DNA from: a virus
Taxonomy: Duplodnaviria > Caudoviricetes
Strand: one strand, 5' to 3'
IMG/VR virus record: IMGVR_UViG_3300038379_000201
Location: 1-32,048 of that record
Length of the DNA: 32,048 nt
In this document: positions 1-32,048 of the stretch, one piece after another
Position numbering within the stretch: position 1 is the first letter of the stretch
Layout of the letters: each line of letters starts with the position of its first letter
Program-made: the position numbers and the translations under genes
Notes under the pieces: model-generated
Told to the model about the DNA's origin: nothing
The model's input: the letters and a program-made list of their open reading frames with translations, nothing else
Database searches by the model: none

Positions 1-76
1 AGCCGCTCAACAACATCGGCGCTAAGACACACGTCGTCAGCACCAGGCTCCGCCGCAGCGGCTTCTTCGATCTCAT
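1..76 (-). CDS. o-spanin (Rz1-like) lipoprotein, 3'-partial, overlapping the i-spanin in another frame
   Basis: Manual translation from ATG at 76: MRSKKPLRRSLVLTTCVLAPMLLSG, then a codon starting with T at the window edge. Basic N-terminus, hydrophobic core and LSG-(C) lipobox; lies inside the Rz-like ORF. Confidence 0.75.
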   Translation of the reverse strand, partial: MRSKKPLRRSLVLTTCVLAPMLLSG

Positions 77-317
77 CAACGATCTCCTCGTTCTTGGCGT
101 CGGCGTAAGCCGCCGCAACGCCGCGCTCGTAGGCGTCCTGCTCGGCCTCGGCTGTCTTCGCCCGCCACTCCGCCTCGATCTTGGCGGCGGCGCGCTCGTG
201 CTTCGTCCCGCAGTCCGCGCGGCCTTTCCAGTACGCTCCGACAGTGAGAAGAAAAAGTCCCGCTAGCGCGACGCTGCGCGGGTTCCGCGCCAAAAATGAC
301 GCAATGGCGGCTAGCAC
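1..317 (-). CDS. i-spanin (Rz-like), 3'-partial
   Basis: Not in ORF track. GTG at 317 follows the TAA of the upstream gene. MLAAIASFLARNPRSVALAGLFLLTVGAYWKGRADC...AAAKIEAEWRAKTAEAEQDAYERG...DDVCLSADVVER: N-terminal TM, Ala/Glu-rich helix, C-terminal Cys. Confidence 0.8.
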   Translation of the reverse strand, partial: MLAAIASFLARNPRSVALAGLFLLTVGAYWKGRADCGTKHERAAAKIEAEWRAKTAEAEQDAYERGVAAAYADAKNEEIVDEIEEAAAAEPGADDVCLSADVVER

Positions 318-515
318 TTACGCCCCGTTCTGCCCAATGGCCTCGGACGAGATGCACGCGACGCGAACCTCAGCGCCGGGGTTGCCGCGCTTGGCGGCCT
401 TCTCCGCCTCCGAGACAAGGCGGGAGCACTCCGAGTAGGTGGCGACGGGCATCGTCTCAAAGCCGACTTGTCCGGACGGCAGGAAGATGAGCAGGATGGC
501 GATGAAAAATTCCAC
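318..515 (-). CDS. small signal-anchored protein with two Cys, in lysis cassette
   Basis: 65 aa, hydrophobic N-terminus MEFFIAILLIFL; TAGTG overlap with upstream gene. Confidence 0.65.
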   Translation of the reverse strand: MEFFIAILLIFLPSGQVGFETMPVATYSECSRLVSEAEKAAKRGNPGAEVRVACISSEAIGQNGA

Positions 516-676
516 TAGAAACCTCCGGTCGGGATGTTAATTCCGGCAAGGCCGCCGATGATGGCGAGCGCGCCGGTTGCGATGGCCCAAGCCGCGTCCC
601 CGTGCCGCCACGCAACAATGAGGAGCGCGGCGGAGGCGACGGCAAAGGCAATGTGCTTGAGTCTTTTTTTGGTCAT
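515..676 (-). CDS. putative holin (2 TM)
   Basis: ATG at 676 with ATGA overlap. 53 aa MTKKRLKHIAFAVASAALLIVAWRHGDAAWAIATGALAIIGGLAGINIPTGGF; two hydrophobic segments; upstream of spanins. Confidence 0.55.
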   Translation of the reverse strand: MTKKRLKHIAFAVASAALLIVAWRHGDAAWAIATGALAIIGGLAGINIPTGGF

Positions 677-1032
677 TGGCCGACCAACTTGCCATAGCGC
701 CACTGCCAGCGCAAGTACCCCCAGGCGCGCAAGTACAGCTTGGACGCCCAGCGATGGGGGGCTCCGTCTTGGCGCAGCGCTTCCAGATACAGGTCGTCTC
801 TGTCCTTCGGCGACGCTGGCAGATTGGCTATCTGCGGTAGCATAAGGGCGGCCCTGGCCCGCCCGCGGCGCGCTCTGCGGAGGCGCGCGCTGTCCGCCAG
901 CACCACCAGCCGCTTGTCCAGCGGGCCTACGCGAACCCGCGCCACAAGGTCGCTGTGGGGCCGGAAACAGCCGTCCCCCTCCATGCGAAGCAGGAAGTTG
1001 TCCCGGTGCGAAACCCACTTGAATTCTATCAT
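673..1032 (-). CDS. hypothetical protein, C-terminus weakly DUF1353-like
   Basis: ATG at 1032 overlaps the esterase stop (ATGA). DRDDLYLEALRQDGAP..LYLRAWG resembles the DUF1353 C-terminus, but no HD motif is present. Confidence 0.55.
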   Translation of the reverse strand: MIEFKWVSHRDNFLLRMEGDGCFRPHSDLVARVRVGPLDKRLVVLADSARLRRARRGRARAALMLPQIANLPASPKDRDDLYLEALRQDGAPHRWASKLYLRAWGYLRWQWRYGKLVGQ

Positions 1033-1937
1033 ATGTCGATTCCTGTAAACCCGCTGTCTATTGTAAGCCCAAAACACAAGTCTGCAAAGCGCCAACAGCC
1101 GAAGTTGGAAAGGTGCAGGCCGTCTGTGCCGAATATGCCGCCGAACGTCGGGCCGCCTTGGGCGTACTCAGGGAAGTCGGCGGGGTTCGGGGCCCACGCT
1201 CGTGAAAACTCGGAGGCGATTTGCAGCTTGGCGGAGTTAACGACGCCGGTAGACGGCCGGCCGGTAAGCGGCTCCCCGGCGATAAGCGGCGTGATCCATG
1301 GCGCGTTTGACACGCCCAGTTCTGATTCCACCATCTGTTTGATGGACATCTCGTAGCCGTAGTACTCAGCCTGCGTGAGGCCGGAAACGGTGGCCTCGGC
1401 GTGGCCCTGCGCCCAGTAACAAAACAGGAGGCGCGGGGTGTCCCCCGCCAATTCAATCCCGGCCTTGGCCGCCGCGACCCCTTGCCGCAGGGTCTCGTAG
1501 GCGCTCAGGCTGTCGCCGGTGTTGTAAACGCCGCCGCCTTGATCCGCCGGGATGCCGAAGGTTCCGTTCTCAACGCCGGAGCCGTTGTAGCTCTTCCTGT
1601 CCGGGCGCCACTGAGTAAAGTTGGGGACAGAGTATCGGCTGTCGAACCCGACGCCGCCGCGAGCGACGGAAAGGACGTACAGGTTGCCGGAAAGAAGCCC
1701 GGCGTTTCGTCGGGCCTCCCACTCGTCGCCAAACTTGAAGATCGGCGAGTTGCCGGAGGTCGTGCCGTTGTAGTACATGTTCCACTTGGCGGTATTGTCG
1801 AAGTTGGACCATGTGCGGGACGTGGCGCGCATCATGCGAACATGCTGCCGCACGGGCACTTTTGGCGCGCTTGCTTCAGAAAAAATGGCGTCCAGCAAGC
1901 TTTGGCCGGGCCATATTGTAAGATATCCGGTCGCCAT
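1029..1937 (-). CDS. SGNH hydrolase, sialate O-acetylesterase (SASA/CE6)-like
   Basis: Motifs IWPGQS, ARGG, YWAQGHAE and DGLHL in SGNH block order. Confidence 0.8.
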   Translation of the reverse strand: MATGYLTIWPGQSLLDAIFSEASAPKVPVRQHVRMMRATSRTWSNFDNTAKWNMYYNGTTSGNSPIFKFGDEWEARRNAGLLSGNLYVLSVARGGVGFDSRYSVPNFTQWRPDRKSYNGSGVENGTFGIPADQGGGVYNTGDSLSAYETLRQGVAAAKAGIELAGDTPRLLFCYWAQGHAEATVSGLTQAEYYGYEMSIKQMVESELGVSNAPWITPLIAGEPLTGRPSTGVVNSAKLQIASEFSRAWAPNPADFPEYAQGGPTFGGIFGTDGLHLSNFGCWRFADLCFGLTIDSGFTGIDI

Positions 1938-2605
1938 TAGCGGACCAGAAGCTGAGACCGGATACTGAAAAAGTCCAGGCGGACATCTCTGGCGGTTGTC
2001 GTCGTCGGCGTGATCTGGAAAAAGATGACCAACGGAGACGTGCCGGATGGGATGTTTGTGTTGAGCACCGTCTGCGCCCCGCCGTCAATCGAGAACCCTA
2101 CGGAGCCGGACGAGAGTTTGATGATCTCAACTTTTGTCCACTCTCCGGCGACAACGCTCTTCAGGCCCGAAGTGCGGGTCTGGACGTTAGACGCCCGTGA
2201 CACGCCAAAGTAGCTTGTGTCCGCCGCCAGTTTCTCCAGATAAATTCCGTTGTCCGGCGTCGCATCGCTGGCGTCTGTGCACAGGCCGCAACGGAGGTCA
2301 AAGTCTGCGTTTGACGAGACGGGGGCAAAAACCCATGTCACTATGTCAACGTCCTGAAACAGGATTTGCCCGGCGCTGACGTTGACCCCGAGGTACAGGG
2401 CCGCAACCTGCGCCGCCGTCGTACCCGACCGGCGGCCTATCGCCCCAAACCGGCCGGCGTCAGACGCCCCGATGCCGCTGGCGATGATGCTTCCGTTGGT
2501 GAAGTTCCACCCAAGCATCCCGACTTCCCCGGTCTCGTTCGAGCCGCAGGTGAAATCGTCCCACAGGTACGCCCGGTTCTTGGCGTCTGTACTCTCATGC
2601 GACAT
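1937..2605 (-). CDS. putative lectin/ConA-like beta-sandwich tail-associated protein
   Basis: 222 aa, beta-rich (WDDF, WTKVEI, VGFSIDG, LDFF); lies in the tail-fibre cassette; TAATG coupling. Confidence 0.55.
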   Translation of the reverse strand: MSHESTDAKNRAYLWDDFTCGSNETGEVGMLGWNFTNGSIIASGIGASDAGRFGAIGRRSGTTAAQVAALYLGVNVSAGQILFQDVDIVTWVFAPVSSNADFDLRCGLCTDASDATPDNGIYLEKLAADTSYFGVSRASNVQTRTSGLKSVVAGEWTKVEIIKLSSGSVGFSIDGGAQTVLNTNIPSGTSPLVIFFQITPTTTTARDVRLDFFSIRSQLLVR

Positions 2606-2903
2606 TGTGGTGCTTCCTTACGAACGCAACAATATCGGCCAACTCGGCCGGCTCGACTGCGGCAAAGCCCATCTGGGCAAGGTGGACGTTTACCGCCGCC
2701 ATCTGCTTGACGGGATCGGTTCCGGGCGGGATCACCGTGCGGTGGTTTTCAAAGTACTTCTCTTCCCCGTTTATCGTAACGTACTTGGCCAGGCACACGT
2801 CAACTGCGGGCTTGCCGCTTCGTTTGGCGACAAAGTCGTCTCGGCTCTCGTTCCATTCGGCGCGGGCCAGCTCTAGCGACACGAGTTTGACTCTTCCGTT
2901 CAT
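2595..2903 (-). CDS. putative tail-fibre assembly/chaperone protein
   Basis: ATG at 2903 overlaps the fibre stop. 102 aa with ENHRTVIPPGTD, a pattern I associate with small genes following fibres. Confidence 0.5.
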   Translation of the reverse strand: MNGRVKLVSLELARAEWNESRDDFVAKRSGKPAVDVCLAKYVTINGEEKYFENHRTVIPPGTDPVKQMAAVNVHLAQMGFAAVEPAELADIVAFVRKHHNVA

Positions 2904-4267
2904 CACGCAATCTCGAACAAGGCGGTTGTCTGTACTGCAAAATTGGTCGAACCGACAGACCCTATTTGCACGGCGGTCGTATCCGCGCCGGAGGTGCACT
3001 GCCGGAGGACGCTGTAGGTCCCGTTCAGGATCGTTGTGTAGGCCAGAATACCCGAGAACGTGAGGTAGTCCACCCTCGGCGTCGCCCCGACGTAGCCGCC
3101 CATGTTGGTCGGGTTTGCGGACGTAAAGGGGTTCCCGTCGATCCTTAGCGCTCCGGTAGCCGTACCGAGAGTGATGCTGGAGGCCCGGACGTGTATGCTG
3201 CCGAGGCAACGCGCCTTCAGCCGCTGGTACCTGCCGACTTGGTGCGAGTACGTGACCGACAACGTGCCGGGCGTGTCGCAGGTGATGGTCGGGGTGAACG
3301 TGCCTTCTTCAAAGTCAATGAGGTCGGCCGTGCCGGCTCCCGTAAACCGCACAAGCTTGTTCGCCGCGCTGGACAGACTGGCGATGGCTAAGAGTTCGGC
3401 GTCCGTGATCTCGACTGTCGGATTGCCGGAAACGCCGTCGCCATTCGTAACGCCTATCCCGGTGCCCGCGGTAATCGTGCGCGCGACAGTTGTGTTCAGC
3501 GCAGTTCGGACGACAACCCCGTTCGCGCCGGGGTCGCCGAGGCCGCCACCGCCCCCGCCCGACGCGGCGATAGTAACGTCGACTTCCTCGTTTCCGGAGT
3601 CGTCCGCAATGGTGAGGGTTACGTTTGACCCCTCGATGAAATTGATGCGCCGCCGCGTACCGACCGTAGCGCCGGAGTTCTTCGACACAGCCACGCGGGC
3701 GTTGTTGCCGAGCGCGGCGGTTTCGTCGAAGTCAAGCGTACCGGATGAGAACGTGATCGGACTGGAGACCGCCGTTATCCCGAGCACGTCTCCGACATAA
3801 AGCGGGTCGCCGTCGCTGACGGCGGTGCTCAGCTCGGCCTTGGTGAACGAGCCTAGCACAGTGGCGTTGCTGCCCTGCGCGGCGGTAATGGCTCCCGTAA
3901 GCGCCGCGCGAGTAAGAAGCGGCGTCCCGTCCACGTAGACGAGCGTGGCGTCCACCATCGCGCCCACGGCGTCTTGTGCGCGCTCGTTGGTGAAGTAGAG
4001 GTTGGTCGCGCCCTCGGGCAAGTCGTCGGTGCTTGCCGGCACCGTGCCGGTGAACGCAATAGTGAGCGTGTTTGCGGGGTCGTTGTAGGTGATGCTTATG
4101 TTCGACCCGCCAACAAGGGTCGAGTTCATCGTGTCTTGTATAAACTCGACTAACTGCGTGCCGGTCTTTTTTACCCCACCGACTCCGGCCGTCTCAACAA
4201 TATAAAAAAGGTCCGTCGCGGAAAACGGGCCCCCGGCGGAAAGGTCGGATACGCGGGTATTGGCCAT
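2903..4267 (-). CDS. tail fibre / receptor-binding protein
   Basis: 454 aa rich in G/T/A/S. N-terminal anchor MANTRVSDL; STDDLPEGATNLYFT, NGDGVSGNPT, and C-terminal EEGTFTPT...GRYQR tip motifs. Confidence 0.85.
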   Translation of the reverse strand: MANTRVSDLSAGGPFSATDLFYIVETAGVGGVKKTGTQLVEFIQDTMNSTLVGGSNISITYNDPANTLTIAFTGTVPASTDDLPEGATNLYFTNERAQDAVGAMVDATLVYVDGTPLLTRAALTGAITAAQGSNATVLGSFTKAELSTAVSDGDPLYVGDVLGITAVSSPITFSSGTLDFDETAALGNNARVAVSKNSGATVGTRRRINFIEGSNVTLTIADDSGNEEVDVTIAASGGGGGGLGDPGANGVVVRTALNTTVARTITAGTGIGVTNGDGVSGNPTVEITDAELLAIASLSSAANKLVRFTGAGTADLIDFEEGTFTPTITCDTPGTLSVTYSHQVGRYQRLKARCLGSIHVRASSITLGTATGALRIDGNPFTSANPTNMGGYVGATPRVDYLTFSGILAYTTILNGTYSVLRQCTSGADTTAVQIGSVGSTNFAVQTTALFEIA

Positions 4268-4422
4268 TAGGCTTCCAGAAGCAAGACGCTAGAGTTATCC
4301 TCCAGCAAAATAAAAGACGAGTTGTCTTCCAAAAGAAGACCGTTAGTTACGGGGGGCGGGGGGCCAGCCGCACCCAAAAATCTCCCCAAGAGGCTTAGCG
4401 CAAGGCGAAGACGGAGCGCCAT
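4267..4422 (-). CDS. small virion-associated LLLED-repeat protein
   Basis: Not in ORF track. 51 aa MALRLRLALSLLGRFLGAAGPPPPVTNGLLLEDNSSFILLEDNSSVLLLEA; ATG abuts the upstream TAG; TAATG overlap with the fibre start. Confidence 0.75.
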   Translation of the reverse strand: MALRLRLALSLLGRFLGAAGPPPPVTNGLLLEDNSSFILLEDNSSVLLLEA

Positions 4423-4737
4423 CTATGCCTCTAACACAGCGACTTTGTCACTGAGGTCTGCGTAAAAAAACTCGATTGCTCCCGCCGGGACATACATGCA
4501 GGTGTTTGCAACTGCGACTGGAGCCTTGGCGATTTTAACCCACACCGCAGTATCCGTGTAAATTCTGACAGCAGCGCACTGCGTCCCGTAGGTGTTGGCC
4601 GGCGCGGACCCAGACGTAGCTTGGCTTGTAACCGCCGCCGATATTGTCTCCGTAGACTCCTCGCGGAACAAAGGGGGGTGGTTCGTTGGGCCGCCCTTTC
4701 CGCCAGAGTGCCCAAAGGAAATGTTAATAATTGCCAA
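4423..4737 (-). CDS. small beta-rich putative virion/tail accessory protein
   Basis: TTG start at 4737 after GGAG. 104 aa MAIINISFG...AVRIYTDTAVWVKIAKAPVA...YVPAGAIEFF...DKVAVLEA. Confidence 0.65.
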   Translation of the reverse strand: MAIINISFGHSGGKGGPTNHPPLFREESTETISAAVTSQATSGSAPANTYGTQCAAVRIYTDTAVWVKIAKAPVAVANTCMYVPAGAIEFFYADLSDKVAVLEA

Positions 4738-4753
4738 GGCGATCTCCAGACGC

Positions 4754-4781
4754 AAAAAGGCACGGCTTCTCGCCGTGCCTT
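4754..4781 (-). terminator. intrinsic terminator after helicase
   Basis: 10-bp perfect stem 4757-4766 / 4772-4781, 5-nt loop, ending in U5 on the minus strand. Confidence 0.7.
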
Positions 4782-4807
4782 CTGTTACCACAGAGATTGC
4801 CTGCTGT

Positions 4808-6886
4808 CTACTCTTCGAGCAGCTTGGTGATCGCCGCCTTGACGGCCGCTGCCGCGAGTTCCGCCAATCGGATCGCGACGTCTTCTTCAATCTCCGCCTC
4901 AAGGCCGACACAGGCGCGGGCGGACGGCGTCGGTTCGCCGGAAGCGTCGTAGGTGACGTTGACGTCGAGGTTGAACGAGCGGCGTGGCGCGGGGGCGGCG
5001 ACAATCTCCTGCGCCGCCTCGTCTGCCGCACGAGTCCGTGCCGTGCGCTTGGTTTTCGCCGGCTGGTGGGTAGACTCGGCAGTTTCCTCGCCCGTCAGCT
5101 TATCTTGGACAGCCGCTGAAAACGCTGCTTTCCCGTCGACCGGCGCCGCGTCTTCGACAGGCTCGGCCTCGACAGGGGCTCTGGTCGCCGTCAACTTACC
5201 CCGGATAGCCTCGCGCTGCTTGTCTTCGTCAATCACCTCTTCGATGTCCTTGACCTCCGGGGCGGCGGGCTTGCCCCACCCCTTCGGCTTCACAGCGGCT
5301 GCGGGAGCCGCTGCCGGCGCAGCGGCCGGAGTTTCGCCCTTTCGGGCCAGTTTCGCAAACGACATGTTTTCAGTCTCCTTGTGTGATACCGCTGGCTCCC
5401 CCGCGGCCGGGGAATCTTGGAACGCTGTGTTGAGGGCTTGCAGGAACCGTGCCTGCGTCTCGTCTTTTTCTGATAAGGCGGCGTACTTTAGCTCGTCTAT
5501 GGTATCTTTAACAAGCAGCAAGTGATTAATAATGTGTCGTGCCGCGTTACCTTGTCGCAGGACGCGGTCAATAAACTGCACATAAAGCTCAAGGTTCCAT
5601 GTCGCGGAAAACCAGCAGACGTGCTGCGCTCCGCCCTTTTGGAAGTTGAGCCCGTGGCCGGCGCTGGCGGGGTGGGCCGCGAGCACGACAATCTCGTTAT
5701 TGTTCCAGTCCCGCTCAATCTCAAGAACTTCTCTGTCATTTGTGCCCTCGCCCAAGAACCGGAGCGGCGTCTTGAAACGGGCCACGTGCCACTCCTCGAG
5801 CCGCTCAAGGTCGTGATTGAACTCGTAGGCCAAGAGCAGAGGCGCTCCGGCAAGCTGGTCGACGAGGTCGTCGAGGGCCTCTATCTTGGCGTCGTGGACC
5901 CGGACGACTTCGCGCGGCTGGCCGGGCGCAGATTCGAGATATACCGCCCCGTTCGCCAACTGGGATAACTTGGAATAAAGCGCCGCGCTGTTCGCCGCGG
6001 TAACGACGCCCTCGCCAACCTTGAGCAGCATGTCCTTCTTCATGTGACAATACGCCGCACGGGCCTGCGGATCAAGATCAATATAGATGGGGTCGTCAAC
6101 TTTCTCAGGAAGGTCAAGCCAATCGTCTGCGCTGATTCTGAGAACGAGCGGCGAGATGGCGGCCTCGATTCGCTTGTCGGAGCCCTCAGCAAGCACGTAC
6201 TCGTAGCCAGTGAACCCCGCGGGCTTGAAGTACTTGTCGCGGAAGTGGGTGTAGTAGCGGCCGAGTGCGTTACCGCCGTCAAGGAGGAGAATCTGCCCGA
6301 ACAAGTCCTCGTAGCCGTTCGGCGTTGGGGATCCGGTGAGGCCCCAAAGGCGCGGGGTCTTGGCGGTGAGGTGGCGGAGCATCTTCGAGCGCTGCGCACC
6401 GTAGTTCTTGAACTTCGTCAGCTCATCAACGACGACGACCTCAAACGGCATCTTGGTTTTGTAGTACCGCTTGTGCAGCCATGCGACGCCCTCCGGGTTA
6501 ATGAGGTAGACGTCTGCGTCTGCGTCGATTTCCTTGTCCTTCTTGCGCGGAGGGCTGTCCATCGCCCACGGCGCGCGGCTGTCGTGGAGCCAGGCGAAGC
6601 GGAGGTGGCGAAACTGTGTCCACTCCCGCGACTCCTGCCACCACACAAGCTGACAGACGCGACGCGGGGCGATAACGAGCATCTTGTCAACGACGCCCTG
6701 CTTCTTGAGGACGCAAAAGGCTGCAAGCGTAGCGGATGTTTTCCCGGTGCTTGGGTCGGCAAAAAGTGCGGCGGCCCCGTTATTGAGGAGAAACGTGACG
6801 GCCTTTTCCTGATACAGGTGCGGAACCCATTCGCGCGGTGAGCGCTTGAATGGCCTTGTCGGCGCTGTCGCAGAGTTCCACGTCAT
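4808..6886 (-). CDS. SNF2-family helicase with long C-terminal extension
   Basis: HLYQ, DPSTGKT, VVVDELT, GLTGSPTPN, SAGHGLNFQ, QFIDRVLRQG. Probable start ATG 6886. Confidence 0.92.
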   Translation of the reverse strand: MTWNSATAPTRPFKRSPREWVPHLYQEKAVTFLLNNGAAALFADPSTGKTSATLAAFCVLKKQGVVDKMLVIAPRRVCQLVWWQESREWTQFRHLRFAWLHDSRAPWAMDSPPRKKDKEIDADADVYLINPEGVAWLHKRYYKTKMPFEVVVVDELTKFKNYGAQRSKMLRHLTAKTPRLWGLTGSPTPNGYEDLFGQILLLDGGNALGRYYTHFRDKYFKPAGFTGYEYVLAEGSDKRIEAAISPLVLRISADDWLDLPEKVDDPIYIDLDPQARAAYCHMKKDMLLKVGEGVVTAANSAALYSKLSQLANGAVYLESAPGQPREVVRVHDAKIEALDDLVDQLAGAPLLLAYEFNHDLERLEEWHVARFKTPLRFLGEGTNDREVLEIERDWNNNEIVVLAAHPASAGHGLNFQKGGAQHVCWFSATWNLELYVQFIDRVLRQGNAARHIINHLLLVKDTIDELKYAALSEKDETQARFLQALNTAFQDSPAAGEPAVSHKETENMSFAKLARKGETPAAAPAAAPAAAVKPKGWGKPAAPEVKDIEEVIDEDKQREAIRGKLTATRAPVEAEPVEDAAPVDGKAAFSAAVQDKLTGEETAESTHQPAKTKRTARTRAADEAAQEIVAAPAPRRSFNLDVNVTYDASGEPTPSARACVGLEAEIEEDVAIRLAELAAAAVKAAITKLLEE

Positions 6887-7136
6887 ATCCAAGGTCCTTG
6901 AGCGTCTCGATCTTGTGCGACTGGAGCGGCGTCGGTTTTCCGCCGGGAGCTTTGTATTCAATAAACAGGGGCCGTCCGCCGGGAATGAGGTAGAGGAAGT
7001 CGGGCCACCCGGCGGACGGGCCGGCGCGGAAGACCATACGGATAGAGACAATCCCGGCCTTCTTGGCGTAGCGCTGCGCGGCGGCGATGACTTGGGCCTC
7101 TGTCAGCGGACGCCTCTGTGCTTCAAATGCATCCAC
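6780..7136 (-). CDS. VRR-NUC domain nuclease
   Basis: TEAQV, GWPDFL, FIEYKAPGGKPTPLQ; start uncertain (GTG 7136). Confidence 0.88.
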   Translation of the reverse strand: MDAFEAQRRPLTEAQVIAAAQRYAKKAGIVSIRMVFRAGPSAGWPDFLYLIPGGRPLFIEYKAPGGKPTPLQSHKIETLKDLGYDVELCDSADKAIQALTARMGSAPVSGKGRHVSPQ

Positions 7137-7426
7137 AGCGCCAGCGCGCCAGCAAAGAGCCAGATGGCCGCCGGCAACAAAACGGGCTGCGGAGGTTCGT
7201 AGTCGCCGCCCGGCGGATTCGCGATGACGGCGCCAGGAGGTTGCCACGTTACGGCGGTAACTTGGTCGTCGAAGTCGAGGCCGACTCCGAACTCCGTGGG
7301 AACGCCGGAGGAAAACGCCTCCTCTTCCGCCAACTCACCGGCAGTAAGGTCGCGGTAGCCGATAATCTTCTGCTCCGTCTTCACGCAGACGTCGCCGTAA
7401 ACGGGGATTTGGGTGGTGGAGCTCAT
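7103..7426 (-). CDS. protein with C-terminal VPLPA-CTERM-like membrane anchor
   Basis: 107 aa ending PVLLPAAIWLFAGALALWMHLKHRGVR; ATGA coupling, GAGG RBS. Confidence 0.65.
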   Translation of the reverse strand: MSSTTQIPVYGDVCVKTEQKIIGYRDLTAGELAEEEAFSSGVPTEFGVGLDFDDQVTAVTWQPPGAVIANPPGGDYEPPQPVLLPAAIWLFAGALALWMHLKHRGVR

Positions 7427-7659
7427 TCCTCAACTCCGAAGTCCTTGAGCTCGGCCCGACACTTGTCTGCGACAAGCAAAAGAGCCTCCTTAAGCCGCAT
7501 TGCGGCGTCTGCTTCTAAGGACAAACATGGGGGTCCCGCAGTGCTTGCGAGACCCGGTCTTACGAGATAAAAGGCGCCGCTGATATACTGCGCGACACTT
7601 TCAAAATACTCCGCAGTAGAAAGCAGGCTACTGGCTTTCTTTAAGTCCAAAATTTTCAT
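7423..7659 (-). CDS. hypothetical protein
   Basis: 78 aa, strong AGGAG RBS, coupled to the next gene. Confidence 0.7.
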   Translation of the reverse strand: MKILDLKKASSLLSTAEYFESVAQYISGAFYLVRPGLASTAGPPCLSLEADAAMRLKEALLLVADKCRAELKDFGVEE

Positions 7660-7671
7660 CTCTTCTCTCCT

Positions 7672-8331
7672 CTAAAAGCGGCACGGGCCGCCGTTGTCTT
7701 TCCGAAAGTGACAAAACCGGCAAAGCGGCCCCGGCTTCGGCGCCCACGTCGTATCTGCAAAGAGCGGACCAATCTTTTTGAGCCAGTCATTGCGAATCTT
7801 GTCTTTCTCGTCAGCGCCGTACTCGCGGATCACTTCGTCCCCGCTGTCAAGATACCACAAGCGCGCCGTGACGTGCGTCACCTGAGGGTATCGGACCATA
7901 AGCGTCATGGCGAAAAGACGCACTTGGTCCTCGTTGGTGCCGTAGAGCTTGCCCGTCTTGTGGTCGATGACGTCGGCGGTCTTGTCGGGGTAGATGACGG
8001 CGGCGTCGAGGGTCGCGCGGTACCACGTCCTGTTCCCGTCTCGCCAGCCGCTTTCGCGCCAAGACTTGTCGAAGCCCCACTGCTGCTCGACGATGGGGTC
8101 GAGGTCTTTAAGCTGTTCCATCTGAGAGGTAAAGCGCCGCGCCTCGTGCGGCACGGTCTTCGTGACGTCAGTCAGGAACGCGGCTACTTTTTTGTGCGTG
8201 TTGTCGCCGCGAATAAGAGCTTCGGAGCGGGGCTCTGGAAGCTTGTCGATCTTGACGTACTTGTACTTTGCGGGACACTGCTCGTACAGGCTATACGCAC
8301 TGTAACTCCAAGACTTAACGCCGTTGGTCAT
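7672..8331 (-). CDS. Cas4-like PD-(D/E)XK exonuclease
   Basis: WSYS...CP, VEQQ, LDAA, VIDHKTGK, Q..LFA, C-terminal CRFC...C (four Cys). ATG 8331 overlaps the polA stop. Confidence 0.88.
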   Translation of the reverse strand: MTNGVKSWSYSAYSLYEQCPAKYKYVKIDKLPEPRSEALIRGDNTHKKVAAFLTDVTKTVPHEARRFTSQMEQLKDLDPIVEQQWGFDKSWRESGWRDGNRTWYRATLDAAVIYPDKTADVIDHKTGKLYGTNEDQVRLFAMTLMVRYPQVTHVTARLWYLDSGDEVIREYGADEKDKIRNDWLKKIGPLFADTTWAPKPGPLCRFCHFRKDNGGPCRF

Positions 8332-10238
8332 TGCGTGTACGCCTTCACGTCGTGCCAGTTTGGCCCCCACGCCGGGTCGGCGCGCATCGGAACGTCGAGC
8401 TTATCGCGCTCCATGATCTCTTTCAACACCAGCAGCTGCTCCTCCGCGACGCCCGCCGGGGCGCTGATGCAAATCTCGTCGTAGACGGTGGCGAGGAACC
8501 GTGCGTTGCGGCGCGGGTCGTTGTACCAGTCAATGATTGTCTGCTTGGTTAAGCACGCCGCCCCACCCTGCACCACGTAATTGATGAGCTTGTACTCGAA
8601 GTTCATGTGCCGGCCGGCCTTCTTGCTGAACGCCGGCAGCTCGGGGAAGTAGGCGCGGCCGCCCCACGTCCGCACGGGGTCGCCGCCCCGCACGGCGCGC
8701 TTAATCTCCTCATTGACGATAGCGAGGCCGGGCAGCGCCTTGGCGTGGATGGCGCTCAACTCCCGCGCGCCCGCTTCGCTGCCGCTCATAAGCTCCTTGA
8801 TGCGCGGAAGGCCGGCTCCGTAGAGCTTCCCGAAGTTGATGTTCTTGACGAGCGTGCGGCGCTTCTTCTCCGACCAAGTCGGATCGCCGGTGATCTCGGC
8901 GACGTTGTTGGCGATGTACTGGTGCGGGTCGAGGTTCGGGTCTTCGCGGTATTTAGTAGCAAGATCGCCGCTCTCGATGTTAGCGAAGATGCGCATCTCC
9001 TGGCCGCTGAAGTCGATGTCAACGAAGACGTGCCCCTCGTCTGGAAGCACGTAGCGGCGTACAAAGGGCAGTGGGCTGACGTCAAGGTGGTCCGGGTGCT
9101 TGTACCCGTCGCCCCGGTCCTCAAACGTCTTGCTGATGTTCAGGATGTTTGGGTTGCTGGTTGACGGTCGGCCTGTGCGCGTCCCGCCGCCTCCTCCTCT
9201 CGTCTGATTCCAGTTCGTGTGTATGGTGCCGCCCGTCTCGCGCGCCTGTGCTAGCCACGTCTCCATGAACATAGCGAGACAGGTCTGGAGGCGATTGCGG
9301 TAGCCGAACGCCGATGCTACCTGCGGGTCGTTGTACATTTCGGGCTTGAGGTTCGCCTTGGAGACGGAGCGCTTGCGCTTCTTCGTCAGCACCCACTTGT
9401 CGTCGTCGACTATTCCAGCACTTGAAAGCGCCTCTGCGACCTGTTCGTCTGCGTCAAGGTTGAGGTCGGGGACGCCAAGCCGTTTGCGGAGCCAGCCTTC
9501 GCACGTCTCCTTGTGCTGTTTGTAGGCTATGATGTCCCGCTCCAACGCCGCGACGTCAACGCGGATGCCAAGGCGCTCGTTCTCCATGAAGATCGGGAGT
9601 ATCTGGCGCTCGCGGTTGTAGGCTTCCAGCATTCCGTTCTCGACGATGAGCGGGTAGAGGTGCTGGAAAAGCGCGTAGGTGCGGTCGGTGTCGCCCTCTG
9701 CGTAGGGCGCGACGACGTTCGCCGGGCAGCGACACAGCCACTCGCCGGTCGAGGACTTGTTGGCTTGCGGCTTCCCGGCTTCCTTGTTGATGTCGCCGCC
9801 GTACTTGTCGATCAGCGCCTTGCGGTTCTCCCAGATATACTCTGCGACACCGTCCCGCTCTTCCGCCGGCCAGTCGAGGAGGTCGGCGGCGAGGTCCTTG
9901 AGGCCGTGCGACTTCGAGTGCGGGTCGGCGAGGAAGGCGAGGAACATGGTGTCGTGGACGCGGTCCCACGGGAGTTCGGGGAGGCCAAAATACTCGTAGC
10001 AGACGGCGAGGTCAAACTTAGCATTATGAAATAGGAGGGGCCGGTCCGTTTCCCATGCCGCCACGAGGCGACGACGTACAATCTCTTCCTCTGACCAGTT
10101 CCCGGCCGGGTGGCCGAACGAAACATATCTGCTGGCGGCGTCCCCGACTTTGAACGAACAACCCACCGGCTGCGGCGGGTAGTGTGGGCGCGGACGAATT
10201 GGCGTCGTTTCGAAGTCAATGGTGATCACGTCTTTCAC
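8328..10238 (-). CDS. polA: family A DNA polymerase with 3'-5' exonuclease
   Basis: Exo motifs IDFET, HNAKFD, YAEGD. Polymerase motifs TGRPS, DFSGQEMR, KNINFGKLYG, VQG, VYDE. Confidence 0.95.
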   Translation of the reverse strand: MKDVITIDFETTPIRPRPHYPPQPVGCSFKVGDAASRYVSFGHPAGNWSEEEIVRRRLVAAWETDRPLLFHNAKFDLAVCYEYFGLPELPWDRVHDTMFLAFLADPHSKSHGLKDLAADLLDWPAEERDGVAEYIWENRKALIDKYGGDINKEAGKPQANKSSTGEWLCRCPANVVAPYAEGDTDRTYALFQHLYPLIVENGMLEAYNRERQILPIFMENERLGIRVDVAALERDIIAYKQHKETCEGWLRKRLGVPDLNLDADEQVAEALSSAGIVDDDKWVLTKKRKRSVSKANLKPEMYNDPQVASAFGYRNRLQTCLAMFMETWLAQARETGGTIHTNWNQTRGGGGGTRTGRPSTSNPNILNISKTFEDRGDGYKHPDHLDVSPLPFVRRYVLPDEGHVFVDIDFSGQEMRIFANIESGDLATKYREDPNLDPHQYIANNVAEITGDPTWSEKKRRTLVKNINFGKLYGAGLPRIKELMSGSEAGARELSAIHAKALPGLAIVNEEIKRAVRGGDPVRTWGGRAYFPELPAFSKKAGRHMNFEYKLINYVVQGGAACLTKQTIIDWYNDPRRNARFLATVYDEICISAPAGVAEEQLLVLKEIMERDKLDVPMRADPAWGPNWHDVKAYTQ

Positions 10239-10315
10239 CCAACGCTCCTAAACTTGTCGACCTCGTTGCCCCACTGGTTCCAGCCGGGACGGCGGGTTCG
10301 CGCGAACATCTCCAG
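10235..10315 (-). pseudogene. 3' remnant of an MT-A70 family adenine methyltransferase
   Basis: Reads (GPA*)LEMFARTRRPGWNQWGNEVDKFRSVG*, the typical MT-A70 C-terminal LE(L/M)FAR...GW..WGNE motif. Confidence 0.8.
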
Positions 10316-10579
10316 CTACGCCGGGCCGTTTATCTGCCAGTCGTCGGGCACGCGCGGAAACGAGTCGTTCTCTATAACGAGGACCCCGTCTGTAGGAACT
10401 CCATCTTTGTGACGGTACCACGCTGTTTTAGAGACGTCGACCACTATATAACAGCGCCAGTGCGCCAGAACAGTTACTCCGGGCTTTCCTTTGAGCAGAC
10501 TTAGTACGTCGTCCTTGTTCGAACCTACGTAGTTCCAGTCAAACTCGTCGTATAGTATATATGTGCGCTCAGTTCCCAC
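10316..10579 (-). CDS. hypothetical protein
   Basis: 87 aa, AAGGAG RBS, visibly more AT-rich than neighbours. Confidence 0.7.
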   Translation of the reverse strand: MGTERTYILYDEFDWNYVGSNKDDVLSLLKGKPGVTVLAHWRCYIVVDVSKTAWYRHKDGVPTDGVLVIENDSFPRVPDDWQINGPA

Positions 10580-10591
10580 GCCTCTCTCCTT

Positions 10592-10649
10592 AAAAAGCGG
10601 GGCGGCCCGAAGCCACGCCAGCTATCCGCTGTTACCCGGATGCCGCCCC
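10592..10649 (-). terminator. branched hairpin with U-tract (terminator-like)
   Basis: 8-bp stem 10599-10606 / 10642-10649 enclosing an ATCCG/CGGAT inner hairpin, followed by U5. Confidence 0.5.
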
Positions 10650-10699
10650 TATCCGCCCTGGATTCCGCCTTATCGGTGCGGCCCTAGAACGGAATCTCG

Positions 10700-11506
10700 T
10701 CATCCCTTCTTCCTCAGCCCCGCAAGCCGGTTCGCGGCCTTCGGCGCAGCGATCTCGCTCGCTTCGGGCTCTTGGTAGGGACGGATGATCTCGCGCGCAG
10801 CTTCTTCGTGCCGCGCTTGGATAGTCGAGTAGAAGTCGTTGGGGAGCACGTCGAGCACCTCAAACTTGAGGGTGAACTGGTTGGCGCCGCCGTGCTCGAC
10901 GCGGATCTCGGTGACGAGGCCATAGGGCGGCCTCCCGTACTCTAAGCGCGCTTTCCTCACGAACTTCGCGTACTCCTTGCCAGACGTAACCGGGAGCTTA
11001 AGGATGAGCGCGTCGGCGCTCTTGTAGTGGTCCTCGTCCGTGATGATGTCGGCGGCGAAGTCGTTCTTGGTGCCCTTGATCTTCTCGTAGAAGCCCGCGG
11101 GGATGAGCGCGAGGCGTCGGCGGTTCTTGCACGCCTTGCCAGTGCCCGTGTCGGAGGTCCCAAACTGGTTTTTCGGGCAGCCGGCGCACGCGGTAGCCTG
11201 CGGCTCGAAATACTCCGAACCCTCCATAGCCGGGTGCGGCGCAAGGTCGTCTTCCTTGTGCGCCATCGCGTAGCACTTCGGCGGCGTAGCGGCCTGCCCG
11301 GCAACCCACTTCTGGTCGTAGAATGAGTTCTCGAACACGCTGTCTAGGACGACGACGCAGAGCTTGTTGCCCGGCAGCTCGTCTTCGCCGATCTTGAACA
11401 CGCCGCCGGAAAGGGAGAGGGTCTGCGCCCCCGACTTCTCGCGTTCGACAAATGTCTTGGCGGCGGTCGCCCAAGCCTCGTCGTATTTGGTGATCTCGTT
11501 CGCCAT
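10700..11506 (-). CDS. phage ssDNA-binding/annealing-like protein
   Basis: 268 aa with PKCYA, CAGCPKNQFG, GKACKNRRRL, LKLPVTS; upstream of polA as in related replication modules. Confidence 0.7.
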   Translation of the reverse strand: MANEITKYDEAWATAAKTFVEREKSGAQTLSLSGGVFKIGEDELPGNKLCVVVLDSVFENSFYDQKWVAGQAATPPKCYAMAHKEDDLAPHPAMEGSEYFEPQATACAGCPKNQFGTSDTGTGKACKNRRRLALIPAGFYEKIKGTKNDFAADIITDEDHYKSADALILKLPVTSGKEYAKFVRKARLEYGRPPYGLVTEIRVEHGGANQFTLKFEVLDVLPNDFYSTIQARHEEAAREIIRPYQEPEASEIAAPKAANRLAGLRKKG

Positions 11507-11520
11507 GTCTCGTTTCCTTC

Positions 11521-11922
11521 TCAGAGTTTGGTGATGCTGACACTAATGGCGTTGAAGCGCTCAACGCCTGGGACTTCTTCGCCGTTCTCCCACATATCCT
11601 GCACCGCTTTGTCGGAGAGGCGCTTTTGCAGGAGGTCAAAGCGGTCGTTCTCCAGAATGAACTGGTGAATTTTCTCCCAATCGGCGGCGGCGGGCGTAAC
11701 TTTCGTCACGATCTGTGCGCGATATCGCTTGCCGGCGGCCCCTGTGTCGTCTGACTTTGACAGGTTGTCAATAATATAATCCTTGATCTCTTTTTCGCGT
11801 GCAGCGACTTCGTCAACCTCTTTCTGCATGGCAAGGCGAAGCTCGCGCACGTCGTGATAGAGGTCGGCGCAGAGGCCGATAGCTTGCGGGATAGCGCCGC
11901 CTTTGATGAATTTAGGGTCCAT
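11521..11922 (-). CDS. conserved replication-module protein
   Basis: 133 aa; coiled N-terminal half; DW...DLLQKRLS...GEEVPGV pattern commonly found beside the SSB-like gene. Confidence 0.75.
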   Translation of the reverse strand: MDPKFIKGGAIPQAIGLCADLYHDVRELRLAMQKEVDEVAAREKEIKDYIIDNLSKSDDTGAAGKRYRAQIVTKVTPAAADWEKIHQFILENDRFDLLQKRLSDKAVQDMWENGEEVPGVERFNAISVSITKL

Positions 11923-11993
11923 TAGGCGCGCTCCCGCACGTTTCTGGTAATATCCGAGCGCTTCGTGGCGGCCACTAGGTAACCTGTTGACAT
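11922..11993 (-). CDS. 23-aa peptide ORF
   Basis: AGGAGAG RBS, MSTGYLVAATKRSDITRNVRERA, TAATG overlap with the next gene. Confidence 0.5.
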   Translation of the reverse strand: MSTGYLVAATKRSDITRNVRERA

Positions 11994-12002
11994 CAGACTC
12001 TC

Positions 12003-12197
12003 CTACTCTTTAATCCCTGCGGCAGACAACGCATCCGCAGCAGCTTCCCACTGCTCTATCTTCTTTTCCGCGCGCTCAATGCATCCAAGCGTTGTCGCGA
12101 CAGTTTCTTTGTATAGTTCTAGGAGGCGCCTATAGTCTTCCGCGACGGCGCGGACGTAGCCCAGCGGCGTCTCCCTCTCGTTTACTGTCCTTGTCAT
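12003..12197 (-). CDS. hypothetical helical protein
   Basis: 64 aa, ATGA overlap. Confidence 0.65.
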   Translation of the reverse strand: MTRTVNERETPLGYVRAVAEDYRRLLELYKETVATTLGCIERAEKKIEQWEAAADALSAAGIKE

Positions 12198-12490
12198 CTC
12201 TTCCTCGTTTCACCGCTTCCGCCGCAGGCCGGGCAATCTCGTTTCGGGCCGCGCGGCGTCTTAACACGCCCTTCACCTTCGCACACGGAACACTTTGTCA
12301 CAGCGGCGAGGTCTTCCAGGTGCTTGAGAAGCACGTCTCGTGCCAACTTGATCTTGCCGATGTCGGACCCGTCGCCGCCTTGGTCGGGGTGGGCCTTAGC
12401 GACAGCGAGCGCAAAGGCGCGGCGGATGGCGGCAGCGTCTGCGTCGCCTGCTCGCAGGCCAAGCGTCAAGTATGCGGCGTGCAGTTTCAC
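12194..12490 (-). CDS. minimal DnaJ-like protein (J-domain + zinc finger)
   Basis: [20 protein letters not shown] plus CSVCEGEG and CPACGGSG. Confidence 0.85.
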
Positions 12491-12879
12491 GGACGACGCA
12501 CTAACTCAAGGATGAAAGACTTGTTCCTGCGCCAAAAAGCCAGCGCGCCTACACCCATGTCACGAATACGCTCATCGTCGAAAACCTCCCAGTGCGCAAT
12601 GGCGTGTTGTTGGCAGCCTATAGCAAGCGTATCGTTAGTCCACGTCAGCGGCCACGTATCAAACTGTGCGGAGCGAAGTTCTTTGCCGTTGCCTACTGCG
12701 CCGGTGAGGTCCGCGCCGGTGAGGTCCGCGCCGGTGAGGTTCGCGCCGGTGAGGTTCGTGTAGGTGAGGTCCGCGCCGGTGAGGTCCGCGCCGGTGAGGT
12801 TAGCGCGGACGCCTTTGAGGTTGCCCGCAAGCCAAAGGGCGTGTAGGCAAAGGATTTCTTTAAGCTGGTCGGGGGTCAT
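12487..12879 (-). CDS. pentapeptide-repeat protein (7 repeats) with IGCQxH C-terminal domain
   Basis: A(D/N)LTG repeats; AAGGAG RBS. Confidence 0.9.
12700..12804. repeat. 7 x 15-bp tandem repeat
   Basis: Unit GCCGGTGAGGT(C/T)CGC on the + strand. Confidence 0.9.
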
Positions 12880-12882
12880 CGG

Positions 12883-15069
12883 TTAGTCTCCTTTTCCTGC
12901 CTTCTTGCGTGCAAGAGCCGCGCCATATTTAGGGAAGTTCTGCATCGCCGTCTCGAACTGGGCCTGCGTCAGCGCCGCACCTGCCCACTCCTGCTGGTCT
13001 GCAATCACAAGGTACTGGCGCACAAGCCCGCGCCACCGGAAGCCGCGCGGATCGTCCTTGCAGCGCAGGTAGGTGACGCCGCACTCGCGTAGTTGGCGGC
13101 TTATCTCTCCCGCCGGGGTGCCGCGGTCCTTCGCCCCATGCAGCGCCGCCGTAATCGCCGGGAACAGCGTGGCGATCTCTTCGGGCGTGTAAAACGGCCT
13201 GATCTGATAGTGCATAAGCGCGTCGCGTATCTCCTTGGCGCGGGCCGCCTGTCGCTCGTCCAGAAGCGCTGCATTCGCCCAAGCCATAGAGCCGTCAATC
13301 CACGCCTTGACGACGTTCTCGTCGGCCGTCGCCATCTCCTCGGCTAGCCGCTGCACAGGCGTCAGACTCTCCATGTAAGCCATGTACTTCTCCGCCGTCA
13401 TGGGCGCGGCCTGCGGCGGGACCCAGCCTTTGAGGTCGTAGTCGAGCAGCCAGCCGAGCAGGCGCTTGGGGCCGCCCGCGTCGCGCCACGCGCGAAGCGC
13501 ATCATAGAACGCCTTCTCGCGCTTCGGCGGGCAGGAGATGACAAACATGCGCCGATCATCCTGCGAGTATGCTCCGACGCGGCGGTCGTTGGACGTGAGA
13601 ATATACATAGCGTAACTGTCCACCTGCCGCGCCGCGCGATACTTCTCGTTCAGGAACGTTCTCGTCTCAGTGATGAGGGACTTAAGCGTCTCTGATCCCT
13701 TGGAAATGTCAACTCCCCGCGCCTCGTCAAGCACCACAACAAGGGAGCGCTCAACCCATCCGTTGAAGTCGGAGACGAGGGCGCGCGGGGTCACGGCGGC
13801 CCCGTACGGCGCGAAGGCTTCGCGGACGATCTGCGCCCAAAACGACTTGCCGCAACCCTGCGTGCCGAGAAGCACGAGCGCCAGAGGCACCTTGACGCCG
13901 GGATTCTGCGCCTTGTAGGCGATCAGCTTTAGCGGGATGTCCTGCTGCTCGGGCGGGATGTCAGAGAACAGGAACTCGGAGAGATCGAGGAACGGCTGCA
14001 CGTCGCCGGACTCGGGCTCCCACCCGCGCCACAGGTTGAGGCTGACGCCGCTCGGCGTGACGAGCGTCTCCGCGTCGGCGTCGGGCTTGAAAACGACGTC
14101 GTTGTAGCGTCGGGCGAGGGGGTGAGTCAGAAACTCCTGCGCCACGGAGAGGTGTTTGAGACTGTCGCCCTTCAGCGTCGGGACGACGACGGAGAGGGCG
14201 GAATACTTCGAGCCGGAGCAGAAGTCGTGTTTCTTGATCCACTCCTGCGCCTCTGTGTCAAGCACCATACCGTCCCGCTCGATCCACGCGACGGAGCGGT
14301 TAAGACCAAGCACCGCCGCATCAATCTTGCGCATCTGCGGCGCGTTCTTGAAAACTTCGAACAGAGCATCGACGCCCTTGGCGGCGAGGAAGTCGTCGAG
14401 CCCGGTCTTGTCGTGTTTCGGGAGGTTTGGGAGCCGGGCAAGAAAGACGTCCGCGCCGCGCTTGAGGCTCAGTTCGGTTGCAAGTCGTCCTTCTGCGGCT
14501 TGGACGTCAGGATTAGAAGCGGCGTCGCTATCAAAGCAAATGTACACAGTGCGGCCGTCAAAACCAAGCCGGTCAAGCTCAGGAAGAAGTCGCCCATCAA
14601 CGAGAAAGTTGTAGACGCCGCCAAGCCCAATAGTCGGAACGCCCGCGAGACAGGCCGCAAGGCTTTTTTTCTCGCCTTCAGTGATGAGTATAGGGACTTC
14701 GCGATTCTCATGTGCTTCTCTCCAATCAACATTGTCCGTGCGCGGAAAGTATGCCCGGACGCCGGAGTTTTTCGGCTGCCCGTAGCGTTGCGGCTTCTTC
14801 TTGATGAGGCCGCGTTTCTGCGGCGGGGTTTTGAGGTAGCGGACGCGGAGAAAGGGGAGTTCCGCGCCGCTCCTCTCGAACGTCATCTGTTCGCCGGTCA
14901 GGGGGTCGGCGTATGGGATGACGAGAGCCGGTAGATTGTGAAAGTCCGTGTCGTAGGGCTCCTCCTGTGCTGTGTCGGCGGCGAACATGCCGGCCGCCTC
15001 GGCCTGTGCAAGCGTGATGCCAGAACGGGCGAGGTCTTGTTCGGCAAGGTCTTGGGAAGAAGAGGTCAC
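12883..15069 (-). CDS. primase-helicase (Toprim DUF3854-like + SF3/DUF5906-like helicase)
   Basis: ITEGEKK, ICFDSD, KTGLDD; Walker A GTQGCGKS, Walker B VVLDE, TSN, DRR. Confidence 0.9.
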   Translation of the reverse strand: MTSSSQDLAEQDLARSGITLAQAEAAGMFAADTAQEEPYDTDFHNLPALVIPYADPLTGEQMTFERSGAELPFLRVRYLKTPPQKRGLIKKKPQRYGQPKNSGVRAYFPRTDNVDWREAHENREVPILITEGEKKSLAACLAGVPTIGLGGVYNFLVDGRLLPELDRLGFDGRTVYICFDSDAASNPDVQAAEGRLATELSLKRGADVFLARLPNLPKHDKTGLDDFLAAKGVDALFEVFKNAPQMRKIDAAVLGLNRSVAWIERDGMVLDTEAQEWIKKHDFCSGSKYSALSVVVPTLKGDSLKHLSVAQEFLTHPLARRYNDVVFKPDADAETLVTPSGVSLNLWRGWEPESGDVQPFLDLSEFLFSDIPPEQQDIPLKLIAYKAQNPGVKVPLALVLLGTQGCGKSFWAQIVREAFAPYGAAVTPRALVSDFNGWVERSLVVVLDEARGVDISKGSETLKSLITETRTFLNEKYRAARQVDSYAMYILTSNDRRVGAYSQDDRRMFVISCPPKREKAFYDALRAWRDAGGPKRLLGWLLDYDLKGWVPPQAAPMTAEKYMAYMESLTPVQRLAEEMATADENVVKAWIDGSMAWANAALLDERQAARAKEIRDALMHYQIRPFYTPEEIATLFPAITAALHGAKDRGTPAGEISRQLRECGVTYLRCKDDPRGFRWRGLVRQYLVIADQQEWAGAALTQAQFETAMQNFPKYGAALARKKAGKGD

Positions 15070-15092
15070 GCAGAAGTCCCGGTGGCGTGGGG

Positions 15093-15845
15093 TCAGGGGC
15101 GATAGGCCGCCGCGGCTTCTATGAACGCCGCCGCTTGCGGAGCGACGATGGCGTTTCCGTAGGCGCGTAATCGTCCCATTCTTCCGGTATCCCCATTAGG
15201 GTCCGGGAGAAACTGGCGGGCATAGGCCAACCAACCCTCGCCAGAAAGACGTTCCCAAGAGTCACTTGCGCCTTCTTCCCGTCCGGCCGTCTCCCGGTCT
15301 CGCTTGTACCCGGCGGATTCACTTGCCCGCCACTTGGCGTCGTCGGCGTAGGCCACCCAGCAAATTCGCTCTCGAATGTGCGGCGCGCCGAAGCCCGCAG
15401 CAGGCGCAGGGACCGCCCCGATGGCGTAGCCCAGTCCTTCCATGTCATCTTGTACAAGGTCGAGCCAAGCGAGGCCGTTACGTCCTGCAACCTGTTCGCC
15501 AAAAATGACTGGAGGGCGGCGCTCGCCGATGAGGTGAAACCATGCCGGCCAGAGGTGTCGCTCGTCAGAAAACCCAGCGCCTTTACCTGCCGTGCTGAAA
15601 GGCTGGCACGGGCAACTTCCTGTCCAGACCCGTCGACTATCCGGCCATCCGGCAAGGCGTAGGCTGTGCGACCAGACGCCAATACCCGCGAAGAAATGGC
15701 ACTGTTCATAGCCCGAAAGGTCGCCGGGTCTGACATCTTCAACACTCCGTTCGTCCACGTCGCCGGGCGCGATATGTCCGGCAGAAATGAGGTTGCGCAG
15801 CCATTGCGCATCGTAGGGGTCAATTTCGTTGTAATACGCAGCCAC
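15093..15845 (-). CDS. C5 cytosine DNA methyltransferase (alpha-like chain)
   Basis: FFAGIG, GSCPCQPFS, GEQV, PHIRER, RLRAYGNAIV. Confidence 0.92.
   Translation of the reverse strand: MAAYYNEIDPYDAQWLRNLISAGHIAPGDVDERSVEDVRPGDLSGYEQCHFFAGIGVWSHSLRLAGWPDSRRVWTGSCPCQPFSTAGKGAGFSDERHLWPAWFHLIGERRPPVIFGEQVAGRNGLAWLDLVQDDMEGLGYAIGAVPAPAAGFGAPHIRERICWVAYADDAKWRASESAGYKRDRETAGREEGASDSWERLSGEGWLAYARQFLPDPNGDTGRMGRLRAYGNAIVAPQAAAFIEAAAAYRP
15119..15823 (-). CDS. nested alternative-frame ORF, putative MTase beta subunit
   Basis: 234-codon ORF in non-repetitive DNA entirely inside the MTase; WPTP and LMGIPEEW motifs; true start unknown. Confidence 0.6.
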   Translation of the reverse strand: MTPTMRNGCATSFLPDISRPATWTNGVLKMSDPATFRAMNSAISSRVLASGRTAYALPDGRIVDGSGQEVARASLSARQVKALGFLTSDTSGRHGFTSSASAALQSFLANRLQDVTASLGSTLYKMTWKDWATPSGRSLRLLRASARRTFESEFAGWPTPTTPSGGQVNPPGTSETGRRPDGKKAQVTLGNVFLARVGWPMPASFSRTLMGIPEEWDDYAPTETPSSLRKRRRS

Positions 15846-16246
15846 TAGTCGGCCCGCGCCAATTCAACACGCTCGCCGGCGATCTCAAGTACCGGGCCAG
15901 AAGAGCCTTGACATAAGATAATAGGGTTTCCGGAAGCGTCGCACCCGCGCCACACGTCCAGAACGGTCTCAACGCGCATCTGCACAAGGTACTTGCGTCC
16001 TTGGTAGTCGAAGCGGCGGCGCATGATCGCAGCCCCGCCGTTGCGAGCTAGGGCGACGCGAATCGCCTTCTCGTTGGGCGGCGAAAGCTCGACCGGCGAG
16101 TCGGAGCAATACCGGCGCCAAGCGTATTGTGACGCCTTAAGGGGAGAGACGATCTCGGGCTCGACGGTCTGGTCCAGAATGTCACCGGACTTCTCGCCTA
16201 GCGTCACGTCGAATAGTTGAAAGGTTAAGGCATAGCGGCGGGCCAT
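15845..16246 (-). CDS. hypothetical protein
   Basis: 133 aa, AAGGAG RBS, stop overlaps MTase start. Confidence 0.75.
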   Translation of the reverse strand: MARRYALTFQLFDVTLGEKSGDILDQTVEPEIVSPLKASQYAWRRYCSDSPVELSPPNEKAIRVALARNGGAAIMRRRFDYQGRKYLVQMRVETVLDVWRGCDASGNPIILCQGSSGPVLEIAGERVELARAD

Positions 16247-16270
16247 GCGGCGGGGTCTCCTTAGCTAGTG

Positions 16271-16299
16271 TGTATACGGCAGAAAGGCGGCGGGGTCAA
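16271..16299 (-). promoter_or_regulatory. sigma70-like promoter
   Basis: TTGACC-17 bp-TATACA in an intergenic gap just upstream of an AAGGAG RBS. Confidence 0.6.
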
Positions 16300-16306
16300 T
16301 GCGGCC

Positions 16307-17254
16307 TCAATACGACTCCGCTTCTTCTCGTGTCAGAAAGAAATGAATCCCCGGCGCGCACTCGACTAGCGGGTTAGGGTCGTAGGCGTCAGGGCGGACG
16401 ATCTCGCCGACGACGTAAGTGGTCTGGTTGTCATATATCGACACGGGGTCCTTTGCGGGGGCCTCAAGAACGCGCGCAAACTCGGCGCGACACTTCTGGC
16501 CGATCACAGAAGCGGTGCGCCTCGCGTCCGCCGGGATTTCCAGTTTTGCGACGCCGCCGCGCAGTTTTTTGTAAACTATAAGCGCTCCTTCCTGCGGGAT
16601 TTGGAATGGCGAGAACTTGGTTTTTCCATCTATTTTGGCCTCGGACAGGTCGGCCTCGGACAGGTCGGCCTCGGACAGGTCGGCCTCGGACAGGTTGGCC
16701 CCGTACAGGTTGGCCTCGGACAGGTTGGCCCGAGACAGGTTGGCCTCGGACAGGTCGGCCTCGGACAGGTCGGCCTCGGACAGGTTGGCCCGAGACAGGT
16801 TGGCCCGAGACAGGTCGGCCCGAGACAGGTTGGCCCGATACAGGTCGGCCTCGGACAGGTTGGCCTCGGACAGGTTGGCCCGATACAGGTTGGCCCGATA
16901 CAGGTCGGCCCCGTACAGGTTGGCCTCGGACAGGTCGGCCTCGGACAGGTCGGCCCGAGACAGGTCGGCCCCGTACAGGTTGGCCTCGGACAGGTCGGCC
17001 TCGGACAGGTCGGCCCGAGACAGGTCGGCCCGAGACAGGTCGGCCCGAGACAGGTTGGCCCGAGACAGGTTGGCCCGATACAGGTCGGCCCCGTACAGGT
17101 CGGCCCCGTACAGGTCGGCCTCGGACAGGTTGGCCCGAGACAGGTTGGCCCGAGACAGGTTGGCCCGAGACAGGTCTGCGCGGACGCCTTTGCGGTCTTT
17201 CTCCAGCCAGAGAGCGTGCAGCCGCAGGGTTTCTTTGAGTTGGTCGGGGGTCAT
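16307..17254 (-). CDS. pentapeptide-repeat protein (36 repeats) with DUF5758-like C-terminus
   Basis: A(D/N)L(SR/SE/YG/YR) x36, then KCRAEFARVL...ECAPGIHFFLTREEA. Confidence 0.92.
   Translation of the reverse strand: MTPDQLKETLRLHALWLEKDRKGVRADLSRANLSRANLSRANLSEADLYGADLYGADLYRANLSRANLSRADLSRADLSRADLSEADLSEANLYGADLSRADLSEADLSEANLYGADLYRANLYRANLSEANLSEADLYRANLSRADLSRANLSRANLSEADLSEADLSEANLSRANLSEANLYGANLSEADLSEADLSEADLSEAKIDGKTKFSPFQIPQEGALIVYKKLRGGVAKLEIPADARRTASVIGQKCRAEFARVLEAPAKDPVSIYDNQTTYVVGEIVRPDAYDPNPLVECAPGIHFFLTREEAESY
16640..17179. repeat. 36 x 15-bp tandem repeat
   Basis: Minus-strand unit GCC-RAC-CTG plus one of TCTCGG / TCCGAG / TACGGG / TATCGG. Confidence 0.97.
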
Positions 17255-17268
17255 CGGTTAGTCTCCTT

Positions 17269-17394
17269 TCAAAATTTTTGGGGTTGGCCAGCGTCCCGCC
17301 GCTTGGCGATACGCTCAAGGAGGTGCGTCGCCACAATCGCAAGCGCAATGGCCCACAGAACGACGGTAAGGAGGCAGTTAAGGGCGCGGATCAT
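17269..17394 (-). CDS. 41-aa single-TM protein
   Basis: Manual translation MIRALNCLLTVVLWAIALAIVATHLLERIAKRRDAGQPQKF; weak RBS. Confidence 0.5.
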   Translation of the reverse strand: MIRALNCLLTVVLWAIALAIVATHLLERIAKRRDAGQPQKF

Positions 17395-17470
17395 GTTTCA
17401 TTAAATGATGTGTTGCACTGGCGCTAAGGTTTCGCGTCGCGGCGTCAAACTGGTCATAGATGTTAGTCAT
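17378..17470 (-). CDS. 30-aa ORF, possibly a truncated gene
   Basis: MTNIYDQFDAATRNLSASATHHLMKHDPRP; start overlaps the end of the upstream gene; AAGGGA RBS. Confidence 0.4.
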   Translation of the reverse strand: MTNIYDQFDAATRNLSASATHHLMKHDPRP

Positions 17471-18389
17471 TTTCGTTCCCTTTCGCTGTTTCAAAAAGCG
17501 CCAGAAGGGCTGCGCCGTACTTTTTCCAATAAACGAGAGCATTGGGGGCCATTGCAGAAATCTCTTCGTCGGAAAATTTGCGCCACGTCTCGTGAGGATG
17601 AGATTGGCAGCCTATCGTCAACACCTTGTCTGTGATCGAGACAGTCCAGGGGTACTGCTCGAAAGGGGGCAGAGTGATGGGATACAAAAAAGTGTTCTTA
17701 TCGACAATACGGGCGTAATCGCCGATGCGGGCGCCCTCGCCGATGACGGCGCCCTTGCCGATGCGGGCGCCCTCGCCGATGCGGGCGCCCTCGCCGATAT
17801 GGGCTCCCTCGCCGATGCGGGCGCCCTCGCCGATATGGGCTCCCTCGCCGATGCCGGCGCCCTTGCCGATGCGGGCGTACTCGCCGATGCCGGCTCCCTC
17901 GCCGATGCCGGCTCCCTCGCCGATGCCGGCGTAATTGCCGATGCCGGCTCCCTCGCCGATGCCGGCTCCCTCGCCGATGCCGGCGTAATTGCCGATGCCG
18001 GCGTAATTGCCGATGCTGGCGTAATTGCCAATACGGGCGTACTCGCCGATGCGGGCGTACTCGCCGATGCCGGCGCCCTTGCCGATGCGGGCGTACTCGC
18101 CGATGCCGGCGCCCTTGCCGATGCGGGCGTACTCGCCAATATAGGCGCCCTCGCCGATGCGGGCGCCCTCGCCGATATGGGCGCCCTTGCCGATGATGGC
18201 TTTCTCGCCGATGCGGGCGCCCTCGCCGATGACGGCGCCCTTGCCGATGCGGGCGCCCTCGCCGATGACGGCGCCCTTGCCGATGATGGCTTTCTCGCCA
18301 ATATAGGCGCCCTTGCCGATGATGGCTTTCTCGCCTCGCCATATTTTGGCGGTTGAGCCGTCGGGGTTAGCCCAGTCCACTAATTGCAT
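17463..18389 (-). CDS. hexapeptide-repeat (left-handed beta-helix) protein with IGCQxH C-terminal domain
   Basis: 34 x IGxxAx; AAGGAG RBS. Confidence 0.9.
   Translation of the reverse strand: MQLVDWANPDGSTAKIWRGEKAIIGKGAYIGEKAIIGKGAVIGEGARIGKGAVIGEGARIGEKAIIGKGAHIGEGARIGEGAYIGEYARIGKGAGIGEYARIGKGAGIGEYARIGEYARIGNYASIGNYAGIGNYAGIGEGAGIGEGAGIGNYAGIGEGAGIGEGAGIGEYARIGKGAGIGEGAHIGEGARIGEGAHIGEGARIGEGARIGKGAVIGEGARIGDYARIVDKNTFLYPITLPPFEQYPWTVSITDKVLTIGCQSHPHETWRKFSDEEISAMAPNALVYWKKYGAALLALFETAKGNEND
17709..18320. repeat. 34 x 18-bp tandem repeat
   Basis: Unit approximately GCCGATGCGGGCGCCCTC on the + strand. Confidence 0.97.
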
Positions 18390-18402
18390 TTGTCTCTCCT
18401 TT

Positions 18403-18477
18403 TGGCCTGCCTCATCGGGCGCGCTAGGCCAGGTGCGCGCGACGGTCCGCAGAATGCAAGGCGCGGACCGTTTCGGC
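18403..18477 (-). ncRNA. type II hammerhead ribozyme with pseudoknot, U4C core variant
   Basis: GCC-GAA-ACGGTCCGC(loop)GCGGACCGT-C^GCGCGC(ACCTGGCCTA)GCGCGC-CCGATGA-GGC-AGGCCA. All three stems and the core are in register. Confidence 0.85.
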
Positions 18478-18479
18478 TG

Positions 18480-18692
18480 TTAATTCATGAAACAGGCCGC
18501 CTCGTCTCCGTAAGGGACCTCGGCATTGAAAGCCTCGCACGCGGCGAGGGTGCTGAAAGTCTCAGCCGCGCACGTGTCGGCCGTGTATTCTTCGCTGATA
18601 CACGCGCGCCAGGTTGTGCGGTGTAAGGGGTTCAAGGCGACGCTGGCAATGTAGAGCGCCGCTGCGCCGGCGATTAAAAGTGTGGTTCGCAT
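18480..18692 (-). CDS. small signal-anchored, 4-Cys protein
   Basis: 70 aa, hydrophobic N-terminus, AAGGAG RBS. Confidence 0.7.
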   Translation of the reverse strand: MRTTLLIAGAAALYIASVALNPLHRTTWRACISEEYTADTCAAETFSTLAACEAFNAEVPYGDEAACFMN

Positions 18693-18695
18693 TGT

Positions 18696-18863
18696 CTAAT
18701 CTCCTTTCCTGTTGCTACGGTCGAAAGCGGGTTCTCGAACCATTGGCGCCGGGATTTTGCGGCCGCGGATCGCGGCGATTGCTTGGCGCAGCTGGCGTTG
18801 ATTGTGATCCCGCGTCGCGTCGTCGCGGGCGGATGGATGGGCGATGATGAGGGGTTTGATCAT
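18696..18863 (-). CDS. hypothetical 55-aa protein
   Basis: Manual translation MIKPLIIAHPSARDD...RKGD; ATGA overlap, GAGG RBS. Confidence 0.55.
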   Translation of the reverse strand: MIKPLIIAHPSARDDATRDHNQRQLRQAIAAIRGRKIPAPMVREPAFDRSNRKGD

Positions 18864-19015
18864 CCTACTTCCTCAACAATAACGCGGTCGCCGAATCGGC
18901 CCGCATCTTCGTAGCCCGCCGCGATCCGCGGCCGCAAAGCCACGGCGTCAAAGTCGCCTTCGATCTCGACGGGCGAGCGCGAGCCTTGAAGGTCTATAAC
19001 CCGATATTTTTTCAT
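18860..19015 (-). CDS. hypothetical 51-aa protein
   Basis: Manual translation MKKYRVIDLQGSRSPVEIEG...IVEEVG; ATGA overlaps at both ends. Confidence 0.6.
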   Translation of the reverse strand: MKKYRVIDLQGSRSPVEIEGDFDAVALRPRIAAGYEDAGRFGDRVIVEEVG

Positions 19016-19242
19016 TTCTCACTCTCCACAGTTGCAGTTACTTCATCGTGACGATGCAATAGCTTTGCCCGCGCCTGATGTTCCAAGATGGCCAGATCGG
19101 CGAGATGGTCGCGATAGGCGTCTCGCGCCATCTTAGCGACCATGCGGGCGGCCTCAACGTCGCCGGGGAGCGTGACGACTACGTCGTCGACGATGTACGC
19201 AGTCTGAAGATTTGCGGTCATTGGGGCTTTGTCGTTTTGCAC
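19012..19242 (-). CDS. hypothetical protein
   Basis: 76-aa ORF in a tightly packed early cluster. Confidence 0.6.
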   Translation of the reverse strand: MQNDKAPMTANLQTAYIVDDVVVTLPGDVEAARMVAKMARDAYRDHLADLAILEHQARAKLLHRHDEVTATVESEK

Positions 19243-19244
19243 GG

Positions 19245-19520
19245 TTAAATCATCCCTAAAAGAGTCATGGCGGTTTCGTACGCCTTGCGCGCGTCGCCTA
19301 TACGTCGCTCGTAGCGGCGCATCGGGTAGGGGCTTTGATCGTCATCTTCTTGCTCGAATTTTAGCGCACGAAACGCCGCGCGCTTCTCAGACTCGAAAGT
19401 GATCATGGCGAGCCGCTCTAGGCAAGCGGGGGTAAAGACCCGCATTTCCATATCCCCGGAAGCACAGACTTCCGGCGTTCGCTTGTCCTTACTCGGCGGG
19501 AGGGAATAGGTCGGTTTCAT
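19245..19520 (-). CDS. hypothetical protein
   Basis: 91 aa, AGGTGA RBS. Confidence 0.65.
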   Translation of the reverse strand: MKPTYSLPPSKDKRTPEVCASGDMEMRVFTPACLERLAMITFESEKRAAFRALKFEQEDDDQSPYPMRRYERRIGDARKAYETAMTLLGMI

Positions 19521-19528
19521 GGCGTCAC

Positions 19529-19714
19529 CTATGCGCAGTAAACGCCAATGGCGTTTGGGTCATGCGCCGGCGCCTCGCGCGCCGTCACAACGGCCCATTT
19601 GAATGCGGGAGTCGGCGCAACCCAAAACTTACGCTCGGGAAACTGCGCTTGCAGCACGGCTAGCCGTTTCTCTGCATTGCGCCTTAAGCGGTACTCGCGA
19701 TAAGCCCTTTTCAT
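19529..19714 (-). CDS. hypothetical protein, first gene of the leftward block
   Basis: ATG 19714 after AAGGAG; 61 aa MKRAYREYRLRRNAEKR. Confidence 0.7.
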   Translation of the reverse strand: MKRAYREYRLRRNAEKRLAVLQAQFPERKFWVAPTPAFKWAVVTAREAPAHDPNAIGVYCA

Positions 19715-19740
19715 AATACTATTCTCCTTTGTTGTGTAGC

Positions 19741-19769
19741 ACCATAACACGCTAGGCGTTACCAAACAA
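19741..19769 (-). promoter_or_regulatory. putative leftward early promoter
   Basis: TTGTTT-17 bp-TATGGT with TG extension. Confidence 0.5.
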
Positions 19770-20449
19770 CTAACGCACCGAGGTTTTTGATCACGAAATG
19801 TTACAAGGCTGCACTCGTATGGGTTGAATTAGTCGTTTTGTTTTCGCTGTAGTCTTAGCTACGCAGTTGTGTCGAGGACGAAAGGACTGAGTGGCGTTGT
19901 AGATTGTTTCGGGAGCGAATTGGAGGGTCAAAAAGGTCCCCGCTTTGTACTATCTCTAATGTGATAGTGTCTCTACATATTATATCACTATCAGATTTTA
20001 GATGGCACAAAGAGCGCGGGCGCAGGGGAATACACCGTGTAGTTTACTTGGCAGCCTCCCCGCCTCCCCGCCTCCCCGCTACCGCACCCCTCCCCCGCCC
20101 AGTCCCTCCGTCCACGGAACATTGCCGCGCCGTCGCGTCACCAAGCCTCATCGTCCGCATACGAACTAAGTGGCTAGGCTGCATGGCGTCGACGACGCGG
20201 CGTTGGCCGTGGGGCGGGGCGACGCAGCGGCCGGGGGGGGGGGTGGTTCTTGGTTGGGCCGAGGTGCTTTGCTAGGGCCCAGATTCTGGATATGCCAAAT
20301 TTCCCAGCCCCATGTTCCCTCGCCACACAGCCCCTAAATTTTCCGCTTGACCCCGCCCCAAAAACCTGCCACACCTCCAAGCGACGGGTAGGCCCTCCCC
20401 TGCAACGGCCTCGCAAGCGCGCCGCCGCGGCCCGTCTCCGCAGGAGCTT

Positions 20450-20614
20450 ATGACCGCCCGCCGATACCGCGCCGCCCTCCGCCTGACGACCTCGTGGATT
20501 GCAATCGCAGAAGTCCACGCCGCCGAAGCCTACATGGAGGCCATGGCCGAAGAAGCTTTCCTCGCCAGATACCGCTCGGTCGGGATGTCGCGCCGTGTCA
20601 ACTTCAAACGATGA
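20450..20614 (+). CDS. hypothetical 54-aa protein
   Basis: AGGAG RBS; MTARRYRAALRLTTSWIAIAEVHAAEAYMEAMAEEAFLARYRSVGMSRRVNFKR. Confidence 0.55.
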   Translation: MTARRYRAALRLTTSWIAIAEVHAAEAYMEAMAEEAFLARYRSVGMSRRVNFKR

Positions 20615-20966
20615 TGTCGAGCGTGTCGCCCGCGCCATCCACCTCGACGAATACCCGCTCGGCGAGTGGGAGCACGTCCGCGCAGAGCACCGCGCCAAGT
20701 GGCGCGCGATGGCCCGGACCTGCGTTTCCGTCGCCATGTGGGGCGATTTTTTCGACGCAGCCAAGCGTCTCGCGCACTGGGACGACGTTGACAACAAACG
20801 CCAGACCCAGCCTTTCGACAAGCAAACGCCCGCTGCGCAGCGGCTCTGGCTCCGCCGCGCAGAGGTCGGGTTCGCTGCGCTACGGGGCTTCCCGATCCCG
20901 CCGCGCCAAGCTCGCGCCGCGTCCGTGTTCAAGACGACTCCGGGGGAGTTGGACGATGGCGCGTGA
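20595..20966 (+). CDS. hypothetical protein
   Basis: Probable GTG start; DVERVARAI...W...KWRAMAR pattern seen in phage proteins. Confidence 0.6.
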   Translation: MSTSNDDVERVARAIHLDEYPLGEWEHVRAEHRAKWRAMARTCVSVAMWGDFFDAAKRLAHWDDVDNKRQTQPFDKQTPAAQRLWLRRAEVGFAALRGFPIPPRQARAASVFKTTPGELDDGA

Positions 20967-21420
20967 GCCGCAGCCGTCTCGGCTGAAGTTCGTGTTTTAC
21001 CAGCACCTTCCGCGCGGGTGGCGTTTCATCGAGAAGGGCGACCCGACGCCGCCGAAGGACATGACGCCGTCATTCTCATTTCGCAAAAATATTGGCGAGG
21101 CTTGCTTTGAGACCAAGACCGTTGCGGCTCCGCCGATCACGACACGGTACGCGCTCTACGTCGCGCTGCACGAGTGCGCACACGCGCGGCTCCACGCAGC
21201 CGACTGCGGCGCCGGCTGGCCTGCGCCGGAGTGGCAGACGGAATATGAGGCGGAGATGTACGCCATAAAGGCGATGCGCGCCGCGGGCATTCCCGTACCG
21301 CGCGCCGTCATGCTGGAGTCTCGCGACTATGTCGGGATGCTTCTTGAAAAGCACGGCTGCGCCGACGCGCCGGACGAAGTATGGAGATTTGCATACCCTG
21401 ACGGGAGGAGAGGCGGATGA
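20956..21420 (+). CDS. HExxH zinc metallopeptidase-like protein
   Basis: ATG 20956 after GGGAG; VALHECAH and downstream EYEAEMYA. Confidence 0.75.
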   Translation: MAREPQPSRLKFVFYQHLPRGWRFIEKGDPTPPKDMTPSFSFRKNIGEACFETKTVAAPPITTRYALYVALHECAHARLHAADCGAGWPAPEWQTEYEAEMYAIKAMRAAGIPVPRAVMLESRDYVGMLLEKHGCADAPDEVWRFAYPDGRRGG

Positions 21421-21590
21421 GGCTGTATCTGGTTCAATTTGTCGCGGAGGACGCTGGCGCCGGGTACTCCGCGCAGCACGTCCTCGCTGACGACATTGTC
21501 TCGGCTATCAGAACGCTGTCGGACAAGGACGTTGTCGCGGCGGCGCTGGTTTCAGAGAACCCCGTCGTAGCTGTTGACAAGCGACACTGA
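21417..21590 (+). CDS. hypothetical 57-aa protein
   Basis: ATGA overlap, GGAG RBS; MRLYLVQFVAEDAGAG...DKRH. Confidence 0.65.
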   Translation: MRLYLVQFVAEDAGAGYSAQHVLADDIVSAIRTLSDKDVVAAALVSENPVVAVDKRH

Positions 21591-21602
21591 GGCGGCTAGC
21601 GT
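21574..21602 (+). promoter_or_regulatory. sigma70-like promoter for the packaging/head operon
   Basis: TTGACA-17 bp-TAGCGT, followed by GGAGG RBS. Confidence 0.65.
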
Positions 21603-21622
21603 CGCCCGCACATGGAGGCTCT

Positions 21623-21814
21623 ATGGCTGTGGAAAAGAAACCGTCGTTGCTCAACCGCTACATTATGCGCAAAACCGGCGCGGAGGCGGTCGTCAAGGGC
21701 TTGCAGAACAAGCCTGTAGCCAAGAAGCGCGCCATTCCCGCCGCCCCGCGCCTCAAGCCGGCTCCGAGAAGCCGCGAGCGCCAGATGGATGAGTTTAGGA
21801 AGTATCGGGACTGA
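21623..21814 (+). CDS. small basic protein
   Basis: 63 aa, K/R-rich, GGAGG RBS. Confidence 0.7.
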   Translation: MAVEKKPSLLNRYIMRKTGAEAVVKGLQNKPVAKKRAIPAAPRLKPAPRSRERQMDEFRKYRD

Positions 21815-21815
21815 C

Positions 21816-22154
21816 ATGGGCCTCAAGCGCCTGACGCGCGCCGCAGCGACGTCGGCCGCAGTCGCCCCGACCCCGACCCTGCCGGCCGTTGCGGATTCTT
21901 CCGGCGGGCTCATGGTTTCGGTCGGCAAGTACGCCAGAAGCGCCGTTCTCGGCGTGTTTGAGCAGATTGGCGGACAAGGCGCTATGGCGGAGTGGGCCTC
22001 CGCCAACCAGACAGATTTTTATACCAAGCTGTTCGCCAAGACGATCACGAGGGAGGTCGAGGAGAAGCGGGTTGACTCGATTGAGGACCTGCTTGACGCC
22101 ATTGACGCGGAAGCGACCTTGGTCGCGACGGACGCCGAGTTCGAGGACGTATGA
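21816..22154 (+). CDS. terS: terminase small subunit
   Basis: VFEQIGG...MAEWASANQTDFYTKLFAK pattern; ATGA-coupled to TerL. Confidence 0.75.
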   Translation: MGLKRLTRAAATSAAVAPTPTLPAVADSSGGLMVSVGKYARSAVLGVFEQIGGQGAMAEWASANQTDFYTKLFAKTITREVEEKRVDSIEDLLDAIDAEATLVATDAEFEDV

Positions 22155-23794
22155 CCGACGACAAGCGCGCCCGCCGTATTGCGCTGCTCAAGCGGTACCG
22201 GGAAGATTTTCCGACATTCGCAGAGCAGAACCTTAAAATACGCGACAAGGACGAGACTATTATTCCATTTCGGCTAAACCGGGCGCAGCGCTACGTCTTG
22301 GAGCAGTTTAACAAGCAGGAGGCGGCGACCGGAAAGGTTCGCGCACTTGTGCTGAAGGGACGCCAGCAAGGCATCTCGACTCTTGTCGAGGGCCTATACT
22401 ACTGGAAAACGTCGCTCAACAAAAACCGCGCGGCCTATATCCTTTCGCACGAACAGCCTTCCGCCGATAACCTCTTCGCGATGGTCGAGCGCTACCACCG
22501 ACTTAACCCTATTGCGCCGAACACGGGCTCCTCGAACGCCAAGGAGCTTTCTTTCGACGTCCTTGGAAGCCACTACACTGTCGCAACAGCGGGCACCAAG
22601 GCCGGCGGACGCGGCCGAACAGTATCGCTGTTTCACGGGTCCGAAGTGGCGTTGTGGCCGAACGCCAAAGACCACTTCGCCGCGTCAGTACAGGCTGTGC
22701 CGGACCGTCCCGGAACCATGGTCGTATTGGAGTCGACGGCGCACGGAGCCTCCGGCGAGTTCTACGAGCGCTGGTGCGACGCCGTACGCGGGTTTGACAG
22801 TTTTGGGAACAAGGTTGACTACATTCCGATATTTGTGCCGTGGTTTTGGGACGAGGGCTACGTGCGTCAAGTTGACGCAGATTTCGTGCTCGGAGCAGAG
22901 CCCGATGACACGGGTATCAGCGAGCAGGACTACGCTACGCTCTACGGGCTCTCCAATGAGCAGATGGCGTGGCGCCGAGCGAAGATCGCAGAACTCCGCG
23001 ACCCCGCCAAGTTTCGACAAGAATACCCCGCGACACCAAGCGAGGCGTTCGTCGCCTCTTCGGAAGATGCGTTCATCAAGCCGCACCTCGTCATCCGCGC
23101 CCGCAAGCGCCAAGGCGTCGAGGGGTACGGGCCGCTTATCATCGGCGCAGACCCGGCAGGCTCGGGCGGCGACCGCTTCGCGGTCGCTTTCCGGCGCGGC
23201 TTGAAGGTCGAGCGGGTTGAGTGGCGGGACAAGATAGACACCGTCACGGCGGCGCAGTGGCTTCGGTCGCTTGCGAAAGACCACAGGCCGGAGAGGCTGT
23301 ATGTCGACGCCGGCGGCATCGGTCACGCGGTCATCTCCATGCTGCGAACGTGGCCGGAGACCGAGCGCGTCGTCAGCGCTGTCAACTTCGGCGGCACGTC
23401 GGAGCACAAGCGCGCCAAGCCAAAGGTGCCGGGACCCAAGAATCGCCGGGCGGAGATGTGGCAGCGGCTCAAGGACTGGTTGGAGCTTGAAGAGGGCGTG
23501 GCCTTGCCCGACCTTGACGCGCTCTCGGCGGACCTTACGGCCCCCAAGATCAAGCCGACCATGACGAACGATTTGCTGCTGGAGTCCAAGGAGGAGATGA
23601 AGAAGCGGGGCGTCCGGTCGCCGGACCTCGCCGACGCTATTGCTTTGACGTTCGCGTCTATGCTCTATGTTCCGGCCGAGAAAGCGCCGCCGCCAGCTCC
23701 GCGGCCGTTTGTCGACGACACGAAATCACATGGCTTGGCCGACACTATGCGAAACACGTTTCGCCCCGGCACGCATAGCGGCTGGATGAATTGA
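22151..23794 (+). CDS. terL: terminase large subunit
   Basis: LKGRQQGIST, FHGSEVA, LESTA, IGADPAG, VDAGGIG, SPDLADA. Confidence 0.96.
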   Translation: MTDDKRARRIALLKRYREDFPTFAEQNLKIRDKDETIIPFRLNRAQRYVLEQFNKQEAATGKVRALVLKGRQQGISTLVEGLYYWKTSLNKNRAAYILSHEQPSADNLFAMVERYHRLNPIAPNTGSSNAKELSFDVLGSHYTVATAGTKAGGRGRTVSLFHGSEVALWPNAKDHFAASVQAVPDRPGTMVVLESTAHGASGEFYERWCDAVRGFDSFGNKVDYIPIFVPWFWDEGYVRQVDADFVLGAEPDDTGISEQDYATLYGLSNEQMAWRRAKIAELRDPAKFRQEYPATPSEAFVASSEDAFIKPHLVIRARKRQGVEGYGPLIIGADPAGSGGDRFAVAFRRGLKVERVEWRDKIDTVTAAQWLRSLAKDHRPERLYVDAGGIGHAVISMLRTWPETERVVSAVNFGGTSEHKRAKPKVPGPKNRRAEMWQRLKDWLELEEGVALPDLDALSADLTAPKIKPTMTNDLLLESKEEMKKRGVRSPDLADAIALTFASMLYVPAEKAPPPAPRPFVDDTKSHGLADTMRNTFRPGTHSGWMN

Positions 23795-24252
23795 TGACTC
23801 GCGCTAAAACACACTCTCTGCGAAAGTGTGTCGAGAAAATTTCTGTAGAGAACAGAAAAGACTGTATACCTTGGCCATTTAGGTCAAAAACGGTCGGTTA
23901 TGGCTGCCTTAACGTGGCTGGGCGCAGAGTCTACGCGCACCGTTACGTCTGTACCCTGCGGCACGGGCCGCCGCCCTCAGAAAATCTGCAAGCAGCCCAC
24001 CTGTGCGGGAACAGGGCCTGCTGCAACCCCCTTCATATAAGGTGGGCTACGCCGTCTGAAAACTGCCTTGATAAGTCCCTCCACGGCAAAGACAGTCGTG
24101 GAGAATCCAATCCAAAGTCCGTATTGACCGCAGACCAAGTGCGGGCTATAAGGGACGATCCACAACCACAAGCCGTCTTAGCAAAAGAGTACAGCGTGTC
24201 CGTGTCAGCCATAAACCGCATCAAGACGCGCAGCACTTGGAAGCACCTGTAA
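23794..24252 (+). mobile_element. free-standing HNH homing endonuclease
   Basis: YG...AHR...AAHLCGNRACCNPLHIRWAT..EN plus C-terminal HTH-like segment; lower GC. Confidence 0.9.
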
Positions 24253-26349
24253 GTGCAAGACAACTCGAACACTGTGGAGAAGGCGCGCAAGCCGAAAATG
24301 CCGGACGACTTCGCCGATGAGGCGGAATTTTTGTCGCACATCCGCAAGACCTACTCTGACGACGTCGGCGCAGACCTTGAGAACCGCCGCGAGGCGCTGG
24401 AAGACGCGCGCTTCGCCGCTGGCCGCCAGTGGGACGAGATCGTCTACAACAACAGGATTAACAACAACAAGCCCGCGCTCACCATCAATCGCATCGTCGC
24501 ATTCATCGCGCAGATCATCGGAAATGCGCGGATGAACGAGACGGACATCAAGATCATACCCGACCACACCGGCGACAAAGACGTTGCCCGTGTCCGCGAA
24601 GGTCTGATACGGAATATTCAGAAGACGTCGCACGCCAAACGCGCCTACGACGCCGCGTTTCAGAGTTGCGTCATCGGCGGCCTTGGTAACTTCAAGGTCG
24701 TGGTAGACTACGCCTCCGATGATGTCTTTGAGCAGGACATCAAGATCGAACCTATCTACGACGACCAAGCTGTCGCATGGGACCATACCGCCGTCGATCC
24801 GACCGGCGCGGACGCCCGACATGTCACGGTCACAGACAGTATGCCGCGGGCGCAGTTTGAAAAGATGTTCCCCGACGTTTCGCTGTCGAGTTTTGCAACA
24901 GACGGGGTCGACCCTAACGAGGCGTACCGAGACGGCTGGTGGAACATGAACGCGGTGCGCGTCGCCGAGTTCTACCGCGTACGCAGCCGCAAGCGCGTCA
25001 TTGCGCTCATGCAGGACAACCGCACGGTCGACGTAACTGATTTGCCTACGGAGGAATACATCGGGACGGTCGCTACGCGACCGGACGGGGCGCCTATTAT
25101 GCGCGAAACTCACGTCAAGTACGTCGAGATGTATGTAGTGTCCGGCGCAGCCGTGCTAGAGGGACCCTACGAGCTTCCGATCAAGCGGGTTCCTGTGTTT
25201 CGGGTTCCCGGATGGGAAATCAACACGGGCACCTACAAGACGCGGTTTGGCCTCGTCCGTTTTCTCCGAGACCCGCAGCGCCTACACAACTACTGGCGCT
25301 CGGTCATCGCTGAGAAGTTGATGCTGACGCCGAAGTCCATGTGGCTTGCGGGAAAGACGGCGATCAGCGGTTATGAGGACGCTTTCCGACGCGCGCACCT
25401 GTCAAACGACCCGCTCCTGACGTTTAATGACGAAGCCGCGCAGCCGCCGGTGCTTGTTCCGCCGGCGCAACTCGAAGCCGCGCTCATTAACGAGGCCGGC
25501 ATCGCCGCGCAAGACATCAAGGACGTCTCGAATCTGCACGAAGCCAGCCTCGGCCAAACCTCGAATGAGGTGAGCGGCAAGGCGATTATGGCGCGCCAGC
25601 GTGTCGGAGAGGTCGGCAGCGCCATCTACCAAGACAACATGAACATGGCGAAGGAAGAAGCGGGCCGCGTCATCAATGACCTCATCACTGTGGTCTACGA
25701 CACCCCGCGCGTCGTAAAGGTCCTTGGGGCCGACGACGAGATCAATTTCGACTTTGTCAAGATCAATTTCGACGACGATCCGGGCAGCGTCGACCTCACC
25801 GTTGGCAAGTACAACGTCACTGTGACGACCGGCCCGAGCTACGCCACCAAGCGCATTGAGGCCGCCGAGTCCATGATGGCGGCCGTCAACGCTATGCCAG
25901 ATGCGTTCAGCGTTGCCGCAGACCTCATCGCCGAGGCGCAGGACTGGCCGAAGGCAGACAAGATTGCCGCGCGGCTTCGTACGCGGATGCCGCCGGACAT
26001 TCTCGGCGAAGACGACCTTACGCCAGAGCAGCAGCAGCAACTGGCTGCTCAAGCGCAGGCCGCCGCAGAAGAGGCCGAGATTCAGCGCGCAACTATCGAA
26101 GCTGAGATTATCCTTAAACAAGCGGAAGCGCAGTTAAAGGTTGCGCAGGCGGAAGAAAGCAGGGCCCGCGCCGCCGCAACCGCCGCGTCCATTGATCGCG
26201 AGGACATCAAGGTTGAGGTGTCTGCGGACAAGGCCGCCGCAGATATTGAAAAGATCGAGGCGGAGATTGAGTCTATCAGCACCCGCGACCAGCTTCAAAC
26301 CATAGACGCTCTAACAGGAGAAAACAATGTCGGAGAAAAACGTAAGTAA
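24253..26349 (+). CDS. portal protein (P22-like)
   Basis: RFAAGRQW, PALTINRI, DPQRLHNYWRS, SGKAIMARQ, VGKYNVTVTTGPSYATKR, C-terminal coiled coil. Confidence 0.95.
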   Translation: MQDNSNTVEKARKPKMPDDFADEAEFLSHIRKTYSDDVGADLENRREALEDARFAAGRQWDEIVYNNRINNNKPALTINRIVAFIAQIIGNARMNETDIKIIPDHTGDKDVARVREGLIRNIQKTSHAKRAYDAAFQSCVIGGLGNFKVVVDYASDDVFEQDIKIEPIYDDQAVAWDHTAVDPTGADARHVTVTDSMPRAQFEKMFPDVSLSSFATDGVDPNEAYRDGWWNMNAVRVAEFYRVRSRKRVIALMQDNRTVDVTDLPTEEYIGTVATRPDGAPIMRETHVKYVEMYVVSGAAVLEGPYELPIKRVPVFRVPGWEINTGTYKTRFGLVRFLRDPQRLHNYWRSVIAEKLMLTPKSMWLAGKTAISGYEDAFRRAHLSNDPLLTFNDEAAQPPVLVPPAQLEAALINEAGIAAQDIKDVSNLHEASLGQTSNEVSGKAIMARQRVGEVGSAIYQDNMNMAKEEAGRVINDLITVVYDTPRVVKVLGADDEINFDFVKINFDDDPGSVDLTVGKYNVTVTTGPSYATKRIEAAESMMAAVNAMPDAFSVAADLIAEAQDWPKADKIAARLRTRMPPDILGEDDLTPEQQQQLAAQAQAAAEEAEIQRATIEAEIILKQAEAQLKVAQAEESRARAAATAASIDREDIKVEVSADKAAADIEKIEAEIESISTRDQLQTIDALTGENNVGEKRK

Positions 26350-27274
26350 CGCGACGGACGGCGTGGTCGAAGCGGCAAAAGACCCTTTTGAGGGCTTTAT
26401 TGTCGAGTCGTCCCATGACAAGGGAGAGGAAGGCGCTCCTGCACAGGAGCAGACGGCATCCAAAGAGGCTGAAAAGGCTTCTGTTGCGCCCGACAAAGAG
26501 CAAGGCGCTGAAGACAACAAGAAGCCGGCCAAGAAAACCGTCGACGACCGTATAGCAGAAATTACGGCGAAGCGCCGCCAAGCGGAGCGCGAGGCAGCCG
26601 AGTCTGCCAAGAAGGTGTCGGACCTTGAGGCGCGCCTTGCCGCCTTGGAGAGCAAGAGGGCTTCTGACAGCGACCAGTTGACACAGCCGGCGGAGGGTGC
26701 TAAGCAGGACCCCTCGGCCCCCGACCCGTCTAAATTTGAGTACGGGGAAGTCGACCCGCGGTACGTCGCCGCGCTCGCGCGCTATGAGGCCAAACAAGAG
26801 TTGGCGGAAGAGCGCCGAAAGAACGACGAAGCTCGGCAAGCCGACGCCGCCGCTCGTGCAGAGCAAGAGATCGCGCAAAAACTAGACCTCCAAATTCGAA
26901 GAGGCTTGGAGAAGCACGATGACTTCGAGACTGCCCTTGCGGCGCTCGACGACATCGGAACCCCGATAACGGCCGAAGCAGCACAGCTTCTGGTTGAGTC
27001 GGAGTACGGCGCTGACCTCCTCTACTACTTCGGGAAGAACCTTGCAGAGGCCGAGGAGGTCGCCAAGAAATCGCCTATCGAGCAGGCGCGACATATCGGA
27101 AAGCTCGAAGCGCGTTTTTCGGCGGAAGCCGACAAGGCGACAGATAAAAAGCCCGAAGCAAAGGTCTCCAAGGCGCCAACCCCGCCAGAGACCAGAGTCA
27201 GAGGGTCAAACGGGCAGTTTCGCGTCTCGCCCGACACGACCGACTTCGCCGCCTTTGACGCGGCATACAACTAA
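26327..27274 (+). CDS. scaffolding protein
   Basis: Acidic/helical, between portal and coat; AGGAG RBS. Confidence 0.85.
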   Translation: MSEKNVSNATDGVVEAAKDPFEGFIVESSHDKGEEGAPAQEQTASKEAEKASVAPDKEQGAEDNKKPAKKTVDDRIAEITAKRRQAEREAAESAKKVSDLEARLAALESKRASDSDQLTQPAEGAKQDPSAPDPSKFEYGEVDPRYVAALARYEAKQELAEERRKNDEARQADAAARAEQEIAQKLDLQIRRGLEKHDDFETALAALDDIGTPITAEAAQLLVESEYGADLLYYFGKNLAEAEEVAKKSPIEQARHIGKLEARFSAEADKATDKKPEAKVSKAPTPPETRVRGSNGQFRVSPDTTDFAAFDAAYN

Positions 27275-27317
27275 GGGCTGAGGCAATCCCGCGTTAGCCC
27301 GTACCTAAGAGGATACG

Positions 27318-28592
27318 ATGGCTAACGTTTATAAGCTTACGAACCAAGTAGCGGCCAACGCGCTGCTCAAACTGTTGAAAAACAACATGGTTTGGGCGAA
27401 AAACGTCTCGACCCGGTACTCCGAGCAGTTCGGGAACCAAAAGATGTCGATTGGTTCGTCTTTTTCAATTCGGCGTCCCAACGAGTTTGTCGTTTCTGAC
27501 GGCGCGACGTTTGTTAACCAAGACGTTGTCAGCGGATCAGCGCAAGTCGTAATCGACAAACAGAAACACATCGCCATCACGTGGCAGCCGACCGACCAGC
27601 CCCTCAACGCTGATAACCTGCTCCGCGACTCCGTCCTCAACGGAAAAATGGCGCAGCTCGCACAACAAATCGAGAGCGACATCGCCGCCAAGGCGCTAGA
27701 GTTCCACAACCTCACCGGAACTTTGGGCCAGACCGTCAACTCGTCTGCCGACTTTTTCAAGGGACCGCAGATGATGGACGAGCTTGCAATCCCGGTGTCT
27801 GACCGCGTCGGCATCCTTCCCCCGGCCGACTTCTACGCCACGGCGTCGTCTTTCGCGACCCCGACGTACTTTGGAAACCAGATCAATGACCGGGCGCTTA
27901 CGAACGTGCGCCTGCCGATGATCGGCAATATCCAGCCGTATATGGCGCAGACAATGTGTTCGTATACGACCGGCACCCGCGCCGACGCCCTCATTAACGG
28001 CGCTTCGCAAAACGTCAACTACGTCACGGTCAAGGACACCTACACGCAAACGCTGGTCATTGACTCGGCCGGCGCGGCCGGCGCGACGATCAACGCGGGC
28101 GACAGCTTCACGATTGCGGGCGTATTTCGTATCAACCCACGCACTAAGCAGGCGTACAACGACCTTCAAGTCTTTACGGTTCTGTCTGCCACAACTACGG
28201 CGGGCGGCGGCGAAGACGCCACGGTGACTATCTCGCCCCCGATCATCGTTCCCTCGGGCGCGGACGAGACACTGCGTCTGAACACGGCTTACCAGACGGT
28301 GTCCGCGGCGCCGGCGGACGATGCCGTCGTTACGTGGCTCGGCTCGGCGAACACCTCCTACAGCCTGCCGATCCTGTACCACAAGGACGCTATCCAGCTG
28401 TGCTTTGTGCCGCCTACCCGACCGGATACCGGCGAGTACTCTTTTGCCACTGACCCTGAAACCGGCGTCACTCTTCGTACGTGGGCGTTCTCTGACGGCC
28501 TCACGGACATCCACCGCGTCCGCTGCGACGTCATGTACGGCATCACGAACTACGACCGCCGGCTTGGCGTGAAGCTGCTCGGTACCGCGTAA
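27318..28592 (+). CDS. major capsid protein (P22 gp5-like)
   Basis: IGSSFSIRRP, AGDSFTIAGV, YHKDAIQL, RCDVMYG. Confidence 0.93.
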   Translation: MANVYKLTNQVAANALLKLLKNNMVWAKNVSTRYSEQFGNQKMSIGSSFSIRRPNEFVVSDGATFVNQDVVSGSAQVVIDKQKHIAITWQPTDQPLNADNLLRDSVLNGKMAQLAQQIESDIAAKALEFHNLTGTLGQTVNSSADFFKGPQMMDELAIPVSDRVGILPPADFYATASSFATPTYFGNQINDRALTNVRLPMIGNIQPYMAQTMCSYTTGTRADALINGASQNVNYVTVKDTYTQTLVIDSAGAAGATINAGDSFTIAGVFRINPRTKQAYNDLQVFTVLSATTTAGGGEDATVTISPPIIVPSGADETLRLNTAYQTVSAAPADDAVVTWLGSANTSYSLPILYHKDAIQLCFVPPTRPDTGEYSFATDPETGVTLRTWAFSDGLTDIHRVRCDVMYGITNYDRRLGVKLLGTA

Positions 28593-28625
28593 TAGTCGTC
28601 GGGCCTCTCCTCCTGACGAACCCCG

Positions 28626-28664
28626 GAGCCCGCCCCGAGCGCATCGTGGGCGGGCTCTTTCTTT
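28626..28664 (+). terminator. intrinsic terminator after coat gene
   Basis: GAGCCCGCCC / GGGCGGGCTC 10-bp stem followed by TTTCTTT. Confidence 0.8.
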
Positions 28665-28692
28665 ACATATAACATTGTGATAAGGTGACAGC

Positions 28693-29451
28693 ATGGCTAC
28701 CGCTCAAACGATCATTCAGCGCGCAATGCGCCAAGAAAACCTTGTCAATGTCGGAGGGGCGCCGACAACGGACGAGCAGACAGAGGCGCTTGCCCTTCTT
28801 AACTCTTTAATTCAGCAAATTGTTGGGTTTGAGCTTGGCGAATTGCTGGCCGACTGGCAGGTCCCGTTGTCTTACACAGATCCCAACCAGATGCAGAACC
28901 CTCGGGACCCCTACGGAGCCAACGCCGTAACTCCCTACTTCCTGTCCCCTCCGATCAACACCCGCATTTTGGCTACGATTACGTCGGCTACAACTATTTA
29001 CCTGCCCCAGTATCCCAACGACGGGTCCCGCATCTCCGTCGTAGACACGGGGTCTGCAAACACGGCGCTTACGCTTGACGGTAATGGGCGCATGGTTGAC
29101 GGGGCGGCGACGCTCTTGCTTGACCTCAGCGCCGACGTCCCGGCGGAGTGGATCTATCGCGCAGACCTCGGAGATTGGCGGCAGTATACCGACCTTACCA
29201 TTACAGATAACAGCCCCTTCCCGGACAAGTACGACATGATGCTTGTTTGCGGCCTTGCTATATGGCTGGCCCCGAGGTACGGCGTCGTGCCTAGCGACGT
29301 CACAGCCGCTATTGCGGCAGACTTGCGGGCGAAGTTTCGTGCCCAATATAAGCAGTATACAGAGACGCCCCCGACCTATAGCCTTTCGGAGGTGCAAAGT
29401 TATCGGCTTCGCGGCGTGTTCGGCAGCGGCGTAAACTTCTACAATGGCTGA
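28693..29451 (+). CDS. head-tail adaptor (P22 gp4-like) with internal insertion
   Basis: TAQTIIQRAM..ALALLNSL at the N-terminus, FPDKY..LAIWLAPRYG at the C-terminus; position after coat. Confidence 0.8.
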   Translation: MATAQTIIQRAMRQENLVNVGGAPTTDEQTEALALLNSLIQQIVGFELGELLADWQVPLSYTDPNQMQNPRDPYGANAVTPYFLSPPINTRILATITSATTIYLPQYPNDGSRISVVDTGSANTALTLDGNGRMVDGAATLLLDLSADVPAEWIYRADLGDWRQYTDLTITDNSPFPDKYDMMLVCGLAIWLAPRYGVVPSDVTAAIAADLRAKFRAQYKQYTETPPTYSLSEVQSYRLRGVFGSGVNFYNG

Positions 29452-31048
29452 TCCCGTTAATCTGCCGCTCGGCCGCGGAGCGTATAAGCGCACCTCTGGT
29501 CGCGAGCCAGAGATCAAGCTGATTAACCGCTACTTCGAGGAAAGCCCCACCAATTTTGAAAACGGGGCTGCGCTTATTACGCGCCCAGGAACGGCGCTGC
29601 TGAAAGAGATTGGCGCGGGTAGGATACGCAACACGTGGGCCCAAAGCGGAACGTTTGAGAACGCGCTCTTTGTCGTTTCCGGCGACGAGTTCTATCGCCT
29701 TAACACCGACTTGTCTCTTGAGGCGATTGACGGCACTGTTGCGGGCGACGGGTCCCCAGAGATTGACGGAACACGTGACATCGTATTTGTCGCAGACGGA
29801 GCCAACCTTCAGTACTACTCGGGGTCTGGGGCCGCTGCTTCTGGAACTTTGACGCTGACAGGGAACGCTGCCAACAACGAGACTGTGACCATTGGGACGC
29901 AGGTCTACACGTGGAAGACGGCGCTGACTGCGCCGAACGCTGTTGACGAGGTGCTCATTGGCGCGAGTGCGTCAGCGTCCATCGACAACCTCATTGCGGC
30001 GATCAACGACGGTCCCGGCGGCTTTAATGCCGGGGTGCTTTACGGCTCTGGCACAGAGATCAATCTTGATGTTATTGCGTCCGCCGGAGCCGGCGATACG
30101 ATGGACGTCGACGCCAAGGTCAACGGCACTGCCGGAAACTCCGTCGCGACAACCGAGACAATGGCGAACGGCTCGTGGGGCGGAGCCACGCTCTCAGGCG
30201 GGACTACGGGCAAGGCGACTGGAACTTTGACGCTGACAGGGAACGCGGCCAACAACGAAACCGTGACCATTGGGACGGTCGTTTACACGTGGAAGACGGC
30301 GCTGACCGTCCCGGCCGTCGCTTATGAGGTGCTCGTCGGCGCGACCGCGTCGGACAGCCTCGACAACCTTATTGCTGCTATCAACGCGGCGGCGGGGGAC
30401 GGGACGCTTTACGGCACAGGGACGGAATATCACCCGGACGTCGCCGCCTCTGCTGGGGCGGGCGACACGATGATTGCGACGGCGCGCGCAGGCGGCTCAG
30501 CCTACAACTCTATCGCCACCACAGAGACCATGACCAACGGCTCGTGGGGCGGGGCGACTCTTTCCGGCGGCTCCAATGCGACGCTTAGGACAATCACCAC
30601 CCCGGACAACCAACCCGTCGTCAGCATAGGCGTCTTGGGCGGCTACGTGATTCTTGTCATCTCAAACTCGGACGTCTGGTACTATATCGAACCAAATGGC
30701 CTTACGGTCGACCCGTTCAACTTTTACACCGCAGAAACTAAGCCCGACGAGCTTGACAACGTCCGCATACGCGGAGATCAGGCGTGGCTCTTTGGTAAAG
30801 AGACCACGGAAGTCTGGTACCTCAACGGCCGCGGAGACCCGGACGACCCGTTTGACCGGGCGCAGCAGCGCGCCTTTTCTCGCGGCGTGTTTGAGGGGAC
30901 GCCCGCCACGCTTAACGACGCTGTCATGGTTGTCGGCGACGACCTTGTTGTGTATGAGGTTGTGGACGGGCCGCGCCGCATAAGCACGCACGGGATTGAG
31001 GAGCTTGTTCGTCGCGCCGCAGAAGAACTTAGGAGAATTTCTCCGTGA
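29444..31048 (+). CDS. tail nozzle / DNA stabilisation protein (P22 gp10-like) with two inserted repeat domains
   Basis: LINRYFE, PGTALL, FYTAETKPD, WLFGKETTEVW, RISTHGIE. Confidence 0.8.
   Translation: MADPVNLPLGRGAYKRTSGREPEIKLINRYFEESPTNFENGAALITRPGTALLKEIGAGRIRNTWAQSGTFENALFVVSGDEFYRLNTDLSLEAIDGTVAGDGSPEIDGTRDIVFVADGANLQYYSGSGAAASGTLTLTGNAANNETVTIGTQVYTWKTALTAPNAVDEVLIGASASASIDNLIAAINDGPGGFNAGVLYGSGTEINLDVIASAGAGDTMDVDAKVNGTAGNSVATTETMANGSWGGATLSGGTTGKATGTLTLTGNAANNETVTIGTVVYTWKTALTVPAVAYEVLVGATASDSLDNLIAAINAAAGDGTLYGTGTEYHPDVAASAGAGDTMIATARAGGSAYNSIATTETMTNGSWGGATLSGGSNATLRTITTPDNQPVVSIGVLGGYVILVISNSDVWYYIEPNGLTVDPFNFYTAETKPDELDNVRIRGDQAWLFGKETTEVWYLNGRGDPDDPFDRAQQRAFSRGVFEGTPATLNDAVMVVGDDLVVYEVVDGPRRISTHGIEELVRRAAEELRRISP
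29841..30571. repeat. two ~360-bp imperfect direct repeats
   Basis: 29841-30202 and 30219-30571, both starting CTGGAACTTTGACGCTGACAGGGAACGC. Confidence 0.92.
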
Positions 31049-32048
31049 CGACTTTCGACGCCGGCGGGCTGACAATTTCCCCATCTTTTGTTCGCGAAAT
31101 TCGCGACGTAGACGACGGGAAGATTTTGCACACCTCCTCGAACGCCTACATTATCACAGGCGAGGACGGGAACCAGTATGTCGTGTCTGGCCGGTCTGGC
31201 GGAACGCTTAGGCTCATTTTGACCCGAGTTGACACGGGCGTTGACGTCTGGTCTCTTACGCCCGCCCAAGCCAACACAGACTCAACCGCTATAGGCGTCA
31301 ACCCACCCGGCGGGTGGCGCAACGCGAGCCTTGAGCTTGGCTTCGCCGGAGCCATCCCGGAAACGCCGTATTTCATTGCGTTTGTCAGCGCCGCAGCCGG
31401 CACCTCTGTTGATCGCGGCTTTATCCTGTACAAAGTCAATGGCGCGGGAGCTGTCGTCGCCGTAGGCGGCTACGCCGGGCAAGAAGGCGGAACAAACGTA
31501 CAGTTTTCTCCCAGCCTGGGCGCGATGACGTGCCTTGGGTTTCTTCCTACAAACGGCTTCCTCGGCTCTAACAATACTATACCGTACAGATATCCTTCCG
31601 TGTTTGGTTATACGGGAGAAAGCCGCTCAACCATCATCGTTCTTCCGTCGATCAATCAGATTCTTGCGCAAACGCCGATGACAGAGACTTTACCAAAGTC
31701 TCCCGGCTCGTGGTACTCCAAAGAGACGAGACTTTCTGACGCCGGCTTAGGCGCTAATGCGTGGCTTACAGAAGACCTCTACAAGGGCGTCGAGCAGCGC
31801 GCCCGCGCGTTTGTTGTTCCCACGGCAGACGCATCTGCGCTTGCCTGCACTATGTGGTTTACGGAAGACCTTGAACAGTACGCGGCCGGAACGCCCGCCG
31901 TTGCAAACGCTTTTTTGACTACTAACGCCCCAACGTATGTGACGGGCCTTGTTACTGCTGTGGAGGTGGAAACCACGGCGGACTCTACTATATTCGGCTT
32001 TACCCCAAGCCTGACGTCTACGACGACAAGCGTAAACAACACCATCCA
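31045..32048 (+). CDS. putative tail protein, 3'-partial
   Basis: Not in ORF track. AGGAG RBS, GTGA overlap; MTTFDAGGLTISPSFVREIRD... open for 334 codons to the window end. Confidence 0.8.
   Translation, partial: MTTFDAGGLTISPSFVREIRDVDDGKILHTSSNAYIITGEDGNQYVVSGRSGGTLRLILTRVDTGVDVWSLTPAQANTDSTAIGVNPPGGWRNASLELGFAGAIPETPYFIAFVSAAAGTSVDRGFILYKVNGAGAVVAVGGYAGQEGGTNVQFSPSLGAMTCLGFLPTNGFLGSNNTIPYRYPSVFGYTGESRSTIIVLPSINQILAQTPMTETLPKSPGSWYSKETRLSDAGLGANAWLTEDLYKGVEQRARAFVVPTADASALACTMWFTEDLEQYAAGTPAVANAFLTTNAPTYVTGLVTAVEVETTADSTIFGFTPSLTSTTTSVNNTI

Follow-up and report, generated by a model that had tools for sequence, protein, structure and literature searches.

The window, that is, the whole stretch of DNA that was analysed (32,048 nt, G+C 0.607), is a contig of an uncultured tailed phage. 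Rightward genes include terminase, portal, scaffold and capsid, and the leftward ones include methyltransferase, primase, DNA polymerase, exonuclease and helicase. Its best terminase matches among named phages are 38-40% identical, and an HNH endonuclease gene (23791-24252) sits between terminase and portal. Ahead of the leftward block, two sigma70-like sites (19903-20008, minus strand) match the consensus and are candidate early promoters; two sites against 1.4 expected in shuffles is a weak excess. These sites are followed by six small genes with gaps of -4 to 8 nt, by the element described here, by the gene of a hexapeptide-repeat protein, and then by a short ORF and a pentapeptide/DUF5758 gene, onward to primase. 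Between the promoter-like sites (~20000) and 12883, where the primase gene ends, a search of the minus strand gave no terminator-like site. The gene upstream of the element (18480-18692, minus strand) encodes a 70-aa protein of no known family with one homolog at 77%, and the downstream gene (17463-18389, minus strand) encodes the 308-aa hexapeptide-repeat protein (Pfam PF00132, E 5.6e-42; phrog_5353). Three repeat-protein genes, two pentapeptide and one hexapeptide, lie in one early block (12487-12879, 16307-17254 and 17463-18389). The C-terminal region of the hexapeptide protein and the short pentapeptide protein match the same PHROG families (31567 and 37032), which suggests a shared tail domain on swapped repeats.

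Between the upstream and downstream genes, which are co-oriented, is an intergenic gap of 90 nt, 75 of which are occupied by an element on the minus strand (18403-18477) with the organisation of a type II hammerhead ribozyme whose loop I forms a pseudoknot with the 3' tail; sequence, descriptor, Rfam and our own model of the family all point to it. The upstream stop codon ends at 18480, 2 nt ahead of stem II. The 5' strand of stem II, GCC (18475-18477), has its partner GGC at 18409-18411, in the sequence as in the descriptor match, and is followed by the core bases G12-A13-A14 (18472-18474), which agree with the Rfam consensus. Stem III starts from the pair A15.1-U16.1 and covers, with a 12-nt loop, 18442-18471; its strands (18471-18463 and 18450-18442) form nine Watson-Crick pairs, a tenth G-U pair being possible, and have pair probabilities of 0.98-1.0 when the element is folded in isolation. 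The GUC triplet lies at 18443-18441, and hammerhead numbering puts the predicted cleavage site after its C17, between 18441 and 18440. Stem I and loop I take up 18419-18440, with six G-C pairs joining 18440-18435 to 18424-18419, an arrangement found by the descriptor and consistent with covariation in the family. The catalytic core C3-C4-G5-A6-U7-G8-A9 (18412-18418) reads CCGAUGA, the U4C change sitting at 18417, and can be compared with the variant spectrum of relatives given below. Loop I, UGGCCU (18431-18426), is complementary to the 3' tail AGGCCA (18408-18403) over six Watson-Crick pairs, with a calculated duplex energy of -9.1 kcal/mol. One base separates the tail from the Shine-Dalgarno (SD) sequence AAGGAG (18396-18401), which lies outside the pseudoknot and is followed 6 nt further on by the ATG at 18389. 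An earlier note on this DNA had described the stems, GAAA, core and the GUC triplet with its cut site, the complementarity of loop and tail, the one-base spacing to AAGGAG and the nearly filled gap, and all of this was confirmed base for base.

A descriptor covering types I-III, which left position 4 free and tolerated one additional base after A9, gave a single match in the window, namely this element with its 24 pairs. In 300 dinucleotide shuffles, 14 type II matches appeared in total, the best with 18 pairs. The Rfam model RF02276 (Hammerhead_II) scored the element at 32.3 bits, with E 9.1e-5 on 501 nt and E 0.0058 over the whole window, where it was the sole match at E<=1. The gathering score of RF02276 is 37, so the element is not a formal member of that family and a default Rfam scan misses it; in this sense, the Infernal search proposed in the earlier note does recover Hammerhead_II, at a score under the formal threshold. 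Our own model, built from 68 relatives, gave 63.9 bits for the window element and 13.4 for the next site, a score that is partly circular because the collecting patterns were derived from the window element itself. The topology is that of type II, a three-way junction with stems I and III loop-closed and stem II open, and the core-adjacent pairs 1.1-2.1, 10.1-11.1 and 15.1-16.1 are present as G-C, G-C and A-U. Six pairs between loop I and tail also place it in the pseudoknotted subfamily, for which at least 4 bp are asked. Compared with the strict consensus of Perreault et al. 2011 (13 core positions, U at 4), 12 of 13 positions agree, the exception being the C at 18417. The core does fit the form CYGANGA / GAA / A15.1-U16.1 / H17 of the descriptor in PMC13481778, which, in the sections we draw on, is in use with C/T variation at that position. 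Judged by its sequence, the element is a hammerhead of a known kind under the CYGANGA definition, with a tolerated core change.

The sub-threshold Rfam score and the one core letter off consensus might raise the suspicion that G+C-rich hairpins came to resemble a hammerhead by chance. This we find scarcely credible, as the best shuffle falls six pairs short, the motifs flanking the variable stems are common to 37 viral loci, and the element lies on the coding strand and suits the space between the two genes; chance resemblance is refuted by the shuffles and by the pairing kept in 259 relatives (see below). The hammerhead fold is almost certainly real. The contig of one sequencing run spans 18256-20147 without a differing letter, a run that may be the window's own source, and no RNA sequencing runs carrying the locus are listed. 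A second ribozyme was found in the contig, which may be incomplete, neither by Rfam nor by the descriptor nor by our own model; the element is a single copy and not part of a cluster of at least two ribozymes close together.

The closest known systems are the type II hammerheads of Perreault et al. 2011. In the sections of that paper (PMC3088659) on which we rely, these, too, have stem II open, stems I and III closed by loops, a GUC triplet and the pseudoknot, and are likewise intergenic among phage genes; the loop and tail motifs of the RF02276 consensus are also the same as in the window element. The latter differs from both in its long loop III, its 32.3 bits against 37 and its single copy in place of a cluster, and its C4 would have been rejected by the 2011 filter, since that study, as far as those sections tell, dropped core variants from its alignments unless activity had been measured. 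In Desulfovibrio vulgaris, three type II hammerheads in the neighbourhood of phage genes (Olzog et al. 2021, PMC8782182) have the same type and context, core letters aside. According to the parts of that report used here, all three cleave in vitro and cleavage was seen in cell RNA, read ends being inconclusive for one locus; for the window element, cleavage is a prediction. Tandem prophage hammerheads are also described as cleaving in vitro and in E. coli (PMC3088659, in part). The HHphage of haloviruses HF1/HF2 shares with our element a variant core, a position 13 nt before a start codon and an early region, and a transcript 5' end was mapped near its cut site; it differs in belonging to an archaeal virus and in having an insertion near C3 instead of U4C (sections of PMC3088659). 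A viroid hammerhead with the same U4C change (Ambros and Flores 1998, via excerpts of PMC3088659 and PMC4075628) was weaker in vitro and still infectious, that is, sufficient in vivo; the viroid is an RNA replicon, while the window element would act in a DNA-phage mRNA as a type II ribozyme with a pseudoknot.

The earlier note had singled out U4C as a notable departure. Using a pattern that fixes motifs on both sides of the variable stems, we found the 37 viral loci mentioned above, six of them with C4, and three scans followed in which core positions were left free. In the first (core free; 10 of 64 parts of the viral collection), 121 loci gave 102 distinct elements, of which 86 passed the structure filter and 85 had a core of at least 7 bases; the 16 dropped rows were nearly all unstructured. 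U4C occurred in 7 of these 85 and G8A in one, with no other change at the fixed positions. The second scan covered 57 of 64 parts, with the core free and without an additional base after A9. Of its 124 matches, 108 were distinct, 86 of these were structured and 85 were scored, with U4C in 12, U4A or U4G in none, and G5 and A6 constant; the known U3-A8 swap was seen in four, C3 with A8 (a C-A mismatch) in six and an insertion after A6 in four. In the third (metagenomes, positions 4 and 7 alone free; 17 of 64 parts), 132 matches reduced to 126 distinct and 115 structured elements, 11 with U4C and none with A or G at position 4. Changes of G5 and A6 were absent from the two scans that left both free, and the free position 7 was A or G in 8/85 and 9/115. 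The scans overlap, and when pooled by motif alone, with no structure filter, they comprise 259 distinct elements, 22 of them C4. At 8-14%, U4C outnumbers every other substitution seen in this subfamily at core positions that are normally fixed, so that what had looked special recurs among relatives and had already been published for the viroid. For type II hammerheads of phages, our search of the open-licence literature found no report that U4C recurs.

This recurrence was not seen in a marine-phage type I family sampled in the same way (133 matches, 124 distinct, 63 structured), where U4C occurred in 0/63, though C stood at position 7 in 19. Fisher's p for 12/85 type II versus 0/63 type I is 0.0013, a value that overstates certainty because the sequences are related. 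Several C4 elements are one base (in stem I and loop I) from a U4 element and other C4 elements form a group of their own, which suggests that C4 arose more than once. No covariation of C4 with position 7 or with pair 1.1-2.1 was evident. At least five of the six stem I pairs are present in 20/22 C4 elements and in 231/237 U4 elements, and the pseudoknot is slightly shorter in C4 elements (mean 4.6 bp versus 5.2-5.4 bp). The scans gave some minor observations as well. An extra U between A9 and stem II is present in 63/86 scan-one elements (L118-L238), and C4 occurs in 2/77 pooled elements with an extra base after A9 and in 20/182 without; this pattern may reflect one abundant gut-phage clade. 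The A8 cores, four with U3 and six with C3, come from L363, L395, L400, L408, L427, L399, L407, L457 and L464, there being three matches in L427 and two different variant cores in L395.

The element belongs to a widespread phage subfamily in which stem I, stem III and the pseudoknot all show compensatory changes. The relatives were collected by patterns from the window element, which by design fixed stem II, the greater part of the tail and some of the core, and the sequences are not mutually independent. Among the 259 motif-selected elements, stem I pairs 1-5 are kept in 249-257 and four stem III pairs in 248-256, above 300 column shuffles in both cases, and the one free pseudoknot pair switches between C-G (135), U-A (98) and G-C (8). 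When 68 of the 113 elements of equal length are aligned, pairing holds in 98.0% of cells and both sides have changed in 217, with 0/500 shuffles as high; the number of pairs showing double-sided change, 10, is not above shuffles (191/500). The covariation that the earlier note had wished to see among homologous phages is found across the subfamily; for this locus itself, the search for close phage relatives gave none (see below). One metagenome contig (L520) carries four type II hammerheads 300-420 nt apart.

The position of the element between a stop codon and a ribosome-binding site turned out to be equally shared. Flanks were long enough in 173 relatives, and 148 of these are followed by an SD-like motif, a start codon and an ORF, versus 329/2747 random positions; with a stricter 5-base SD motif the counts are 102/173 and 137/2752. 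In 140/173 the stop of an upstream ORF lies no more than 12 nt from stem II, compared with 189/2852 random positions, and stop triplets adjoining stem II close an ORF of at least 40 codons in 131/177 cases, against 780/6209 elsewhere. The stop-ribozyme-SD cassette is shown by these counts to be the norm of the subfamily, and the abutment of the ribosome-binding site, to which the earlier note had given weight, is not peculiar to this locus. The SD motif stands no more than 2 nt from the tail in 42/173, and in 78/173 the upstream stop abuts or overlaps the first base of stem II (distance -1 or 0; loci L359-L599). With recurrent C4 and placement at the ribosome site both common in relatives, the element is an ordinary member. 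The same note had also tied the ribozyme to the hexapeptide-repeat gene. By a simple pattern count, hexapeptide or pentapeptide repeats are present in 0/148 downstream ORFs of the relatives, and a link between ribozyme and repeat-protein genes is ruled out.

In our reading, with a probability of about 0.68, the element is a pseudoknot-stabilised type II hammerhead in the stop-to-RBS gap of a phage operon, likely self-cleaving at 18441/18440. Considering its parts, cleavage as such is likely, it would probably be slower than in a U4 ribozyme, and a processing role in vivo is reasonably likely. In this class of ribozyme the loop I/tail pseudoknot is reported to speed cleavage by orders of magnitude, and cleavage after H17 leaves a 2',3'-cyclic phosphate and a 5'-OH (both from excerpts of PMC3088659). 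Self-cleavage would split the early polycistron. The 5' piece would comprise the six small genes behind the promoter-like sites and end in the 2',3'-cyclic phosphate; the 3' piece, with the repeat-protein, methyltransferase and primase genes, would start with its 5'-OH directly on stem I and the pseudoknot and have a 13 nt leader before the AUG. The two pieces would then decay and be translated independently. Host nucleases would decide between protection and degradation of the 5'-OH product; RNase E prefers 5'-monophosphates, and 5'-OH ends are a target of RNase J. Polycistron processing is the working hypothesis for phage and prophage hammerheads in the sections of PMC3088659 and PMC6765202 considered here, and the splitting put forward in the earlier note equals it; the part that needs correction is the extent of the 3' mRNA, which likely carries the methyltransferase and primase genes besides the repeat proteins, given that no terminator-like site occurs down to 12883. 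The role of the element would be a generic punctuation of the phage polycistron and not a control specific to the hexapeptide gene.

A possible objection is that the element is a hammerhead by descent which effectively no longer cuts, silenced by U4C together with competing helices and retained as a structured spacer that supplies the ribosome-binding site. The lowered activity of the viroid variant in vitro points this way, as does the available part of PMC9901934, where a type III construct was poorly active with any single mutation in its CUGA region, which counts against cleavage. In the same direction, an Aedes candidate, C4 by its primer name, may be among the inactive Aedes examples of Figure S7 in PMC3088659; an Aedes example in the legend of that figure, in the portion at hand, carries several core changes. 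Competing folds of lower energy than the pseudoknot-free hammerhead fold, and the single copy in the contig, would also agree with silencing. On the other hand, in the sections of PMC4075628 consulted, 50 MS2 plaques that had been selected for lost cleavage show 0 changes of U4. The window copy is also perfect in its 24 pairs and in the 12 remaining core positions, and U4C recurs in the family while G5 and A6 stay constant and position 4 is never A or G, even though position 7 is A or G in some relatives; decay would not spare position 4, G5 and A6 in this way. We regard silencing as unlikely and keep to the self-cleaving reading.

ViennaRNA nearest-neighbour folding cannot model the pseudoknot, and gave -31.0 kcal/mol for the hammerhead fold without it, -35.7 for a local alternative and -47.0 when upstream codons were included; the hammerhead fold is not the minimum in this calculation, which counts against the self-cleaving reading, and a similar upstream-paired minimum occurs in 38/187 relatives. 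The upstream gene's last codons (18487-18498, minus strand) are complementary to 18404-18415 over 12 bp, two of them G-U, and form a possible competing helix; they can also form a shorter helix with the 5' strand of stem II. This raises the idea that cleavage is gated by translation. The last upstream codons would pair with core and tail (or stem II) until a ribosome covers them, or, along the lines of the earlier note, a downstream ribosome loading at the SD would melt the pseudoknot, and a slow U4C core would leave such a switch time to act. The 12-bp helix is strong: its -21.5 kcal/mol is reached by 23/4531 minus-strand 35-mers and 0/3000 shuffles, by 0/186 upstream regions of relatives and by 0/1957 control windows, and the stop 2 nt before stem II and the SD 1 nt past the tail would suit a switch. 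The footprint of an initiating ribosome extends some 20 or more bases ahead of the AUG, and the tail, at -19 to -14, lies at its edge. Against gating, the helix was noticed after the fact, 597/5000 synonymous resamplings of the 11 codons equal its energy, and the single homolog conserves the encoded peptide, which indicates that the protein sequence largely dictates the pairing. There is no family signal for upstream pairing (upstream mean -9.4 versus control -9.6). The 12-bp helix as a selected feature is not supported. Among relatives the tail-to-start distance ranges from 11 to 41 nt, a spread that argues against a fixed coupling to the downstream ribosome.

A further pairing was considered, since loop III (18453-18459) contains a perfect 7-base complement to the start region of the hexapeptide gene (18385-18391). 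The helix with the AUG region forms in 1/6 folding contexts, that is, it depends on the chosen window, and stem III keeps a probability of 0.98-0.99 in the other five; it is equalled by 84/2889 windows and has no family signal (mean rank 0.47), and was dropped. Gating by translation appears improbable to us, and slightly more so its fuller form, a translation-gated switch with a slow C4 core, and more broadly a class of phage stop-ribozyme-SD cassettes with C4 as the sign of a tuned rate. If gating were true, release of the repeat-protein and replication mRNA would be coupled to early-gene translation, and if the rate-tuned C4 class were true, U4-only searches would overlook such cassettes.

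The locus is of less use than the numbers obtained for the family. Apart from glmS, what self-cleaving ribozymes do in bacteria and phages is described, in the part of PMC6765202 at hand, as largely unknown; the window element is a clean test substrate and does not settle the matter. Most pseudoknotted phage hammerheads are compact cassettes between a stop codon and a ribosome-binding site, and about 1/10 of them have C4, compared with none in the marine type I family, which means that strict-consensus searches undercount them. The pseudoknot may be what allows C4 to be tolerated, or C4 may set a slower processing rate.

Close relatives of the locus were sought and none was found. Viral contigs contained 0 matches to an exact 22-nt pattern, a search with the C-terminal part of the hexapeptide protein returned 0 loci, and the DNA around the single 77% homolog of the upstream protein was absent from viral contigs. 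A blastn search of 17300-19800 against named phages returned three records, all weak and in the repeat region only. A scan of bacterial and archaeal genomes yielded mostly chance matches, with 2/120 structured, both U4. We also collected 80 terminase loci, 14 of them at 48-55% identity, five of these with at least 3.7 kb upstream of the gene; the pseudoknotted type II subfamily was found at 0/80. Two distant terminase relatives do carry type I hammerheads (three sites in L036, and one in L069 at 7800, minus strand), and these belong to a large family, rich in A+T, for which the viral contigs are estimated to contain ~270 stored stretches.
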